In this document: positions 1 to 64,000 of the stretch, piece after piece | How positions within the stretch are numbered: the stretch's first letter is position 1 | Layout of the letters: each line of letters starts with the position of its first letter | Source of the DNA: Bacteroidota bacterium | Lineage (GTDB): Bacteria; Bacteroidota; Ignavibacteria; UBA10030 | Length of the DNA: 64,000 bases | Direction of reading: 5' to 3' | Assembly (NCBI GenBank): GCA_050015675.1 | Contig: JBEKAY010000005.1 | Span: forward strand, 52,641 to 116,640 | Translations under genes and position numbers: made by a program | Notes under the pieces: generated by a model | Told to the model about the DNA's origin: nothing | The model's database searches: none | What the model saw: the letters and a program-made list of their open reading frames with translations, nothing else

Positions 1-1
1 T

Positions 2-295
2 TCTAAACGTAAGCCGCTTGCGGAAATGAGATCGGCAGTCGAAAAGGCTGGATTTAAAATTGTTGAGATTTATAAAGATGTATTCCATTATCGTTTTGCA
101 GACGGGACGTCGATGCTGAATTATTTTCCATTTAATCTCTCGTTTCTACCGTCGTGGAAAAAAATTGTGCCTGAAGAACAACAGGAAAAAATATTCCACC
201 ATATTGAAATAAAAATGAATCGAATGGCAGCGGTTAATAATGGTTTTACCATGCAAGTACCTTTTGCTACATTTGATTGTATAAAGATCGGATAA
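2..295 (+). CDS. 3' end of a gene truncated by the window edge; possibly a SAM-dependent methyltransferase C-terminus (weak)
   Basis: The frame of ORF 26..295 stays open back to base 2 (S-K-R-K-P-L-A-E-M...), so the true start lies upstream of the window. The product guess rests only on general resemblance of the tail (AGFKIVEIYKD...FADGTSML). Confidence 0.35.
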   Translation, partial: SKRKPLAEMRSAVEKAGFKIVEIYKDVFHYRFADGTSMLNYFPFNLSFLPSWKKIVPEEQQEKIFHHIEIKMNRMAAVNNGFTMQVPFATFDCIKIG

Positions 296-367
296 TCTTT
301 TATCTTATTTAATAATAAGCTGTGAAACCATAATCTACGTTCATTTAATGACATCGGAGAATTTATA

Positions 368-1240
368 ATGGCTGAAATAATAGACGGAAAGAAAATTGCA
401 GAAGACATCAAATATGAAATAAAAGAAGAAACACAACGCTTGAAGGAAACAAAAGGTATTGTACCTGGACTTGCAGTCATTCTCGTCGGTGATAATCCGG
501 CATCGCAATCATATGTCAAATCGAAAGGTAAGGCATGTGAAGCAATAGGTTTTTATTCTATTACCGAAATCATGTCTGCAACTATTTCCGAGCAAGCATT
601 ACTTGCGAAGATTGACGAGTTTAACCACGACTCAAGAATTCACGGTATACTTGTTCAACTTCCACTCCCTAAACATATTAATGAACAAAAAGTAATTGAA
701 GCGATTGATCCGCGAAAGGACGTGGATGGTTTCCATCCTATGAGCATTGGTAAATTAGTTATTGGACTTGATACATTCAAATCATGCACACCTGCCGGAA
801 TTCAAGAACTGCTCGTGCGAAGCGGAAATGATCCATCAGGAAAGCACGTTGTTGTTGTCGGCCGCAGTAATATAGTCGGTAAGCCGATAGCAAATATTTT
901 AGTGCAGAAACAGCGCGGCGCAAATGCAGTGGTAACTGTTGCACACACAGGTGCTTCCGATCTCACATCCTATATCAAGTCTGCAGACATTCTCATTGCC
1001 GCTATCGGCAAACCGGAATTCATCACCGGTGCCATGTTAAAGCCAGGCGTTGTCATTATTGATGTCGGCATCAATCGCGTTGAAGATGCTTCGTTGCCGA
1101 AAGGCTACCGTATCGTCGGTGATGTACATTTCGAATCTGCATCGAAAGTCGCAAAGGCAATCACGCCAGTCCCCGGCGGGGTCGGTCTAATGACCGTTGC
1201 GATGTTATTAAGGAATACACTGAAAGCAGCAATGCAGTGA
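368..1240 (+). CDS. folD: bifunctional methylenetetrahydrofolate dehydrogenase / methenyltetrahydrofolate cyclohydrolase
   Basis: 290 aa. Carries 'LAVILVGDNPASQSYVKSK', the 'VVVGRSNIVGKP' dinucleotide loop and C-terminal 'ITPVPGGVGLMTVAML', which are FolD signatures. Confidence 0.95.
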   Translation: MAEIIDGKKIAEDIKYEIKEETQRLKETKGIVPGLAVILVGDNPASQSYVKSKGKACEAIGFYSITEIMSATISEQALLAKIDEFNHDSRIHGILVQLPLPKHINEQKVIEAIDPRKDVDGFHPMSIGKLVIGLDTFKSCTPAGIQELLVRSGNDPSGKHVVVVGRSNIVGKPIANILVQKQRGANAVVTVAHTGASDLTSYIKSADILIAAIGKPEFITGAMLKPGVVIIDVGINRVEDASLPKGYRIVGDVHFESASKVAKAITPVPGGVGLMTVAMLLRNTLKAAMQ

Positions 1241-1340
1241 GAAATGATCAGAGACAAGGATCAATTAACGAATAAAATTAGGTGGTTATTCATTCGCAGT
1301 TCATTGTTGATCATTTTTCATTGGCAATATCAATAGTATC

Positions 1341-1640
1341 TCAAGCTTCTTCTGAAAAGAGTCGTGCAAAACCATTGTACGGGATAAGTGGAATAATTTC
1401 AAATGCGATCAAACCTGCTTTGACTAACGGTAATGTTGCAAGCACAGATTGAGCTTCTTCGACATCCTTGCATTCGAAAATCAACACTGCTTCATTTCGA
1501 TCTTGCCGGAAGTACAGTTCGCGGATAATTCCCTCTTGATGCAACTTCCACGCCTGCCTCGCTTCTTCTTTCAAAAGATTAGGTGTGAATTGTTCGTCTG
1601 CAATGCCAATAACTTCTTTTTCAAGTGCGAGAATTTTCAT
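1341..1640 (-). CDS. small alpha/beta-barrel protein, muconolactone delta-isomerase-like family (tentative)
   Basis: 99-aa ORF with ATG start. The pattern 'RELYFRQDRNEAVLIFECKDVEEAQSVLATLPLVKAGLIAFEIIPL' resembles MIase-like small proteins. Assignment is from family pattern memory only. Confidence 0.45.
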   Translation of the reverse strand: MKILALEKEVIGIADEQFTPNLLKEEARQAWKLHQEGIIRELYFRQDRNEAVLIFECKDVEEAQSVLATLPLVKAGLIAFEIIPLIPYNGFARLFSEEA

Positions 1641-1652
1641 AAGAAAATTGTC

Positions 1653-2087
1653 TCAGGATTGGATTGTTGATTTCTCAACCGGCGCATTAATAACCGGATT
1701 AAAGAACCGGATGGTTTCATCGTTCAGAAGCACCCAAATACTATAGACGCCAAGAATAGTACCGAGTGGAATATGTATCAGATTGAAGAATGATATCACG
1801 AGCGATGTAATCCGTCCCCATTCTTTTTTCTTAATCACACCGACAGCTCCGATGATTCCGATAATTGAAAAAACCAAGATAATAATTCCGATAACAGTCA
1901 GGATAAGCGGTACGATGTCCAGCAATTCCGAAGGGATCTCATCCATTCCGTGGTGATTATATCGCGAGATTAACTCAAAGAAATATCTGAATCCAATTGC
2001 GATGGCGAAAAGAACAAATGCACCAATGAGCGTAAAAGAATTATAAACAATGTTCAGAATGCCGACGAGTGAAATATGCTTTTCCAT
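1653..2087 (-). CDS. integral membrane protein, unknown function
   Basis: Several long hydrophobic segments. The track ORF begins on TTG at 2120, but an in-frame ATG at 2087 is preceded by GGAGAGGAG, so I start there. Confidence 0.6.
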   Translation of the reverse strand: MEKHISLVGILNIVYNSFTLIGAFVLFAIAIGFRYFFELISRYNHHGMDEIPSELLDIVPLILTVIGIIILVFSIIGIIGAVGVIKKKEWGRITSLVISFFNLIHIPLGTILGVYSIWVLLNDETIRFFNPVINAPVEKSTIQS

Positions 2088-2470
2088 AGTATACTGCTCC
2101 TCTCCGAAAGTATTGTTCAAGAATTAGATTTAATTCGATTTATTATACGACCTTTTTAGCAGGAAAGTTATAATAATTTGAAAAAGAAGTAACCGCTCAG
2201 TGTAAAATGGTATTATGGTTTCTGTGGCCGTTACCACCCCTGACTTGAATAGATAAAGCAGATAACGGTCACATATCTAGAACCTATCTAAAAAACGAAA
2301 AATGACTTGTACATTGCCAGAGTGTTATGTATAGTCAAGGTGCTATGACACGACGAGACGAACTATCTGGTATTCAATTTTCTCCTGTCTCTTTGAATTC
2401 GGCTGGCTTTTAGATAGAGAATAAAGGAAGATTGTTCCTATTGCGATCACTAACAGGATAATTATTTCTC

Positions 2471-2599
2471 TTAGTATATTTTTCCTACTTTCCCGGCGAG
2501 AATTAAATCTATGGCATTCAATTCCTCAGATGTGAATTGGAGATTTGTTAACGCTCCTACAGCATTTTCAATTTGAGCGAATACATTGTTGTTGGATAT
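2471..2599 (-). pseudogene. relic of the C-terminal ~42 codons of an aldo/keto reductase
   Basis: The minus-strand frame reads ISNNNVFAQIENAVGALTNLQFTSEELNAIDLILAGKVGKIY*. This matches the conserved AKR tail pattern (...QLEEN..AL.nl.Fs.EEL..ID...). It is bounded upstream by an in-frame TGA (2600-2602) with no start codon. Confidence 0.5.
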
Positions 2600-2678
2600 T
2601 CATCTCTATTCAGACTTCACTCGATGTAAGTGTGGCAAATAATTGATTGAGGAGGTCGCATATTTGGATTTGACAGCG

Positions 2679-3725
2679 TCAAACTATTTTAAAGTGTAAT
2701 ATGGATAACTCTTGGAGAGTCCTTGCACTCTCTTCAGGTGTGATATCCCGCTGTGGTTCAGCGAGCATTTCATATCCAACCATAAATTTTTTGATCTGTG
2801 CCGATCGAAGAAGCGGTGGATAAAAGTGCATGTGAAAATGCCATTCGTTATGCTGACGACTATCAGTCGGTGCTTGATGCAAGCCGGCAGAATATGGGAA
2901 TGAGGTCTTAAATAAGTTATCGTACTTAACGGTTATTGCCTTTATCGTACCAGCATAGTCTTTTCGTTCACTGGATTTCAATTGAAGAATATTGGAGATC
3001 CTTCTTTTCGGGATTATCATGGTTTCGTACGGCCATATCGCCCAGTAAGGAACCACAACTACAAACGACGCATTTTCAAAGACCAAGCGTTCATTTAAGC
3101 GCAACTCTAATTTTAGGTAATCAGCCAGCAATCCTCGTTTCTTCCTGGAAGAATAATCCTTGAATTGTTTCAATTCTTTCTGTGCTTCCATGGGAATGCT
3201 TTCCTGCGCCCAGATCTGGCAATGAGGATGCGGATTGCTATTCCCCATGATCGATCCTTTATTTTCGAAGATCTGTACATGATTGATGTAAGGTTTCTCT
3301 CCTAACATTCTGAACTCTTCCTGCCAGATGGCAATAACTTGTTCAATTTCATCTTCACTCATTTCAGCGAGAGTCAGGTTATGTTTCGGCGAATAATTGA
3401 CGACCCGGCATATTCCTCGTTCTACTTTCGCGATAAGCAAATTATTCTTTTTGGTCTCTTCAGAAGGAATATCCGGCAAGAGTGCGGAGAAATCATTGGT
3501 AAAGACATAGGTTCCTGTGTACTGTGGATTGACTTCACCATTTGCACGCTTATTTCCCGGGCACAAATAACATCCTGATTCATATTCAAGGCTTTGCCCA
3601 TTCGAAGCAGCTGAGATTTCTCCTTGCCATGGGCGCTGAGTTCTTTGTGGAGAAACAAGAATCCATTCTCCTGTCAGGATATTTTTTCTTCGATGAGGAA
3701 ATCGTAATACCTTAGTCTGCCGCAT
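2679..3725 (-). CDS. galT: galactose-1-phosphate uridylyltransferase
   Basis: Carries the 'HPHCQIW' His-Pro-His active site, the 'CYLCPGN' zinc site and N-terminal 'FPHRRKNILTGEWILVSPQRTQRPWQG'. The ORF is open to 3770. I prefer the ATG at 3725 (MRQTKVLRFPHRR), which overlaps the galK stop by 14 nt rather than 59 nt. Confidence 0.9.
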   Translation of the reverse strand: MRQTKVLRFPHRRKNILTGEWILVSPQRTQRPWQGEISAASNGQSLEYESGCYLCPGNKRANGEVNPQYTGTYVFTNDFSALLPDIPSEETKKNNLLIAKVERGICRVVNYSPKHNLTLAEMSEDEIEQVIAIWQEEFRMLGEKPYINHVQIFENKGSIMGNSNPHPHCQIWAQESIPMEAQKELKQFKDYSSRKKRGLLADYLKLELRLNERLVFENASFVVVVPYWAIWPYETMIIPKRRISNILQLKSSERKDYAGTIKAITVKYDNLFKTSFPYSAGLHQAPTDSRQHNEWHFHMHFYPPLLRSAQIKKFMVGYEMLAEPQRDITPEESARTLQELSILHFKIV

Positions 3726-4887
3726 GTTCGTTCGCTGTGATGATATGGGTTCCAGAATCAATGGAGGCAATATATGTCTTCAGGTCGACGTGAAATTCCT
3801 TCTTGTATTTCTCAGCCACCTGTTTGTTGATTTCTGCGGCTGTCTGATTTTCTATAAGGTTAATCGTGCATCCCCCAAATCCGCCTCCCATCATCCGTGA
3901 GCCATATACCTGTGGAATACCTTGAACGGCTGTCACAAGAAAATCGAGTTCTTTGCAGCTTACTTCATAATCTTGACTTAAGCCCTGGTGTGTTCTGTTC
4001 ATGTACACACCAAAAGTTTTCAAGTTTCCTTTTTCCAACTCGGTGCACGCACTAAGCACACGATCATTTTCCTCTACGACATATTTACACCGTCGATAGA
4101 TCGTCGGGTTCATCTTATTCTTGCATTTTTGCATCATGTCAACAGAGACATCCCGCAGATAGTGCACATCCGGATAACTTTTTTTTATTATTTCTATGCC
4201 CTCACTGCATTCTTTTCTTCTTCGATTATATTCCGACGATGCTAACGAATGCGAGACACGCGTGTCAAAGAGAACGAGAGATATATTGTTAAAAGCAAAC
4301 GGATAGTATTTGTATTCTAATGAGCGGCAATCAATACGAAGGGCGTTGTTTTGTTTACCGAAAATGTTTATGTATTGATCCATAATACCGCATTGTACAC
4401 CGACAAATTCATTCTCTGCCTTTTGAGCAAGCTTGACAAGGGAGAGTGCCTCAATATGTAAATCAAACATGGTGTTAAGTGCAAAAGCCAAGCCTGCTTC
4501 AAGTGCCGCAGAAGACGACATCCCGGCGCCGATAGGGATGTCTCCTCCAAAGACACAATTGAAGCCTCTTATGCGATACTTCGTTTTGATACATTGATCC
4601 ACAACTCCCATGAGATAATTCGGCCATCCCTTTTTTGAAAAATGAAGATCATCTATCGAATACTCATGCTCATCGTTCATGTCCATTGCATATACTTTAC
4701 ATTGTCGATCACTCCGCGGAGCAATTGCAAAATATATTGCTTTATCAATAGCAGCCGGAAGGACGTACCCCATATTATAATCTGTATGCTCGCCAATAAG
4801 ATTCACTCTTCCAGGTGAACGAAATAAGAGGGGCTGTTCTTTGAATCTTTCCCGAAAGAGTGCTGTAGTTGATTCAACAAAGCTCAT
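3712..4887 (-). CDS. galK: galactokinase
   Basis: Carries the 'GRVNLIGEHTDYN' galactokinase signature and the GHMP motif 'GGDIPIGAGMSSSAALE'. AAGGTGA lies upstream of the ATG. Confidence 0.95.
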   Translation of the reverse strand: MSFVESTTALFRERFKEQPLLFRSPGRVNLIGEHTDYNMGYVLPAAIDKAIYFAIAPRSDRQCKVYAMDMNDEHEYSIDDLHFSKKGWPNYLMGVVDQCIKTKYRIRGFNCVFGGDIPIGAGMSSSAALEAGLAFALNTMFDLHIEALSLVKLAQKAENEFVGVQCGIMDQYINIFGKQNNALRIDCRSLEYKYYPFAFNNISLVLFDTRVSHSLASSEYNRRRKECSEGIEIIKKSYPDVHYLRDVSVDMMQKCKNKMNPTIYRRCKYVVEENDRVLSACTELEKGNLKTFGVYMNRTHQGLSQDYEVSCKELDFLVTAVQGIPQVYGSRMMGGGFGGCTINLIENQTAAEINKQVAEKYKKEFHVDLKTYIASIDSGTHIITANEHAAD

Positions 4888-4893
4888 AGACGT

Positions 4894-5109
4894 TCACCTT
4901 GTTTGCTTTCTCATTTTTAAATACATCCCACCGCCGAAAATAATCATAAACCCTCCCCACCAAATATCGGGATGTGTTTCAGCTAGGACTGTTTTCACAG
5001 CTGGTGGATTAATTAATTGATAAATACCGCTGCAAAAGACAAGCCCGCCTATCACCAATAATATCAATCCGACAAAATACCAAATAGGTTTCATTCCTTG
5101 TTCAGACAT
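4894..5109 (-). CDS. small two-helix membrane protein co-transcribed with the symporter
   Basis: 71 aa with two hydrophobic helices. AAGGAG lies 8 nt before the ATG. It sits between the symporter and galK with 15- and 6-nt gaps. Confidence 0.6.
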   Translation of the reverse strand: MSEQGMKPIWYFVGLILLVIGGLVFCSGIYQLINPPAVKTVLAETHPDIWWGGFMIIFGGGMYLKMRKQTR

Positions 5110-5124
5110 TTTATTTCTCCTTAA

Positions 5125-6801
5125 TTACCAGAACCAAATATTTAACAGAATAAAGACGATTAAAGAAATAATCGCATAAAATTCCGGTCTCTTTATAAAT
5201 GGGGTATCCTGATCGAGCTTCTCCTTAGTCAATCCTTTAACCAAGCCGACAAGTTCTTCTTTCGATCTCTTTTTTGTTAACATGCTTACCACAACTGTTA
5301 CGACAACGCAGATCAACCATGCCCACCATGCTCGCCAGAAGTTAGCTGCCATGTCGCTCTGAACACTCGACATTGTGATGATACTTTGAGCAAACCAGTG
5401 AAACTTTACAGCTAAGTACATGAGGATTGACGAAAGCATCCCTACGATGAGGCCCCAAAAAGCGCCATTCGGCGTAATCCACCAGAAAAACATGCCGAGC
5501 AGCATAGTTGCAAAGAGCGGTGCATTGACCCATGAAAAAATTGCCTGCATATAATCCATGATGCTGGGAAAACCTTTTGCCCAGTATGCAGTTACTAAAG
5601 AAAGAATGACACCGACAATGGTCGACACGCGTCCCATCCAGAGAAGGTGTGCATCGGATGCTTTTTTATTCAAGACAGATTTGTATATGTCGTATGTCCA
5701 TACCGTATTGAATGCACTGATGTTACCTGCTTGCCCTGCCATAAATCCAGCAAGTAATGCTGTCACTCCTAAGCCGATTAAGCCGGGTGGATAATACCGT
5801 GCAATCAAGAGTGGCAGTGCAGAATCATAATTTGCCTGTCCTCCATCCTGTAATAATTTGAATCCACTTTTTGGATCAATGGAAAGAGCGATTGCTATCA
5901 ACCCTGCAATGATAACGATAAAAGGTAATGCCATCTTGAAGAACGATGCAAGAATTGGTGTCATGCGTGCCGAACGTAAATCCTTCGCCGAGAATGCGCG
6001 TTGAACAACAAGAAAGTCTGTCGTCCAATATCCAAAAGATAAAACAAATCCCAAGCCAAGCACGATGCCGCCCCAGTGAATAAGCATTCCGTTTTGCGCC
6101 GGATTTGACGAAGTCGACCAAAGTGTGGTAAACGAGACTTGTGGACTGTATGTGTTAATCCGTGCCATGATTTCGCTTAAGCTTCCAATTTCTATGATCC
6201 CAAGAATTGAAACAAGAAATAATCCAAACCAGATCAAGAAAAATTGGACGATTTCAGTAAAGATTGCGGACATAAGCCCACTCATTGTAACATATCCTGC
6301 AACAGTAATTGCCGAAGCCCACATGCTGTAATCCCAATTCCAGCCGAGAAATGTGTGCAGCACAAGAGCCATAGCATACAAATTGATTCCTGAGACCAAC
6401 AGCGTCATGATCGCAAAGGAGATACCATTGATGACGCGTGTTTTCTCATCAAACCGGAGTTTAAGATAACCAGGAATAGAATTGATCTTGCTGCTGTAAT
6501 AGAAAGGCATCATATAAATACCAAGGAAGAGCATTGCAGGAACTGCACCTATCCAGTAGAAATGAGCAACATACATTCCGTATTTAAAAGTATTCCCAGT
6601 CATGCCAAGTAACTCGAGCGCTCCTAGATTTGCTGAAAGAAAAGCAAGCCCTGCAACCCATGTAGAATTTTTCCTTCCGGCAAGAAAAAAATCCTCTTGG
6701 CTCTTCGTATATCTGCGAAGGTACAAACCAATGCCAAGAACAAAGCCGAAATAAACAATGATAATGACCCAATCTATGAACGATAACCCTATCGCTTCCA
6801 T
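5125..6801 (-). CDS. sodium:solute symporter, SGLT-like (probable Na+/galactose-glucose transporter)
   Basis: 558 aa and polytopic. The N-terminal pattern 'YLRRYTKSQEDFFLAGRKNSTWVAGLAFLSANLGALELLGMTG' is typical of the SSS/SGLT family. It is the first gene of the galK-galT operon, with AAGGAG before the ATG. Confidence 0.85.
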   Translation of the reverse strand: MEAIGLSFIDWVIIIVYFGFVLGIGLYLRRYTKSQEDFFLAGRKNSTWVAGLAFLSANLGALELLGMTGNTFKYGMYVAHFYWIGAVPAMLFLGIYMMPFYYSSKINSIPGYLKLRFDEKTRVINGISFAIMTLLVSGINLYAMALVLHTFLGWNWDYSMWASAITVAGYVTMSGLMSAIFTEIVQFFLIWFGLFLVSILGIIEIGSLSEIMARINTYSPQVSFTTLWSTSSNPAQNGMLIHWGGIVLGLGFVLSFGYWTTDFLVVQRAFSAKDLRSARMTPILASFFKMALPFIVIIAGLIAIALSIDPKSGFKLLQDGGQANYDSALPLLIARYYPPGLIGLGVTALLAGFMAGQAGNISAFNTVWTYDIYKSVLNKKASDAHLLWMGRVSTIVGVILSLVTAYWAKGFPSIMDYMQAIFSWVNAPLFATMLLGMFFWWITPNGAFWGLIVGMLSSILMYLAVKFHWFAQSIITMSSVQSDMAANFWRAWWAWLICVVVTVVVSMLTKKRSKEELVGLVKGLTKEKLDQDTPFIKRPEFYAIISLIVFILLNIWFW

Positions 6802-6874
6802 CGTTTACTCCTTGCTGAATGAAAATGCACTAATCAATTTAACTTTCCATTTTTTAATATGAATTTTTACGAGT

Positions 6875-6888
6875 TTCAAACGATTGCA
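6875..6888. promoter_or_regulatory. LacI/GalR-type operator-like half-palindrome upstream of the galactose operon
   Basis: TTCAAACGATTGCA (reverse complement TGCAATCGTTTGAA) differs at one position from the generic LacI-family pattern TGnAAnCGnTTnCA. It lies 74-87 nt upstream of the symporter start. No LacI-family gene is present in the window. Confidence 0.25.
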
Positions 6889-7023
6889 TATTAAGATATA
6901 TTAATATTTGTATCAAGGGCTCTTTATTATTTAGTGCTTTCTTCATTCATCTAAAACTATGGAGGTTGAGGAGATTTATTCTTATCATTTTGTACACTAT
7001 AACCAAGACACATAAAGAATTCG

Positions 7024-9150
7024 ATGCACTTACGACTCTCATTCCAAAACCGTATTTTTATTGTCCTTGTAATTATCGCAATCTTGACGCTGCTTGTTGT
7101 ATGGACTGTCATCCGTCCGAGGTACGAAGCATCGGTCATTTCGGAACGCCTTGCCAGCGTTCAGCAGCTTCAGATTTATGCCGTTGAAAATCTTGACCGC
7201 ACTATCGCAGGCTGGTCGGATGCTACGCATTTCATTGCAGGGCAAGTGACGGAACGGCCGAAAGAGGGAGAAATTATACTGCGCACCATGATGACCTTGC
7301 ATCCGGAGATCATCCAAATCAACATTCACTCATCCAAGCTTTCCGATGAACTCACTAGCCAGAATACATCCTATCCGGCGGCGAATGTGCAAGTAAAGGA
7401 TGATGCATGGGTGAAGTCAAAAATAGATACGCTGCTGCAAATCGCGTGGCTTAACGATACTCTGCCGCACCAGCAATTTTTTGTTATGCGGACTCGTTTT
7501 CAGGTGCAAAACATTCCTTTTGTGCTTACAATAGTTTGGGATGCGGTAAAATTAAATTCCCTGCTGACCAATTTGCCTCTCGGCGAGAATTTTTTAGTCA
7601 GCATTCAAAGCAAATCTACAGTAATCCTCCGCAATATTTCTCCATTTCAACTAATCGTAGTGCACAGTTCAGAAGAACGAATGAGCACGCTGCAGAGCAT
7701 GTATCAAGGAGAAGAGACTTGGCGTGTTCTGACAAGCGCTTTTCAAACTGCGCAACTCTGGATAATAATTGCAGTTCCGGAAAAAACAATTCTTAGGCCG
7801 GTGAAAGATCTTCTTTTTTACTCTACTTCACTCGTTATCGGACTTGCTTTTTTGATGCTGGTAGTCGGATGGGTACTTTCCTTTCAAATAAACCGCCCCA
7901 TTGCCCGCCTTGTGAAGGATGTACAACGATTGGGCAATTTGGATTTTACCCAAGCGATTCAAATCCCTGCGATGAAAGACTTGCACGGCATGGGCGAGAC
8001 AATCGAGCTAATGCGCCAGGCGCTCGAGCGGTACCAGCGCTTGAATGTAGAAAAAATTATTCTTGAAGAATGGAAAAACAAGTTGTTCATGACGCATAGC
8101 AACGATTTGATCGGTTTTACAAATGGAACCGGCGAGTTTGTTTTTCGGAACGATAAACTTGACGAGTTTTGCACTTCATTGCTGCCAGCGCGTACGTTCA
8201 ATACAAAATCCGACATACTGACACACCCGTCCATCATAAAGACGAAAGAAACTATACGCGACGAAATTACGGACAATTTACAAGTATGTTTGCATCAATC
8301 TGAAATAAAAGCCCAAACCGATTCTACGATTGTGAATTATTACCACGTGAACGACCTGTCCATTATTCGCAGCGGGGAAAACCTTGGCTCCCTTCTTATA
8401 TTCCATGACCAGACGCATGAACGGCTTATAGATAAAATGAAGACGGATATGATTAACGTCATTGTGCATGAACTACGCAATCCGATAGGAAGCATTATGG
8501 GATTTGCCGAAATTCTTCTGCATGATCCAAACCTGGACGCTGAAAAACAAAAAGAATTTCTCCAATTGATGTATGACAGCAGTTTGAATCTTAACAATCT
8601 GATCAACCGATTTCTCGATATATCGCGTCTTGAATCACACCGGATCGAGTATCCTAAAGTTCTCACCAATATCACAGCCATTGTTAACGCAGTCGTGGAC
8701 ACTCAAAAACCTCAACTAACGAAAAAATCTCTTACAGCGGAGCTTGATATCCAAAGGGACATTCCTGAGGTTGTTGTTTCACCGGATTTATTCCGCGAAG
8801 CGGTTTCAAATCTTCTTTCAAATGCCATTAAATACGGCGGCCCGGATCGCATAATAAATCTTTCGCTTTCAATGAAAGATCACAATATCATATTCTCCAT
8901 AGTAGACCATGGCTATGGCATACCTCCGGAAGCGCAGTCAAAATTATTTACAAAATTCTTCCGCGTCAATAATCCGAAGGTTTCCTCGGAAATCGGAACC
9001 GGATTAGGCCTGGCTCATGTAAAAGAAATTACCTCGTATCATAATGGCATCATCAAGCTTGAATCAAATGCAGATATCGGGTGCAAGTTCACGATTACAA
9101 TTCCTGCAATAACTTCTGAACCAAGCAGTGGGAGTTCGACTGGAGGTTAA
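7024..9150 (+). CDS. sensor histidine kinase (membrane-anchored, HAMP plus sensory region, HisKA, HATPase)
   Basis: Carries H-box 'HELRNPIGSIMGFAEIL', N-box 'LLSNAIKYG' and G-boxes 'DHGYGIP' and 'GTGLGLA'. There are two hydrophobic segments near the N-terminus. No cognate response regulator is adjacent. Confidence 0.85.
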   Translation: MHLRLSFQNRIFIVLVIIAILTLLVVWTVIRPRYEASVISERLASVQQLQIYAVENLDRTIAGWSDATHFIAGQVTERPKEGEIILRTMMTLHPEIIQINIHSSKLSDELTSQNTSYPAANVQVKDDAWVKSKIDTLLQIAWLNDTLPHQQFFVMRTRFQVQNIPFVLTIVWDAVKLNSLLTNLPLGENFLVSIQSKSTVILRNISPFQLIVVHSSEERMSTLQSMYQGEETWRVLTSAFQTAQLWIIIAVPEKTILRPVKDLLFYSTSLVIGLAFLMLVVGWVLSFQINRPIARLVKDVQRLGNLDFTQAIQIPAMKDLHGMGETIELMRQALERYQRLNVEKIILEEWKNKLFMTHSNDLIGFTNGTGEFVFRNDKLDEFCTSLLPARTFNTKSDILTHPSIIKTKETIRDEITDNLQVCLHQSEIKAQTDSTIVNYYHVNDLSIIRSGENLGSLLIFHDQTHERLIDKMKTDMINVIVHELRNPIGSIMGFAEILLHDPNLDAEKQKEFLQLMYDSSLNLNNLINRFLDISRLESHRIEYPKVLTNITAIVNAVVDTQKPQLTKKSLTAELDIQRDIPEVVVSPDLFREAVSNLLSNAIKYGGPDRIINLSLSMKDHNIIFSIVDHGYGIPPEAQSKLFTKFFRVNNPKVSSEIGTGLGLAHVKEITSYHNGIIKLESNADIGCKFTITIPAITSEPSSGSSTGG

Positions 9151-9397
9151 TCGGGAGGTGTTCAGATCTTTGCAGATTAATTCGCAAGGCGATCGGGCGA
9201 TCTTCGTAGAAGCTATCAAAAGAGGCACGCTTAAGTTGACATTCGATTCAATTGATGATGAAAAAAATGTCGGATCAAAAATCTGGAAGATCAAATAATA
9301 GAAAAGATTTTTGCTACCTGTACAATTGAGCTATGAATTTGACAGGTGTCATCTTTTCTACAAGAAAAATCGAACAGATGGTACTATGATAGAGTAC

Positions 9398-11635
9398 TTA
9401 CACTATGTTCTTCTTTCGGTCTATCTTCTCAAGAATCTGGATCATAGTTTCAACATCTGATGTCGGAAGTTCGCATGTGTAGTTCTCGCAGATGTACACC
9501 ATTTGCTTGCCTCTCGCCAGGGAAAGATTTCCAAAGAACGGGACATGGCGACTTAAGAATTCCTGCCCTTCCGCGGCGTCTGCGAAAAGCATGATCTTAT
9601 TCGGCAGAAAGCGGGAATGGATCTCGTCCAGCATCTCACGTATAACCGGGTGTTTCCTGTTTCCAGCCAAGACTATCTGCATGGGTTTGGAGAGACTGAA
9701 ATCGACTGCGACAAGGAATTGAGGGAGAGCCTGAGGAATTTTCTCGATGTACTCGCCGAAACAAACGAGCGATTTTAATGCCATATCGCTGTAACGAACG
9801 CTTCCGACGATTTGCGACAATCGCAGAAGGTTCAGGACAGAAATGGAATTACCACTCGGCTCCGCACCGTCGTATGCTTCCTTCATTCGAATAAGTATAG
9901 TTGGATCCGTCCCGGGACTATCGAAGAATCCTCCGCGCTCGTTATCATAGAACGATGCGATCTGATCTTCCGTCAGCTTGATGGCTTTTTGAAGCCATTC
10001 GATTTGAAATGTTGCTTCGTAGAGATCAAGCAATCCCTGAATGAAAAATGCATAATCAGTGAGATGTGCATCATATTTTGCTTCCCCGTCCCGGTACCGG
10101 CGAAACAGTTTTCCAGTCGTCGGATGAGCAAGTCTCGTGAGTAAAAACCTGCTTGCTCGTTCGGCATCCTCGAGATACGATTCATCCCTCAGAACTTGAT
10201 AAGCCCGGGCGAAAGCTGAAATCATTAAACCGTTCCACGACAGCAAAATTTTATCGTCGAGATGCGGTCTCGGCCGCTGCTGACGTTTATCAAACAGTGT
10301 TGCTTTTGCCATATCGAGATGGGCTGCAACGTCTTCCACCTTCGCGCCAATGTGTCTTGCTGCTTCTTCGGCAGAGTGAGCCACAAAGAAAATATTCTCT
10401 CCGACAAATTCTTGTCTCGGATCGGATTGTACATTTCCTTCTTCTTCAATCCCGAAAATAAACTCTACAATTCCCGCTTCCTCTTTTGTCAGAAAGCGGT
10501 CGATCTCGCTTTTCTTCCAGATGTAGAACGCTCCCTCTTTTTTCTCTTCCGGATAAAATGGGGAGATTGCACTCTCCGCGTCTTCTGCTGAATAAAATCC
10601 TCCTTCCGGATGCATCAGTACGCGTTGAATATATTCCAGTACTTTGCGGGCTACTTGGGCAAACATCTGGTCGTGCGTGATTTGAAATGCATCGAGGTAG
10701 GAGAGAACAAGCTGAGCTTGATCGTAAAGCATCTTTTCAAAATGCGGCACGTGCCAGCGTTCGTCCGTCGAGTACCGGTGGAAACCGCCGCCGATCCGGT
10801 CGTATATTCCTCCTTCCGCCATCTTTTGCAACGTTGTCAGCGCCATGTCGAGCGCCGCAGTGTTGCCTGTCCGATGATAATATCGGAAAAGGAAATTAAG
10901 AACTGTGGGACGGGGGAATTTCGGTGCGTGACCGAATCCGCCGTAAGTTGCATCGTAACTTTTTGCGAATTCATCAAATCCGCGCTCGAGCATGCTCTCC
11001 GTCACCGTTTTGTCACTCAGAGGCGGGGCGGCAGATGATGCAAGGAATTGTCCAATGCGCTCGCCGCTTTCCAGAACTTTGGAACGCTCATTTGTCCATA
11101 CTTTGTGAATACGCTCGAGGATTTCCAAAAAACCGGGGTTGCCGGATTGACCGGTTGGTGGAATGTATGTCGCGGCGAAAAACGGCTTTCGCTCCGGTGT
11201 CATAAAAATAGACATTGGCCAACCGCCGCTTCCCGTCATCGCCTGGAGAGCTGTCATATAGATTTGATCGATGTCGGGACGTTCTTCCCGATCGACTTTG
11301 ATGCTGACAACCAAAAGGTTCATCAGGTCCGCGATGGATCGGTTCTCAAACACCTCCCGCTCCATGACATGGCACCAGTAACACGTCGAATACCCGATGG
11401 AGAGAAAGATCGGTTTGTCTTCCTTGCGGGCTTTTTCAAAAGCTTCATCCCCCCACGGATACCAATCGACAGGATTGAGCGCGTGCTGCAGCAGGTAGGG
11501 ACTTTTTTCCTGTCCGAGTCTATTTGCTTTTTTTTGTGATGCAATTATATGAATGGATTTATTTTGCTCAGTGTCTTCATCCAATAACCTCATAGTATGT
11601 TCCTTCTGAATGTGTATGGAGACTTTACGATTCAT
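9398..11635 (-). CDS. thioredoxin-domain protein of the DUF255 / YyaL type (thioredoxin fold plus alpha/alpha-toroid domain)
   Basis: '[57 protein letters not shown]' is the characteristic DUF255 N-terminus with its C-x-x-C. The long C-terminal region is helical. An alternative start is the ATG at 11593, preceded by AAGGA. Confidence 0.85.
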
Positions 11636-11687
11636 TTTAGTAACAAACTTTCTCTCCTCTAAGTTCAGACGGATGACGCAGAAATTA

Positions 11688-12051
11688 CTGACTGATGTTA
11701 CGCAGTCAGGAAAGCACCTAATTAAATTAAGTTGTCATGCCCGACTGTTTTAATCGGGCATCTTATCTAAGATTCCCGTTAAAAATCTACGGGAATGACA
11801 GCGGCCCTTCGGTTCTTTGCGTAACATGAGTTACTAATAATGATATGCACTGAATAATTTTTATTAAAGGATTGTAACTACTCAACGTCTTTGACTAAAC
11901 AACGAAATAATTCCCTCTCCTTTTAAGAGAGGGTTAGGGTGAAGTCAAAAAAAATGACCACACCTCTCGCCAAAAAGATGGCGAGCAAGTAATCCTCACT
12001 TATTCCCGCCCGACTGTGTCGTGGTCTCGTTTCGATATAAATATCGAAACG
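11688..12051. repeat. cluster of short GC-rich perfect hairpins in an AT-rich spacer (REP/MITE-like)
   Basis: Stems read directly from the sequence:
- CTGACTG/CAGTCAG (11688-11709)
- ATGCCCGA/TCGGGCAT (11737-11761)
- ATTCCCGT/ACGGGAAT (11772-11796)
- CCCTCTC/GAGAGGG (11913-11933)
- CTCGCC/GGCGAG (11966-11985)
- a perfect 24-nt palindrome CGTTTCGATAT-AA-ATATCGAAACG (12028-12051). Confidence 0.5.
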
Positions 12052-12278
12052 GACAAAAAGCGCGGGACGCATAAAACGCGGAGGGGAGGAGATTATATTG
12101 GAAAAATCTAGCATTTCTACTTGCCGTTTTTCTATAAAAAGGCCAGACAGGAATGTCCAACCTACCATATAATTTACTTTTTGGACAGCCATTCACCATT
12201 GTGATACGTGCGGCTGGTTCACCAAATGCGATCGTTTCAATATTTTTTAAAGAAGCGCAAGTTTATTCATTTTACTAT

Positions 12279-12725
12279 TCATTGGGAATTCTGATTTTTC
12301 TCATTGCGAGCGCGAAGATCATCCAAAGACCATCGGCCCGAGCCGGTAATCAGAAGAAAGAGCAATCCAAGGATCATCGACCAATCCGTACGTGCTTCGT
12401 GTGCCATAGCCCAAAAGCCCTTTTCGAGCAAAATGGGAATTTTGGTTGTCGAAATCGCTACGAGCATATCGATAATCAGTGGAATAGAAGCAAGCCGTGT
12501 GAACAAACCCAGAAGGATAAGTCCGCCACATACGATCTCCACAACACTTACGAATGGCGCCATAATTTCCGGTAAAGGTATGCCGATCTTGATAAAACGT
12601 CCTACTCCGAGCGAGTCTGAAAATATAATTTTTTGGATTCCTTCGGAAAGAAACACGCACGCAACCATGACTCGGATGAGAATGATTGATTTAAAATTTT
12701 TTTGGATTATTTTTAATTTATCCAT
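12279..12725 (-). CDS. DoxX-family membrane protein
   Basis: About 148 aa with four hydrophobic helices in a DoxX-like layout. The ATG at 12725 is preceded by GGAGGA at 8-nt spacing. The longer track ORF to 12776 lacks an RBS. Confidence 0.65.
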   Translation of the reverse strand: MDKLKIIQKNFKSIILIRVMVACVFLSEGIQKIIFSDSLGVGRFIKIGIPLPEIMAPFVSVVEIVCGGLILLGLFTRLASIPLIIDMLVAISTTKIPILLEKGFWAMAHEARTDWSMILGLLFLLITGSGRWSLDDLRARNEKNQNSQ

Positions 12726-12784
12726 AAAGTTCATCCTCCATAATATTAGTTTTTTGTGTACGCCCGGATTGCACAAATGCTCCT

Positions 12785-13540
12785 TTAAATTGTAAGTTGA
12801 TAACCAATATACCCGGTAAATGCGGTTTCGCCGGATATGTTATGGCCTAATGAAAATAAAATATGATGGTGTTCATTCAGGTTAACAAATCCACCGAGGT
12901 TGAAGCCTGCGCTTGATTCAGAATCCTGGGTCTCTGCAGTTTGATAGTAAAACTCACTTCCCAGTGTAATGAGTTCAGAGAAATCATATTGTATTTCCCA
13001 ACCTGTAAATGCCCAATTCTTTCGATCCGGTCCGGGATTGTACCAAACTCCGCCTCCACCATAAGTTGTGAGTTTTCCCCAGCTCTTTTGAATCCATAGC
13101 GGGAGGTATGCCTGGGTTTTTCCATTTCCCAATTGTTCATTCTCATTGCCTGTCGGAATCTCAATCAAGGGGAAAAATCCTATTTGCGGTACCGTTTCCG
13201 TCTCTTCAACAAATCTATATTTTAAACCTATCTCTGTATCAGAATAACCGTAATGAGTTCCCTCGTTTGTATGAACGTATCCGAGTGGAGCGACGATGTG
13301 CAACTGCACATTGGAGATTGCGCCATAATTTATTTCGATGTGCGGATACGTAGCATCGGTCTCATGCTTCATAAATTGCTGCTCTGATGCTATATAAAAT
13401 TCCCAATGAAGATAGTCGACAGGCTGTGGGTCGTCGGTCTTGAAAGGAGGACCTGTTAACGCTGAGGCAGATATCAGCGGAAAAAGGACTATGATACGGA
13501 GAATAGTATGATGACAATATCTAAGAGACATATTTTTCAT
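12785..13540 (-). CDS. outer-membrane beta-barrel protein ('MetA-pathway of phenol degradation'-like transporter family)
   Basis: Has a signal peptide, then 'PFKTDDPQPVDYLHWEFYIASE', alternating beta-strand pattern and a C-terminal aromatic-rich strand 'FTGYIGYQLTI'. The family call is from pattern memory. Confidence 0.55.
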   Translation of the reverse strand: MKNMSLRYCHHTILRIIVLFPLISASALTGPPFKTDDPQPVDYLHWEFYIASEQQFMKHETDATYPHIEINYGAISNVQLHIVAPLGYVHTNEGTHYGYSDTEIGLKYRFVEETETVPQIGFFPLIEIPTGNENEQLGNGKTQAYLPLWIQKSWGKLTTYGGGGVWYNPGPDRKNWAFTGWEIQYDFSELITLGSEFYYQTAETQDSESSAGFNLGGFVNLNEHHHILFSLGHNISGETAFTGYIGYQLTI

Positions 13541-13675
13541 TCATATTTAAACAAATTATTGCACCCGGAACGTTCCTCAATGCAACTTATCGGATAAAAA
13601 AATGGTTATAAGAGAAAAGTAATATCTGAATTCAGTTACAGTCCAGAAGTTCATTATTCCATAAAAGGAGGAAGC

Positions 13676-14221
13676 ATGAAAAATAGAATTATTCCTATCA
13701 CCCTCGCAATTCTCTTCATAAGCACGCAGTTCCTCATTGCTCAAATGGATCAGACAATGCATGAGAAAGTAATGATCAAGAAGGCAATTGCTGTAGTCAC
13801 TGCTACAAAAGGGAATTCTGTACACGGTGTTGTGACATTTGAGAAAGTCGATAAAGGAATTCACGTTGTTGCGAATCTCACAGGATTGACTCCGGGCAAG
13901 CATGGATTTCACATTCACGAATTTGGCGATATTAGCTCCGACGATGGCAGTTCAGCGGGCGGGCACTTCAATCCGACTGGAATGCCTCATAGCATGCCGA
14001 TGAGTGAGAAACGTCATGCAGGCGATATGGGAAACGTTGAGGCAGACGCAGAAGGCAACGCACATCTCGATTATACTGATCCGGTCATGAAACTCAATGG
14101 CAAATATTCGATCATCGGTCATGCCGTTATCGTACACGAAAAAGAAGATGACTTCAAAACGCAGCCGACCGGAAATGCCGGAGCGAGGATTGGGTACGGT
14201 GTGATTGGAATAGCTAAATGA
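13676..14221 (+). CDS. sodC: Cu/Zn superoxide dismutase, secreted
   Basis: Has a signal peptide plus 'GFHIHEFGD', 'HAGDMGN' and 'GNAGARIGYGVIG' motifs. AAAGGAGGAAG lies before the ATG. Confidence 0.95.
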   Translation: MKNRIIPITLAILFISTQFLIAQMDQTMHEKVMIKKAIAVVTATKGNSVHGVVTFEKVDKGIHVVANLTGLTPGKHGFHIHEFGDISSDDGSSAGGHFNPTGMPHSMPMSEKRHAGDMGNVEADAEGNAHLDYTDPVMKLNGKYSIIGHAVIVHEKEDDFKTQPTGNAGARIGYGVIGIAK

Positions 14222-14431
14222 ACTAAGCAGCCACTGATGTTTTGTAAAATATAATTGAGTGTCGGAATTCGTTCATGCAATGTATCTCAATGAACAAATT
14301 GTCTAATCGGGGTGCTGAGAGAGTCTTTTAATGCACGAAACTTAAAGCAAAGAATACCGGCTCAACTTTTTTTGAACATCCGAAGAAAATAATTAGGACA
14401 ACAGACTAACCAGTATAGAGGAAGCAACGTC

Positions 14432-14713
14432 ATGGCACATTTAGCAAAAAAAGAAATCCTGCTCGTTCTGGCAGAATTAAACGGGTGGACGCTGCATGGA
14501 AACGAGATAAGGAAGAAATTTGTATTCGCCGATTTTGCCTGCGCCATAGGATTTGTCAATTCTGTCGCGCTCTACGCCGAACGCGCAAATCACCATCCGG
14601 ATATTGACATCCGCTGGAACACAATCACGCTTTCACTTTCCACACACAGCGAAGGCGGAATTACGGAAAAGGACATTTCTTTAGCGAAGAGGATCGATAC
14701 ACTTGCAGTTTAG
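14432..14713 (+). CDS. pterin-4-alpha-carbinolamine dehydratase (PCD/DCoH)
   Basis: 93 aa. 'F.DF..A..F...VA..AE..NHHPDI...WN.V...L.TH' is the PCD signature. Confidence 0.9.
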   Translation: MAHLAKKEILLVLAELNGWTLHGNEIRKKFVFADFACAIGFVNSVALYAERANHHPDIDIRWNTITLSLSTHSEGGITEKDISLAKRIDTLAV

Positions 14714-14933
14714 CCGTCCGCAATAAAAAAACGTGCGAATACCTTACGCTGGCAGAAGGAACTCATTTACTATTTCAGATGTTAAGTTTTATAGAAGAAA
14801 AAAAATAACAAGTGAACATGAAACCAGGAATGAAAAAATATAGTTTGGTACTCACCTGCGCGTGTCCCGGGAACATAGCGTATGCTCGCGAAGGTGTCGA
14901 TCCTTAAACGTTTTATGTGATGGTTGGAATTTG

Positions 14934-14968
14934 AGCCCTTCGTTGAGTTTATGATGAAGGGCTTTTTT
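14934..14968 (+). terminator. rho-independent terminator-like hairpin in the leader of the sulfur operon
   Basis: 8-bp stem AGCCCTTC (14934-14941) / GAAGGGCT (14956-14963) with a 14-nt loop, followed by a T6 run. It lies 221 nt after the PCD stop and 63 nt before the rhodanese ATG. Confidence 0.55.
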
Positions 14969-15030
14969 ATTGACCGGAATGTCGAACCATGAATATTTCA
15001 TCAAGTATAATTTTATAAAGGAGTAATGCT

Positions 15031-15882
15031 ATGGCAAACAATTATGTACATCCTGAAGTGCTCGTTGAAACGGAGTGGGTGAGTCAGCACCTGACTGACC
15101 CCAATATCCGGTTTGTAGAAGTTGATGTCGATACACACGCATATACTGAAGCTCATATTCCCGGCGCAGTCGGATGGAACTGGCAGACTCAACTCTCCGA
15201 TCAAGTTCGGCGCGACCTTGTTTCAAAGCTGGATCTGGAACTGCTGCTGGGAAAATCAGGAATTAACAATAGTACCACTGTTATTCTTTACGGAGACAAC
15301 AACAATTGGTTTGCGGCATGGGCATTCTGGCAGTTGAAAATATACGGCCACCAGGATGTGCGCATTATCAATGGAGGCCGGAAGAAATGGCTCAAAGAGG
15401 GAAGGGAAGTAACAACAGATGTTCCGACCGTTGAATGGAAAACGTACAAAGCAAAGGAGCCCGATCATTCGTTGCGTGCATATGTGCAGGAAGTATCATC
15501 TATATCCGACGATTCATGGTCATTGGTTGATGTTCGTTCAGCAGATGAATATTCCGGCAAAATACTATCTCCTCCAGGGCTTCCAGAGACATGCCAACGA
15601 GGAGGACATGTACCTGGTGCATATAATATTCCATGGGGGAAAAATGTCAACGAAGATGGCACGTTTAAATCGTTTGACAACTTGCGGACACTCTATGAAC
15701 CGCTGGGTATCACATCGAACAAAAATATTGTTGCGTATTGCCGCATCGGGGAACGATCCAGTCTGACCTGGTTTGTTCTGAAGTACCTGCTTGGATACAC
15801 AAAAGTTAAGAATTACGATGGCTCCTGGACAGAATGGGGAAATCTTGTCAATGCTCCGGTTACGCAAGGAGAACGACCATGA
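15031..15882 (+). CDS. thiosulfate/3-mercaptopyruvate sulfurtransferase (tandem rhodanese domains)
   Basis: 283 aa with two rhodanese repeats and the active-site loop 'CRIGERSS', as in mycobacterial CysA/SseB-type enzymes. AAGGAG lies before the ATG. Confidence 0.9.
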   Translation: MANNYVHPEVLVETEWVSQHLTDPNIRFVEVDVDTHAYTEAHIPGAVGWNWQTQLSDQVRRDLVSKLDLELLLGKSGINNSTTVILYGDNNNWFAAWAFWQLKIYGHQDVRIINGGRKKWLKEGREVTTDVPTVEWKTYKAKEPDHSLRAYVQEVSSISDDSWSLVDVRSADEYSGKILSPPGLPETCQRGGHVPGAYNIPWGKNVNEDGTFKSFDNLRTLYEPLGITSNKNIVAYCRIGERSSLTWFVLKYLLGYTKVKNYDGSWTEWGNLVNAPVTQGERP

Positions 15883-16118
15883 CGGTAGCACATTCATCTG
15901 ATTATCAAGAACGATGGGAATCGGTTCCACCGTTCCAGATTCATATAACAAGCTATAGGATTAATGATACATATTACTGCTCTGTGGATAATGTCGATCC
16001 CGGCGCAGTCATTGTTCGAACGAAGGGACAGGTACGGGATGAAGTTGAGTTGAAAGCTATAATGCGGGCAAAGGAACGATTAGAGTATTCCCGTCTTCGG
16101 TATGAAAAGGAAATTTGA
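15879..16118 (+). CDS. 79-aa protein of unknown function inside the sulfur operon
   Basis: The ATG at 15879 overlaps the rhodanese stop (ATGA), which suggests translational coupling. I recognise no motif. The track ORF from 15834 begins inside the rhodanese gene. Confidence 0.55.
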   Translation: MTVAHSSDYQERWESVPPFQIHITSYRINDTYYCSVDNVDPGAVIVRTKGQVRDEVELKAIMRAKERLEYSRLRYEKEI

Positions 16119-16140
16119 GCTAACAAACGGAAAATAAATC

Positions 16141-17115
16141 ATGACCTGGAAATCAAAAACCGACTCGTTTCCTGAAGTTCGCGAAACTTATTTGGAGCAA
16201 CGCATCCGCGATCATTCATCGGTGCTTGGCAACGTCGGCAACACACCTCTTTTGCGAATTCGAAATATCCCTATTCCGAATGACTATGTTCAGATCTATG
16301 CTAAGGCGGAATGGTTTAATCCCGGCGGTTCGATCAAAGACCGTCCTGCCTTGAACATGCTTCTGGAAGCCGAAAAGTCAGGAATGCTTACAAAGGAAAA
16401 AATCATCATCGATGCGACAAGCGGCAATACCGGCATCGCATATGCAATGATTGGAAGTGCGCTGGGATATAAAGTGGTTCTGGCGCTTCCGGCGAATGCA
16501 AGTCTGGAACGGAAACAAATGCTCCGTGCCTACGGTGCTGAGATCCTGGAAACGGATCCGCTCACCGGAACAGACGGAGCGCAACTGCACGTCAAAGAAA
16601 TTGTTGCCGCCCATCCCGACCAATATTTTTACCCTGATCAGTATAATAATCCGGCCAACTGGCTCGCGCATTACAACATAACGGCATGGGAAATTTGGAA
16701 TCAATCCAGGAATCGTATTACACATTTCGTTGCCGGGCTTGGAACGACAGGAACATTTATCGGAACAAGCCGGAGACTGAAAGAATTGGAACCGACTATT
16801 GTCTGTACATCGTTCGGACCCGATTCTCCGCTCCATGGGCTGGAAGGGCTAAAGCATTTACCTACGGCATTAGTCCCCGGTATCTACGATTCAGCTCTTG
16901 CAGACGAACATCTCACCGTCTCGACCGATGAAGCATATACCATGGTCAGACAATTGGCTCGGCAGGAAGGTTTATTTGTCGGAATTTCGAGCGGCGCAGC
17001 GCTTGCTGTTTCACTCAAGCTTGCAGCACGAATCGAGAGCGGTGTAATCGTTACGATTTTTCCTGACGGTGGTGCGCGATATAGCAGCGAACATTTTTGG
17101 AATGAAGGTGAATGA
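16141..17115 (+). CDS. cysM: PLP-dependent cysteine synthase, CysM/CysK family (probably sulfur-carrier dependent)
   Basis: Carries the PLP-lysine motif 'NPGGSIKDRPA', 'TSGNTGIA' and the 'GLGTTGTFIG' phosphate loop. Sits next to JAMM and Ubl-E1 genes, as for mycobacterial CysM. Confidence 0.85.
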   Translation: MTWKSKTDSFPEVRETYLEQRIRDHSSVLGNVGNTPLLRIRNIPIPNDYVQIYAKAEWFNPGGSIKDRPALNMLLEAEKSGMLTKEKIIIDATSGNTGIAYAMIGSALGYKVVLALPANASLERKQMLRAYGAEILETDPLTGTDGAQLHVKEIVAAHPDQYFYPDQYNNPANWLAHYNITAWEIWNQSRNRITHFVAGLGTTGTFIGTSRRLKELEPTIVCTSFGPDSPLHGLEGLKHLPTALVPGIYDSALADEHLTVSTDEAYTMVRQLARQEGLFVGISSGAALAVSLKLAARIESGVIVTIFPDGGARYSSEHFWNEGE

Positions 17116-17128
17116 AAAGGAAAATCAT

Positions 17129-17602
17129 ATGATACGATTATCAAAAAAGATTGTCGATAAGATTGAATATCACGCTGAACAAACGTACCCGGAAGAATGC
17201 TGCGGGATGATGTTGGGGTTCAACGAGAATGGTTTTCATTCAATAGAAGAAGTCATCAGGATCGACAACAGTCAAGATGAAAACCGCCGCCGCCGATTCT
17301 TCATCACGCCAGAGCAATACCGGCAGGCAGAGCAGCTTGCCAGGGAATGGAAAATGGATCTGTTAGGATTTTATCATTCCCATCCGGATCACCCCGCCGC
17401 TCCCTCGGCATTCGATACAGATCACGCACTGCCCTGGTTTACCTATATCATTGTCTCTGTGGGACAAGGCAAAGCAGCGGCGATGACTGCCTGGCTGTTA
17501 AATGAAGAACGTACTCAGTTTAATGAACGGATTATCATTGTTGAACCTTCACCAGTTTCATCTACTGCCCGGCAGGTTGCACACGCTTCGCACGGACTAT
17601 GA
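17129..17602 (+). CDS. JAMM/MPN+ metallopeptidase (Mec+-like)
   Basis: Carries 'EECCG' (catalytic Glu) and 'HSHPDHPAAPSAFD' (H-x-H-x7-S-x2-D). The ATG at 17129 is preceded by AAGGAAAA. Confidence 0.85.
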   Translation: MIRLSKKIVDKIEYHAEQTYPEECCGMMLGFNENGFHSIEEVIRIDNSQDENRRRRFFITPEQYRQAEQLAREWKMDLLGFYHSHPDHPAAPSAFDTDHALPWFTYIIVSVGQGKAAAMTAWLLNEERTQFNERIIIVEPSPVSSTARQVAHASHGL

Positions 17603-17635
17603 TAAAAAACGCACTTTTCTCATAAAGGAAACACT

Positions 17636-19084
17636 ATGTCGATCAAAGTATTTATTCCGACTCCCCTCCGGCCCTATACCGAGAAACAGGATATTGTTGA
17701 AGTAGAAGGGAAAACTGTAGAAGAAGCGCTGAAGAATCTCACATCAAAATACCGCCCGTTGCAGCAGCATCTTTATTCAGAACAAGGCTCGCTGCGCAGT
17801 TATGTCAATATCTATGTCAACGACAGCGATATTCGATATTTATCAAAAGAGAAAACGCCCGTGAAAGAAACGGATTCCATCAGTATTATTCCATCCATTG
17901 CAGGCGGAGTCGAAATAGCTGAAGCGGAGGTTGAAGAAGGAGTTCAACTGTCGAAAGAAGAAATCCTTCGCTACAGCCGGCATCTCATCATTCCTGAAGT
18001 AGGAATGAATGGACAGAAGAAATTAAAAGCTGCAAGTGTACTTCTCATCGGCGCAGGCGGACTTGGCTCGCCGCTGGCGCTGTATCTCGCTGCAGCAGGA
18101 GTAGGTAGAATCGGTATTGTGGACTTTGATGTTGTCGATGAAACCAACTTACAGCGCCAGATTATGCATACGACGAACGATATCGGAAGATCGAAACTTG
18201 AATCTGCCAGGGAATCAATCATAGAGATAAATCCTAATGTGAAAGTCGAAACATATCCAATACGTTTGTCATCAGACAATGCCCTGGAGCTGTTCAAGGA
18301 CTATGATGTCATTGTGGACGGCACGGACAATTTTCCAACACGCTATCTGGTCAACGATGCATGCGTACTGCTCGGCAAACCGAATGTGTACGGATCTATC
18401 TTCCGGTTTGATGGACAGGTGACTGTCTTTGATTCAAATCGTGGGCCATGCTATCGGTGTCTTTACCCGACACCACCTCCGCCCGGACTCGTTCCGAGCT
18501 GTGCAGAAGGAGGCGTGTTAGGAGTTCTGCCGGGAATTATCGGCACGCTTCAGGCATTGGAGACAATCAAGTTGATTCTTGGAGAAGGCGAACCACTCAT
18601 CGGGCGGCTCGTATTGTTCGACGCTCTCAAACTCAAGTTCCGTGAATTTACTCTTAAAAAGAATCCCGAGTGTCCGGTGTGCGGCACTGCTCCAACGATT
18701 CATCGGTTGATTGACTATGAACAATTTTGCGGAATAGAACCGCCCATCAAACCAAAATTTAATTTTGGCGCATCGGAAATTTCTGTGGAAGAATTAAAAA
18801 GCCGTTTGGACCATGGCGATGATCTCTATATTCTCGATGTGCGCGAGCCGAACGAGTACGAAATTGCAAACCTTGGCGGACACTTGATTCCATTAGCAGA
18901 ACTACCAGAACGCATATCCGAGCTCGATCCGGATAAAGAGATCATTGTCCATTGTAAATCCGGCGGAAGGAGTGCAAGAGCTGTGCGGTTTCTCCAAAAA
19001 GCGGGATTCGCAAACGCGAAGAACCTTGCCGGCGGTATCGACGCATGGGCTCAACGAATCGATCCTCGGGTACCCCGCTATTGA
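17636..19084 (+). CDS. fusion protein: MoaD/ThiS-like beta-grasp sulfur carrier + ThiF/MoeB E1-like adenylyltransferase + rhodanese domain (MoeZ-like)
   Basis: - Residues 1-91 end in '...SISIIPSIAGG' (GG encoded at 17903-17908).
- E1 part: 'LLIGAGGLGSPLALYLAAAGVG', 'DFDVVDETNLQRQ' and the zinc pairs 'CYRC' and 'CPVC'.
- C-terminal rhodanese with 'HCKSGGRSARA'. Confidence 0.9.
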   Translation: MSIKVFIPTPLRPYTEKQDIVEVEGKTVEEALKNLTSKYRPLQQHLYSEQGSLRSYVNIYVNDSDIRYLSKEKTPVKETDSISIIPSIAGGVEIAEAEVEEGVQLSKEEILRYSRHLIIPEVGMNGQKKLKAASVLLIGAGGLGSPLALYLAAAGVGRIGIVDFDVVDETNLQRQIMHTTNDIGRSKLESARESIIEINPNVKVETYPIRLSSDNALELFKDYDVIVDGTDNFPTRYLVNDACVLLGKPNVYGSIFRFDGQVTVFDSNRGPCYRCLYPTPPPPGLVPSCAEGGVLGVLPGIIGTLQALETIKLILGEGEPLIGRLVLFDALKLKFREFTLKKNPECPVCGTAPTIHRLIDYEQFCGIEPPIKPKFNFGASEISVEELKSRLDHGDDLYILDVREPNEYEIANLGGHLIPLAELPERISELDPDKEIIVHCKSGGRSARAVRFLQKAGFANAKNLAGGIDAWAQRIDPRVPRY

Positions 19085-19237
19085 CAATGGTTTAAATCCC
19101 GTTGCTACCTCGTGGGTGCTTAATTGAAAGTTATTTGAAAAGTCTTTTAAAATCATTATCATTGTACAAATAATAAACCGTTTGTTCTGGCCCCGAAAGC
19201 TTTCAGGATTAGCAACAACAACATTAGGAGTATCAAA

Positions 19238-21325
19238 ATGAGAACAAAAGTTATCCTATTAACGCTTTTATTGAACACATTACTATTCATTGATTCATTA
19301 GCTCAAAAAATGCCTCTCGTCTATGATGTTGAGAATACAGGTGCGGACTGTCCGATACCGTATTTGCCTTCATTCAACGAACTTCCTACCATCCAGGCTT
19401 TACCCGACCCGTTTGAGTGGGCCGATGGCAGAGGTCGCATCTCAAACTTCTTCGATTGGCGGTACCGGCGTGCTGAGATCAAAGCTCAGATCCAAAATTA
19501 TGAGATTGGACCCAAGCCAGCTGTTGATCCATCACAAGTTACTGCCAGTTACTCTGGTGGAACACTCACAGTGAATGTAACTGTGAATGGACAGACGCTC
19601 ACGCTGACTTCGCAAGTTATCCTCCCATCGGGGAGCGGCCCCTTCCCTGCAGTGATCGGTATGCTTCAAAGTATCCCGTCTACCATCTTTAGCAGTCGCA
19701 ATATTGCACAAATCACTTTCAACTATAATCAGGTAACGACTGATGGCAGCGCGAACAATACGAACCCCTACTACCGGCTTTACCCTTATCTTAACATTGA
19801 TAATACGGGACAATACAGCGCATGGGCTTGGGGAGTCAGCCGTATAATCGATGGCTTGGAATTGGTTCAGAATGTTCTCCCCATAGATCTAAAGCACATA
19901 GCCGTTTCCGGTTGCTCCCGTGGTGGCAAAATGGCACTCTTTGCCGGGGCGCTTGACGAGCGTGTTGCACTTACAATTGCCCAAGAGTCGGGTGGCGGTG
20001 GCGCCACGTCGTGGCGATACTCGCAGTCCGAGCCTAATGGTACCGTGGAAAAGATAGATAATACAGATCACAATTGGTTTATGAATTCCATGACCCAATT
20101 TTCCAGCAATAATGTTTCGTACCTCCCAGAGGATCATCATGAGTTAATGGCAATGTGTGCGCCCCGTGCGTTGTACGTTACGGCAAACCCGGATTATACA
20201 TGGCTGTCAAATCCGTCGTGCTACGTCTGTAGTAAGGCTTGTCAGCAGGTCTATAATACTCTTGGCATAGCCGATAGGTTCGGTTTTTCCATTGTCGGCG
20301 GACATCAGCACTGCCAGTTCCCGAGCAGCCAAATACCGGAAATTCAAGCCTTTGTGGATAAGTTCCTACTTGGCAAGGCAGGCGTAAGGACGAACGTCGC
20401 TACAACTCCGTATAATACCGACCTTTCCCGCTGGATTACGTGGACTACACCAGCACTTTCTAACGATACATCTTTTTTTGGATCGGCATCTTTAATCTAT
20501 CCTACGAATCTTCAAATAGGTGTGGATTCAAATATTACCGTTAAATGGACCACGGTAAAAGATGCACAAAAGTATTTTATCCAATTATCAATAGACCCGA
20601 CATTTACAACCATTGATAAGAGTGATTCAACGACTACAGATACTGTAAAAACATTCACCGGCTTATTAGAAAATAAAAAATACTATTGGCGTGTCCTAGT
20701 AAAAAGTACTGCTGGTTTAGGTCCATGGAGCGAACAATGGAGCTTTATCACAGAACTACCACCAGCTAAGCCGCAATTAGTTGATGCCATACCAATTCAA
20801 AATCAACCCTCTGTAACATTTAGGTGGAAACAAGTAAAAGACGCTGATCAATATTTTATCCAAGTATCTTACATGCAGAGCTTCGGTGCTTTAAATAATA
20901 GAGATTCTACAACATCAGATACCGTCAAAACTTTAACGGGCTTTTATGAAGGACAAAATTTCTATTGGAGAGTTCAAGCAAAAAATCTTGCGGGCTTTGG
21001 TCCATGGAGCGATGCATCGAATTTTACTGTAACTTCAGTTGTTAAAGAAGAAGAAATACCAACAGAGTATTCAATAAGTCAGAACTATCCCAACCCATTC
21101 AACCCGACTACAAAATTAAAATTTGCTTTGCCGCAAAGGTCGCTAACAAAACTGATTATTTACGATCTCCTTGGTAGAGAAGTACAGACCCTAATAAATA
21201 AAGAGCTAGAAGCGGGTTATCACGAAATTAATTTCGATGCAAACAAAATCCCAAGCGGAATCTATTTCTACAGAATTCAATCCGGAGATTTTATTCAGAC
21301 AAAGAAAATGATTCTAATCAAATAA
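19238..21325 (+). CDS. secreted CE15-type glucuronoyl esterase with two Fn3-like repeats and a T9SS C-terminal sorting domain
   Basis: - Signal peptide, then the CE15 nucleophile motif 'GCSRGGK' (19910-19930).
- Two ~90-aa repeats (about 20489-20752 and 20753-21031) sharing 'KW..VKDA..YFIQ.S......D..T.DT.KT.TG.......YWRV.......GPWS'.
- Tail 'QNYPNPFNP...IYDLLGREV...GIYFYRIQSGDFIQTKKMILIK'. Confidence 0.85.
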   Translation: MRTKVILLTLLLNTLLFIDSLAQKMPLVYDVENTGADCPIPYLPSFNELPTIQALPDPFEWADGRGRISNFFDWRYRRAEIKAQIQNYEIGPKPAVDPSQVTASYSGGTLTVNVTVNGQTLTLTSQVILPSGSGPFPAVIGMLQSIPSTIFSSRNIAQITFNYNQVTTDGSANNTNPYYRLYPYLNIDNTGQYSAWAWGVSRIIDGLELVQNVLPIDLKHIAVSGCSRGGKMALFAGALDERVALTIAQESGGGGATSWRYSQSEPNGTVEKIDNTDHNWFMNSMTQFSSNNVSYLPEDHHELMAMCAPRALYVTANPDYTWLSNPSCYVCSKACQQVYNTLGIADRFGFSIVGGHQHCQFPSSQIPEIQAFVDKFLLGKAGVRTNVATTPYNTDLSRWITWTTPALSNDTSFFGSASLIYPTNLQIGVDSNITVKWTTVKDAQKYFIQLSIDPTFTTIDKSDSTTTDTVKTFTGLLENKKYYWRVLVKSTAGLGPWSEQWSFITELPPAKPQLVDAIPIQNQPSVTFRWKQVKDADQYFIQVSYMQSFGALNNRDSTTSDTVKTLTGFYEGQNFYWRVQAKNLAGFGPWSDASNFTVTSVVKEEEIPTEYSISQNYPNPFNPTTKLKFALPQRSLTKLIIYDLLGREVQTLINKELEAGYHEINFDANKIPSGIYFYRIQSGDFIQTKKMILIK
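21080..21325 (+). repeat. T9SS C-terminal sorting-domain cassette, copy A
   Basis: By my codon-by-codon hand alignment it shows 36 mismatches in 246 nt against 25788..26033. The catalytic parts of the two genes are unrelated. Confidence 0.75.
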
Positions 21326-21653
21326 GACTAAGGCTAACATGCCGATTAGCACGAACAGCGTTATTCGTTAATGCAGCTTGAGTACCATTTTGTTTCCTAA
21401 CTGACCAATCGATATACATATATTAGATTTATTATTTTGTGATTCTTCAAATAAACTAGAATCCTGTTGTCGGTTGTACTCCAATAAGTGAAACGTGTAA
21501 CCATTGTATAGCCGAAATAACTCTGCACATATATCTGGACGATAACGTAATGGTAGATCGAAATGGATTTAATCTAAATGACGCACAACCAGGCGCTCAA
21601 GTGGCGCCGGAAGTACCGTGCGTTAGGGCGCGGACAAATGTTATAATAAAAGA

Positions 21654-22052
21654 CTATCGGTGAGAAAATCGGGTTGAGTGTTCTGCAAGCCAAGATGAGA
21701 GTTGCGCTTTAGAGAGTTTACCTGATGCAAGAGTCATCATCATAACGTAGGATTCTTCTTCATTAGCAGATATTTCCCAACCGTTCTTTTGAAGGAAAAT
21801 GTCCATTAATACAAATGCGACTCTCTTATTCCCATCAACGAATGGATGATTCATACAAATATGGAATCCATTAGCGGCTGCTTTATCAAAAATTGTCCTA
21901 TGTGTATATTTTCCACGTATTGTCATTTTGGGCTGAACAAGCGCAGATTCCAAAAGATTCCTATCACGAAGTCCTTTTTCTCCGCCATATCGTTGCAATA
22001 AGTCCGTATGAATCGTGATGACAATCTCTTCAGGTATGAAATGAATGGACAT
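21654..22052 (-). CDS. doc: Doc (death-on-curing) / Fic-family toxin
   Basis: 132 aa with the Fic/Doc motif 'HPFVDGNKR'. Its start overlaps the antitoxin stop (TAATG). Confidence 0.9.
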   Translation of the reverse strand: MSIHFIPEEIVITIHTDLLQRYGGEKGLRDRNLLESALVQPKMTIRGKYTHRTIFDKAAANGFHICMNHPFVDGNKRVAFVLMDIFLQKNGWEISANEEESYVMMMTLASGKLSKAQLSSWLAEHSTRFSHR

Positions 22053-22276
22053 TATTTAGCCAGAGCTTTGAGAGTATTTCGAAAGTGCTTGTTTGTGCGT
22101 TCGTATGCTTTTGCCCACTCGGAGAATTTAGGACTAAATGGAGTCAGAATAACACCTTCATCGGTTTCGATGAGATGTAATTCGTCTCCTTCATTGAGAT
22201 TATAGTTAGCAATGATAGTCCTCGGCAGCGTAATGCCAAGGCTATTACCTATACGACGCAAAGCAGTTTTGAGCAT
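22052..22276 (-). CDS. AbrB/MazE/SpoVT-type antitoxin
   Basis: 74 aa. 'RRIGNSLGITLPRTII...EGDELHLIETDEGVILTP' is the swapped-hairpin AbrB/MazE pattern. It lies directly upstream of doc. Confidence 0.8.
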   Translation of the reverse strand: MLKTALRRIGNSLGITLPRTIIANYNLNEGDELHLIETDEGVILTPFSPKFSEWAKAYERTNKHFRNTLKALAK

Positions 22277-22355
22277 CGGTTTATTCCTTATGATTTTGAT
22301 ATATTATAACAATTGTATTACTCATAATCAAATGTTTCTGCGCCTTCCAAGAAAC

Positions 22356-22623
22356 TCATTGAGTGGCTGTAGGGATGGGTTGAAATCCTAAGGATTTGGC
22401 TTTGTCGTTAAGGTGACGGAGAAAGCGGACTTTATATTTTTCGTTGTAATAATCTACACCGAGGTCAACATAATCAACTTTGTCTTTGAGCATTTTGTAG
22501 ATAATGCGAGGAATTTAACAGGCAGTGGCTTTGAGAGCATGTCTAAATCCCTTTCTTTGCTTTCATCCGTTTGTAAAAGACAGAGAGTGCAGAATGTTTA
22601 TTAGCGGCAATGTGTCCTGAAAC
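22356..22623 (-). pseudogene. C-terminal remnant of an IS110-family transposase (frameshifted, internal stop)
   Basis: - The minus strand reads ...SGHIAANKHSALSVFYKRMKAKKG, then a 1-nt frameshift, then FRHALKATAC*IPRIIYKMLKDKVDYVDLGVDYYNEKYKVRFLRHLNDKAKSLGFQPIPTATQ*.
- This matches the conserved IS110 tail (..FY.Rl.aR.G.kkAi.A.ArKl..iiY.mLk....Y......Y........l..L...A..LGf).
- TAA at 22515-22517 replaces the expected Arg-Lys. The N-terminal catalytic part is absent. Confidence 0.6.
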
Positions 22624-22736
22624 TTAGGGGGTGTTGATACTTTTGCAATCGCAAAAAACTAATATAAATTATAGTGATTTATAAAACTTTCGATGGTTGT
22701 TTATTTACTAATTATAATATGAGGATATGCGTAATT

Positions 22737-24170
22737 ATGAAAACTACTTTTACATTGATTTTTATTTCGTTGATTCTTTCTTTCCACTCTCTTTGCGCTC
22801 AACAAAATCAAAAAAACAGGGTAATTATCTTAACCGATATCGAAGCTGATCCGGACGATACACAATCCTTAATTCGTTTGCTTTTGTATTCCAGTGTCAT
22901 AGATATAGAAGGATTCATTGCCACCACCTCCACTCACCAAAAGACCAAAGTAGCCCCTGAATCTATAAAAAAAGTAATTTATGCATATGGCAAGGTACAA
23001 GTTAACCTGAAAAAGCATGAAGCGGGTTATCCTGATGCTGAAGCGCTCATGATGCTGGTAAAGCAAGGAATACCAGAGTATGGTATGCAGGGAGTTGGCA
23101 AGGGGAAAGATTCAGAAGGTTCAGATTGGATTATAAAAGTACTGGAAAAAAACGACGAGCGTCCGCTCTGGATTTCCGTTTGGGGAGGCACCAATACCCT
23201 AGCTCAGGCACTTTATAAAATCAGAAAAACAAAAAATGAAATAGAAACTAAAAAGTTGATTGCAAAACTAAGAGTCTATACTATCTCCGATCAAGATGAT
23301 AGCGGAATATGGATTAGAAATAATTTCCCTGATCTGTTTTATATTGTCAGTCCGGGTAGTTATGGAAATTCAACATGGATTGCTATCAATCAGTTTGTGT
23401 CAGGTATAAATAATGAAATGATTAGCAATAAATGGTTGGCGCAAAACATCCAACAATGCCACGGACAGCTTGGCGCCTTGTATCCTGATGTAGCCTATGG
23501 AATGGAGGGAGATACCCCATCTTGGTTGTCTTTAATTCCGAATGGATTAAGTGTGCCGGAACATCCGGACTGGGGAGGTTGGGGTGGTCGTTATGAACTA
23601 TTCTTACCTGAGTATTCATCTTTGGATACCGGAGGATTTACAGGTGGAGTGCCAGTAGAACCCGAGACCCGAGCCATCTGGACTAATTCAGTTGATAGAT
23701 ATATACCGTTTGTTTATAATGAATGTGGACGTGCAGTTAGAAAGGATACTGTTTCATTCACCAATAATAAAGTTACTTTGTGGCGCTGGAGAGATGATTT
23801 TCAAAATGATTTTGCAGCTCGCATGGATTGGTGCACTAAGTCATATCAGGAAGCCAATCATCCACCTATTCCAGCATTAGGACACGCTGAACAAATAAAC
23901 GCAAAATCTGGTGAGGTCTTTAGTTTGGATGCCAGTGGTACTACCGACCCGGATGGAGATAATCTCAGTTACTTATGGTTTCAATATCCAGAGGCAGGTT
24001 CATATAAAAAATTGATAAAAATTAATTCGGCAGAAAATTTATACAAGGTTTTTGTGTTAGCTCCTGATGTTGAAAAAAAAGAAACTGCTCATTTCATTTT
24101 AAAAGTTACAGACAAGGGTAAACCACCATTATCAAGATACAAACGGGTAATTGTGAATATAATACCATAA
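22737..24170 (+). CDS. secreted DUF1593 protein (nucleoside-hydrolase-like N-domain + Ig-like C-domain)
   Basis: Signal peptide 'MKTTFTLIFISLILSFHSLCAQ', then 'RVIILTDIEADPDDTQSLIRLLLYS', characteristic of DUF1593. The C-terminal 'DASGTTDPDGDNLSYLWFQYPEAG' is Ig-like. No T9SS tail. Confidence 0.7.
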   Translation: MKTTFTLIFISLILSFHSLCAQQNQKNRVIILTDIEADPDDTQSLIRLLLYSSVIDIEGFIATTSTHQKTKVAPESIKKVIYAYGKVQVNLKKHEAGYPDAEALMMLVKQGIPEYGMQGVGKGKDSEGSDWIIKVLEKNDERPLWISVWGGTNTLAQALYKIRKTKNEIETKKLIAKLRVYTISDQDDSGIWIRNNFPDLFYIVSPGSYGNSTWIAINQFVSGINNEMISNKWLAQNIQQCHGQLGALYPDVAYGMEGDTPSWLSLIPNGLSVPEHPDWGGWGGRYELFLPEYSSLDTGGFTGGVPVEPETRAIWTNSVDRYIPFVYNECGRAVRKDTVSFTNNKVTLWRWRDDFQNDFAARMDWCTKSYQEANHPPIPALGHAEQINAKSGEVFSLDASGTTDPDGDNLSYLWFQYPEAGSYKKLIKINSAENLYKVFVLAPDVEKKETAHFILKVTDKGKPPLSRYKRVIVNIIP

Positions 24171-24318
24171 TAGAATAACGCAGCCACTAACATTTTCCGA
24201 ACGCGTTACAAATGCGCAATAGAATGGGTTGATAGATAAACGAATTATACAATACCTTTGTTATCGGTATTAATTTTATTATTATTGTTTACCAATAATA
24301 TTTTTTAGGAAAACAAAA

Positions 24319-24387
24319 ATGAGAACAAAACCGATCCTGTTATTACATCTGAACGCACTTGTGGTTGCTAATTCATTAAACATGTAA
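24319..24387 (+). pseudogene. 22-codon relic resembling the start/signal peptide of the CE15 gene
   Basis: MRTKPILLLHLNALVVANSLNM* compared with the CE15 N-terminus MRTKVILLTLLLNTLLFIDSLAQKM. The first 12 nt (ATGAGAACAAAA) are identical and the A-rich lead-in is similar. Confidence 0.35.
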
Positions 24388-24434
24388 CCTATAAAAGAGT
24401 TATCATACTTAATAGTATATTAAATAGAAATGTT

Positions 24435-26033
24435 ATGAAAGAACAAAAAATGCATGCAAGAATATTCTTATTGATAGCATTACTCTTATTAACCACGAAC
24501 GTGTATTCACAAGATCCGAATTTTTACATTTTCCTCTGCTTCGGACAGTCAAACATGGAAGGTCAAGGAGCAATTCAAGCACAAGACAGGACAGAGGATA
24601 ATCGTTTCCAGGTTATGGAGGCTGTTGATTGTTCAAACCTGGGAAGGATAATGGGGTCCTGGTACACCGCTACTCCTCCGTTGTGCAGATGCTACAACGG
24701 CCTTAGCCCTGCCGATTATTTTGGCAGAACGATGGTTGCAAACCTTCCAGATAGCATCAGAGTAGGTGTTATCAATGTCTCTGTAGCCGGCTGCGGAATT
24801 GAACTGTTCGACAAAGATAATTATCAGGCATATGTAGCAACGGCTCCGTCGTGGATGATTGATATAATCAATTCATATGGCGGAAACCCCTATGCGCATC
24901 TTGTCCAAATCGCAAAATTGGCTCAGAGAGATGGTGTCATCAAGGGTATTCTGTTACATCAGGGTGAGTCGAATGTGGGTGATTACGCATGGCCTTCAAA
25001 AGTCAAGGGAGTGTACGACAACCTGATTACTGACCTTGGGCTTGACCTCACCAAAGTGCCTCTACTCGCAGGTGAAGTGGTGAATGCTGATCAGGGAGGA
25101 GCTTGCGCAAGTGTGAATTCTATAATTGCAACGCTACCCCAGACTATTCCCAATTCATACGTCATTTCTTCGAAAGGTTGCACGGATACAACGGACAATT
25201 TGCATTTTAATTCGGCGGGTTACAGAAGACTTGGAACACGGTATGGGATGAAAATGCTTTCATTATTAGGTTATGATCCAAATACTTATCTGGAAGCTGA
25301 ATGTGCGTTCGTTGGTAAGAAATGGGAAATAAAAGCTGATACCCAGGCTTCAAATGGAAAGTATGTAACGATCAAATCCGGTTTAAACAGTACTTCTGCA
25401 GCACCGACCGATGATTCAAGCAGCATTTATATTCCCTTTACGGTGTATGGTGATTCGACCTTTTACATATTTGCACGGTTGAATTGTCCAACCCGTAATG
25501 ACGATTCATACTGGGTAAAAATGGACTATGGAGAGTTTGTGAAGTGCGATTCATTGACGACAAGCGGGTGGCAGTGGTTGAAATTAGGAAGTTACAATCT
25601 TACGAATGGTGATCACGACCTTCTCATTGCTTATTGCGAAGATGGTGCCAAACTTGATAAAATCTGCATTTCAAGTTATGACTACACTCCAACGGGAACC
25701 GGTAACGTAGCCATAAACATTTGTAACGTTGACCCTACAACAAGTGTGTTAAATTCAATGGAAACACCTGATGGTTATGCATTGGAACAGAATTATCCGA
25801 ATCCATTCAATCCAGCGACAAAAATAAAATTTGCTTTGCCGTTAAGGTCATTAACAAAACTGAGTATTTACGATCTCCTGGGCAGAGAAGTACAGATACT
25901 TATAAATAAAGAGTTAGAAGCAGGCTATCACGAAATAAATTTCGATGCAAATAGTTTCCCAAGCGGAATTTATTTCTACAAAATTCAATCTGGAGATTTT
26001 ATTCAAACAAAAAAAATGGTTTTAATGAAGTAG
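24435..26033 (+). CDS. secreted SASA/CE6-like carbohydrate O-acetylesterase + carbohydrate-binding-like module + T9SS sorting domain
   Basis: Signal peptide, then 'FLCFGQSNMEGQG' and 'LLHQGESN' (sialate O-acetylesterase / acetylxylan esterase-type SGNH). A mid-region beta-sandwich-like segment ('EAECAFVGKKWEI...ASNGKYV') is followed by the T9SS tail. Confidence 0.8.
   Translation: MKEQKMHARIFLLIALLLLTTNVYSQDPNFYIFLCFGQSNMEGQGAIQAQDRTEDNRFQVMEAVDCSNLGRIMGSWYTATPPLCRCYNGLSPADYFGRTMVANLPDSIRVGVINVSVAGCGIELFDKDNYQAYVATAPSWMIDIINSYGGNPYAHLVQIAKLAQRDGVIKGILLHQGESNVGDYAWPSKVKGVYDNLITDLGLDLTKVPLLAGEVVNADQGGACASVNSIIATLPQTIPNSYVISSKGCTDTTDNLHFNSAGYRRLGTRYGMKMLSLLGYDPNTYLEAECAFVGKKWEIKADTQASNGKYVTIKSGLNSTSAAPTDDSSSIYIPFTVYGDSTFYIFARLNCPTRNDDSYWVKMDYGEFVKCDSLTTSGWQWLKLGSYNLTNGDHDLLIAYCEDGAKLDKICISSYDYTPTGTGNVAINICNVDPTTSVLNSMETPDGYALEQNYPNPFNPATKIKFALPLRSLTKLSIYDLLGREVQILINKELEAGYHEINFDANSFPSGIYFYKIQSGDFIQTKKMVLMK
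25788..26033 (+). repeat. T9SS C-terminal sorting-domain cassette, copy B
   Basis: See copy A (21080..21325). About 85 percent nucleotide identity by hand count. Confidence 0.75.
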
Positions 26034-26075
26034 AAATAAATTCCATGGATAAATAGAAATAGAGAAAATATAATA

Positions 26076-27416
26076 ATGTTTTATAAATCTAGAATGCATA
26101 ATATTTCTGTTGATAGACTTTTTCAGTTTCTGCAGCATTTGTTTCGTACTCCACTCGGTTTAATTATAGTACTTTTAACTTTTAGTTTTTTCTCTTTTTG
26201 TTACAGTCAACCGGCAGGATTATCCGCTACTGCCCAAAAATGGGTGGGAACCTGGGCTACGGCACCAATGCTTGTGGATACAAGTAATATGCCTCCTTCA
26301 CCGGGTTTGACCAATAATTCATTGCGACAGATAGTCCGGGTTTCAATCGGTGGAGATACTATCCGGTTAAGATTCTCCAATGAATTCAGCACAAGCGCTG
26401 TTACTATGAAATCTGTCCAAATTGCCGTATCAACCGGAGGCAATACCTTTAACGCATCCACCAATAAAGAATTGAAATTTAATGGAAACTCCGAGGTCAG
26501 AATGAATGCGGGTGTTGCGGTTACTTCAGATCCAATTGCGTTCAATTTGACACCAAGGATGGATTTAGCAATCACCATCTACTTTGGCTCAACATCTAGC
26601 ACTGTGACCGGCCATCCCGGGTCTCGCACCACTTCATATATTATAGCCGGAAACACGACTACTAAAACCGATTTCACAGGCGCTGTCACGACAGAACATT
26701 GGTACAACATCAATACGATTGATGTACTGGCGCCGTCAACTGCAGCTTGTGTTGCGATTCTTGGTAACTCCATTACCGATGGACGAGGTTCAACAACTAA
26801 CATGCAAAATAGATGGCCGGATATATTTTCAGAGAAGCTTCTTGCAAATTCAAGTACTCAGCAAGTAGGTGTTCTCAATCTGGGCATTGGAGGTAATTTC
26901 GTGCTTTCAGGTGATATAGGCCCTATAGGCCCAACCGGAGTAAGCCGATATGATCGAGACATTATTAATCAAAGTGGGGTACGTTGGGCTATCGTTTTTG
27001 AAGGGGTTAATGATATTGGTGGGGTCAGATCTGCTTCTGCTGCAACTACGAAAGCCAATAGTCTTATTGCTGCCTACCAGCAGATGATTGTTAAAGCTCA
27101 TAATAATAATATCAGGATTTACGGTGCTACCATTCTGCCCTTTAATGGTAATTCTTACTATAATCAATATAGTGATGTATGCCGAAATACCGTTAATCAA
27201 TGGATTCGTAACAGTGGCTCTTATGATGGGGTTATTGATTTCGATAAGACGATGCGAAATCCACAGGATACTACGAGACTTGTGTCAACATATCAAAATG
27301 ATGGTCTGCACCCTGATGCGGCAGGACATAAAACGATGGGTGAATCCATGGATCTGAATTTGTTTACTGGGTCAGATACTACAACGCTTGGGGGTAAATT
27401 CTATAAAAACAATTGA
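26076..27416 (+). CDS. secreted SGNH/GDSL-family esterase, apparently separated from its T9SS tail
   Basis: Carries SGNH blocks 'ILGNSITDG', 'GIGGN', 'FEGVNDIG' and 'DGLHPD'. The N-terminal beta-rich domain follows a hydrophobic signal/anchor. An alternative start is the ATG at 26094. Confidence 0.8.
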   Translation: MFYKSRMHNISVDRLFQFLQHLFRTPLGLIIVLLTFSFFSFCYSQPAGLSATAQKWVGTWATAPMLVDTSNMPPSPGLTNNSLRQIVRVSIGGDTIRLRFSNEFSTSAVTMKSVQIAVSTGGNTFNASTNKELKFNGNSEVRMNAGVAVTSDPIAFNLTPRMDLAITIYFGSTSSTVTGHPGSRTTSYIIAGNTTTKTDFTGAVTTEHWYNINTIDVLAPSTAACVAILGNSITDGRGSTTNMQNRWPDIFSEKLLANSSTQQVGVLNLGIGGNFVLSGDIGPIGPTGVSRYDRDIINQSGVRWAIVFEGVNDIGGVRSASAATTKANSLIAAYQQMIVKAHNNNIRIYGATILPFNGNSYYNQYSDVCRNTVNQWIRNSGSYDGVIDFDKTMRNPQDTTRLVSTYQNDGLHPDAAGHKTMGESMDLNLFTGSDTTTLGGKFYKNN

Positions 27417-27417
27417 T

Positions 27418-27679
27418 GGTTATGTATTAGGACAGAATTATCCAAATCCGTTCAATCCGGCGACAAACATCTCGTTTAATGTTCTGAACCGTAGTTATAT
27501 TTCAATATTCATCTACGATCTACGTTTGTCGGCAAATCGAGGAGCTTGTTGAAAAGGAATTGTTACCTGGAAAATATTGAGTTGATTGGACTCCAGCAAA
27601 TATATCGGGCGGAATTTATTCTTGTCGAATGGCTTCATATGTTTTTTCGGAAACGAAAAAACATATATTTCTAAAATAA
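27418..27679 (+). pseudogene. decayed T9SS C-terminal sorting domain detached from the SGNH esterase gene
   Basis: - The +1 frame relative to the esterase reads GYVLGQNYPNPFNPATNISFNV...IFIYDL.
- After another frameshift (about 27520-27540) it reads RQIEELVEKELLPGKY*VDWTPANISGGIYSCRMASYVFSETKKHIFLK*.
- An internal TGA sits at 27578-27580. Confidence 0.65.
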
Positions 27680-27690
27680 AATTATGGCGT

Positions 27691-27989
27691 TGCCTAATCA
27701 GGCACTCCCCGAAAAAATCGGGGCAGGCAAGTCCCGCTATCAATATTTAAACTAAAGTGGCGGGATGGCGCCTTCGGCGCTCACTCGGCTTGTCCAGACA
27801 ATTGAATCACGCAAAGCGTGATACTAAATATGAATGAGCGCCCGCCAAAAGATGAAGCATGGCGGGTAAATGGGTACTTTAAGTCCCGCTGTACGGGATG
27901 CTGTAAAGCGACACATTGCGAGCAAAGGTTTTGTGGAATTGGAAGTAACAGAATGAACTATAGAAGTAGTAATCCCGCATAGCGGGATT
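27691..27989. repeat. cluster of short GC-rich hairpins in an AT-rich spacer (same families as 11688-12051 and 39456-39473)
   Basis: Stems read directly from the sequence:
- TGCCT/AGGCA (27691-27704)
- CCCCGA/TCGGGG (27707-27723)
- TCCCGC/GCGGGA (27732-27765)
- GCGCC/GGCGC (27768-27780)
- ATCACGC-AAA-GCGTGAT (27806-27822)
- CCCGCC/GGCGGG (27841-27866)
- TCCCG/CGGGA (27884-27898)
- AATCCCGC-ATA-GCGGGATT (27972-27989). Confidence 0.5.
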
Positions 27990-28241
27990 ACAATTACAGG
28001 GCTCCGCCTGTTAGGTTGCACTGATATTTTAATTGGCTCGGTATTTTTGTTTTTTAGTAGTGGTTGGGGAGGAGTGATGAATCACGCCCTTACATAAACT
28101 CAAGGTTTTTATAATGATTCTCTGTTCTTCAAGTATTACTTATAAACTATCTTCATTTTGAGGAAACGTTTGGTACGTTGTGAATGTTAATATTCTACAA
28201 ATCAGCCGTATTATTTATCTACTTATTTAAGGAGATGTCCT

Positions 28242-29072
28242 ATGATTACAAAAACTATTTCCATTCTGCTTGCCACTGTTTTCATTGTTACACTGGTTAA
28301 TGCGCAAGTGCAATTGCGTGTGCCACGGATTAGCCAGGGAGCTAAAGTCTCTCAGATTATTGGCTTAAGTGAAGTGTCAATTTCCTATTATCGGCCAGGC
28401 GTAAAAGGTCGTGAGATTTGGGGCAAGCTTTTAAAGTATGGCGAAGTTTGGCGTGCAGGCGCTAACGAGCCGACTCTGTTTACTTTTAGCGATGATGTAA
28501 CCATCGAAGGAAAGAAACTCGGTGCAGGAACATATCGGTTTGTGGTAATTCCTTCAAAGACAGGAGACTGGTCGTTGATATTCAACTCAGAAATCAAGAA
28601 TTGGGGGACAGTATATGATACGAAATATGATACGTTAAAGATAATGGTAAGACCGGAAGAAGCGCCACTGGAAGAGTGGATGTCTTTTAGTTTTACCGAT
28701 CTGACCCCAGCATCTGCCCGTGTCGTACTTGCATGGGAAAAAGTTCGGTTAAGTTTTAAGATCGAGTTCAATGTACTCGCAAAGATTCAAGCATCGGTTG
28801 GAACATGGCAATTACTCAACGGTGCAGCACGGTTCGCGCTCGACAATAAGATGTACTATGAAGAAGGGTTTGCATGGGTAGAACGCTCTATCGCTCTTGA
28901 CAAGAATGCACGAAACCTTCAGACCAAGGCGGAGCTCCTAGCACAAACTGGTAAGGTCGACGAGGCAATCGCGATAGCTGAAGAAGCTGTGAAGATAGTG
29001 AAGGAAAAAGATCCGAAAGCAAACACAAGCGGATTAGAAAAGATGATCGCAGATTGGAAAGCGAAGAAGTGA
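28242..29072 (+). CDS. secreted DUF2911 protein with C-terminal TPR-like helical region
   Basis: Signal peptide, then 'SQGAKVSQIIGLSEVSISYYRPGVKGREIWGKLLKYGEVWRAGANEPTLFTFSDDV..GKKL.AGTY', the DUF2911 pattern. AAGGAG lies before the ATG. Confidence 0.7.
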   Translation: MITKTISILLATVFIVTLVNAQVQLRVPRISQGAKVSQIIGLSEVSISYYRPGVKGREIWGKLLKYGEVWRAGANEPTLFTFSDDVTIEGKKLGAGTYRFVVIPSKTGDWSLIFNSEIKNWGTVYDTKYDTLKIMVRPEEAPLEEWMSFSFTDLTPASARVVLAWEKVRLSFKIEFNVLAKIQASVGTWQLLNGAARFALDNKMYYEEGFAWVERSIALDKNARNLQTKAELLAQTGKVDEAIAIAEEAVKIVKEKDPKANTSGLEKMIADWKAKK

Positions 29073-29090
29073 CAGTGATTCCTTAACAGA

Positions 29091-29127
29091 AAGCCTTCCT
29101 GAATTTGTTTTTGGGAAGGCTTTTTTT
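29091..29127 (+). terminator. rho-independent terminator after the DUF2911 gene
   Basis: 9-bp stem AAGCCTTCC (29091-29099) / GGAAGGCTT (29114-29122) followed by a T run to 29127. It lies between convergent genes. Confidence 0.7.
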
Positions 29128-29157
29128 GCTTTTGATTAAAACCAATTCCCTCCGCAG

Positions 29158-30867
29158 CTATGACGATTTCAAACTGCTGGAAGTTTTGCTTCTCTCGAAA
29201 ACGGAGAGAATAATTCCAACACCAACTACAACAAAACACCCGATGACGTTATACCACAGCCAGGCGATAGATGTGAATCGAAAGCAATATAATACTATGA
29301 CCTCGCCCAATAAAGCGCCAACGAATGCAGCAGTCCCATTGACCGATTTGAAATAGAACGCCAGAAGAAATATACCGAGCATCGTTCCATAAAAGAGCGA
29401 ACCAAGAATGTTCACTGCCTCAACCAGAGATCCCATTCTACCTGCGTATTGCGCGAATGCAATTCCATATAAACCCCAAAACGCCATCATAACGCGCGAG
29501 ACCATGAGATAATGCTTTTCACTTGCCTCACGCTTGATGAAGCGTTTATAGATATCAATGATGGAGGTTGTTGCCAAAGCGCTTAATTCGCCGGATGATG
29601 AAGACATCGACGCGGTGAAAATGCATGCAAATATCAAACCTACTAATCCCGCTGGCAAGTATGTCAATACGAAAGTGAGAAAAATATAATTTGTATCACC
29701 TGTGTCGGATTTACGGTCGTTTTCTAAAAGAAGATTGGACGCTTCTACGCGGATTGCATCGTACCGCTGCTGGAGCAATTGCAGCTCTTCTTTTTTCTCG
29801 GCAACTCGAGTGTCGTCGTGTTGATGCCAGGCCTGCAAATATGCTTTGATTTCTTCCGATTTTTTCTGAAATAAATCATTGTGCTTCTTTTCCAACTGCT
29901 GATAATCTTGTGCCCTTTCGCCCGACTTCACTTTTCCTGCTTCAACAGGATTAAAAATAAGTGGAGGTTGAACGAATTGAAAGAATACGAATACCATCAC
30001 TCCAATGAACAGGATAAAGAATTGCATCGGCACTTTTGCCAGACCGTTGAACAAGAGCGCAAGACGACTTTGCGTGACCGATTCACCGGTCAGATACCGC
30101 TGAACCTGCGACTGATCTGTTCCGAAATAAGCAAGCGCGACAAACATACCGCCAATAATGCCCGACCAGATATTGTACCGGTTGCTGAAATCAAGAGAGA
30201 AATCAATTGTGTTCAACTTTCCCATGACAGCAGAGACAGAAAGGGCATCGGTGAAAGATATTTCTTTGGGAAGCAAGGAAAGAGCAACGCCGAGCGCGAT
30301 ACACATTCCCGCCATAACTATGATGAGTTGAAAAAAATCTGTATAGTTAACTGCTTTGACGCCTCCGGAGGTTGTGTAGATAATGACAAGTCCGCCGATG
30401 ATAACAGAGGTGATCCGTATATCCATACCGAGCATAACGGAAAGGATAAGTGAGGGTGCATAGATTGTTATTCCGGCAGCGAGTCCTCGTGAGACAAGGA
30501 AGATAAGAGTTGTCAGCACTCTGGTTTTTGCATCGAAACGTTTTTCAAGATATTCATAAGCTGTATAAACTCCGAGTTTGTGGAAGATAGGAACCACGGT
30601 GATGCAAAGAATTACCATTGCTATCGGCAATCCAAAATAGAACTGCACAAATCGCATCCCGTCCACATACGCCTGACCCGGTGTCGATGCGAAGGTAATG
30701 GCACTTGCTTGCGTCGCCATAATTGCGAGTGCAACCGTATACCACTTCATCGATCTATCTGCTAACAGAAAACCCTTGATGTTTCGGCTTCCGCGTCCTT
30801 TCCACATCCCATAGAGAACGATGAAGAGGAGGGTTGTTGCAAGCACAATCCAGTCAAGTTGTCTCAT
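29158..30867 (-). CDS. sodium:solute symporter family transporter with a ~90-aa hydrophilic coiled-coil-like insertion
   Basis: 569 aa with SSS-type polytopic topology. A hydrophilic block 'NPVEAGKVKSGERAQDYQQLEKKHNDLFQKKSEEIKAYLQAWHQHDDTRVAEKKEELQLLQQRYDAIRVEASNLLLENDRKSD' is encoded at about 29689-29952. Confidence 0.8.
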   Translation of the reverse strand: MRQLDWIVLATTLLFIVLYGMWKGRGSRNIKGFLLADRSMKWYTVALAIMATQASAITFASTPGQAYVDGMRFVQFYFGLPIAMVILCITVVPIFHKLGVYTAYEYLEKRFDAKTRVLTTLIFLVSRGLAAGITIYAPSLILSVMLGMDIRITSVIIGGLVIIYTTSGGVKAVNYTDFFQLIIVMAGMCIALGVALSLLPKEISFTDALSVSAVMGKLNTIDFSLDFSNRYNIWSGIIGGMFVALAYFGTDQSQVQRYLTGESVTQSRLALLFNGLAKVPMQFFILFIGVMVFVFFQFVQPPLIFNPVEAGKVKSGERAQDYQQLEKKHNDLFQKKSEEIKAYLQAWHQHDDTRVAEKKEELQLLQQRYDAIRVEASNLLLENDRKSDTGDTNYIFLTFVLTYLPAGLVGLIFACIFTASMSSSSGELSALATTSIIDIYKRFIKREASEKHYLMVSRVMMAFWGLYGIAFAQYAGRMGSLVEAVNILGSLFYGTMLGIFLLAFYFKSVNGTAAFVGALLGEVIVLYCFRFTSIAWLWYNVIGCFVVVGVGIILSVFERSKTSSSLKSS

Positions 30868-31007
30868 TTAAACGCTTCGGAAAAGAAATAGAAAAGAATG
30901 ATCAGTGCGATTAAGTTGAGAAGAACAACGAGATAGATTTTTTTCCATGAACCAAGGATGGGCGGCTTCTCTTCAATGACGTCGTTATCAGAATTCAAAT
31001 GTTCCAT
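30864..31007 (-). CDS. 47-aa single-helix membrane micro-protein translationally coupled to the symporter (below the ORF-track length cut-off)
   Basis: Reads MEHLNSDNDVIEEKPPILGSWKKIYLVVLLNLIALIILFYFFSEAFK*. GGAG lies 8 nt before the ATG (31007). Its stop overlaps the symporter start (ATGA at 30864-30867). Confidence 0.45.
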   Translation of the reverse strand: MEHLNSDNDVIEEKPPILGSWKKIYLVVLLNLIALIILFYFFSEAFK

Positions 31008-31048
31008 TTTTAACTCCGTCTCGAGTTATTGGCGTTTGTTTTTTTCTT

Positions 31049-33553
31049 TCAGCGATGTGTGGCTTCCGATGCTCGCCGACGATCACCATGCAGCGAGAGA
31101 ATATTTGCAAATAAGCGATACGCCCCTTCCACACCTGCAGGCAACTGACGGAAGAATGCGTAGGCACAAAACACGTAGTATCCTTTTCCGTACTTTGCAG
31201 TCAGTAAACCGCCAGCCCGATCCGGTTCGTTCGCATCGTGGCAACTGATCACCGAGTCATATTTTGTGTCCCAGCGATCTGCAAAATACAATCCCCGTTC
31301 CTGAATCCATCCCTTGAAATCTTCTTCACTGATTTTGTTTGGTGTTGTCAATAACGGATGGTTCCGGTTCACGAAAGTGATTTTGGCATCTTCTTCGGCG
31401 ACACGATCACGCGAGATATTCAATGGATACGGACCAATATTCTCCGATTCAATTCTTTGCGCAGTAACATATTGAACCACATATGTTCCTCCACGTTTTA
31501 CATAATCCATGAAGCGTTGCTGGTGCATTCGAAGTTTCGGTCGTGCATTGTACGCCCTCACTCCTGCGACAATAACATCGTACTGATCAAGATTTCCTTC
31601 TGCAAGTTCTTCATCCGTAAGAAGCGAAACTGAATATCCCATCTGCCTGATTGCAGAAGGTACATCATCTCCGGCTCCCATAATGTATCCCACAGTATGG
31701 TCATTTTTCCTGAGGTCGACTCTCAAAAGTTTTCCCTCAGCTAACGGAAATATTGTTTGCGGTGGAATGTGTTTGTACTGCGCGGTTTGTAAACCGAGGT
31801 CGACGATAGTTCTTCCGATTTCGACTTCTCCGGTGAATGTACCGCTCTTTGCACCGTTGTGCGGCCGTACGGCAAAGGAGAAAGTCTGCTCTTCACCTTT
31901 ATTCTGAAACTGAAACTCGGACTGCTCGGGCATGGCACTCCAATACTCCGGCAGTTTCAATCGCACTACGCCATGTGCATTTGATATCGAAGTTTTGAGA
32001 GAAAGAGATATTCGTCGTTCGGATAAATCTGGAAATAGAACTACTGGTTCTTGAACATTGACAACAACGGGCGGAACAATTTCAAAGGGACGCAGTAACT
32101 CTCCATCTATTGGATCGATGATTCTTTGATATAGCGGAATATCGACTGTTAATTTTCCATCAGGTGAAGAGAACATGGCTTTAATAATGATAGGCGGTAC
32201 ATTTTCCGGCTGGCCAACTAATAATTGGTTTGAAATGTTGTACGAGCCAACATTAGGTTTCTCTATTAGCCAATACGGTTGAGTATAATTGATTTGTTCC
32301 GATAATTTCAACGTGAAGTTTAAACGGATAGGTCTATTCGTTTCAAGTTTTGAATGCAAGAGTGTGTCAATCCCGCCAAATGGCAGGACGATATGTTCAA
32401 GAATAAAAGGATATGCCGACCGATTGAGAATTGTTGTGGCGAATTTCACTTCACCGCCTGGAATTGCGGAATTATCTGTAGTCGCGGCGTCAATCCAAGC
32501 TCCGGCACATGCGAGAATCACGCGTGTCAATTTTTCCTTCTTAAAAATGACCCAAGGATCTTGTGTGAATGTGTTAAGAAGATTCAAAGCCTTGAAGAGC
32601 AATGGAATCGATCGAGCGGGCGTTTCATCGTCAAACCTTTGGAAGGCTTCGTCAAGAATTTTTCCTATACTATCCGCACCTTTCACTCTTGACCATCCAG
32701 TATTGATTCCATCAAAAAGATCCTTCTTTGCAGTATCGCCGGCGGTGTGTTGGAAGTAATTCAGAGACTCACCGCGGTTCTGCCCTGCACCCATACCTTG
32801 GCTTTTGTGCATACTCCGTCCTTCGCCGGCAATTTCTGTGAACGATTTTCCGAGTAAAGGAGAATACGCTCCAACGTCCATGGTCACAATATGCAGGTCT
32901 TTCTGAATTGTATCAGTTTGCAACGGGCGGAATCCATTCCATACAATTCGTTTTGCTTGCCAAGGCGATACATACTGAAGCTGCTCGGGGAATCGAGATG
33001 GGTCTGCCGCAGCACGAAATGCTTCCTCTGCAAGGATCGCAGAGGCTGTGTGATTTCCATGACCGCCAAGTGTCGGCGTAAAACGCGTCACGATAACATC
33101 CGGCCTGAATGTGCGAATAACCCAGACCACATCAGCAAGGGTTTTTTCTTTTCCCCAGAAGCGTAAAGTTTCTTCCGAGGTCTTGGAGAAACCGAAATCA
33201 ATTGCGCGCGTGAAGTATTGTTCTGCGCCATCAAGTCTTCGTGCAGCAAGAAGTTCTTGAGTTCGGATTAATCCCAGCATTTCTCCCTGCTCGGGACCAA
33301 GAAGATTCTGGCCTCCTTCGCCACGCGTGATCGATAGATATGCGGTTCGATAGCACCGATCCTGTGCAAGAGCAGCAAGCAACGCCGTGTTTTCATCATC
33401 AGGATGTGCTCCGATGTAAAGAACCGACCCCAGCACCGTGAGTTTCTTTAGTGAGAGTTTGATCTCGGCAGCATCGCGCGGTTCTGATGATTGAGCATAA
33501 ACTAATTGAGCAATGAAAAGAATAAGGAATAGCAAAGAGGTTCGTCGAATCAT
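31049..33553 (-). CDS. large secreted PIG-L/LmbE-family deacetylase with C-terminal glutamine-amidotransferase-like domain
   Basis: Signal peptide, the 'IGAHPDDENTALL' LmbE/PIG-L zinc motif and 'HGNHTA'. 834 aa. The C-terminal ~200 aa ('YDVIVAGVRAYN...GGTYVVQY') resembles a ThuA/class-I GATase-like fold. Confidence 0.75.
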   Translation of the reverse strand: MIRRTSLLFLILFIAQLVYAQSSEPRDAAEIKLSLKKLTVLGSVLYIGAHPDDENTALLAALAQDRCYRTAYLSITRGEGGQNLLGPEQGEMLGLIRTQELLAARRLDGAEQYFTRAIDFGFSKTSEETLRFWGKEKTLADVVWVIRTFRPDVIVTRFTPTLGGHGNHTASAILAEEAFRAAADPSRFPEQLQYVSPWQAKRIVWNGFRPLQTDTIQKDLHIVTMDVGAYSPLLGKSFTEIAGEGRSMHKSQGMGAGQNRGESLNYFQHTAGDTAKKDLFDGINTGWSRVKGADSIGKILDEAFQRFDDETPARSIPLLFKALNLLNTFTQDPWVIFKKEKLTRVILACAGAWIDAATTDNSAIPGGEVKFATTILNRSAYPFILEHIVLPFGGIDTLLHSKLETNRPIRLNFTLKLSEQINYTQPYWLIEKPNVGSYNISNQLLVGQPENVPPIIIKAMFSSPDGKLTVDIPLYQRIIDPIDGELLRPFEIVPPVVVNVQEPVVLFPDLSERRISLSLKTSISNAHGVVRLKLPEYWSAMPEQSEFQFQNKGEEQTFSFAVRPHNGAKSGTFTGEVEIGRTIVDLGLQTAQYKHIPPQTIFPLAEGKLLRVDLRKNDHTVGYIMGAGDDVPSAIRQMGYSVSLLTDEELAEGNLDQYDVIVAGVRAYNARPKLRMHQQRFMDYVKRGGTYVVQYVTAQRIESENIGPYPLNISRDRVAEEDAKITFVNRNHPLLTTPNKISEEDFKGWIQERGLYFADRWDTKYDSVISCHDANEPDRAGGLLTAKYGKGYYVFCAYAFFRQLPAGVEGAYRLFANILSLHGDRRRASEATHR

Positions 33554-33786
33554 GTATGATTATCCAGTGTTTGGTTTTTGTTTCAAATTGAAGCGTCGAA
33601 TTCGTTTCACTTACAATTTACGATTCACGCCGTCAACCTGCAAGGGTGTTTGAATTATGTAGATCGATAAAAGTGATACGGTTTCTCTTGGTAAGTGATA
33701 GATAGGATAAAACAAATTACAACTTGAAACAAAGAGATACGACCTCTATATTAAAGACAGTTCAATATGCGGGGTTGATGTTCTCT

Positions 33787-34476
33787 ATGAAAAAAACAAT
33801 TCTCGTTGTTGATGATGAAAAAGACATTGTTGACCTCCTTTCGTACAATCTTTCTAAGGAGGGCTTCGCGGTTATCACCGCGCGCAACGGAAAAGAAGCA
33901 TTAGAAAAAGTGAAACAGAAACCGGAACTGATCATCTTAGACGTCATGATGCCGGAAATGAATGGATTGCAAGTCATTCAGGAATTAAAAAATGATAAGA
34001 AGACAGCATCCATACCTGTGCTTTTGCTTACAGCAAAGGGTTCGGAGACGGACGAAATTATTGGATTGGAAGTAGGAGCGGATGATTATATCGTCAAGCC
34101 GGTGAAGATTGGAAAGATCGTTGCGCGTGTGCATGCGGTGCTTCGCAGACAGGAACAAGCGGCTCAAAAAGCAATTCCACAGATAGATATTGTTACTATT
34201 AAAGACTTAGAAATTAATGTGTCCAGCTATACAGCAAGTATTGGGAAACAAAAACTGGTGCTTCCGAGAAAAGAATTTGAAACGCTTGTCTATCTTGTTC
34301 GCAATCGTGGCAGAGTGCTCTCACGAGAATCCATCCTGAATGCAGTCTGGGGAGAAAATATTCACGTGGTGGATAGGACGATAGACGTCCACATTAGAAA
34401 AATACGCGAGAAGCTTGGTGTGTATGCGGATTATGTTGAGACTGTCTCCGGTGTTGGATATCGTTTTAGGGCGTAA
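33787..34476 (+). CDS. OmpR/PhoB-family response regulator
   Basis: 'KKTILVVDDEKD', 'LIILDVMMPEMNG' and 'LLLTAKG' form the receiver. The winged-helix output carries 'REFETLVYLVRNRGRVLSRESILNAVWG...DRTIDVHIRKIREKL'. I start at the ATG at 33787 rather than the TTG at 33724. Confidence 0.9.
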   Translation: MKKTILVVDDEKDIVDLLSYNLSKEGFAVITARNGKEALEKVKQKPELIILDVMMPEMNGLQVIQELKNDKKTASIPVLLLTAKGSETDEIIGLEVGADDYIVKPVKIGKIVARVHAVLRRQEQAAQKAIPQIDIVTIKDLEINVSSYTASIGKQKLVLPRKEFETLVYLVRNRGRVLSRESILNAVWGENIHVVDRTIDVHIRKIREKLGVYADYVETVSGVGYRFRA

Positions 34477-35919
34477 ATGAAAATACAAACGAAAACCACT
34501 GTTACCTATGTTGTGCTTGCGCTGTTCATTGTTGTCAGTCTCGGTGTATTCACGAGTATGCGCATGGAATCGTACTTCAAGGAACGATTGGTGGACGAAT
34601 TAAGCCGCCAAGCCGATTTGGTTTTATACATTCTCCAGAAAGACACCACGTACTCGTTCCCACAAATCGATCAACAGGTCAAGTTGATCGGAGGACTCGA
34701 GCACCTTCGCATTACACTGATCGATGCAGAAGGAAATGTGCTGGCGGATTCGGATATTCCTCTTTCTGATATTACCGGAGTCAAGAATCATCTGGATCGC
34801 CCGGAAGTTCAGGACGCGATACATCACGGGATGGGGAGCGATATTCGTCACAGTTCAACCGTCGGTCATGATTTTTTATATATGGCAAAGCTTGTGAAGA
34901 AATCTCCAAAGAGAACTAGTTTTGAAACGCTTCAGTATATCAGATTGAGCATTCCGCTCGAAGACGTGCAAGATCAAATCAATCGCATTCGTTCGATTGT
35001 GATTATAGTTGGATTAGGAGTGCTGCTGGTGATAGTAACCGTGAGCATTATCGTTTCTCGCCGCATTACAAAACCGCTGGCGCAAATTGTCCTAGGTGTG
35101 AAACAAATTCGTTCCGGCGATTTGAATGCACAGCTTTCCGTTTCTTCGAACGACGAAATCGGGCTTGTCGCAAAGGCGATCAATGAACTCGTACAAAAAC
35201 TTAAATCGGATATTGTGCAATTGAAAAAATCAGAGCAGGTGCGAAGTCAGTTTCTTGGAAATGTTTCACACGAACTTCGCACACCAATCTTTGCTGTACA
35301 GGGGTATTTGGAAACTCTTCTCAATGGTGCTGTGGATGATCCTGCTGTGAACCGCTCGTTTTTGGAAAAAGCACAGTCGAATCTGAGCCGTCTTAATGCA
35401 TTGCTGGAGGATCTCATTAATATTTCTCAAATCGAATCAGGTGAAATGAAAATGAGTCTTCGTTATTTCCGAGTGAACGAGTTCCTTGAATCGGTTGGTA
35501 AGGATTATGAATCGTTGGCAGCAGCACGAAGTGTCACATTGAAACTCTCGTTGACCACACGAGGTGATGATGAAGTATTTGGTGATAAGAATCGGCTGAG
35601 ACAGGTTCTGAATAATTTGATCAGCAACGCCATCAACTATAATAAAGAAAATGGAAAGATCGTGCTTTCATCTGAAAAAGTAGAAGGAGGAATTCAAATC
35701 GGTGTGATGGATACTGGAGTTGGCATTGCATCCGAACATTTACCTCGGATATTTGAACGGTTCTATCGTGTTGACAGCGATCGTTCGCGAGCTCTTGGCG
35801 GCACCGGACTCGGTCTTGCGATTGTTAAACATATTGTGGAAGCGCACGGAAGTCAGGTACAGGTTGAAAGTAGAATGGGAGAAGGAAGCATCTTCCGCTT
35901 CCTTCTTAAAAACAGCTAG
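34477..35919 (+). CDS. sensor histidine kinase, PhoR-like (2 TM, HAMP, HisKA, HATPase)
   Basis: Carries H-box 'HELRTPIFAVQGYLETL', 'LISNAINYN', 'DTGVGI' and 'GGTGLGLAIVKHIV'. Its ATG directly follows the regulator stop. Confidence 0.9.
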   Translation: MKIQTKTTVTYVVLALFIVVSLGVFTSMRMESYFKERLVDELSRQADLVLYILQKDTTYSFPQIDQQVKLIGGLEHLRITLIDAEGNVLADSDIPLSDITGVKNHLDRPEVQDAIHHGMGSDIRHSSTVGHDFLYMAKLVKKSPKRTSFETLQYIRLSIPLEDVQDQINRIRSIVIIVGLGVLLVIVTVSIIVSRRITKPLAQIVLGVKQIRSGDLNAQLSVSSNDEIGLVAKAINELVQKLKSDIVQLKKSEQVRSQFLGNVSHELRTPIFAVQGYLETLLNGAVDDPAVNRSFLEKAQSNLSRLNALLEDLINISQIESGEMKMSLRYFRVNEFLESVGKDYESLAAARSVTLKLSLTTRGDDEVFGDKNRLRQVLNNLISNAINYNKENGKIVLSSEKVEGGIQIGVMDTGVGIASEHLPRIFERFYRVDSDRSRALGGTGLGLAIVKHIVEAHGSQVQVESRMGEGSIFRFLLKNS

Positions 35920-37742
35920 TATGCATACACTGGCATTGCGATGGAAGGAATCATAATCTCTATAAGTTCCTGTTCCAACTCGATCAATTCATACCGCATA
36001 GTTTCGCGGTAGCGTTCAGATTCTTCAAGCAATTTCGGAATTAGACCTTTGTAGTAATTTATGCCGTTCTGTAAATTTTCTTTGAATGTGCTGAAATATT
36101 TTTGCTCATTTGCATTCCACGTATCAAGTCGCTTTTGGATTTCATTTTTCATATAATCCACATACAAGCGCAGCTCGTTGATGAACATATTCGGGCGTTG
36201 AGCGTCCGTCATGAGTTGGATACGTCCGTAGATATGTCCAACCATCTCTTCCAGCGAGGCAATCCTTGAAAAGTATGCAAGATTCGGCCCTGGGCACACA
36301 GCAACAGCGCGTTCTTTCGTTGGTCCATGTCCATTACTATTAATAAGTCCAGATGCAGCAAGATCTTCGCAGAGACATGCTTTTTCGACAACCTTTGCGA
36401 TTTTTTGTTCCAATACTTCAGGCGATAGATTCTGTTTCTTCAGTTGTTCGATTTTCAATTCTTGATATTGACTGGATGCAGTACAAATTGCTTCTGTTGT
36501 GAACTCTGTATTGGAAACAAGAAACTTTTTTGTACAGCGGCTCCCGAATTTCCCCTCGTTAACGCGTTGTTGTATTTGCAGGTCGCTAGAACTGCCATGC
36601 ACATTGTTGAATGGTATGCCGAGCGGTGAAGCATCGCTGATATAGAAATCTTCTTTCTTTGCACGCGCGAGAATATCTCTGGTCGCACTGTCAACGTTTG
36701 TTGCTTCGGGCACGAGTAGGAAAGGCGATCCCCATCCGGTTCCATCAACGCGATAATATTCGCGCAGGAACACATCTTCTTTCGCTGTACCGATTCCGCC
36801 TTGCACTGTAATGCGAAATTGCATTGGAGCAGACAGAACAGATAATCCTTTGCCCTTGAGTGCCGTGCTATAGAGGAGAGAGATCTCATCGAAAAGCATT
36901 TGCCGGTTGGTTCTGAATTCATCAAGAATCGGTCCAAGCAAATAACCATCGGAAGCGAATGCATGTCCACCGCAATTTAATCCAGATTCGATCCGGAATT
37001 CAGAAATCCAAATTCCTTTCTTTGCAAGAATTTTTCCTTGAATATATGCGGAACGATAATCTGTGACTTTCAAAATCACTCTTTTCTTGAGGTTGCCCCG
37101 CTCATCTGGAATGAACTCTTTGCGCTGGCCCAGATAACTGAACAAGCGGGAATTTAGACCTGCAGAAAGAACAACCGATGCGTTGAGGTCGCTTTGAGCA
37201 AATCCGCGCAATGATGCAAGGGCATCTGAAAATTCCGCCGGTAGTTTTTCTTGATTGCGTCCGGTATTTGCTTTATCCAATTTTGTCATGATGTTAACAT
37301 CGATATCACCGGCAACAATACTTGTTCGTAACTCATGCTGTAATGCCGATTGCTTCTCGGTGTCAGTCGCATGCATCATGCGAAGATAAAGCGCTTTAAG
37401 CTGCGATTCCTCCGGCAACATTTCGAAATATTTGACAAGCTCGCTTCCTTTCTCAAACGCTGAAGCTTTGAGAACGGCAATCTGTTTCTGCACGATCTTT
37501 TGGAGAAGATTGAGATATGCAGTAATCCTTCTGGCGCGATAATCTTCATCCCGCACGGTAATTGGATAATAGGTTTCTCCGTACAGACGTGCATAATGCT
37601 TACGCATATGCTCGATGAGGATATCATCTACAATCGAAATGACAGATGAAATACCGTACTTAGCAACACGAATAGGCGTATCAACAGAGAATGCCAGCCC
37701 TAGTACGGGAATATGAAATGAATGCACTCGAGAATCTGCCAT
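35916..37742 (-). CDS. 608-aa protein of unknown function (possible TIM-barrel-like enzyme)
   Basis: Long ORF with ATG at 37742 (the track ORF begins on TTG at 37766). Conserved-looking blocks are 'HIPVLGLAFSVDTPIRVAKYGISSVISIVDD', 'RIESGLNCGGHAF', 'TVQGGIGTAKE' and 'DGTGWGSPFLLVPEATN'. I cannot name a family. Confidence 0.7.
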   Translation of the reverse strand: MADSRVHSFHIPVLGLAFSVDTPIRVAKYGISSVISIVDDILIEHMRKHYARLYGETYYPITVRDEDYRARRITAYLNLLQKIVQKQIAVLKASAFEKGSELVKYFEMLPEESQLKALYLRMMHATDTEKQSALQHELRTSIVAGDIDVNIMTKLDKANTGRNQEKLPAEFSDALASLRGFAQSDLNASVVLSAGLNSRLFSYLGQRKEFIPDERGNLKKRVILKVTDYRSAYIQGKILAKKGIWISEFRIESGLNCGGHAFASDGYLLGPILDEFRTNRQMLFDEISLLYSTALKGKGLSVLSAPMQFRITVQGGIGTAKEDVFLREYYRVDGTGWGSPFLLVPEATNVDSATRDILARAKKEDFYISDASPLGIPFNNVHGSSSDLQIQQRVNEGKFGSRCTKKFLVSNTEFTTEAICTASSQYQELKIEQLKKQNLSPEVLEQKIAKVVEKACLCEDLAASGLINSNGHGPTKERAVAVCPGPNLAYFSRIASLEEMVGHIYGRIQLMTDAQRPNMFINELRLYVDYMKNEIQKRLDTWNANEQKYFSTFKENLQNGINYYKGLIPKLLEESERYRETMRYELIELEQELIEIMIPSIAMPVYAY

Positions 37743-37968
37743 CTTTAATTCTTTCAATAGTAACAATATAAATCAAATTACTATAAGATCGTGTATTTTC
37801 CTGCAAAATCAAATTATACTTAGAATAATTCAAATTACTTTGTTAAATTAACAAGGAAGTACTGGAAGTTGGTTCTAATAAAATGAGCCCCAATAAAAAT
37901 AAAATGTTAGAATTGAGGGTCTCAAATTTAACTTCTTTGTATCTGCCGATATCTAATAAGAAACAATT

Positions 37969-39114
37969 ATGATAGTGACTCGTTTAAAAGATATGACAAG
38001 TTTAAAGAAAAGAGTAGCGTTAGTCTGTTTTTCTCATTCCCTTGGCGGGCTTGAACTTTCTACTATTCGCATAGCACAAGCGATGGAGAAAAAAGGTGTT
38101 TCCACGGTTGTAATTGTTCCAAATTCATCGCCGCTTGAACAACGAGCAAATGAACTAAACCTTCAGGTAATCACAATCACTCCACATTGGAAATATGGAG
38201 ATATCTCGGCGGCACTTCACCTTGCCCGTGCACTGGGAGATCAGCAGATCGATTTAGTTCTGCTCATGCGGTCAAGAGATATTCATCTTGCCGCAATTGC
38301 GTCAATGATAACGCCTCAAGTGAAGTTAGTATTTTATCAGCAAATGAATTCCCGCTATAACAAGCGTGATTTTATTCACACATGGGTGTATTCGAAACTA
38401 TCGCTCTGGATTTCCCTCACTCAGAGTATGAAAGAGGATGTGCTTTCACATACGCATATGCCTCGTGAAAAAGTAAAAGTAGTACCTTTGGGTACGGATC
38501 TCCAACGATTTGATCCATCACACTATAATAAAAAAGAAGCACGAACATTCTTTGGATTACCTCATAATGGCCACACTATCGGAGTTCTGGGACGGCTCGA
38601 TAAATTAAAAGGTCAGCATATACTGCTTTGTGCAGTGCCGGAAGTTGTGAAGCAACACCCAAATGTTATATTTCTTATTGCGGGTGATGAAACTGCGGGG
38701 GAACATGGATACAAAGAATATTTATTGAAATTGTGCCGCACACTTGACATTGAACGGTATGTGAAATATATACCTTTTACGGACGATGTTCCTCGTTTGA
38801 TGGCTGCTCTTGATGTTTTTGTTCTTCCATCGTTCTCTGAAACATTCGGACTTGTAGTTGTAGAGGCGATGGCAATGGAACGGCCGATCATTGCAACGAA
38901 TGCGGGTGGGCTGCCGGAGATTATTACGAACGGTAAGACGGGATTACTTATAGAGCCACGCAATGCGACCGCAGTTGCCAGGGCGATTCACAGCATTCTT
39001 AGTGATTCTGCCCTCCGTTTATCACTTGGTCATTTTGCCCGCGAGGAAGCTCTGAAACGATACGACTTTGATAGTTGTGTAGATTCTCTTCTCGGATCGT
39101 TTGCGACGTTTTGA
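37969..39114 (+). CDS. glycosyltransferase family 4 (GT-B, 'glycosyl transferases group 1')
   Basis: Carries the E-x7-E region 'ETFGLVVVEAMAMERPIIATNAGGLPEIITNGKTGLL' and an N-terminal 'GGLE' donor-binding-type loop. Confidence 0.85.
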   Translation: MIVTRLKDMTSLKKRVALVCFSHSLGGLELSTIRIAQAMEKKGVSTVVIVPNSSPLEQRANELNLQVITITPHWKYGDISAALHLARALGDQQIDLVLLMRSRDIHLAAIASMITPQVKLVFYQQMNSRYNKRDFIHTWVYSKLSLWISLTQSMKEDVLSHTHMPREKVKVVPLGTDLQRFDPSHYNKKEARTFFGLPHNGHTIGVLGRLDKLKGQHILLCAVPEVVKQHPNVIFLIAGDETAGEHGYKEYLLKLCRTLDIERYVKYIPFTDDVPRLMAALDVFVLPSFSETFGLVVVEAMAMERPIIATNAGGLPEIITNGKTGLLIEPRNATAVARAIHSILSDSALRLSLGHFAREEALKRYDFDSCVDSLLGSFATF

Positions 39115-39210
39115 GCAATTTGTGTTGGTCTTTAATTGGAGTGCATGTATCGTAGCTTCATAAAATCTTTTAATTATTTAATTTTCAGTTTTTGAATAAC
39201 GTGAGTAAAT

Positions 39211-39251
39211 AAAAAAAGGCAAGGCGAACCAATTGATTCTAACCCTGCCTT
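39211..39251 (-). terminator. terminator-like hairpin readable on the minus strand
   Basis: The minus strand reads AAGGCAGG...CCTTGCCTT (one bulged T) followed by T7 (A-run 39211-39217 on the plus strand). It lies about 290 nt downstream of the LuxR regulator stop. Confidence 0.45.
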
Positions 39252-39455
39252 CGATTTTGTTAAGCCTCTTAATACCCCTTTTAATGCAGCATTTCCCTTT
39301 GTACCTCGCCACGCTTTACGCTACAGATAAAGCGTGTTGCCTTTTTGTGGTAGAGCAATCCTAACTCCTCGGATACAGTTTGTAGGTGGTTTCAATAAAC
39401 CCTAGGTGGGCTACAAACTGCACTGGTAAGATAAATGTTTGCACACTAAAGCGGT

Positions 39456-39478
39456 ATCACGCAAACGCGTGATTTTTC
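39456..39478 (+). terminator. terminator-like hairpin readable on the plus strand
   Basis: ATCACGC-AAAC-GCGTGAT followed by TTTTT C ATTTTTT. It lies about 340 nt downstream of the glycosyltransferase stop and only about 65 nt from the end of the convergent regulator gene. Confidence 0.45.
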
Positions 39479-39541
39479 ATTTTTTCATTTTTTTAGCATT
39501 TTTGTGAAAAAAACACTTGACAGACAAATTAGAAAGCCGTT

Positions 39542-40219
39542 TTAGAAAATTCGTTGTCGGAGGGCTTTTGCGACAGCGCTGCTACGCTTGTTGACGTGAA
39601 GTCTGTCGTAGATTTTTCTTACATGTGTATCAATGGTGTGATGACTGAGGGAAAGTTTCTCGCCGATTTCCTTTTTAGTTAAACCGTTTATCATTTGCAA
39701 GAGTATTTCTCGCTCGCGTTTGGTTAAACCACAATCTGGAGATGGCAAGTTTAATGCAGCGAATGCTGTCAAAACTTTTCGCGCAATTTGTGCGTTGATA
39801 GGTGATCCGCCGTTTTGTACATCGTGAATTGCCTCGATGATTTTCTCTCCGGGAGAATTTTTTAATAAATAGCCGGCGGCTCCTGCACAAATGGCTTGAA
39901 AGATACTGTCACTATCCTCATGAACAGTAATAATAATAATTTGGGTGGATGGAGCAAGCTGCTTAAATTTCTGTATTCCTTCCAACCCGCTCATACCGGG
40001 CAACCCGATGTCTAATAGAATGATGCTTGGATGCATGCCTAATTCCAGGTGTTGAAGAGCTTTCTCACAGGAATTAAATGATTGGTTGCATACTAAATCG
40101 GTTTCATGGTTGATTAATTCCATAAGGCATTTTTGAAAGAAAAGATTATCTTCAACAATCCAGATTTCCGCTCTTTTGGTTGATCGTCTGATCGTACGTT
40201 TTGTTGAGCGACTTTTCAT
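39542..40219 (-). CDS. NarL/LuxR-family response regulator (orphan)
   Basis: Receiver 'IWIVEDN...ILLDIGLPGMSG...IIIITVHED' plus LuxR HTH 'LTKREREILLQMINGLTKKEIGEKLSLSHHTIDTHVRKIYDRLHV'. Confidence 0.9.
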   Translation of the reverse strand: MKSRSTKRTIRRSTKRAEIWIVEDNLFFQKCLMELINHETDLVCNQSFNSCEKALQHLELGMHPSIILLDIGLPGMSGLEGIQKFKQLAPSTQIIIITVHEDSDSIFQAICAGAAGYLLKNSPGEKIIEAIHDVQNGGSPINAQIARKVLTAFAALNLPSPDCGLTKREREILLQMINGLTKKEIGEKLSLSHHTIDTHVRKIYDRLHVNKRSSAVAKALRQRIF

Positions 40220-40396
40220 GCTGGCGCGTTTGTGATGACTTTATTCGATACAAAAAAGGACTTTATCAAAGTAATCAATTCCTTCTATCTTTTCAATACA
40301 CTGCTGCATTTCTGCAAAAAACGTGAACAATATTGACCAGATGCGATGTTTTCTTAACCTTGCTAATCGAATGATTATTGGCTACATTTTTCGTCA

Positions 40397-43300
40397 ATGA
40401 AACGAGTTATTTTTATATTTTCTTTCCTCAGCCTCTTTTTGTTTCCGGTGCTTGCACAAGATTCGAAAGAGAACGCCGATTTCAAACTTGCCGTGAATCT
40501 CTATAACGACAAGCTATATGATCTGGCTTTAGAACAATTCCATGCATTTATCAATTTGTATCCTAGTACAGCACAAGGTGTTGAGGCACATTTCTATCTC
40601 GGACTTACACAGTCCAAGCTTGGCAAACACGACGATGCGCGGTTCACCTTCCAGAATTTTGCTCTTGCATATTCTGACAACAGCAAGGCTCCTGAAGCGT
40701 GGATGAACGCCGCTGAGGAATATGCGGCTATGAAGAATGAACGCGAGGCAGCAATGGCATTCGAACGCGTTAAGACGTTCCATCCGAAGAGCAAGTTTGC
40801 ACCAATTGCACTGTCAAAAGCCGCTGATTATTATGAACAGCTTGGTGATAAGGAAAACACGAGCCGTGTTCTTCGTATGTTGACGCAAGAGTACACGACA
40901 GCCGAAGTCCTTCCGGCGCGGCTAAGAATTGCAGACATGCTTATTGCAGAAGATCAGTATGAACAAGCCCGCCAGGAATGTAAACGTGTTGCAGATGCAA
41001 CAAACGATGCACCGCTGAAAGCGCGCGCGTTGTTGTTGTTGGGTCAATCTCTTATCGGGTTAGGGAGATCTTCCGAAGCGGAAGAAGCAATTTCTAATGT
41101 CGCTAAGAATTTCAAATCCACACCAAGTTATTATAAGGCGCTCTTTACGCTCGGTGCATTGAAGAATTTGACGGGCAATACAGACGATGCCATGGCAGCA
41201 TGGAAGTCGATCGCAGAGGACAGTACCAAAGCACCGAAACAGTTAAGGCAAGATGCCTATATCGAAATGGCGGAAGCGAACAACCGCGTTCGATCATATC
41301 CGCGTGCGTTATTCTTGTTTGAGCGTGCAAGCGAAATTCGAGGGGCACGTAATGGCGAAGTGCTATACAAAGCTGGCATTGCTGCAGAGCAAACGGGCGA
41401 CTTGGTAAAAGCGGCAAAGTGTTATTCCCGTGCGCTCAATGATAGTCTTGGCAATGCGGATCGACGGGCATTGATAATTGGTGCGTATAAAGCGGCGAAG
41501 ATAACGAAAAACTTCGCCGAAGCTGTACGGTTAGTAAATTACTATCGCCAACAATTTTCATCGGACGCAAATTTGCCGTGCCTCTTGGTTGAGGGTGCAA
41601 ATATAGCGAACACTGAACTGAGTGATCCAAAAACAGCTATCGATTTTTGCGAATGGCTTCGCGAACATTATTCCACAAGCGAATGGATTGATGATGCGAC
41701 TTTTGAGCTTGGTCAAGCGCGGATAAAAGCCGGTGATGTGGATGGAGCAATTGATGCGTTCGAAAATTTACAACGACGTTATCCTAGCAGCGAGTTTGTC
41801 TCCGATGCACAAAAACAAATTCGTCTCATTAAAGCGTTCGATCAGCGGAGCAAGGATGCAAGTCTGCAAAAGCTTGCTTTGCTGGTAGGCGATGTGATAG
41901 CTCAGAAATCAAAGGGCAATCTTGCATACCGCCTTGCAGAAATCTACTTCGTTGATTTGAAGGATTACAATCTTGCCGCCGGTCAATATGCCTATGCACT
42001 CAGTGTCGATTTGGAAGATGCCCTTCGGCCTTCTGCATGGCTGAAACAAGCACAGTCCTATGAACTGCTCGCGCTTAAAGAAGGAAAGATAAGTGCACGA
42101 GGAAAAGAATATATCTCCAAAGCCATTGCTTTCTATGATTCACTTGCAGCGCATTTTCCGGCAGGTGAGTTCACCGATCAAGCTGTCGTGGCTGCATTCA
42201 CACTCCGCTTGCAATTGACAGAGAAGGCAGAAGATCTACGAACGCTGGGAACAGAATTTTTATCGAAGTCTTCCGGAACACGTGGAAGAGACGTAGCGCT
42301 TCTCTTGCTTGGTGATTCGTATTTTTCTGTGAAGAATTATGAAAGTGCGATTTTAACTTATAAACTTTTATTGGAAAAATATTCAGATCGTGAAACGGCT
42401 CCATCCGCATCCTATCACCTTGGCATGTCGCTCGATGGAATCATGGAAAAAGATACCGCAATGCAAGTGATAGATCGGTTCCTTTCTAAGAATCCAAATC
42501 ATCTTTACAGCGCGGCGGCATCGGCATACCTTGCAAAAGCGGCAGCGGACAGTGCTCAATTAACAAAAGCACTTGGCTTTTTTGATCTCTTGGAAAAACG
42601 TTACTTCTACAGTCCGTTGAATTCGAATATTGATGTCCGAAAAGCGGACGCATATTTCAATGCGAAGGATTTCAAGAATGCTTTAGATTGGTATGAAAGA
42701 GGATGGAAGAGAATGCAGTCGGATTTCTTCGCTGTGACCGGCGATCCGAACATAGAACGTTCAATAGTTTTCAGACTCGGGGGATGTAGTGAAAAGCTTG
42801 GCGATAATGCAGCCGCAAAGAAATGGTATGCCGATTATGTTACTCGGGATCAAGCAACCGAGAAAGCCGGACAGGCATACTATGCACTTGCAACCATCGC
42901 GAAAGCAGAAAACAATATTGATGCTGCGACAATGTACTTGCAGAATGTAAGCCGCATCGCGGCGAAGACGGGTGGGCAAGGTGCATCGGTAGCGCTGGAA
43001 ACTGCAGAAATGTTGTTTCGGAATGAAAAATATTCTGATGCGACTGTGAAATATAATGAAGCGATACCGCAAACAAACAATGATAGTTTGAAACACTATA
43101 TTCAATCACGTGTGATCGTTTCCTACTTCCGTCTTGACAATATAAAAGAAGCCGACAAGCGTGCCGTGGAATTTGTGAGAGCGAATTTTACCAGCGCGTT
43201 TAGCTATGCGGCAGAGTTTGAATTTGAGCGCGGCAAATATCAAGTCCGGAAAGAAGATTTTGTAAAAGCGAAAGAGCGATTCGACAATGTCGTTCTTTCG

Positions 43301-44050
43301 TATCGCGGTGCCCGCATTGTTCCGGAAGCGCTCTTCTGGATAGCACGCGTGAATGAGTTAGATCAAAAAATGCCACAGGCGGTGCAAGTGTATGATTCTC
43401 TTCTGCGAAATTTTCCAAATGACGAGATTGTTCCACGCGCACGGTTGAGTCTCGGCAACGCATATTATAGTTTGGAACAATGGGATAACGCTTCCAAACA
43501 GTACCGTTTTATTCTTGATAACGAACAACGCTCGCCTGATCTAATTCCGCTTGCAATGAGTAACCTGATTATGACCTACAAAGAAATGGAGCTTTTCGAC
43601 GGTGCATTGGAACTCACACGCAAATACATCGATCGCTTCCCGAACGATTCGGATCTCATCGATAAAAAAATCGATATGGGTGTGCTCTATCAGAAATTAG
43701 GATACTACGATCAATCGATCCTGCAATTGCAAAGTCTGATTGAAGCCGGCAACGCTGATCTTGAAGCGGAACTCCGGTATTACATCGGTGAAGCGTACTT
43801 CTACAAGGGGGAATTTCAACAGGCGGTCTTAGAATTTTTGAAAGTACCGTACTTGGTTACCAAGAGAGGCAAAATCGATTGGATTTCGACTTCGTATTAT
43901 ATGGCTGGTCAATCGTACGAGAAAATGTCCAAGTACGACCAGGCGATGACGATGTACAAACAGATCGTCGATCGGAAAGATACTGATACGCAGTTTAAAA
44001 CAGCGGCACAAAAAGAAATCGATCGCGTGAAAGCTATATTGAAAAAATAG
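40397..44050 (+). CDS. very large secreted tetratricopeptide-repeat protein
   Basis: 1217 aa with a signal peptide. TPR-like A/Y/L periodicity runs throughout ('A...Y..A...Y..g.Y..A...F..'). Confidence 0.8.
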   Translation: MKRVIFIFSFLSLFLFPVLAQDSKENADFKLAVNLYNDKLYDLALEQFHAFINLYPSTAQGVEAHFYLGLTQSKLGKHDDARFTFQNFALAYSDNSKAPEAWMNAAEEYAAMKNEREAAMAFERVKTFHPKSKFAPIALSKAADYYEQLGDKENTSRVLRMLTQEYTTAEVLPARLRIADMLIAEDQYEQARQECKRVADATNDAPLKARALLLLGQSLIGLGRSSEAEEAISNVAKNFKSTPSYYKALFTLGALKNLTGNTDDAMAAWKSIAEDSTKAPKQLRQDAYIEMAEANNRVRSYPRALFLFERASEIRGARNGEVLYKAGIAAEQTGDLVKAAKCYSRALNDSLGNADRRALIIGAYKAAKITKNFAEAVRLVNYYRQQFSSDANLPCLLVEGANIANTELSDPKTAIDFCEWLREHYSTSEWIDDATFELGQARIKAGDVDGAIDAFENLQRRYPSSEFVSDAQKQIRLIKAFDQRSKDASLQKLALLVGDVIAQKSKGNLAYRLAEIYFVDLKDYNLAAGQYAYALSVDLEDALRPSAWLKQAQSYELLALKEGKISARGKEYISKAIAFYDSLAAHFPAGEFTDQAVVAAFTLRLQLTEKAEDLRTLGTEFLSKSSGTRGRDVALLLLGDSYFSVKNYESAILTYKLLLEKYSDRETAPSASYHLGMSLDGIMEKDTAMQVIDRFLSKNPNHLYSAAASAYLAKAAADSAQLTKALGFFDLLEKRYFYSPLNSNIDVRKADAYFNAKDFKNALDWYERGWKRMQSDFFAVTGDPNIERSIVFRLGGCSEKLGDNAAAKKWYADYVTRDQATEKAGQAYYALATIAKAENNIDAATMYLQNVSRIAAKTGGQGASVALETAEMLFRNEKYSDATVKYNEAIPQTNNDSLKHYIQSRVIVSYFRLDNIKEADKRAVEFVRANFTSAFSYAAEFEFERGKYQVRKEDFVKAKERFDNVVLSYRGARIVPEALFWIARVNELDQKMPQAVQVYDSLLRNFPNDEIVPRARLSLGNAYYSLEQWDNASKQYRFILDNEQRSPDLIPLAMSNLIMTYKEMELFDGALELTRKYIDRFPNDSDLIDKKIDMGVLYQKLGYYDQSILQLQSLIEAGNADLEAELRYYIGEAYFYKGEFQQAVLEFLKVPYLVTKRGKIDWISTSYYMAGQSYEKMSKYDQAMTMYKQIVDRKDTDTQFKTAAQKEIDRVKAILKK

Positions 44051-44122
44051 AAATGCTAAGATTTGGTGATTGAGTGAGTGATTAAGAGAACGAGAGATTG
44101 TCTAATGAGAGATTGATTCATT

Positions 44123-44482
44123 GTGAAAAGTCAACCGGAAATATTAAGAGATCAAACAAAGCAATTTGCTATTGGAATTGTTAAACTCGTTGGGATATTT
44201 CCAAATAATGAAGAGAGTAGGATTATTGGAAGACAATTGATGCGCTCTGCAACATCTGTTGCTGCAAATTATCGGGCGGTTTGCCGAGCACGCTCGAAAG
44301 CAGAGTTCATTGCGAAAATTGGTATTGTTGTTGAAGAAGCTGATGAGACAGTGTTTTGGCTTGAAATGATCACAGATCTCAATATACTTTCTCCAGAAAA
44401 GACAGGTGAATTATTCAAAGAAGCGAATGAACTGCTTGCTATTTTCTCAGCCTCCAATCAAACAGTACGCGGCAGGAGATAA
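44123..44482 (+). CDS. four-helix-bundle protein (23S rRNA intervening-sequence protein family)
   Basis: 119 aa with a GTG start. 'QLMRSATSVAANYRAVCRARSKAEFIAKIGIVVEEADETVFWLEMI' is the family hallmark. Confidence 0.85.
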   Translation: MKSQPEILRDQTKQFAIGIVKLVGIFPNNEESRIIGRQLMRSATSVAANYRAVCRARSKAEFIAKIGIVVEEADETVFWLEMITDLNILSPEKTGELFKEANELLAIFSASNQTVRGRR

Positions 44483-44550
44483 GAAGATGTATTTTCCAAT
44501 TAATCCTTCAATCGCTAAATTACGAAATTACTTAATGTCTCAATTGTAAA

Positions 44551-45810
44551 ATGGGTTTCATTTTTGAAGCAGAAATAGAGTCCATTATCCATGCCGTTCA
44601 CATTAAAACGATTGGCGAGGATGACGGCATCGTCTTGAAGAAAATACTCTCAGCAAGAATCCATCCTGCTGTAAAGGCATACTTCAAAGCTGAAGTTGAA
44701 AAAACACTCGGGCAGGAACGGGGATTGGAATACCGTTCTAAAAAATTTTCTTATTCTCTTCCCGAAGTGCGAAGTCTTGAAGAGCAGATTGATTTATTGC
44801 TCGTTCAGAATTATCATTTCAGCCTTCAGGAATTTGAATCGCTCCTTGATGAGTCGGTACATTTTCAGTTCAACTATCTCTGCCGCCCGCAATGGACACT
44901 TTTAAATTTTATTGTCGGCGAGCAGCGCAGAGTGGCTTCTGAGACTATCGAAAAACGTCTCAAGTATTGTGTTGATTATACGTACTTCCCTGAATTAATT
45001 AAGCGGTATATTGCTAATCACGGATTGGCAGAAGTGACGTATGAAGAGTTCAAATCGCTGATAGAAAAGATCGATCATGAAGTGGTGGCTCAGCATTCAA
45101 GTCTTGAACTTGCACATATGACCCGTGCGTTATTCGATTTCGTCGAATCCGGTAAAATGGTACCGCAGGTGGAATTTGAGCAGCAAACGCTTCCGATTAA
45201 TGCAGCGATTGTATTTTTTGAAGATAAAAATGTTCTAGAAATATGTGCACGGTTGGAATCCGAACGCGACCGTAATCGTTTATTACAAATTACTGCAGAT
45301 CGGTTGGCAGATATCATCGAAGTTGTTCGAACCGGAAATGAAGATGCGACTGCTCAAGTATCGGCATCGCCTATGATACCGTCCGGGGCAACACGACAAG
45401 TGAACGAAAAGGAATCAATAATTATTGTGGATGGTGCCGGACTTGTGCAGGAAGCAATCGATGGCGCACAAGCGGCGGAAAAGTCCATACAGCCGAAGAC
45501 ACCACTTCTTGTATTTGGTGAGAACGACGAAAAGTATCTTGCGTCGACACCAAGCGCGAAGCAGAAGGAAATTCTTGATCTTTTTCCCGACGAAGAATTT
45601 GCGGTCATTGTCCGGAAACTTTTTGCGAATGATGAACCGGCATTTCGCGGGGCAATCACAGAAATAAGTCTCTTGCGGACGTGGGAACAGGTTGCTCAAT
45701 ATCTCGACAAACTTTTCCTGGTCAATCAGACCGATCCATTTAGCGCAGAGGCAGTAGGCTTTACAGATAAGTTATATGCGCATTTTTATTCATCCATTGC
45801 CAATAAATAG
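44551..45810 (+). CDS. 419-aa protein of unknown function, upstream of obg
   Basis: Long ORF with coding-like composition and a 28-nt gap to obg. I recognise no motif. Confidence 0.65.
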   Translation: MGFIFEAEIESIIHAVHIKTIGEDDGIVLKKILSARIHPAVKAYFKAEVEKTLGQERGLEYRSKKFSYSLPEVRSLEEQIDLLLVQNYHFSLQEFESLLDESVHFQFNYLCRPQWTLLNFIVGEQRRVASETIEKRLKYCVDYTYFPELIKRYIANHGLAEVTYEEFKSLIEKIDHEVVAQHSSLELAHMTRALFDFVESGKMVPQVEFEQQTLPINAAIVFFEDKNVLEICARLESERDRNRLLQITADRLADIIEVVRTGNEDATAQVSASPMIPSGATRQVNEKESIIIVDGAGLVQEAIDGAQAAEKSIQPKTPLLVFGENDEKYLASTPSAKQKEILDLFPDEEFAVIVRKLFANDEPAFRGAITEISLLRTWEQVAQYLDKLFLVNQTDPFSAEAVGFTDKLYAHFYSSIANK

Positions 45811-45817
45811 GTCGTAA

Positions 45818-46828
<1,011 letters not shown>

Positions 46829-46837
46829 GCATGCCCT

Positions 46838-48691
46838 GTGACAAGTCTCCGTTATGAAATTGGTCTCAGCTATCTCGTTATCGTCGTCATCGGTTTGGCA
46901 ACCAGCGCCTTTGCTGTCTATAATTTTTCGAGCCTTCGTGATACCTTTGGCCTTGTTTTGCGAGATAATTACGAAAGTGTATTCGCTGCACAGTACATGG
47001 TCAGAGCTCTTGAACGGCAGGAGAATGCCCAGCTCGAGATGCAACTTGCCGATATTGATCTGGCTTATATCAAGTTCAATAATAACCGTGTCGGATTTCT
47101 TGGCTGGCTCGAAAAAGCAAAGCGAGCAGGACAAAATGAAAGTGAACTTGCCGTCCTTGAACGCATCACTCAGGATTATCATCGTTATACTCAGCTCGCC
47201 GATTCTCTGTACCGTCTCTTGCAAATCAAGGGGCAAACAACCGCTGCATTCGACTTTAAATCGAATGTTATACGGCCCGTTGCCGAATCTTTGAAAGATG
47301 AATGTTTTACATATCTCGGAATCAATCAAGATGCTGTAACAAGAACCGAAGAAAAATTGAATCAGACTGCAAGCGATGCAACGCTGACAGTGATTACGAT
47401 TTCTATAGTGGCGGTATTCTTGAGTTTCTTTACGAGTGTGCGATTTACACGGAGCATTATCCTGCCGGCGGAGAAGCTTACGCGTTCTGTTCGAAAAATC
47501 AGCAGCGGCCAGTTGAATCAGAAAATAGATGTAACCACGGATGATGAAATTGGAGAGTTGAGTCGTGAATTCAACAAAATGACAGAACGGCTGAGAACGT
47601 ACGAGCAGATGAATATACAGCAGCTTATTGCCGAGAAGAAAAAATCTGAGACGATTGTTGAGAGTATTGCCGACCCGCTCATCGTGACAGATGAAAATGG
47701 AGTGCTTGTTTTAATGAATCAAGCAGCAGCCGCTATCTTCGATGTTCGGGGAACTGATTGGCAGGGGAAGATTTTGAGCGAAGTCGTCGATAATCAAAGC
47801 TGGGCGGAGATGTTGGAGCTTGGCGGCATTCGACGCATTGAGCAGGAACACCGAGATCCGCTTTTCGCATTCACGCACAATGATCTGAAATTATACTTTC
47901 GGCCGCGTCAGGCGCACATTGTTGATGAGCATGGAAATATTCAAGGCGTGGTAACGCTGTTACAAGATGTGACGCGATTCAAAGACCTTGATCGGATGAA
48001 ATCCGAGTTTATTGCCACGGTTTCTCATGAACTTCGCACACCATTGACTTCATTAAGCATGGGCATCGATATCCTTTCGCAAGAAGTTGTAGGATCGGTG
48101 AATCAGCGCCAGAAAGAACTGCTGGTGGCTGCAAAAGACGATTCTGAACGATTGCGAAAATTAGTAAAAGAATTGTTGGATCTCTCTAAGCTTGAATCCG
48201 GTAAATACGAAATGAAAAAGGAACTTGTTGATTTTCGCCGGCTTGTGGCTGACGCTGTGCGACCCTTGCGTCTTCCGTTTGAGGAAAAACAGATTCACTT
48301 GGAACTTGATATTCCGGAACATTTACCTGCTCTTTCTGCAGATCCCCATCAGCTTACATGGGTTGTAACGAACTTGTTGAGCAATGCACTGCGCTACACT
48401 GATACAGGCGGTAAAGTCCAATTAACCGCCAAGGAAGAGAAACAGGAGCTTTTTGTGACTGTTGCTGATACGGGACATGGAATTCCAAAAGAGAATTTAG
48501 AAACGGTTTTCGATAAATTTGTCCAAGTGAAAAGCTCAACCGAAACAACACCCGGCAGTGTTGGGTTGGGGTTGGCAATTGCACGAGAAGTAGTGGAAGC
48601 CCACGGGGGACGAATCTGGGTAGAAAGTCAAATCGGAGTTGGCAGCACATTTTTCTTCACCATTCCTACAATACTGCAAGCCGAGGTATAA
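46838..48691 (+). CDS. sensor histidine kinase (TM, HAMP, PAS, HisKA, HATPase), partner of the sigma-54 activator
   Basis: Carries H-box 'HELRTPLTSLSMGIDIL', 'LLSNALRYT', 'DTGHGIP' and 'GSVGLGLAIAREVV'. GTG start lies 9 nt after the obg stop. No in-frame ATG is nearby. Confidence 0.85.
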   Translation: MTSLRYEIGLSYLVIVVIGLATSAFAVYNFSSLRDTFGLVLRDNYESVFAAQYMVRALERQENAQLEMQLADIDLAYIKFNNNRVGFLGWLEKAKRAGQNESELAVLERITQDYHRYTQLADSLYRLLQIKGQTTAAFDFKSNVIRPVAESLKDECFTYLGINQDAVTRTEEKLNQTASDATLTVITISIVAVFLSFFTSVRFTRSIILPAEKLTRSVRKISSGQLNQKIDVTTDDEIGELSREFNKMTERLRTYEQMNIQQLIAEKKKSETIVESIADPLIVTDENGVLVLMNQAAAAIFDVRGTDWQGKILSEVVDNQSWAEMLELGGIRRIEQEHRDPLFAFTHNDLKLYFRPRQAHIVDEHGNIQGVVTLLQDVTRFKDLDRMKSEFIATVSHELRTPLTSLSMGIDILSQEVVGSVNQRQKELLVAAKDDSERLRKLVKELLDLSKLESGKYEMKKELVDFRRLVADAVRPLRLPFEEKQIHLELDIPEHLPALSADPHQLTWVVTNLLSNALRYTDTGGKVQLTAKEEKQELFVTVADTGHGIPKENLETVFDKFVQVKSSTETTPGSVGLGLAIAREVVEAHGGRIWVESQIGVGSTFFFTIPTILQAEV

Positions 48692-48696
48692 GTCGT

Positions 48697-50019
48697 ATGC
48701 AGCAGCAAAAACCAAAAGTACTTGTCGTAGATGATGAAAAGAATATTCTCAATACAATCGGTATCTGTTTAGAATCGATTGGGATTAATACTACGCTTTG
48801 TGCAAAACCGCAGGAAGTACTGCACTTGCTGCATGAAAATGTATTCGATATCGCTTTTGTCGATTTGAAAATGTCGCCAATGGATGGAATTGAAGTCCTT
48901 ACAGAAATCAAACAGTATTCACCCACAACCACTGTCATCATCATGACAGCCCACGGTTCAGTCAATACCGCAGTAGCTGCGATCAAAAAAGGGGCGTATG
49001 ATTATCTACAAAAACCATTCGATTTTGATGAATTGAAATTATTTACACAGAAAGTTCTTGCGCATCATCAGCTTGTTCATGAAGTAGCTGAACTTCGTGA
49101 AGAACTTGCCTCAATGCAGGGCAGCGGTGAGATTATCACACGTAACCGTGCAATGATGGAACAGCTTGACATTGCAACGCGTGTTGCCGAAAGTGCAATT
49201 AGTATTCTGGTTGAAGGAGAAAGCGGCACAGGAAAAGAATTAGTAGCACATTACATTCATCAGAAAAGTAATCGTGCCGATAAACCGTTTGTGAAAGTGA
49301 ACTGTGCGGCAATTCCGGAACAACTTTTAGAAAGCGAATTATTCGGACATGTGCGTGGAGCGTTCACAGGTGCGTTGAAAGATCGGCAAGGGCGATTTGA
49401 ATTGGCAGACGGTGGAACAATATTCTTAGACGAAATTGGTGAGTTGCCATCATCCATTCAATCAAAACTTTTGCGTGTTCTGCAGACGAAAGACTTTGAA
49501 CGTGTTGGTGAAAATGTAACGCGCAAAGTGGATGTGCGGGTGATTTCTGCAACAAATCGTAATTTAGATGAAGCGTTGAAAGAAGGAAGTTTCCGCGAGG
49601 ATCTTTTCTACCGCTTGAATGGAGTTCGCATAAAACTGCCGTCGCTTCGAGAACGGCCGGAAGATGTACCACTGCTCATCCACCATTTTCTCAAGAAAAT
49701 TTCAAAAGATCGTGATATAATAATTGCACCGGAAGCTGACAAAGTCCTGAAGGCATATCGTTGGAGCGGCAATGTTCGGGAGTTAGAAAACGTCATCGAG
49801 CGTGCAGCGCTTCTTGCCGCAAATGGCGTCATCGAACCCGTACATTTGCCGGAAGAAATTCGCGGAACAACTGAAACAAATGCGCTCTCTTTGGAAGAAA
49901 CTGAAAAAGTGCAAATCAAGAAAGTTTTACAGATTGCAAAAGATTATGATGAAGCGGCCCGCATTCTTGGCGTAGATCGAAAGACGTTGCTTAACAAGCG
50001 CAAAAAATTTGGACTATGA
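48697..50019 (+). CDS. sigma-54-dependent response regulator (NtrC family)
   Basis: Receiver 'VLVVDDEKN...[14 protein letters not shown]', AAA+ 'GESGTGKE', the sigma-54 contact loop 'GAFTGA', 'ESELFGH' and a C-terminal Fis-type HTH. Confidence 0.95.
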
Positions 50020-50256
50020 GTATCAAAAGGCTGGGCATTTTTCCTCATTCATTTTCCTATAAAATTTCTCCAATATTGCCTCTCTATACTCGTTATCTAT
50101 ATTCTCGCAGGGAATTTTTCCCCACGCCTTCTCTTTCTGTAATCTCAAAATGAAGATATTGCGTTGAAAAAGCGGTTAAAGTATAGGGTTATGTGGTACT
50201 ATATTTGAGTAATCAAAGTGGTTTGTACATAGAATTTAAAGAGTAAGGGAATTGAA

Positions 50257-50604
50257 ATGACGACAAAACTTACTACGCTTGACAATCTTGATATAGCTGT
50301 ACTTGAGCCGCGTGGTTCACTTATTGGCGGCGAAGAAACAGACGAATTAAAAGCCAAAGCGAAAGATTTAGTCGAACAAGGTAACAAGAAACTTGTGCTT
50401 GATCTTGGCAGCATTACATATATGAATAGTTCTGGCATAGGCGCTCTCGTGGGTATCCATTCAATGTATCAAAAGGTATCTGGAAAAATTAGCCTTTGCA
50501 ATGTTGCGAAGGGTGTTCAAAATGTTTTTGTCATTACAAAGCTCACGAGTGTTTTTAATGTAGAAGAAGATCGCAAACAAGCGATCAATAGTCTTAAGGT
50601 ATAA
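50257..50604 (+). CDS. STAS-domain anti-sigma-factor antagonist (SpoIIAA-like)
   Basis: 115 aa. 'LVLDLGSITYMNSSGIGALVGI' contains the conserved phospho-serine region. Confidence 0.85.
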   Translation: MTTKLTTLDNLDIAVLEPRGSLIGGEETDELKAKAKDLVEQGNKKLVLDLGSITYMNSSGIGALVGIHSMYQKVSGKISLCNVAKGVQNVFVITKLTSVFNVEEDRKQAINSLKV

Positions 50605-50651
50605 GTCACAATCATATTCATTTAATATCACACAAATCAGGAGAACGTTTC

Positions 50652-51386
50652 ATGAAGACTTCCACGTTCAATGCTATCGTTATCGTCCTCGCTTTCGTTT
50701 TTGGCTGGGTGATTTTCGAATTCTTTTTACCATCCTTCATCAAGGAAGGCGGTGTACTCGTTATCGGTCTTATTGCACTTGTTATCATGTTGATCGCAGT
50801 AATCGTTGAGCGCATGCTTACGTTGAAGAAAGCCAGTGGCAAGGGCACTTTAACAGTATTTTTAAAGAACGTGCAACAAGCAGTCAATTCCGGCGATATC
50901 GATACAGCGCTTGCCGCATGCGATAAACAACGCGGTTCATGCGCCAATGTTCTCCGTGCGGGTCTGGAAAAATATAAGATGGTTATAGAAGAAGGTGATG
51001 TGAAGGGACAGAAAGAATTAATGGAGAGCATTCAACGCTCTATTGAAGAAGCAAGCATGCTCGAAGTACCAATGCTGGAAAAAAACTTATCGATGATGTC
51101 CACCATTGCCTCTATTGGCACGATGGTAGGATTGCTCGGAACAGTTATCGGTATGATTCGTGCATTCCAAGCTATGGGTCGCGCCGGTGCACCTGATGCG
51201 ATTCAGCTTGCCATCGGTATTTCAGAAGCACTCATCAATACAGCTGGTGGCCTTGTTGCAGGTATCGGTGGTATCGTTGCATATAACTTCTTTGTCACGA
51301 AAATCGATAACTTCACCTATATGATTGATGAAGCGAGCTATTCCATAATTCAATCATTAGCCTCACGCAGACCGCATAAGAAGTAA
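50652..51386 (+). CDS. exbB: MotA/TolQ/ExbB proton-channel protein
   Basis: Three TM segments. The C-terminal 'IASIGTMVGLLGTVIGMIRAF...AIGISEALINTAGGL' is the ExbB/TolQ signature. AGGAGA lies before the ATG. Confidence 0.9.
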   Translation: MKTSTFNAIVIVLAFVFGWVIFEFFLPSFIKEGGVLVIGLIALVIMLIAVIVERMLTLKKASGKGTLTVFLKNVQQAVNSGDIDTALAACDKQRGSCANVLRAGLEKYKMVIEEGDVKGQKELMESIQRSIEEASMLEVPMLEKNLSMMSTIASIGTMVGLLGTVIGMIRAFQAMGRAGAPDAIQLAIGISEALINTAGGLVAGIGGIVAYNFFVTKIDNFTYMIDEASYSIIQSLASRRPHKK

Positions 51387-51404
51387 CTGGGAAAGGTTGA
51401 CGTT

Positions 51405-51872
51405 ATGCCAAAACATAAAAAAGGACGACTCGGCACTCGCATCGACATGACACCGATGGTGGATGTAGCAATGCTCTTGCTTACGTTTTTCATGTTAACA
51501 ACGCAATTCAAACCACCCGAGGAGGTTGACGTTATCATTCCGGCATCGCACTCGGAATTCAAATTGCCGGAATCGCACATCATGATGGTGTATGTTACTA
51601 AAGACGGCAAGATCTGGCTGGGTGTTGATTCGCAAAGCTTGATGGAGCGGTTATTTGGTACGCAAAACAAATATAGAAAATCAGTCGAAGTGGATAAAAA
51701 TACACTCGGCAATTTACTCATTACAGCACGTATCAATGATCCAAAACTACGCACGGTTATTAAAGGTGATAAAAACGCACCCTATGGACCGATGGAAGAT
51801 GTGATGGATGTTTTAGTGAAAGCGAAGATTACGCGTTTTAATCTCGTCACAGATTTGGATAAAGGAGCATAA
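51405..51872 (+). CDS. exbD: ExbD/TolR biopolymer transport protein
   Basis: Carries 'RIDMTPMVDVAMLLLTFFMLTT', the ExbD N-terminal helix motif. Confidence 0.9.
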   Translation: MPKHKKGRLGTRIDMTPMVDVAMLLLTFFMLTTQFKPPEEVDVIIPASHSEFKLPESHIMMVYVTKDGKIWLGVDSQSLMERLFGTQNKYRKSVEVDKNTLGNLLITARINDPKLRTVIKGDKNAPYGPMEDVMDVLVKAKITRFNLVTDLDKGA

Positions 51873-51875
51873 TTT

Positions 51876-52376
51876 ATGGCCGGTGCAGATGTTGTTGAAT
51901 CAAAATCACACGCAAAAGGAAAGAAGAAGAAAAAGAAGCGTGCTGGTGTTCGCATCGACATGACGCCGATGGTTGACGTTGCAATGTTGTTGTTAACATT
52001 CTTCATGCTTACGACAGTCTTCAACAAGCCCCAAACGATGGAACTCAATTTACCTCCTGATGATAAAGTTCAGGTGGAAGTTGCAGCATCAACGCTTCTC
52101 ACAGTACGTATAGCGCCGAATATGGCTATCTACTGGAGTATGGGTAATGAACCGACTGCGCTTAAAAAAATTGAATTTAAAGAACTGCGTCCGCTGCTGA
52201 TCGAGAGACTTCGCAGCATTCCAAAACTCATAACGCTGGTGCAGATCGATCGTGATGCAAAATATAACGATATGGTCGACATTATGGATGAGCTTAACCT
52301 TGCCAATATCACAAAATTCAGTTTCGCACCAATGAAAGATGCTGATAAAAAGTTGATAGCGAAAGTAGCAGGATAG
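51876..52376 (+). CDS. exbD: ExbD/TolR biopolymer transport protein, second copy
   Basis: Carries the same 'RIDMTPMVDVAMLLLTFFMLTT' motif. AAAGGAG lies before the ATG. Confidence 0.85.
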   Translation: MAGADVVESKSHAKGKKKKKKRAGVRIDMTPMVDVAMLLLTFFMLTTVFNKPQTMELNLPPDDKVQVEVAASTLLTVRIAPNMAIYWSMGNEPTALKKIEFKELRPLLIERLRSIPKLITLVQIDRDAKYNDMVDIMDELNLANITKFSFAPMKDADKKLIAKVAG

Positions 52377-52384
52377 GAGACGAT

Positions 52385-53113
52385 ATGGCGCAAACAATAG
52401 CAGTACCTGTCCACTATGGTGCAGCCGAATTAAAAACGGTTGCTCAAAAATATATGATGCTGGGCCTTTTAGCGGGCATCCTCATCTGTTTCTCCGCTGT
52501 CGGCACGTATCATCTGAGCGTCTGGTTGAATGAAGATGAAGAGCCTGTGAATATAATTCGTATTGTGAAATACACAGATCTTGGACCGCCGCCCTCGTTG
52601 ACCAATCAAGCGGCGCCTGCCGTTGCAGTTTCCGGCCCGGCAGTGCGGCCAAGTGTTGGAGTTCCGGTTCCAGTGCCTGATGCAGAAGTCAGCCCGGAGC
52701 AGACCATCGCATCACAAACAGAATTGAGCCAGCAATCAGCACCTGCCATCGATGCAGGCGCTAATGCAGGCAATGCTCAAATTGAACAAGACTTAAAGAT
52801 TGATGATGATACCGCACCACCAGATTTCGTTCCATACGAAAAGGAACCTACGGTTGTCAAGCGGGTTGAACCGAAATATCCGGATCTCGCTTTACGCGCC
52901 GGTTTGGAAGGCAATGTATTCGTAAAAGTCTGGGTAGATAAAGAAGGAAAAGTACGTAAGGTCATTCTTCTCAAGAGCGATGCTCCAATTTTTGAAGAAG
53001 CTGCGATCGGAGCCGCGAAACAATGGGTCTTTACCCCGGCAGTGATGCAGAAAGGCCCGGTATCGGTTTGGGTTTCCATTCCGTTCCGGTTCAGACTGAC
53101 GGGAAATAAATAA
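52385..53113 (+). CDS. tonB: TonB-family energy transducer
   Basis: Has an N-terminal anchor, a Pro/Ala-rich spacer and the C-terminal 'VEPKYPDLALRAGLEGNVFVKVWVDKEGKV...A...W.F.PA' TonB domain. Confidence 0.85.
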   Translation: MAQTIAVPVHYGAAELKTVAQKYMMLGLLAGILICFSAVGTYHLSVWLNEDEEPVNIIRIVKYTDLGPPPSLTNQAAPAVAVSGPAVRPSVGVPVPVPDAEVSPEQTIASQTELSQQSAPAIDAGANAGNAQIEQDLKIDDDTAPPDFVPYEKEPTVVKRVEPKYPDLALRAGLEGNVFVKVWVDKEGKVRKVILLKSDAPIFEEAAIGAAKQWVFTPAVMQKGPVSVWVSIPFRFRLTGNK

Positions 53114-53231
53114 CTATTTGATCACGTCGAAGCTGATGAGTACAAGGAAACAGCACGTCCTGACAAGTTGGGATGAACTGATACTGAGGCTTATCAGCTT
53201 TGTGCGTTTATGAAGGTGGGGTTATAAAATC

Positions 53232-53450
53232 GTGCTGAAGTTTTCCAACATATCGACATATTTAAGTTACTCTGTTTCTATTATTACACTGATGTTCGGA
53301 ACTATAATTATGAGCGGCATTGCATTTCAATATGTTCCGAATAAATTGCGAATAACATTTGGCGTAGTGCTGATGCTCTGGGGAATTTATCGGTTCGTGT
53401 TCACACGGATCCAAGCGCGCCAAGGAAATGAAAAAGATGAGGAAGAATGA
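53232..53450 (+). CDS. 72-aa two-helix membrane protein
   Basis: GTG start after GGTGGGG. Its stop overlaps the next gene's start (ATGA at 53447-53450). Confidence 0.5.
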   Translation: MLKFSNISTYLSYSVSIITLMFGTIIMSGIAFQYVPNKLRITFGVVLMLWGIYRFVFTRIQARQGNEKDEEE

Positions 53451-54349
53451 AGCGGATACTTCTTTCAATCTTTTTTCTTCTGATTGCAGTAATCAGTGGA
53501 TGCAAAAAACAGACTGAGACAGCGACATTTGGTTATCATCTTTTGCTTACTGCCGATCCGTATTTACCATTAATGCAGCAAGAAGTAGAACAATTCATGA
53601 GTCTCTATCCGCAGGTGAAAATGGAAGTGCGCGGCACAACAACACGAGAAGCAATTGTTTTATTATTAAATGACAGCGTTCATACAATAGTGATCGATCG
53701 GCAGTTCAATGAAGAAGAAAAACAAGTTGCACAACAAGCATCTCTTCGGCTTGTTGAGAATAAAATTGCCGAGGATGGCGTTGCGATCATCGTTCACAAA
53801 CAAAATCCAATTCTGAATATTACTCCGGAGTCGGTGCATCGCATCGTCACAAAAACGGCAATAGAGTGGACACAGATTGCAGAATCGCGCTGGTTCGGGC
53901 CTATCGATTTTGTTTTAACCGGAAGAAACTCTGGTATGTATGAATTACTTCAGAAAAAGATTTTTATAGAATCGAAGCCCTTGCAACCAAATGCTGTGAT
54001 GAACAGTCAACGTGAAGTGATTCAGTACGTATCTGCACATCCGCACTCGGTCGGGTGCGTTGCAGCATCGCTTCTGACCGATGAAAGTTTGAATGTTAAG
54101 ATGCTCCCGGTTCTTACAAAATCACCGGAAGGCGACGAGAAGGAATACTTACCCAGGCAGCAAGAAATTCACGAATCTCTTTATCCATTCCATTATTCTT
54201 TGTATCTTTACAACGCAGAAGTGAAGGCGGCTCTTGGAGTTGGTTTCAGTGCATTAGTACTATCAAGTGTTGGGCAAAAGATTTTTCAGCGATCAGGCTT
54301 GGTGCCTGTCTCTATTCCTTATCGGACTATTCAGTTACATGCGGAGTGA
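53447..54349 (+). CDS. PstS-like periplasmic substrate-binding lipoprotein of the TonB cluster
   Basis: Lipobox 'VISGC' is present. 'VRGTTTREAIVLLLNDSVHTIVIDRQFNEEE' resembles the PBP-like 'GSG.g...l..g..D.a..sR.l..eE' region. The position after tonB is typical for this cluster in FCB bacteria. Confidence 0.6.
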   Translation: MKRILLSIFFLLIAVISGCKKQTETATFGYHLLLTADPYLPLMQQEVEQFMSLYPQVKMEVRGTTTREAIVLLLNDSVHTIVIDRQFNEEEKQVAQQASLRLVENKIAEDGVAIIVHKQNPILNITPESVHRIVTKTAIEWTQIAESRWFGPIDFVLTGRNSGMYELLQKKIFIESKPLQPNAVMNSQREVIQYVSAHPHSVGCVAASLLTDESLNVKMLPVLTKSPEGDEKEYLPRQQEIHESLYPFHYSLYLYNAEVKAALGVGFSALVLSSVGQKIFQRSGLVPVSIPYRTIQLHAE

Positions 54350-54356
54350 AACGACA

Positions 54357-56066
54357 ATGAAGCGTATCCTTTTGGTTGCAGCGGCTATCTTAATCGCTGC
54401 CACAACAACAGTCAGCAGTCAGCCACAACTTGATAAAGCTAAAGATCTGCTAAAACAAAAAAAGTACGATGAGGCAATTGCTGTCTGCCAAATCTACCTC
54501 CAGTCCAGTACGCGCAATGAAAATGGATGGTTAGTTCTTGCAAAAGCGTACCAACAAGCGCAAAATCTCGACTCTGCAGAAATTGCTGCAAAGAAAGCAG
54601 TACAATTAGATGACGAGATGATGGAAGGATATACGGTCCTCGGGCAGGTTCAGCTTGCGAAGAAAAATGCCCAAGACGCCTATGCAACAGCAAAGCAAGG
54701 GTTGAAGATGACGAGGAAAAAGGAGTCCAGATATCCTCCTTTACTTGTCGTACTGGGACAAAGTCTGATAGCCTTAGATTCTGCTGATGCAGCGTTGGTT
54801 GCCTCTGCAGAAGCAAAGGAATTAGATCCACAGAATGCAACCGCGTACGAAGTTATGGGAGATGCATATTTGAAACAAAAAGTGACGCCCATGGCGATTA
54901 GTAGTTATGAAAAGTCATTGGAAATTGATTCGCTTCAGCATGGTGTATTGTACAAAATAGCTAATGCCCATAAGAATGAACGGCAATATACAAAAGCGGC
55001 AGAAGTGTATGTGCGTATTCTTGCCCTCGATCCAAATAATGATGCAGCGCGGCTTGAGCTTGCAGGATTATTCTATCGAGCACGGCAATATGCAAATTGC
55101 GCAAGAACACTAAAAGAATACTTTAACAACCAGAAGAATCCTCCAAAAGACATTCAAGCGATATATTTAGAAGCACTGTATAAAAGTAAACAATATAAAG
55201 AAGCGTTTGAAGTAGCGAAGGGATACCTGAAACTCGAACCAAATTCAATACTTGCGCATAGGGCTATTGCCTATGGAAATCTTATCGACAAACAATATGC
55301 ACAGTCTATTGAGGCATATAAAAAAATCGCAACACTTGATACAATGGAGTTTGATGATTATCGCTGGTTAGGAACTGCCTACAGACAAATAAAAAAAGAT
55401 TCGATGGCAGCAGTTACCTGGGAACAAGCGCTCAAAGATACGACACAGCCAATTACTCTAAGGTCGTATTTGTATGGCGAAGTAGGATCGATTTGGATGA
55501 ATTTCAAGCGTTATGACCGGGCAGCAGAGTTTTTCCAAAAGCGAGTTCTGCTGGATACAACAGCCGTGGCTGCTTCGATCAATTTAGCGAACTGTTTAAT
55601 ACAATTAGAAGAATATGAAAAAGCGATATCAGCTTTACGAAAAGCAGTTAATCGATATCCTAAATATCCTCCCGCTTATATCAACCTGGGTATTTGTTAT
55701 TATCAGATGAAAGATTTTGATGCCGGTCGTAAAGAATTTGAAATGGCTATCAAAGTTATTGATACTGCAGAATCAAAATATCGTATTGATCTTGCCGATG
55801 CCAATCGCTTTATCGCACTGGCGTTGATGTTGGAAAAGAAATCGACTCCCGAGGCATCTCAAAAGAAATGGGAAGATGCCATTGTCTACTTAAGAAAGTC
55901 AGTGAAGTACAAAGAAGATGTTGGTCAAGCACATCTCCTTCTTGGACAGTGTTTCCAGAATTTAAATAAAAAGGAAGATGCTATTAAAGAATATAAGCGA
56001 ACGCTTCAGCTTGAACCTAAGAATGAAGCTGCTAAAAAAGGCTTAAAAGATTTACAGCCCGAATAA
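54357..56066 (+). CDS. secreted TPR-repeat protein of the TonB cluster
   Basis: Signal peptide 'MKRILLVAAAILIAATTTVSSQ' begins at the ATG at 54357 (the track ORF begins earlier, inside the previous gene). TPR periodicity runs throughout. Confidence 0.85.
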   Translation: MKRILLVAAAILIAATTTVSSQPQLDKAKDLLKQKKYDEAIAVCQIYLQSSTRNENGWLVLAKAYQQAQNLDSAEIAAKKAVQLDDEMMEGYTVLGQVQLAKKNAQDAYATAKQGLKMTRKKESRYPPLLVVLGQSLIALDSADAALVASAEAKELDPQNATAYEVMGDAYLKQKVTPMAISSYEKSLEIDSLQHGVLYKIANAHKNERQYTKAAEVYVRILALDPNNDAARLELAGLFYRARQYANCARTLKEYFNNQKNPPKDIQAIYLEALYKSKQYKEAFEVAKGYLKLEPNSILAHRAIAYGNLIDKQYAQSIEAYKKIATLDTMEFDDYRWLGTAYRQIKKDSMAAVTWEQALKDTTQPITLRSYLYGEVGSIWMNFKRYDRAAEFFQKRVLLDTTAVAASINLANCLIQLEEYEKAISALRKAVNRYPKYPPAYINLGICYYQMKDFDAGRKEFEMAIKVIDTAESKYRIDLADANRFIALALMLEKKSTPEASQKKWEDAIVYLRKSVKYKEDVGQAHLLLGQCFQNLNKKEDAIKEYKRTLQLEPKNEAAKKGLKDLQPE

Positions 56067-56140
56067 ATATCGAATTGCTGTTTCGACGAATTTAAAAATA
56101 AAAAAAGTTCTTTCACCAGCTCTAATCGAAAGGAACCGCG

Positions 56141-57157
56141 ATGAATAAAAAAATTATCCTCTTCTTGTTTGCAGCATGTGCCATATTCTACGGATGCAAA
56201 AAAAATGAAGCTGCAAATATCAAAGAATGGACACAGTTTCAAGATCAATTCTTCAAAGTTTCGTTTAACTATCCCAAGGATTGGGTCGTCGTCACAGAAT
56301 CGAAGAAAGTGATCATCTCATCTTCATCCGAAGCGGCCGAGAAATTTTTTGATCACGATTCACGCAAACCCGATGGCATCCAGATCGTTATCGCATCGGA
56401 GCGCAGTGATTCTATGCAGGATTACGCGAAGTATATCCAGGAATTCAAAGACAGTAAAACTGCTGAAGGATTCACTGTTAAAGAAATTGAAGACGCCGCG
56501 ATTGAAGGCCTTAGTGCCAAGAAGGTAGCTTATACCGGTGCGTATGATGAGAACACAAAAATTAACTCGATCTGCGTTGCCACATTGAAAGATTCCGTAA
56601 TTTATTATGTGCAATATTCTGCCTTCAACAATCTGTTTGAACCCTATAAAGTTGTGTTTGATTCGGTGATGGCGTCCTTGTCGCTCCCTAAAAAAATTGT
56701 CATTGAAAAAGGCGTTGACCCCGCAATTCCGATTGCACAAACCGAACGGTATTCAGATAACTATCTCCAATTGGAATATCCTGCTAATTTTGGCACGACT
56801 GATATGGCAAAGAAGGGAGATGTGATATCGGCAGTAAGATTTATGGGAGTTAATAAAGTTTCGAGAAATGATTGTACTATTGATATCGATGTGCGGCCTT
56901 CAAAGAAACTTATGTTAGATAAAGTCGTTGCGCAAAATTCAAAATTCTTTAAGGCATCCAACAAAGGGAATACGACAATTGGCGGAGAAAAAACAACCTA
57001 TTTAGATTATTCCATTGTAAGAAATGTTGATAGCAGAGTCTATTTTGTCGTCAAAAACGACAAAATATTCCGCATTATCTTGAACTATTATTCTCCAATG
57101 AAGAAGGACTTCCTGCCTGCATTTGAGAAAGTCATTGCTTCCATTCGCTTTAAGTAG
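56141..57157 (+). CDS. lipoprotein of unknown function
   Basis: Has the lipobox 'AIFYGC'. 338 aa with no recognised motif. Confidence 0.65.
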   Translation: MNKKIILFLFAACAIFYGCKKNEAANIKEWTQFQDQFFKVSFNYPKDWVVVTESKKVIISSSSEAAEKFFDHDSRKPDGIQIVIASERSDSMQDYAKYIQEFKDSKTAEGFTVKEIEDAAIEGLSAKKVAYTGAYDENTKINSICVATLKDSVIYYVQYSAFNNLFEPYKVVFDSVMASLSLPKKIVIEKGVDPAIPIAQTERYSDNYLQLEYPANFGTTDMAKKGDVISAVRFMGVNKVSRNDCTIDIDVRPSKKLMLDKVVAQNSKFFKASNKGNTTIGGEKTTYLDYSIVRNVDSRVYFVVKNDKIFRIILNYYSPMKKDFLPAFEKVIASIRFK

Positions 57158-57180
57158 TATTATTATTCCCATCTTTTGAT

Positions 57181-57218
57181 AAGCCGAGGTCATGCAACGG
57201 CCTCGGCTTCCCTTTGTT
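57181..57218 (+). terminator. rho-independent terminator after the TonB-cluster lipoprotein gene
   Basis: 9-bp stem AAGCCGAGG (57181-57189) / CCTCGGCTT (57201-57209), followed by the T-rich CCCTTTGTTG. Confidence 0.6.
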
Positions 57219-57236
57219 GAATTCGGAATTTGAATT

Positions 57237-59000
57237 TTGGATCCTGATGGTTCTAGTAGTGCCTCACTACCACACTCGGGGGTGAAGGAATATGCTACAA
57301 GCCGACCGCGTGTTCTCGGATGGCTCCGCAGTGCAGCAATTCTCGATGGTGACTGGGGTACCAGTGTCGCTTACGTCATGGGAATTGGATTCGCTCTTGC
57401 GGGCTATTCAAGCTTCTGGCATCTCTGTTTTATGATGGCGTTAACCACCCTCGTCGCCGTCAATTATATTACCATCTGTCGTCTCTATCCTCACGGTGGC
57501 GGAGTCTATAGCTCTGTTTATCATCGCTCTCAACTATTAGCTGTCATCGGCGCGTTACTTTTGGCGGCAGACTATGTTGTTACTATGGCTTTATCTGTGC
57601 TCGATGCCTGCCATTATCTTAATCTCGAATTTCCAGCATTATGGGCGATTATCATTATAGGCATTGTTGGCTCGATCAACTGGTTTGGACCAAAACATTC
57701 CGGTGGCTTGGCACTTATAATTTCCGCTCTTACACTTGCTACATTAGCGACGATAATATTTTCTTCTGTAGGAACCGCTATTCAACAAGCAACGATTATT
57801 CGGCCAGAAGGCGGATTGTTCCATAACTGGGGCATCTTCATCGGATTCATTCTAAGCTTATCTGGTATTGAAGCTATTTCCAATATGACAGGTTTGATGA
57901 AAGATCCTGCCCGGGATTCTCGTCGCGCTATACTATCCGTTCTCGCAAAAGTCATTATTGCCAATCTTCTACTCGGGCTTGCAATGCATGCTGTACAGGG
58001 GTTGAATCCTGGTGACCACAAGGAAGATATGCTTCGCTTCCTTGGTGAGCATTACGTTGGTGCATGGTTCGGATGGTTTGTTGCATTCTCTCTTGGCACT
58101 CTACTGATTTCGGCTGGTAATACTGCGCTCAACGATTTGATTTCCATTCAATTTTTAATGGCAGTGGATAAGGAACTTCCTTTATCACTTCGCAAGCTAA
58201 ATCGTCATGGTGTGCCTATGATTCCTCTTGTGGTTACAACGATTCTGCCCATTACAGTGTTACTGATTATTCAAGATGTGGAGATGCTTTCTCATCTTTA
58301 TGCCATCGGATTGGTGGGTGCAATGGTCATCAATCTTGGTTCGACGGCGACAGATAAATCGGTTAGTATGAAGTCGTACGTAAAAATTTTGATGCTGGTT
58401 TCGGCGGCAGTGCTCTTTTTAATTGAAATATCAATTGCTGTTAAAAAGCACGAGGCAACAATTTTTGCAGGACTTATTTTGTTGCTTGGCCTTGCCGCTC
58501 GTCAGGTAGTCAAATGGAAACTTGCCTCCAAACCAATTCCCGCTGAAGTAGTGCAGGCCTTTCCTGTGCCAACGCGCAAACGTCGCCGAACATCTATTCC
58601 ATCCACAAAGTATCTTCTTGCTCTTAAAGATGTGAATGATCGGCTGTTGAAGTTTGCTCTTGATGAAGCAAAACAGCGAGGTGCATTACTCTTCGTCTTG
58701 CGCGTTAAAGAAATTGCAGTAGGTACATTGCCGGAAAGGATAGAAATGAAAGTGAATGGCGAAGAAGAACATATCGAAACTATTTGTTCGTCCTCGGGCA
58801 TAGACTTTCAGATTATTTCAATCCCGAGTTACGAAGTCGGGTATACTATTGCCGAACAAGCCGCAACGTTTGGTGTTGACCGTGTAATTATGGGAGCTAC
58901 TAAACGCAGTGTGTTGGAAAACATGCTCAGAGGTAGTGTGATGCGCTCTCTAAGTGCGTTGCTGCCGGAAGAAGTGCAGCTTATCATCTTCGGCGGCTGA
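57237..59000 (+). CDS. APC-superfamily permease fused to a C-terminal universal-stress-protein (Usp) domain
   Basis: About 12 hydrophobic helices, then 'YLLALKDVNDRLLKFALDEAKQRGALLFVLRV...GVDRVIMGATKRSVLENMLRGSVMRSL' (Usp). The only in-frame starts near the 5' end are TTG 57237 and GTG 57282, so the start is uncertain. Confidence 0.75.
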   Translation: MDPDGSSSASLPHSGVKEYATSRPRVLGWLRSAAILDGDWGTSVAYVMGIGFALAGYSSFWHLCFMMALTTLVAVNYITICRLYPHGGGVYSSVYHRSQLLAVIGALLLAADYVVTMALSVLDACHYLNLEFPALWAIIIIGIVGSINWFGPKHSGGLALIISALTLATLATIIFSSVGTAIQQATIIRPEGGLFHNWGIFIGFILSLSGIEAISNMTGLMKDPARDSRRAILSVLAKVIIANLLLGLAMHAVQGLNPGDHKEDMLRFLGEHYVGAWFGWFVAFSLGTLLISAGNTALNDLISIQFLMAVDKELPLSLRKLNRHGVPMIPLVVTTILPITVLLIIQDVEMLSHLYAIGLVGAMVINLGSTATDKSVSMKSYVKILMLVSAAVLFLIEISIAVKKHEATIFAGLILLLGLAARQVVKWKLASKPIPAEVVQAFPVPTRKRRRTSIPSTKYLLALKDVNDRLLKFALDEAKQRGALLFVLRVKEIAVGTLPERIEMKVNGEEEHIETICSSSGIDFQIISIPSYEVGYTIAEQAATFGVDRVIMGATKRSVLENMLRGSVMRSLSALLPEEVQLIIFGG

Positions 59001-59123
59001 GCACCCCAAAATCATTTCAATCTATTCTTTTATAGGTGTTCACTTGCTTCTTGTAGGAAATCCTTTCTATCTTTACAAGTAGTAATTCATATAGTGTGAA
59101 GTACTTTTTGGAAAGCAGCGGCA

Positions 59124-60050
59124 ATGCATACGATTCTTCTGTGGGTTGGGTTTAATCTTTTTATTTTATTTCTCCTAACAATCGACTTGAAAGTGTTAAA
59201 TCGCAAACCGCATGAGATTAGTATTAAAGAATCTTTGATGTGGAGCGGAGTGTGGATTGCTCTGTCGCTTCTCTTCAATATTGGGGTTTATTCCTGGTTT
59301 GGCCGAGAGTCTGCATTGCAATTTTTTACCGGGTACTTGATTGAAAAATCTTTGAGCATTGATAATCTGTTCGTTTTCCTTCTTCTTTTTTCCTTCTTTA
59401 AAGTTCCGGCAAGATACCAGCATAAAGTACTCTATTGGGGAATCATAGGCGCCTTGATCATGCGTGGCTTATTGATCATTCTTGGCGCTGCATTAATAAC
59501 ACGATTCCATTGGATCCTGTATATCTTCGGATTATTTCTTGTCGTTACGGGAGTTAAAATGGCGTTTCAGAATGAAAAAAAAGAGGTGCACCCGGAGCGT
59601 AATATTGTTGTTCGGTTCTTTAAAAAATTCTTTCCTGTTACAGCTGGTTACCACGAAGAAAAGTTTTTTGTGAAAACGAGTGGGAAACGCTACGGCACAC
59701 TTCTACTCGTCGTTTTAATAGTGATAGAAACAACGGATTTGCTTTTTGCTGTTGATTCAATCCCTGCAATATTTGCTATTACGCAAGATTCATTTATTAT
59801 CTACACCTCCAACGTGTTTGCCATCCTTGGACTGCGATCTCTCTACTTTGCTCTTGCCGGCATTATGGATTTGTTCTACTACCTTCGACACGGATTGTCG
59901 GTTGTTCTGACGTTAATAGGATTGAAGATGTTGTTCATGGGATATGTGAATATTCCGATCGGTTTAGCACTGGGAGTGGTAGGAACTGTTTTATTAATTG
60001 CAGTTGCAGCCTCGGTTATTCGGGCAAAAATTCAAAATAATAATTTGTAA
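59124..60050 (+). CDS. TerC-family integral membrane protein
   Basis: Carries 'GYLIEKSLSIDNLFVFLLLF' and the second half-repeat 'IETTDLLFAVDSIPAIFAIT', the TerC signatures. Confidence 0.9.
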   Translation: MHTILLWVGFNLFILFLLTIDLKVLNRKPHEISIKESLMWSGVWIALSLLFNIGVYSWFGRESALQFFTGYLIEKSLSIDNLFVFLLLFSFFKVPARYQHKVLYWGIIGALIMRGLLIILGAALITRFHWILYIFGLFLVVTGVKMAFQNEKKEVHPERNIVVRFFKKFFPVTAGYHEEKFFVKTSGKRYGTLLLVVLIVIETTDLLFAVDSIPAIFAITQDSFIIYTSNVFAILGLRSLYFALAGIMDLFYYLRHGLSVVLTLIGLKMLFMGYVNIPIGLALGVVGTVLLIAVAASVIRAKIQNNNL

Positions 60051-60321
60051 CGAATAGTAGATAATTTAAGTAGTGTCTTTACCAAACAATTAGATATATT
60101 TTTACATCCTCTACTTTACAAGAACTGACCACAGCTTTTATCTTCCAACTAATCATGATGGACGTTTGTGTTACAGTAGAAATAAATGGTCCACGCGTTC
60201 TGTTAGGTTGTGTGTCTACAATCGTCGTTATGCTATGGATCAAAAAATTAATGAAGTCGCCGATATATTAATTCGACACTTCATTGACCGCTCCGAAGTG
60301 ATAATTGTTTTACTTAAAACG

Positions 60322-60358
60322 AAAAAGGCATACAACCTTATCTGTTGTACGCCTTTTT
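60322..60358 (-). terminator. rho-independent terminator of the cold-shock gene
   Basis: The minus strand reads AAGGCGTACAA...TTGTATGCCTT (one G-U pair) followed by T5. On the plus strand the same hairpin has an A-C mismatch. Confidence 0.6.
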
Positions 60359-60404
60359 TGATTTTACAAGAGAATGTTCATTCGCAAGAAATGAAATGCA
60401 TCTC

Positions 60405-60605
60405 TTACACCTTAGAAACGTTCATTGCTTGCAGGCCCTTCGGTCCTGTCTGGACTTCGAACTGCACTTTGTCGCCGTCGTTCAGGGTTTTGTACCCGTC
60501 ACCAACAATCGACTTGTAATGGACGAACACATCTTCGCCATTTGCGCGAGAAATAAATCCAAACCCTTTAGCTCCGTTGAACCACTTGACTGTTCCTTCT
60601 TCCAT
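60405..60605 (-). CDS. cold-shock protein, CspA family
   Basis: 66 aa. Carries '[15 protein letters not shown]' (RNP1) and 'VFVHY' (RNP2). Confidence 0.95.
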
Positions 60606-61227
60606 GGAACAAATCCTTTCCTAAAAAGTTGCCCCGATCAACCGTCGGGTCGGTGTACGCCGCAGTTACCGACTTTTGCGAAAAACATCAACGAACATAG
60701 GTGCCAATTGGTGGATGTTCGATGACAGCTTCTTACACTTGGGATGCGAAAATTTTTTCCATCAAAAGATTATAGAAGCGATTTCTCTTATACGATTGTT
60801 TCCGAGAATTCTCACAAAGAAGCAAGCACGGTGTACTATTACTTGGCATGCATATAATACAGATTGTTCGGATAAGTTCCAAGAGGAAAAACGAACGCTT
60901 TACCATTTCGGTTGACTATCTAATACCCCATACAGAAAAACTAGGAGTTTTAAAGATGACTCATTCTTCATCAAGAGAGGGTTAATGCGGTATTTAGAAA
61001 TCTTAATGAGAGGTCTTCAATGCTCCGTTTAAGAACTATAGCTGTTGTGTCCATCTTCTACAAGTGGAAATTTACTTGACACATAGGTCTGTTTTTCTTA
61101 AAGTAAATAGAGAGAGTATCATTAATTTCAGCTGATTATATCGTCCTTTTATAAATCCATTTTATGATGAGTAGCATTGAAATGGATTTTCTGAAAATGT
61201 CAGCATCGTACATTTTACTTATTGAAT

Positions 61228-62157
61228 ATGTTCGTTAATAACGTTTATCATAAAAATGCAGGAAATACAGTGATTCAAGATCCTCATCAAATTCTTAAAG
61301 ATCTCAAACCGACAAAGCCCTTTTTTGTGGGAATTGATTCTGATGGTTGTGCGTTCGACACGATGGAAATAAAACATAAAGAATGTTTTTGTCCTAACTT
61401 CATTCGTTATTGGGGGTTACAAAACATTTCAAAATATGTTCGTGAAACTTGGGATTTTGTAAATTTATATTCCCAGACGAGAGGATGCAACCGTTTCCAT
61501 GCGGTCATAGAAGTAATACGCCTACTTACGGAACGAAAAGAAGTAAAGGCGCGCGATGCAAAACTTCCGGATGTTACTCCTTTGATTGAATGGGTAAAGA
61601 AAGAAACAAAACTTGGTAATCCTGCGCTTGAGCGCTATGCAAAAGAAGTGAACGATCCAATAATTGATAGAACCCTAGCCTGGTCGAAAGCGGTTAACAA
61701 ATCAATCGGTGAAATAGTTTATGGCATTCCTCCCTTTCCGTGGGTTCGTGAATCCCTCATTAAGTTTAATGAAAACGCTGATGTGATAGTTGTTTCTCAA
61801 ACCCCGGGAGAGGCGCTGAATCGTGAATGGATAGAACATGATATCGAGAAGTTCGTTAAAATAATTTGCGGGCAGGAATATGGCACGAAAACCGAGCATA
61901 TTCAATACGCTGCAAAAGGAAAATATCCCGACGATAAAATATTGATGATCGGAGATGCTCCCGGAGATATGAATGCAGCGAAATCGAATGGCGCATTATT
62001 CTATCCGATCAATCCTGGGCATGAAGAGGATTCTTGGGAACAATTATACAAAGAAGGAATAGATCGTTTCTTCAATGGTTCGTTTGCAGGCGAGCATGAG
62101 AAAAAGTTGATTGAAGAATTCAATAAGTGCTTACCGAAAACGCCGAGTTGGGCATAA
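61228..62157 (+). CDS. HAD-superfamily hydrolase (phosphatase-like), substrate unknown
   Basis: Carries motif I 'FVGIDSDGCAFD' and motif IV 'MIGDAPGDMNAA'. I prefer the ATG at 61228 over the TTG at 61222. Confidence 0.7.
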   Translation: MFVNNVYHKNAGNTVIQDPHQILKDLKPTKPFFVGIDSDGCAFDTMEIKHKECFCPNFIRYWGLQNISKYVRETWDFVNLYSQTRGCNRFHAVIEVIRLLTERKEVKARDAKLPDVTPLIEWVKKETKLGNPALERYAKEVNDPIIDRTLAWSKAVNKSIGEIVYGIPPFPWVRESLIKFNENADVIVVSQTPGEALNREWIEHDIEKFVKIICGQEYGTKTEHIQYAAKGKYPDDKILMIGDAPGDMNAAKSNGALFYPINPGHEEDSWEQLYKEGIDRFFNGSFAGEHEKKLIEEFNKCLPKTPSWA

Positions 62158-62283
62158 CACTTATATTCTCTGTATCGAAAAAGAAATTCCGCCCGACTGA
62201 GCCGCTCTATTGCACCCTGATTGACTTAAAGATGCATACTTCCCAAATCAGCCGACTCTCCGTCAAATGTTGTCATGATAATC

Positions 62284-62913
62284 TTACAGTCCTTTGACAA
62301 GGTTGACAGCTTCTTTTACAAGAGTCGTCATTTCGTTGAATTTGCCATTCGAGATCATCTCTTTCGTAACCATCCAGCTTCCTCCACAAGCAAGTACTTG
62401 TTTAAAGGAAAGATAGTCACGAACATTCTTCGCATCGATGCCGCCTGTCGGAATAAATTTAATCATGCCATAAGGTGCACTGATCGCTTTCAATGTTTTC
62501 AAACCGCCATAAGCTTCTGCAGGGGAGAACTTAAAAATATTCAAACCATACTCAAGTCCCATTTCAATTTCTGTCGGAGTGCAAATTCCTGGAGTAATTT
62601 GGATTTTATTTTCGACACAATATTTTACAACTTTTGGATTGAAACCGGGAGACACAATAAAGGTCGCACCAGAATCGACAGCTGCCTTTACTTGATCCAC
62701 TGAAAGAACGGTCCCGGCACCAAGACAAAATTCTTTAAACTTTGCAATACGTTTTATAGATTCCGCCGCCGCCGCTGTTCGAAATGTAACTTCTGCACAT
62801 GGCAAACCACCTGCAATAAGAGCTTCAGCTAATGGTTCCGCATTTCTTGCGTCTTCCAAAACAACAACAGGCACTAATCGTATTTCGCCAAGTCTTTTTA
62901 AGACTTCTGACAT
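62284..62913 (-). CDS. eda: 2-dehydro-3-deoxyphosphogluconate / 4-hydroxy-2-oxoglutarate aldolase
   Basis: Carries 'VPVVVLEDA', 'AEVTFRT', 'GAGTVLS..Q...A..SGA.FIVSPG', 'FKFSPAEAYGG' (Schiff-base Lys region) and 'IPTGGI'. GAGGAG lies before the ATG. Confidence 0.9.
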   Translation of the reverse strand: MSEVLKRLGEIRLVPVVVLEDARNAEPLAEALIAGGLPCAEVTFRTAAAAESIKRIAKFKEFCLGAGTVLSVDQVKAAVDSGATFIVSPGFNPKVVKYCVENKIQITPGICTPTEIEMGLEYGLNIFKFSPAEAYGGLKTLKAISAPYGMIKFIPTGGIDAKNVRDYLSFKQVLACGGSWMVTKEMISNGKFNEMTTLVKEAVNLVKGL

Positions 62914-63270
62914 AGTGTTCTCCTCTATAAATTTTATTGACTATTACTTCAATACATCAAGTAAGTTGTCTACCGCAACGGAAACAGCCTTATCAACTGT
63001 AACACCGGCAATGACGTATTTACAATATACGCTCCCTTTTTCATTTTGTCGATAGTTACTTTTTTCACGAATGACTTTTAATTTAGCAGTGCTGGACTGC
63101 ACAAACTTATGATGAGTGAATAATTTTACGTAAGATACGAGATGATGGAGAATCCTTAAAGAGATATTGCGCAGAATTTAGTACGGAGGGTCTAAGATCT
63201 TTTTCAGAGATTCATTTTAAAGCCATTCGAACAAAGTGTTCGATGCCCTGCAGGATGTACTTAAAATTTT

Positions 63271-63888
63271 TCAGGCAACCATATTGAGTATTCTTTGTTC
63301 ATAATAACTTTCTGCCGGGACTTCTCCGATTGTTCCAGATAAAGGTTGGCATGCCAACAATGCGCGAACCATTTCATCCAATTTTAGCGGCTTGGTAACA
63401 TAATCATTCATACCAATTGAGAGAAAGCTTTCTCTATCACCCTGCGAGGCATTGGCTGTCATTGCGATGATGTGCGGTTGTTCATTGGCAGGGAAATCTT
63501 TTCGTATCGCCATCGTTGCTTCTCGACCATCCATTTCCGGCATTTCGGCGTCCATCAAAATTACGTCATAAGATTGGCGCTTTAGTGCATCTATCGCTTC
63601 GATACCGTTGAATGCAACATCTGCGCGATACCCAAGCTTCTTGAGGAACCAGAGGGTGATTTTCAAATTGACAAGGCTATCTTCCGCAAGCAAAATTTTC
63701 AGAGGGTGCTGTTGTCCTATTTGCATGTCAAATTTAGGGAGATTCTCAATTGTCGTCCGTAGCAACCGACGATCTGCTTCCTTTGGGTCTAGTACCTGGT
63801 TGTATTCGGCTTCTGCTTCACATACTCGGCTTTGTACTTCAACCGGTTCGCAAGGAGTTTCTGTAATTGTTATCTCTGTATATTCCAT
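63271..63888 (-). CDS. single-domain response regulator (receiver) with a ~70-aa N-terminal extension
   Basis: Receiver 'KILLAEDSLVN...DVILMDAEMPEMDG...IIAMTANA...DYVTKPL'. The ATG at 63888 is preceded by GGAGG. The TTG at 63900 used by the track lies inside that RBS. Confidence 0.8.
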   Translation of the reverse strand: MEYTEITITETPCEPVEVQSRVCEAEAEYNQVLDPKEADRRLLRTTIENLPKFDMQIGQQHPLKILLAEDSLVNLKITLWFLKKLGYRADVAFNGIEAIDALKRQSYDVILMDAEMPEMDGREATMAIRKDFPANEQPHIIAMTANASQGDRESFLSIGMNDYVTKPLKLDEMVRALLACQPLSGTIGEVPAESYYEQRILNMVA

Positions 63889-64000
63889 GACAACCTCCAA
63901 TCGTTTGTTCTGAAGAAACCGAATTCACTTCAAAAACTACAATCCTTATGCCAACATGTAAAAGCGAGAAATTTTTTAAAAAAGGTTGTATTTGATGAAT

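Follow-up and report, generated by a model that had tools for sequence, protein, structure and literature searches.

A five-gene operon under an apparent cysteine attenuator probably encodes protein-thiocarboxylate-dependent cysteine synthesis with an E1-fused carrier

Our analysis of a 64-kb stretch of DNA from a Bacteroidota bacterium of the Ignavibacteria (64,000 nucleotides; hereafter, the window) indicates that the operon at positions 15031-19084 probably encodes a cysteine-repressed, sulfide-independent form of cysteine synthesis that depends on a protein thiocarboxylate, that is, a rearranged version of the CysO/CysM/Mec+/MoeZ route of M. tuberculosis. A fused-carrier pathway of this type is well supported by the comparative evidence. 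Expression of the operon seems to be controlled by a leader peptide that senses cysteine and is coupled to a transcription terminator, an element not described before. The operon type itself and the release of fused ubiquitin-like (Ubl) domains by JAB peptidases were both already predicted in 2006 (PMC1779556).

The operon comprises five co-directional ORFs in the following order:

15031-15882, + strand: tandem-rhodanese sulfurtransferase of the CysA2/Thermus 1UAR type (Pfam Rhodanese, two copies)
15879-16118, + strand: conserved 79-aa protein (no Pfam family), overlapping the rhodanese stop codon (ATGA)
16141-17115, + strand: CysM-type PLP-dependent cysteine synthase (Pfam PALP), with the PLP lysine in SIKDR (aa 64-68)
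17129-17602, + strand: JAMM/MPN+ zinc peptidase (Pfam Prok-JAB, 2.3e-23; PDB 2kcq, 120 bits)
17636-19084, + strand: fusion of a CysO-like Ubl domain, a MoeZ-type E1 and a rhodanese domain (Pfam ThiS, ThiF and Rhodanese)

These coordinates were read directly from the sequence, as were the ATGA overlap (15879-15882) and the subsequent gaps of 22, 13 and 33 nt, and all agree with the first-pass annotation. Domain and motif searches found every component of the predicted pathway with its catalytic motifs intact, supporting the CysO/CysM/Mec+/MoeZ-like logic that had been proposed for this gene set. On the + strand, terminator-like sites are absent from the interior of the operon, and one is present directly upstream (14933-14964). 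Co-transcription of the genes had been raised as a point of doubt; the conserved gene order and the single upstream attenuator support one transcript. In addition, the window contains no free-standing ThiS/MoaD-like ORF ending in GG, and the view that the carrier is part of the E1 polypeptide, without a separate CysO/ThiS-like gene, thus holds over these 64 kb.

The same five-gene order recurs in other contigs with different flanking genes, and the trio of CysM, JAMM peptidase and fusion genes is found at many loci of Ignavibacteriota, Bacteroidota and Kryptoniota (L001, L005-L008, L010, L030, L035, L050-L054 and L060-L062). At three of these loci (L035, L061 and L062), genes for a CysE-like protein and a true CysK lie in one operon with the trio, and the operons of L061 and L062 also contain genes for ATP sulfurylase/APS kinase and sirohaem synthase. 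The three genes are always adjacent, even beside a separate CysE-CysK pair that covers the sulfide route.

The CysM-type enzyme, which also contains the TSGNTG and GTTGT loops, scores higher against the NCBIfam model for CysM (TIGR01138, 351 bits) than against that for CysK (TIGR01139, 274 bits). It shares 72-74% identity with its JAB-linked paralogues and only 37% with the CysK encoded in the same operon at L061 and L062; for the JAB-linked PALP enzymes as a whole, identity to the CysK proteins of L035, L061 and L062 is 37-40%. Because the trio sometimes adjoins true CysE and CysK genes, the JAB-linked enzyme is, judged by sequence, a distinct paralogue that forms a separate orthologous group, and it does not fall among the sulfide-dependent CysK enzymes, a grouping that would have counted against the pathway. 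Among PDB entries, it is most similar to CysM of Salmonella and E. coli (2jc3 and 2bhs, 226-229 bits; 229 for E. coli), whereas CysM of M. tuberculosis reaches 177 bits. Therefore, the use of O-phosphoserine is not implied, and the enzyme could use thiosulfate or sulfide directly.

According to Pfam, the 482-aa fusion protein consists of ThiS (aa 7-91), ThiF (aa 113-348) and Rhodanese (aa 383-473) domains, and its gene can be divided as follows:

17636-17908, + strand: CysO-like ubiquitin-fold sulfur-carrier domain (aa 1-91), ending in Gly90-Gly91 (nt 17903-17908)
17909-17944, + strand: linker 3' of the GG, with the predicted JAMM cleavage site after Gly91
17945-19084, + strand: E1 adenylyltransferase of the MoeZ/MoeB type, with a rhodanese domain at its C-terminus, assigned by domain, NCBIfam and motif matches

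The best PDB match of the Ubl domain is M. tuberculosis CysO (3dwg_C), with residues 1-91 aligned to residues 1-93 (E 2.8e-15) and the alignment ending at the GG; it also aligns over its full length, up to the GG, with the CysO of 4n6e. Fusion of the carrier to the N-terminus of the E1 means that a maturation cut after the GG would be needed, and the product of the adjoining gene, in which the JAMM motif is intact (E22...H83-S-H85-x7-S93-x2-D96), is the predicted protease. A different reading is that the fused Ubl is never released and serves for docking or regulation, the real substrate being a free carrier encoded elsewhere. Such a role was proposed by Iyer et al. for the N-terminal Ubl of ThiF proteins with a stand-alone ThiS, and passages of the same paper (PMC1779556) note cases in which a Ubl-ThiF fusion is found alongside a separate ThiS gene; our view of this genome is limited to the window, and free CysO, MoaD or ThiS genes may lie elsewhere. 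However, the domain retains the whole CysO-like sequence with its IPSIAGG tail. The GG does not vary among the 119 fusion homologues aligned, whereas the linker beyond it is unconstrained and differs among them in both sequence and length. Furthermore, the JAMM gene always adjoins the fusion gene, and none of more than 15 operon copies contains a separate carrier gene. We therefore consider an unreleased Ubl improbable and cleavage after Gly91 the better prediction.

The E1 portion contains the motifs GAGGLG (139-144), NLQRQ (171-175), CYRC (272-275) and CPVC (346-349), and the active-site loop of its rhodanese domain is HCKSGGRS (439-446). It matches the NCBIfam models PRK07411 (560 bits), PRK07878 for MoeZ (516 bits) and PRK08762 for MoeB (482 bits). 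Because the last score exceeds the equivalog cutoff of 449 bits, the E1 may have a role in molybdopterin synthesis, either in addition or as its sole task. The fusion is widespread in databases, where NCBI names it MoeB, and M. tuberculosis MoeZR functions in both Moco and cysteine synthesis (PMC3227635). Together with the closeness of the CysM-type enzyme to its enterobacterial counterparts, these matches suit an ordinary assimilation scheme, in which CysM joins O-acetylserine with thiosulfate or sulfide as in E. coli, the rhodanese handles thiosulfate, and the fusion and the JAMM peptidase perform some other sulfur transfer (molybdopterin, thiamine or tRNA thiolation) under shared regulation. 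This scheme is unlikely, although slightly less so than an unreleased Ubl. The Ubl domain resembles CysO (59 bits) rather than MoaD (26 bits or less for MoaD chains) or ThiS, and moaA/C/E or thi genes are present at none of the loci examined, so that the JAMM/E1 pair does not group with molybdopterin or thiamine clusters as had been considered. The classical Moco and thiamine operons, as described in passages of PMC1779556, are without JAB peptidases. The constant adjacency of the trio beside a CysE-CysK pair likewise argues for the thiocarboxylate pathway.

The tandem rhodanese, with the active-site loop CRIGERS (aa 237-243), matches 1uar (349 bits) and M. tuberculosis CysA2/CysA3 (3hwi and 3aax, 316 bits). 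On these matches it is the orthologue of mycobacterial CysA2 rather than an innovation of this lineage; its place at the head of the operon had been noted as a difference from the mycobacterial pathway. The 79-aa protein yielded no matches in Pfam, NCBIfam or the PDB. Its predicted fold has four beta-strands and then a long helix (AF2 model, pLDDT 87.7), and it contains the conserved motif C34-x-VDNVDPGA, although about 19% of the proteins in the wider family lack the invariant Cys34. Homologues comprise 43 close clusters, and 280 clusters at 50% identity were collected by a profile search (E <= 1e-3). The gene lies directly downstream of the rhodanese gene at about 21 of 26 species-representative loci from about 10 phyla, and its association is with the rhodanese rather than with CysM or the E1. 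It is the partner of the rhodanese and no orphan, and it represents a real protein family absent from Pfam.

Upstream of the operon, positions 14830-14968 contain a Cys-codon-rich leader ORF and two mutually exclusive helices:

14830-14907, + strand: leader-peptide ORF encoding MKKYSLVLTCACPGNIAYAREGVDP and a stop codon (alternative ATG at 14818)
14887-14898, + strand: region 2, CGCGAAGGTGTC, the 5' strand of a predicted antiterminator, complementary to the terminator 5' arm
14935-14968, + strand: intrinsic terminator, composed of the hairpin GCCCTTCGTT..GATGAAGGGC and a T-run, ending 68 nt before the rhodanese ATG

The leader ORF has only two Cys codons, TGC (14857-14859) and TGT (14863-14865), and region 2 falls within its last codons. 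The terminator hairpin (-14.3 kcal/mol) is 97% paired over nine aligned leaders, compared with 30-61% for the two helices when slid, and two of its pairs are altered on both sides. For the antiterminator, the duplex between region 2 and the terminator arm has an energy of -11.2 kcal/mol (-6.6 +/- 1.9 for shuffles), and the helix is 96% paired over the same nine leaders (31-61% when slid), with only one pair altered on both sides. Three of 10 leaders give weak duplex z-scores; with the Cys codons masked, the antiterminator is part of the minimum-free-energy fold in all 10 leaders tested. Support for this helix thus comes mainly from its conservation. A Cys-rich leader ORF with a terminator was found at 13 distinct loci, with 2-8 Cys codons per ORF (57 Cys in 405 codons in total) and 25-49 nt between ORF end and terminator at each. 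The first gene of the operon so headed encodes the rhodanese at 10 loci, CysM at L060 and sulfite reductase at L004 and L008.

This arrangement would tie the operon to cysteine supply. When Cys-tRNA is scarce, a ribosome would stall at the leader Cys codons (14857-14865), allowing region 2 to pair with the terminator 5' arm and transcription to read through into the operon. When cysteine is plentiful, the ribosome would reach the leader stop codon and mask region 2, and the terminator (14935-14968) would fold. Such a setting bears on a further reading, namely that the genes form a Ubl conjugation or anti-phage system of the SAMP/TtuB, CBASS Cap2-Cap3 or Bil type, in which target lysines would receive the Ubl and the JAMM peptidase would take it off again. 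Weak PADLOC matches (JAB, 34 bits; E1-E2, 65 bits) point in this direction, as do NCBIfam matches below threshold, namely SAMP1 with 51.7 bits (cutoff 60) and desampylase with 67 bits (cutoff 130). However, the PADLOC matches span only the E1 Rossmann core, with neither an E2 region nor an effector; the E1 carries a rhodanese domain, which according to passages of Iyer et al. never occurs in conjugation-type operons; and the operon is set among cysteine and sulfate assimilation genes under a Cys attenuator. A conjugation or defence function is thus very improbable.

For the thiocarboxylate pathway, we infer the following chemistry. Thiosulfate or 3-mercaptopyruvate would supply sulfane sulfur to the CysA2-type rhodanese, which, aided by its 79-aa partner, would carry it as a Cys237 persulfide. 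The carrier would be translated as the N-terminal domain of the E1, and the JAMM peptidase would cut after Gly91 to yield free CysO-GG with the carboxylate required for adenylation. The E1 domain would then adenylate Gly91, and attack by a persulfide on its own rhodanese domain (Cys440), followed by reduction, would give CysO-COSH. The CysM-type enzyme would join the thiocarboxylate to the aminoacrylate formed from O-acetylserine or O-phosphoserine. After an S-to-N acyl shift, hydrolysis of CysO-Cys by the JAMM peptidase would release cysteine and regenerate the carrier.

Several parts of the operon have counterparts in known systems. In actinobacteria, small-protein genes directly follow orthologous tandem rhodaneses, as in CysA2-SseC (DUF1416) and SseA-Rv3284 (SufE-like), and Rv3284 binds and thereby activates SseA (PMC12375888). 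Comparison with hhalign detected no homology between the 79-aa family and DUF1416 (probability 0.1%), and the 79-aa family matched no Pfam family, SufE included. Poly-Cys upstream ORFs sense cysteine supply and control the mycobacterial cysA2 operon (bioRxiv 10.1101/834739); these leaderless sORFs (Ms5788A/Rv0815A) share with our leader a short, Cys-rich ORF upstream of an orthologous CysA2 rhodanese operon. However, they act on translation via Shine-Dalgarno sequestration, without a terminator, whereas the present leader resembles the trp and his attenuators in having a classical antiterminator/terminator pair with a T-run. M. tuberculosis MoaX, a fused MoaD-MoaE, resembles the fusion protein in that the carrier Ubl is synthesised at the N-terminus of a larger polypeptide, and its activity requires a cut after the GG (PMC4326299). 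In MoaX the fusion partner is a synthase subunit rather than an E1, and its protease has not been identified, whereas here a JAMM gene adjoins the fusion gene.

The same gene set as in our operon constitutes type 4c of Iyer, Burroughs and Aravind 2006, described in passages of that paper as ThiS/MoaD, E1-rhodanese, JAB and cysteine synthase in Salinibacter, Chloroflexus and others, with proposed JAB release of fused ThiS/MoaD (PMC1779556). In these passages, the Ubl is listed as a gene of its own, and a term search of them found neither the triple fusion, nor the rhodanese/79-aa module, nor the Cys attenuator. The closest functional parallel is the M. tuberculosis pathway of CysO (Rv1335), CysM (Rv1336), Mec+ (Rv1334) and MoeZR (Rv3206c), in which MoeZR sulfurates CysO (PMC3227635). 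Both have the same four functions, namely a CysO-like beta-grasp carrier that ends in GG, a PLP enzyme of the CysM type, a hydrolase of the JAMM class and an E1 whose C-terminal domain is a rhodanese. CysO and the Ubl domain can be aligned over their whole length. In contrast to M. tuberculosis, where MoeZR is encoded elsewhere, the E1 gene is here part of the operon and carries the carrier at its N-terminus, the CysA2-type rhodanese and 79-aa genes belong to the same operon, and CysM is nearer to that of E. coli, the acceptor being either O-acetylserine or O-phosphoserine.

The locus comprises five co-directional genes (15031-19084) joined by an ATGA overlap (15879-15882) and by gaps of 22, 13 and 33 nt, exactly as the first-pass annotation had read them. 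Profile searches of the five products recovered the rhodanese, PALP, Prok-JAB, ThiS and ThiF domains that it had expected, with the 79-aa ORF being without a Pfam model.

Genes of the operon, with Pfam matches
15031-15882, +, tandem rhodanese (two Rhodanese domains)
15879-16118, +, 79-aa ORF (no Pfam match)
16141-17115, +, CysM-type enzyme (PALP)
17129-17602, +, JAMM peptidase (Prok-JAB, 2.3e-23)
17636-19084, +, fusion protein (ThiS, aa 7-91; ThiF, 113-348; Rhodanese, 383-473)

All four enzymes retain their catalytic motifs. The tandem rhodanese has CRIGERS; the PLP enzyme has SIKDR, TSGNTG and GTTGT; the peptidase has a complete JAMM motif (E...HxHx7Sx2D, present as E22 and H83-S-H-x7-S-x2-D96); and the fusion protein has GAGGLG, NLQRQ, CYRC, CPVC and HCKSGGRS. 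The E1 part of the fusion matches ThiF at 3.3e-87, and its C-terminal Rhodanese domain (5.4e-19) carries the active-site Cys motif HCKSGGRS. The MoeZ model PRK07878 scored 516 bits against this E1, under its cutoff of 647 bits.

Neither the fusion nor the operon is unique, and both are common. All of the best 120 of 8000 scored matches to the fusion (at least 67% identity) have the same three Pfam domains and, where named, are called MoeB; the close homologues are named from Ignavibacteriales and Ignavibacteria MAGs, with up to 89% identity, which assigns the window to that group. The comparison of gene neighbourhoods that the first-pass annotation had called for, which included a metagenome scan yielding 20 mostly short loci, revealed that the trio of CysM-type, JAB (JAMM) and fusion genes recurs in many loci. 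The adjacency of the JAMM gene to the carrier-bearing fusion and the CysM gene is conserved in these related loci.

Arrangement of the CysM-JAB-fusion trio in the window and related loci (L numbers)
Trio alone: L060
Trio after rhodanese and 79-aa genes: window, L001, L005-L007, L010, L030, L050-L054
Trio within longer operons: L008, L035, L061, L062

In L061 and L062, the gene order is CysE-like, CysK, ATP sulfurylase/APS kinase, sirohaem synthase, CysM-type, JAB and fusion, and in L035 it is rhodanese, small protein, CysE-like, CysK, CysM-type, JAB and fusion. The window (9398-11635, -), L001 (2848-5073, -) and L053 (1-181, -) encode a Thioredox_DsbH (DUF255) protein of 735-745 aa a few kb ahead of the operon, and SodC and pterin-4a dehydratase genes separate the two in the closer relatives; this region looks like local synteny of redox-related genes. 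Downstream of the operon, the window contains a glucuronyl esterase with fn3 repeats (19238-21325, +) and a SASA-type carbohydrate esterase (24435-26033, +), both with a type IX secretion C-terminal sorting domain, as would fit a host of the Fibrobacterota-Chlorobiota-Bacteroidota (FCB) group. It also encodes a 132-aa Fic/DOC-family protein (21654-22052, -; Pfam 7.6e-19), which could be the toxin component of a toxin-antitoxin pair. L001 contains a reverse-transcriptase-Cas1 fusion (14636-16225, -) and a Cas2 gene approximately 3.5 kb downstream of the operon, which are absent from the window.

The PLP enzyme of the window scored 351 bits with the cysM model and 274 bits with the cysK model, cysM being the best model but below its threshold. 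The JAB-linked CysM-type enzymes are 72-74% identical to the window protein and 37-40% identical to the CysK proteins of the same operons, and the CysK proteins of L035, L061 and L062 (403-407 bits) pass the NCBI cysK equivalog cutoff of 351. The JAB-linked enzymes are an orthologous group other than CysK; because of this separation, the grouping with ordinary CysK enzymes that the first-pass annotation had named as a possible objection did not materialize. In the PDB, the E. coli and Salmonella CysM structures (226-229 bits) are nearer by raw similarity than M. tuberculosis CysM (3dki, 177 bits), and these scores do not point to the use of O-phosphoserine. O-acetylserine is at least as likely as the acceptor, given the CysE-like neighbour genes. 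The JAB-linked enzymes of the window (16141-16230), L060, L061, L062 and L035 also have a poorly conserved N-terminal extension of 20-45 residues, which is absent from E. coli CysM and the neighbouring CysK.

When residues 1-91 of the fusion, the ubiquitin-like (Ubl) domain, were searched alone, the best solved structure was M. tuberculosis CysO (3dwg chain C, E 2.8e-15), aligned from 1-91 to 1-93 and ending at the C-terminal GG. The second match was the ThiS/MoaD-family chain of 4n6e, and the MoaD and SAMP chains scored far lower. In all 119 full-length fusion homologues, the IPSIAGG tail with its GG is invariant, and the 12-20 residues between this tail and the point where the conserved E1 domain begins are variable in both sequence and length. 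The GG is internal to the 482-aa protein and not at its C-terminus, and no other ThiS/MoaD-like ORF ending in GG was found in the 64-kb window, which agrees with the earlier view that there is no separate carrier gene and that the carrier is part of the E1 polypeptide. An 80-aa ORF of L008 (7299-7541, +), located between the sirohaem synthase and CysM genes, was considered as a hidden carrier and rejected, as it is Cys-rich and its end is not GG; it had no match in a Pfam search, is not a Ubl protein and is possibly a zinc ribbon.

By established E1 chemistry, adenylation needs a C-terminal carboxylate, and the fusion would therefore have to be cut after Gly91. We infer such a cleavage from the variable linker, the adjacent JAMM gene and the precedent of the MoaD-MoaE fusion MoaX, for which cleavage after the GG has been shown to be necessary (PMC4326299). 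The adjoining JAMM peptidase is the obvious candidate for the predicted cut, and Iyer, Burroughs and Aravind (PMC1779556) proposed just such a release by JAB for fused ThiS/MoaD proteins. The opposite possibility, that the Ubl domain is not cleaved and serves as a regulatory domain, is quite improbable in view of the invariance of the GG and the absence of a separate carrier gene from more than 15 copies of the operon.

Ordinary CysM chemistry might simply be encoded next to a Ubl-E1-rhodanese with an unrelated MoeB function, and the E1 does pass the PRK08762 MoeB equivalog cutoff, so that a dual role in cysteine and molybdopterin synthesis is conceivable; MoeZR is dual-function in mycobacteria. 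However, the carrier is CysO-like, the trio persists beside a complete CysE-CysK pair, and no moa or thi genes are located nearby, which also speaks against the earlier alternative that the JAMM/E1 pair belongs to molybdopterin or thiamine clusters. No moa genes were found in the window or in the related loci examined; neither the association with moaA/C/E nor the MoaD-type carrier of MoeB/MoaD molybdopterin sulfuration was thus found, the best match of the carrier being CysO. We consider this separation of functions unlikely. A Ubl-conjugation or defence system is very improbable: the E1 carries a rhodanese domain, the gene context is metabolic, and PADLOC detected no E2 domain or effector. 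Assignment to CBASS Cap2/Cap3 or Bil was rejected, as the PADLOC matches are confined to the Rossmann core of the E1 (≤65 bits) and to the JAB domain (≤34 bits).

The two genes preceding the trio make up a separate module. In the PDB search, the tandem rhodanese scored 349 bits with the Thermus rhodanese 1UAR and 316 bits with M. tuberculosis CysA2/CysA3, both of them close relatives; a CysA2 study reports both thiosulfate and 3-mercaptopyruvate as substrates (PMC6856128). The 79-aa ORF is a real gene, with 43 clusters of close homologues and, in a profile search, 280 clusters at 50% identity, nearly all of 65-110 aa. It has no NCBIfam model, and Pfam searches at E ≤ 10 with all 27 family members yielded scattered chance matches only. 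The AF2 model (pLDDT 87.7) consists of four strands and a long helix, and a Foldseek search of the PDB with it gave nothing under E 0.1 and TM-scores <0.5.

On contigs selected as one genome per species, the 79-aa gene is located directly downstream of the rhodanese gene in approximately 21 of 26 loci. The pair was found in Ignavibacteriota, Kryptoniota, Bacteroidota, Dehalococcoidia, Myxococcota, Acidobacteriota, Elusimicrobia and Alphaproteobacteria, with 60-75% identity of the rhodanese across these loci, and the CysM-JAB-fusion genes follow it only in Ignavibacteriota/Bacteroidota-type loci. Since the pair recurs between O-acetylhomoserine sulfhydrylase and MetX genes (L012 and L055) and after sulfite reductase genes (L004 and L008), it is a recurrent sulfur-supply module of sulfur amino-acid operons. 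SAM-I riboswitches (RF00162) are present upstream of O-acetylhomoserine-sulfhydrylase-like genes close to the pair in L012 (2617-2736, 78.8 bits) and L008 (1014-1127, 90.7 bits). Control of the whole long operon of L008 by this riboswitch was rejected, as it precedes only the MetY-like gene. Two tandem genes of the 79-aa family follow the rhodanese gene in L015, L019, L025, L027, L046 and L048 (Myxococcota, Proteobacteria and metagenome contigs), and two matched stretches of the family occur within the single database proteins P0167 (176 aa) and P0174 (122 aa).

The gene after the orthologous rhodanese in actinobacteria instead encodes a DUF1416 protein (Streptomyces and Tsukamurella matches), and the first two plasmid matches have no small downstream gene. 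The possibility that the 79-aa family is a divergent DUF1416/SseC was rejected, because hhalign against two annotated DUF1416 proteins gave a probability of 0.1%; Pfam searches at E ≤ 10 likewise gave no match supporting homology to PF07210-type proteins. Cys34 is invariant in the close 79-aa clade and 81% conserved family-wide, being replaced in 19%, and 22 of 150 members of the wider family contain no cysteine at all, which weakens the candidate role of an obligate persulfide carrier acting through Cys34. The 79-aa protein seems at least as likely to act by binding or activation, comparable to the SufE-like Rv3284, which activates SseA (PMC12375888), as by persulfide relay.

A terminator-like hairpin at 14933-14964 is not the end of the upstream gene and is part of a conserved leader, which encodes the Cys-rich peptide MKKYSLVLTCACPGNIAYAREGVDP (14830-14907). 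A Cys leader followed by a terminator is common to 13 distinct loci. The leader ORFs of these loci have 19-43 codons and a C-x-C, C-x-C-C or C-x-C-C-C core, contain 2-8 Cys codons each (57 of 405 codons overall, 14%; both TGC and TGT are used), and stop 25-49 nt before the hairpin. The hairpins (-11 to -22 kcal/mol) are followed by a T-run and end 30-125 nt before the first gene, which encodes rhodanese in ten loci, CysM in L060 and sulfite reductase in L004 and L008. In L008, the Cys attenuator (leader, 2630-2734; terminator, 2762-2788) is separate from the SAM riboswitch unit, which precedes it, and heads the operon from sulfite reductase to the fusion.

Region 2 of the window leader, CGCGAAGG (14887-14898), lies within the final codons of the ORF and shows complementarity to the terminator's 5' arm (CCCTTCG). 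Stalling of a ribosome at the Cys codons was represented by folding only the RNA beyond it, without the 3' arm of the terminator; the antiterminator formed by region 2 and the 5' arm then appeared in all ten leaders, with duplex z-scores of -0.9 to -4.3 against dinucleotide shuffles. A region 2 of the CGCGAAGG type is present in 8 of 11 leaders, where 15-22 nt separate it from the last core Cys codon upstream and 7-23 nt from the stop codon downstream; this spacing is the geometry of trp/his attenuators. In an alignment of nine leaders, 97% of the terminator helix and 96% of the antiterminator are paired, as opposed to 30-61% with the partner slid. Pairs changed on both sides number only two in the terminator and one in the antiterminator, so that covariation is weak and the helices are therefore supported by conservation and geometry, not by strong covariation. 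L060 retains the nucleotides of region 2 in a different reading frame, which suggests that the RNA rather than the peptide tail is conserved.

Rfam gave no match for the leader when the whole window was searched at gathering thresholds, and only a chance terminator-like match to anti-hemB (15.7 bits) in 14650-15100 at E ≤ 1; the leader is therefore not a known riboswitch. The putative attenuator is independent evidence linking the operon to cysteine supply, and its position makes the gene at 15031 the first structural gene of the transcription unit. Terminator-free, Cys-rich leader peptides have been noted ahead of actinobacterial cys operons (PMC1262725), and mycobacterial poly-Cys leaderless sORFs, including one upstream of the cysA2 operon, act as translational attenuators (bioRxiv 10.1101/834739); the authors of the latter study stated in 2020 that uORF-mediated cysteine attenuation had not been described earlier. 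Our literature search found no report of a terminator-type Cys attenuator.

Other elements accompany the leader. Between the stop of the pterin-4a-carbinolamine dehydratase gene and the Cys leader, three related loci (the window, 14758-14774, and, just after the Pterin_4a gene, L050 and L053) share the motif GGAACTCATTTA(C/T)(T/C)(A/G)TT, which may be a promoter or operator for the leader; L004, L008 and L035 have instead TTGACAAAA-N17-TA(T/A)CTT just upstream of the leader ATG. Many leader peptides (window, 14887-14907; L030, L053, L035, L004 and L008) end in (F/Y/A)REG(A/V)(G/D)P-stop. This Pro-stop tail resembles the RAGP tail of SecM and could slow termination and keep the ribosome on region 2.

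The proposed mechanism builds on component identities, intact motifs and conserved linkage, on a CysO-like domain with an invariant GG and a freely varying linker, on a CysM paralogue distinct from CysK, and on a leader ORF with two mutually exclusive helices, all of which were computed here. Its chemical steps are drawn from the M. tuberculosis pathway, in which MoeZR sulfurates CysO (PMC3227635), and from E1 and JAMM chemistry. After cleavage of the fusion behind Gly91, the carrier would be adenylated and would receive persulfide sulfur from the E1's own rhodanese domain. The resulting thiocarboxylate would attack the PLP-aminoacrylate, an S-to-N shift would follow, and the JAMM peptidase would release cysteine. 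The tandem rhodanese, with its 79-aa partner, may hand over sulfur to the rhodanese domain of the E1; this handover and the upstream sulfur donor are the least supported steps of the mechanism.

The pathway itself is already known, the operon type and the idea of JAB release were predicted in 2006, and the fusion is abundant in databases under the misleading name MoeB. What appears to be new is the explicit evidence for the fused domain as a CysO-type, probably cleavage-ready carrier, the putative terminator-type Cys attenuator across 13 loci, and the 79-aa family as a likely cross-phylum partner of CysA2-type rhodaneses. With somewhat less than even confidence, we regard the terminator-type attenuator, a twice-acting JAMM and the 79-aa protein as a rhodanese partner as jointly new. 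The Cys leader could be a ribosome-mediated, terminator-type cysteine-sensing attenuator, and in Ignavibacteriota, Bacteroidota-related and Kryptoniota lineages it appears to be the standard switch of operons for cysteine and for sulfate assimilation. The JAMM peptidase may serve first as a CysO maturase that cuts the carrier off its own E1 and then, in a second action, as a cysteine-releasing hydrolase. The 79-aa protein may serve CysA2-type rhodaneses over a broad phylogenetic range as a partner that channels or gates the flow of sulfane sulfur into the synthesis of sulfur amino acids; its family has no name, although the sulfurtransferase that it accompanies is very widespread.

To our knowledge, mycobacteria are the only organisms in which protein-thiocarboxylate cysteine synthesis has been demonstrated by experiment. 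The present locus, with its many relatives, suggests that the route is mainstream and cysteine-regulated in Ignavibacteriota, Bacteroidota and Kryptoniota, where it is hidden behind 'MoeB' annotations, and the Cys leader gives a simple signature by which cysteine regulons can be found in the sequences of uncultured bacteria. With the fused carrier, it can be tested cleanly whether one bacterial JAMM both matures a Ubl protein and frees it of its cargo, a dual logic shared with eukaryotic deubiquitinases. With its regulatory Cys codons, terminator before the first gene and mutually exclusive antiterminator, the leader has the features of a trp/his-type attenuator and fills a gap among the amino-acid attenuators. 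The likeness to the CysO/CysM/Mec+/MoeZ pathway that the first-pass annotation had drawn is upheld by the presence of a CysO-type GG carrier, a MoeZ-type E1-rhodanese, a CysM-type enzyme and a complete JAMM.

Follow-up and report, generated by a model that had tools for sequence, protein, structure and literature searches.

A CysO-like sulfur carrier joined to its own activating enzyme, with a neighboring JAMM peptidase as candidate processing protease

One gene in the window (the whole 64-kb stretch of DNA analysed here) raises the question of how a ubiquitin-like sulfur carrier can be activated when it is encoded as the front end of the enzyme that should activate it. This gene (17636..19084, + strand; 482 aa, 53.2 kDa) encodes a CysO-like carrier, a linker, a MoeB/MoeZ-type E1 and a rhodanese domain, as read from the ORF list and the Pfam matches to ThiS, ThiF and Rhodanese. 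The carrier ends in Gly-Gly, and 391 residues follow, so that the primary product has no free C-terminal glycine carboxylate. The gene is a true fusion of the carrier with its activating enzyme. Fusions of this kind are common in several phyla, and 118 of the 120 best homologues have the ThiS, ThiF and Rhodanese architecture.

The earlier note had taken residues 1-91 for a MoaD/ThiS-like beta-grasp unit, and the domain can now be placed more narrowly. The carrier domain (17636..17908, +; 10.3 kDa if released) matches Pfam ThiS PF02597 over residues 7-91, through the final profile position (76/76; E 8.5e-12), and has the beta-grasp fold with Gly-Gly at the domain end that characterize this family. 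It aligns end to end with the CysO proteins of M. tuberculosis (3dwg_C, 1-93; E 4e-15) and A. orientalis (4n6e_B, 1-90; E 2e-14), both of which are full-length crystal-structure sequences, and the internal Gly-Gly of the fusion superimposes exactly on the C-terminal Gly-Gly of the two. AF2 models residues 1-88 as a beta-grasp with pLDDT >90 (pTM 0.67 for the full-length fusion). The structural comparison with MoaD, ThiS and CysO that the note had proposed gives CysO as the nearest solved structure by Foldseek (TM 0.86-0.90, rmsd 1.6-2.2 Å), in the order 4n6e_B (TM 0.90), 3dwg_C and 3dwm_A, then SAMP1, a MoaD-related protein and Urm1. In sequence as well as fold, CysO is a closer match to the carrier than MoaD, SAMP1 or Urm1 are. 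We assign it, on alignment and predicted structure, specifically to CysO of the CysO/CysM/Mec+/MoeZ cysteine pathway.

Gly90-Gly91 (17903..17908, +; codons GGC GGA) is the predicted cleavage and activation site, with the cut falling after G91, as judged by alignment to the free end of CysO. In the fusion reading frame G90-G91 is followed by VEIAEAEVEEGV and then LSKEEILRYSRHL. Whether Gly-Gly always marks the domain boundary in orthologs was a check set by the earlier note, and it does so in 192 of 192 fused homologues (PSIAGG in 155, PSVAGG in 33, PAIAGG in 4), which is far beyond chance. The linker VEIAEAEVEEGV (residues 92-103; 17909..17944, +) is acidic, as first described, with a pI of 4.05 over its 12 residues, and contains no internal start codon. 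It is predicted to be disordered, with pLDDT <50 given for residues 88-101 and for 89-100. Among homologues the linker is hypervariable: its length runs from 3 to 38 aa, its sequence is not conserved, and its composition differs between phyla.

The E1 adenylation domain, of ThiF/MoeB fold, occupies residues 104-350 (17945..18685, +), where residue 104 aligns to residue 3 of E. coli MoeB; the ThiF profile (PF00899) covers residues 113-348 (E 3e-87), and the predicted structure matches MoeB and ThiF with TM 0.93-0.95. Its ATP-binding Gly loop (GAGGLG) and DFD motif are present and invariant (alignment A1), and the four Zn-site cysteines (C272/C275/C346/C349), like C289 in the crossover loop, do not vary across 64 sequences. 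The rhodanese homology domain (residues 383-473; 18782..19054, +; PF00581, E 5e-19) carries the active-site loop HCKSGGRS, with C440 and R445 invariant in the alignment, and the E1 and rhodanese domain pair together matches Uba4 (6yub_A). Sequence and model show a MoeB/MoeZ-type E1 that is complete and has its rhodanese domain at the C-terminus. The MoeZ equivalog level is not reached (NCBIfam PRK07878, 516 bits against a cut-off of 647), nor is the PRK07411 cut-off (560 against 633 bits); the sole model passed is PRK08762, for MoeB (482 against 449 bits).

The fusion is the last gene of an operon in the order two-domain rhodanese, 79-aa ORF, CysM-like enzyme, JAMM peptidase, fusion. The JAMM/MPN+ metallopeptidase (17129..17602, +; 157 aa, Mec+-like; Prok-JAB E 3e-23) ends 33 nt upstream of the fusion start, which agrees with the adjacent JAMM peptidase gene pointed out before, and its own start is the one called in relatives. 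Its motif E-x(n)-H-[ST]-H-x7-S-x2-D is intact (EECCG ... HSHPDHPAAPSAFD), with H83, H85 and D96 as active-site residues; the best PDB match is 2kcq_A (E 5e-34), and P. furiosus JAMM1 (5lda/5ld9) was matched as well. We treat it as a candidate for both carrier processing and CysO-Cys hydrolysis. The CysM-like protein (16141..17115, +; 324 aa; PALP E 1.6e-66), a predicted user of the carrier thiocarboxylate, is a PLP-dependent fold-type II enzyme homologous to CysM, and resembles the M. tuberculosis enzyme (3dwg_A; E 6e-51) less than its Salmonella/E. coli counterpart (E 1e-66). It scores below the equivalog cut-off of the NCBIfam cysM model TIGR01138 (350.9 against 394.2 bits) and below that of the cysKM subfamily model (325.9 against 344.15 bits), which together with the nearer enterobacterial match makes its substrates uncertain.

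Further upstream, a conserved 79-aa protein (15879..16118, +) has no family hit; its homologues form 43 clusters at 53-100% identity and take the same place in relatives, and its start overlaps the stop of the rhodanese gene (ATGA). The two-domain rhodanese (15031..15882, +; 283 aa, thiosulfate/3-mercaptopyruvate sulfurtransferase-like) matches Pfam Rhodanese in two stretches (E 6e-33) and scores 119 bits, below the cut-off, with the NCBIfam 3-mercaptopyruvate sulfurtransferase model; it may possibly donate sulfur to the rhodanese domain of the E1. Both upstream genes were rejected as general parts of the system, being conserved only in close Ignavibacteriales relatives, with the rhodanese absent in other phyla. 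No moaE, moaA or thiG was found in the cluster.

The order cysM-JAMM-fusion, with gaps <400 bp, recurs in 67 of 80 species-representative loci, a set biased towards full-length (fused) matches, and spans at least six phyla (Bacteroidota/Ignavibacteriales, Kryptoniota, Acidobacteriota, Chloroflexota, Omnitrophica, Thermoplasmata). The JAMM motif is intact in 76 of 78 related loci. One locus (L044) has neither JAMM nor cysM within 5 kb upstream of the fusion, and in two others (L046, L073) JAMM lies elsewhere, not near the fusion.

Separate translation of the E1 from an internal start was considered and ruled out, as ATG, GTG and TTG are all absent in frame between G91 and M124, and a phmmer scan of the 64-kb window showed no CysO-like ORF besides this one. 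With neither an internal start nor a second carrier nearby, no other route to a separate carrier and E1 is left, and the free carrier end could arise only through proteolysis. In seven loci an in-frame stop inside the linker splits the fusion, so that the two halves work as separate proteins; the carriers so encoded still end 1 to 27 residues beyond Gly-Gly. Of the 51 closest stand-alone relatives with short ends, 47 have 1-12 residues beyond Gly-Gly. Tails that begin with Cys are frequent among the short-tailed relatives. An exhaustive search with the carrier domain only is used here qualitatively, because truncated or frameshifted ORFs are numerous among its 50%-identity representatives; in it few carriers end at Gly-Gly and many are tailed. 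Besides the E1, the sulfur-metabolism partners linked through Gly-Gly are TusA, an Fe-S assembly protein, a NIL domain and a second carrier.

From these observations we propose, as the fairly probable reading of the locus, that it encodes a pro-form of CysO joined to its own MoeZ-type E1 within a thiocarboxylate-dependent cysteine-synthesis operon (cysM, JAMM, cysO~moeZ), with the JAMM as the probable protease. We infer every catalytic step of this scheme, including the cleavage after G91 and the identity of the protease. A single 53-kDa chain would be translated, in which the carrier could not yet be adenylated because G91 lacks a free carboxylate. The JAMM would recognize the beta-grasp body together with the flexible ...PSIAGG tail and cut after G91, yielding a carrier of 10.3 kDa and, with the 12 linker residues left at its N-terminus, an E1 of 42.9 kDa (calculated masses 10,346 and 42,897 Da, against 53,224 Da for the uncut chain); such a cut would leave the non-tryptic C-terminal peptide ...ETDSISIIPSIAGG on the carrier and the neo-N-terminal peptide VEIAEAEVEEGVQLSK on the E1. 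The E1 would then adenylate G91, and the persulfide of rhodanese Cys440 would turn the adenylate into a thiocarboxylate. The CysM-like enzyme would place the thiocarboxylate sulfur onto aminoacrylate derived from O-phosphoserine or O-acetylserine, and an S-to-N acyl shift would give CysO-Cys. At each turnover the same JAMM would hydrolyse the Gly91-Cys bond, freeing cysteine and regenerating the carrier, chemically the same cut as the one that would release the carrier after G91. With the unit assigned to CysO of the cysteine pathway, the JAMM would have this recurrent role in addition to processing.

Parts of this scheme have precedents. Mec+ hydrolyses CysO-Cys, and MoeZR thiocarboxylates CysO (PMC3227635). 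As in carrier-precursor/JAMM systems, residues lie beyond the Gly-Gly here and an intact JAMM is encoded in the same cluster. That PfJAMM1 recognizes the Ubl whatever is attached to it (PMC8832034) fits the variable P1' side seen among our homologues. The earlier note's proposals of a cut after G91 and of the JAMM as the protease gain probability from the tailed carriers of the split relatives and from published precedents. Mycobacterial MoaX, whose protease was still unidentified in 2015 (PMC4326299), is a reminder that adjacency does not prove which enzyme cuts.

A small chance remains that G91 is cut by something other than the JAMM, for instance a housekeeping protease or self-cleavage, and that the JAMM only hydrolyses the CysO-Cys adduct. 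The MoaX case, a MoaD-MoaE fusion that E. coli moreover cut at the wrong site, would agree with this, as would the three fused loci mentioned above that have no nearby JAMM. A JAMM also occurs in actinobacterial operons whose CysO ends at Gly-Gly (PMC3227635; PMC1779556, row 4d), so that its presence alone is no pointer to precursor processing. Set against this, JAMMs have been shown to cut both linear MoaD-type fusions and precursors with a tail after Gly-Gly (PMC8832034, PMC5925218), a Gly-X peptide bond is of the same type as the Gly-Cys bond of the adduct, and the JAMM adjoins the fusion in 67 of the 80 loci. It is improbable that the system serves mainly molybdopterin synthesis, tRNA thiolation or some other thiocarboxylate-dependent product rather than cysteine: the genes kept beside the fusion encode a JAMM and a homologue of cysteine synthase, moaE, moaA and thiG are absent from the cluster, and CysO, not MoaD, SAMP1 or Urm1, is the best match to the carrier. 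What speaks for such a role is the name MoeB given to the fusion homologues in MAG annotations, the one NCBIfam MoeB model whose cut-off is passed, the subthreshold cysM score of the CysM-like protein, and mycobacterial MoeZR, which serves both Moco and cysteine synthesis (PMC3227635).

We find it more improbable still that the beta-grasp is never released and stays in the E1 as a built-in domain for docking or regulation or as a pseudo-substrate, with sulfur transferred by a free carrier encoded elsewhere. The model for such an arrangement is Campylobacter, where Ubl-ThiF fusions coexist in operons with a separate ThiS and a different role was inferred (PMC1779556), and our second-carrier search covered 64 kb of the genome. 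Yet the Campylobacter domains are described there as 'distinct from ThiS', whereas the domain here is a close full-length CysO homologue with the invariant PSIAGG activation motif; a search out to 5 kb around each of the 80 related loci, with their cysM and JAMM, turned up no second carrier gene; and the in-frame split variants show that the two halves can do without the fusion. Practically no weight can be given to the idea that the fusion is an artefact of assembly or annotation, in the form of a stop codon lost or a frameshift between two genes. Split versions do occur in relatives, and one locus (L049) has a frameshift, but the same open fused frame is present in 192 independent sequences, which come from many samples and phyla, and this already refutes the explanation.

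The preferred reading, a CysO pro-form released by the JAMM, can be widened: in this large CysO-type clade hardly any gene would specify a free Gly-Gly end. Carriers would be pro-proteins by default, ending in a short tail or linked through Gly-Gly to a partner of sulfur metabolism, and the JAMM, besides its part as recycling hydrolase, would be a gate that every carrier has to pass to mature. We put this forward only tentatively and consider it rather doubtful. Were it true, these genes would be prokaryotic counterparts of ubiquitin-fusion genes, and JAMM activity, if metal- or redox-sensitive, could control sulfur flux into cysteine. The earlier note had drawn its parallel with the processing of ubiquitin precursors by JAMM deubiquitinases. 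In eukaryotes it is mostly cysteine-protease DUBs that process the ubiquitin precursors. A better fit is the processing of carrier precursors by prokaryotic JAMMs, or the archaeal Rpn11 homologue that acts on a Ub precursor (PMC6043591).

Confirmation of the cut would make the locus a clean bacterial case in which a Ubl is translated as a precursor with its own E1 attached and is then set free by a JAMM. The fusion guarantees 1:1 synthesis of carrier and activator and would make the peptidase the gate for the whole pathway. There is also a consequence for annotation: public records give the name 'MoeB' to hundreds of these fusions from Acidobacteriota, Ignavibacteriales, Kryptoniota and further lineages of soil and sediment, and under that name a likely thiocarboxylate route to cysteine goes unseen in metabolic reconstructions. 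Ubl-E1 fusions and the release of MoaD-type carriers from linear fusions by JAMMs are already published, and the present arrangement is an expected variation on known systems that a specialist would have predicted; it opens no long-standing question.

That Ubl-E1 fusions had been noted in comparative genomics, with their processing largely untested, fits the literature that we found: our search found no study of this CysO-E1 fusion or its processing, and Makarova and Koonin (2010) describe in Thaumarchaeota a 'Ubl-E1-TBP' fusion 'shared with bacteria' (PMC2948915). That protein, which we liken to ours by its published description only, and the Campylobacter Ubl-ThiF proteins (PMC1779556) also have a beta-grasp N-terminal to an adenylating domain. 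Those of Campylobacter differ by their coexistence with free ThiS and their inferred non-carrier role; here we have, by alignment and model, a bona fide CysO with invariant Gly-Gly and no nearby separate carrier. The operon most similar in content is type 4c of Iyer, Burroughs and Aravind (2006), with ThiS/MoaD, E1-rhodanese, JAB and cysteine synthase, in taxa that include Solibacter (an acidobacterium) and Salinibacter; the carrier is there one gene product among those listed, and neither the text nor the table of the paper speaks of a fusion to the E1 (PMC1779556).

The four functions of carrier, rhodanese-tailed E1, PLP cysteine synthase homologue and JAMM are shared with M. tuberculosis, and its CysO has the same fold as the carrier here, with 36-37% identity in structural alignment. 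The M. tuberculosis CysO/CysM/Mec+/MoeZ(R) cysteine pathway was reportedly described by Burns et al. in 2005. There CysO is made on its own, as 93 residues with Gly-Gly at the end, and moeZ lies elsewhere in the genome, whereas the carrier here is the N-terminus of the E1 and so would need an extra maturation cut; the CysM homologue here is, as noted, closer to the enterobacterial enzyme. The HcyS/HcyD pair of Wolinella comprises a sulfur-carrier precursor and the JAMM that trims it. In QbsE/QbsD (thioquinolobactin) and CxnE/CxnF (chuangxinmycin) the JAMM trims residues after Gly-Gly (PMC5925218), as it does from the precursor in MetO/Mec (preprint 10.1101/2024.10.14.618325). All four systems resemble ours in having residues beyond Gly-Gly and a cluster JAMM that exposes Gly-Gly before a MoeZ-type E1 acts; their tails are 1-10 residues long and are discarded, whereas the 'tail' here is the carrier's own 391-residue E1. 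Another likeness is to MoaX of M. tuberculosis, DR2607 and SAMP1-MoaE, in which an N-terminal MoaD-family carrier with an internal Gly-Gly precedes a partner enzyme and cleavage has been shown to be required: MoaX is functional only once cut after Gly-Gly (PMC4326299), and in the other two the cut is made by a JAMM, by DRJAMM on the MoaD-MoaE protein DR2607 of D. radiodurans (PMC8832034) and by HvJAMM1 on SAMP1-MoaE (PMC4443979). The partner in those MoaD-MoaE fusions is MoaE, the downstream sulfur acceptor; here it is the upstream activating E1, which, should the cut be confirmed, would become the third partner type for carrier fusions linked through Gly-Gly, after discarded tails and MoaE.

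The 482-residue ORF at 17636-19084 (+) has three Pfam domains: ThiS (residues 7-91, E 8.5e-12, the match reaching the last profile position), ThiF (residues 113-348, E 3e-87) and Rhodanese (residues 383-473, E 5e-19). The earlier note had read residues 1-91 as a MoaD/ThiS-type carrier ahead of a ThiF/MoeB domain, and had placed its Gly-Gly at 17903-17908; both statements hold. Codons 90 and 91 are GGC GGA at these positions, and against PDB sequences residues 1-91 align end to end with the whole of CysO from M. tuberculosis (3dwg_C, E 4e-15) and from A. orientalis (4n6e_B, E 2e-14), the internal Gly-Gly falling on the C-terminal Gly-Gly of both. Since residue 104 aligns with residue 3 of E. 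coli MoeB, residues 92-103 serve purely as linker, flanked by a carrier and an E1 that are both complete; the junction reads ...SISIIPSIAGG, then VEIAEAEVEEGV, then QLSKEEILRYSRHLIIPEVG.... We found no in-frame internal start codon in the fusion that could yield the parts separately. The catalytic features of the E1 (ATP loop GAGGLG, DFD motif, zinc cysteines 272/275/346/349) are all present and invariant in the alignment, as are the loop Cys289 and the rhodanese Cys440/Arg445.

The carrier assignment was upheld by comparing predicted structure with known carriers. An AlphaFold2 model of residues 1-100, built with 64 homologues, has pLDDT >90 at 1-88 and <50 at 89-100, and Foldseek against the PDB ranked CysO top (4n6e_B, TM 0.90, rmsd 1.6 A; 3dwg_C; 3dwm_A), followed by SAMP1, a Thermus MoaD-related protein and Urm1. 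Confidence in the full-length model (mean pLDDT 80, pTM 0.67) is likewise lowest at the junction (88-101). The E1 part of this model overlays MoeB and ThiF at TM 0.93-0.95, and its E1 and rhodanese pair matches Uba4.

Among the best 120 homologues, every one of the 118 full-length proteins has the three-domain architecture. At least 586 relatives came from a search of one genome for each species; the 80 top-scoring loci, a set biased toward fused, full-length matches, come from Kryptoniota, Bacteroidota/Ignavibacteriales, many Acidobacteriota classes, Chloroflexota, Omnitrophica and two Thermoplasmata archaea, with a few MAG labels (e.g. Bifidobacteriaceae, Bordetella) that look like binning errors. 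Gly-Gly marks the domain boundary in 192 of 192 fused sequences, the six residues ahead of the junction being PSIAGG (155), PSVAGG (33) or PAIAGG (4). In these sequences the linker varies from 3 to 38 residues (median 13) and the residue right after GG is mostly V, S, A, I or T; the Ignavibacteria-like set has acidic linkers, the Acidobacteriota set linkers rich in Ala, Pro and Thr. A conserved carrier tail beside an unconstrained spacer is what would be expected if the tail must later serve as a free C-terminus. Apparent frameshifts in the carrier domain of one locus (L049, about 5200-5300) and in the JAMM gene of two others (L009 and L012) are probably assembly errors in these MAGs, with pseudogenes possible.

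The fusion closes a co-directional gene cluster. It begins 33 nt after a JAMM peptidase gene (17129-17602, +), confirming the adjacency claimed in the earlier note; the motif E...H-S-H-x7-S-x2-D is complete, and the nearest solved structure is 2kcq_A (E 5e-34), with P. furiosus JAMM1 more distant. Upstream are a CysM-like PLP enzyme (16141-17115, +) that falls below the cysM equivalog cut-off, a 79-aa ORF (15879-16118, +) whose ATG overlaps the preceding stop (ATGA), and a two-domain rhodanese (15031-15882, +) that is 3-mercaptopyruvate/thiosulfate sulfurtransferase-like, below the NCBIfam cut-off. All five genes recur in one related Ignavibacteriales MAG. Of the 80 loci, 67 keep the cysM-JAMM-fusion order with short gaps; an intact JAMM motif is present at 76 of 78. 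Only in this lineage does the cluster open with the two-domain rhodanese, which may be the sulfur donor for the rhodanese domain of the E1. The 79-aa ORF (43 protein clusters, 53-100% identity; no match in Pfam or NCBIfam) always lies between rhodanese and cysM in Ignavibacteriales relatives and is missing from the corresponding clusters in other phyla.

Further along the window are genes for a secreted CE15-like glucuronyl esterase that carries two fn3 domains and a sorting tail for type IX secretion (19238-21325, +) and for an Sde182-like protein with a nucleoside-hydrolase fold (22674-24170, +); both are in keeping with an Ignavibacteria-type organism that degrades polysaccharides. Between them lies what looks like a toxin-antitoxin pair: a MazE/AbrB-type antitoxin gene (22052-22276, -) and, directly downstream of it, a Doc/Fic-family toxin gene (21654-22052, -; Fic E 7.5e-19).

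At seven loci (L012, L022, L025, L045, L048, L051, L070) an in-frame stop inside the linker is followed by a Met restarting the E1 (junctions near locus position 5270-5400, the Met lying within the former linker), so carrier and E1 are able to function as two separate chains. All seven split carriers extend past GG, by NGDR, CSALNK, KEAGVVKA, R, R and two tails of 25-27 residues. L079, closely related to the split loci, is fused and has Met at the same linker position. When the carrier domain by itself was used for an exhaustive search, only 4 of the 150 best representatives had an exact GG end, while 47 of 51 short-ended ones carry 1-12 residues past GG, often Cys-first or Cys-rich, counts that are qualitative only since some ORFs are probably truncated or miscalled. 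Such tails in stand-alone relatives (P0143, P0168, P0172, P0211, P0242 and others) include CCCCCCL, CCALI, CCVMTCGT, CCR and C; a GG-Cys end, if not miscalled, would imitate the CysO-Cys adduct hydrolysed by the M. tuberculosis JAMM enzyme Mec+. That search also turned up CysO-like domains fused, by way of an internal GG, to other partners: TusA, an Fe-S assembly domain (PF01883), NIL, DUF4395, a domain like dual-specificity phosphatases, or a second domain of the ThiS family (P0238, P0236, P0260, P0268, P0122, P0174, P0178; representative proteins known without genomic context). Fusion proteins delimited by GG may therefore form a broader group.

In this family activation starts with adenylation, by the E1, of the free carboxylate on the last glycine; the thiocarboxylate is then made by a rhodanese persulfide. 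Because an internal glycine has no carboxylate, the fused carrier should be inert until cut after G91, which would free it for activation. We consider such cleavage, by some protease, likely. The most economical candidate for the maturation cut would be the adjacent JAMM. In M. tuberculosis, CysM joins CysO-thiocarboxylate to aminoacrylate derived from O-phosphoserine, and the product, CysO-Cys, is hydrolysed by Mec+ (PMC3227635); maturation (Gly-Val) and turnover (Gly-Cys) would be one kind of reaction on one carrier. JAMM enzymes also process carriers in related systems: QbsD trims QbsE, a precursor with GG plus a tail, and the same is proposed for CxnF on CxnE (PMC5925218); DRJAMM and HvJAMM1 cut linear MoaD/SAMP1-MoaE fusions (PMC8832034, PMC4443979); and PfJAMM1 recognises its Ubl whatever comes after (PMC8832034). 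For MoaX, cleavage after GG is essential, though the responsible protease was not identified there (PMC4326299). The full statement, a cut after G91 by the adjacent JAMM within a cysteine pathway, is the reading we favour, with some reserve; we infer it from sequence and context, and to that extent the interpretation of the earlier note is supported.

That another protease makes the cut seems unlikely to us. Alternatively the system could serve Moco or another product instead of cysteine, given that the CysM-like enzyme scores below its cut-off and that mycobacterial MoeZR serves two pathways (PMC3227635), but a CysO-like carrier with cysM and JAMM as conserved neighbours makes this quite improbable. 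We give still less credence to a carrier domain that stays permanently in the fusion, with another carrier encoded elsewhere, as inferred for Campylobacter-type Ubl-ThiF fusions (PMC1779556): homology to CysO is full-length, the GG is invariant, split variants exist, and no second CysO-like gene lies within 5 kb of the fusion at the 80 loci. The fusion as an assembly artefact is excluded.

In public MAGs the fusion and its homologues (P0003, P0007, P0014 and others) are named 'molybdopterin-synthase adenylyltransferase MoeB', and in NCBIfam one MoeB model alone passes its cut-off, the MoeZ and PRK07411 equivalogs failing. The carrier domain is hidden by this name, and so is the context of a cysteine pathway. 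Recognizing the fusion is a useful correction to annotation. We found no description or test of a CysO-E1 fusion in the searchable literature. A 2006 catalogue lists the operon type (carrier, E1-rhodanese, JAB, cysteine synthase; row 4c in PMC1779556), and a 2010 paper (PMC2948915) mentions Ubl-E1 fusions 'shared with bacteria', in line with the earlier note's remark that comparative genomics had already seen them. Experiments have established that JAMMs process both carrier precursors and MoaD-MoaE fusions. What we add is the breadth of the fusion across phyla and the rarity with which its clade relatives encode a free GG end. The CysO-E1 fusion is common, predictable in behaviour, easily testable and no surprise to a specialist.
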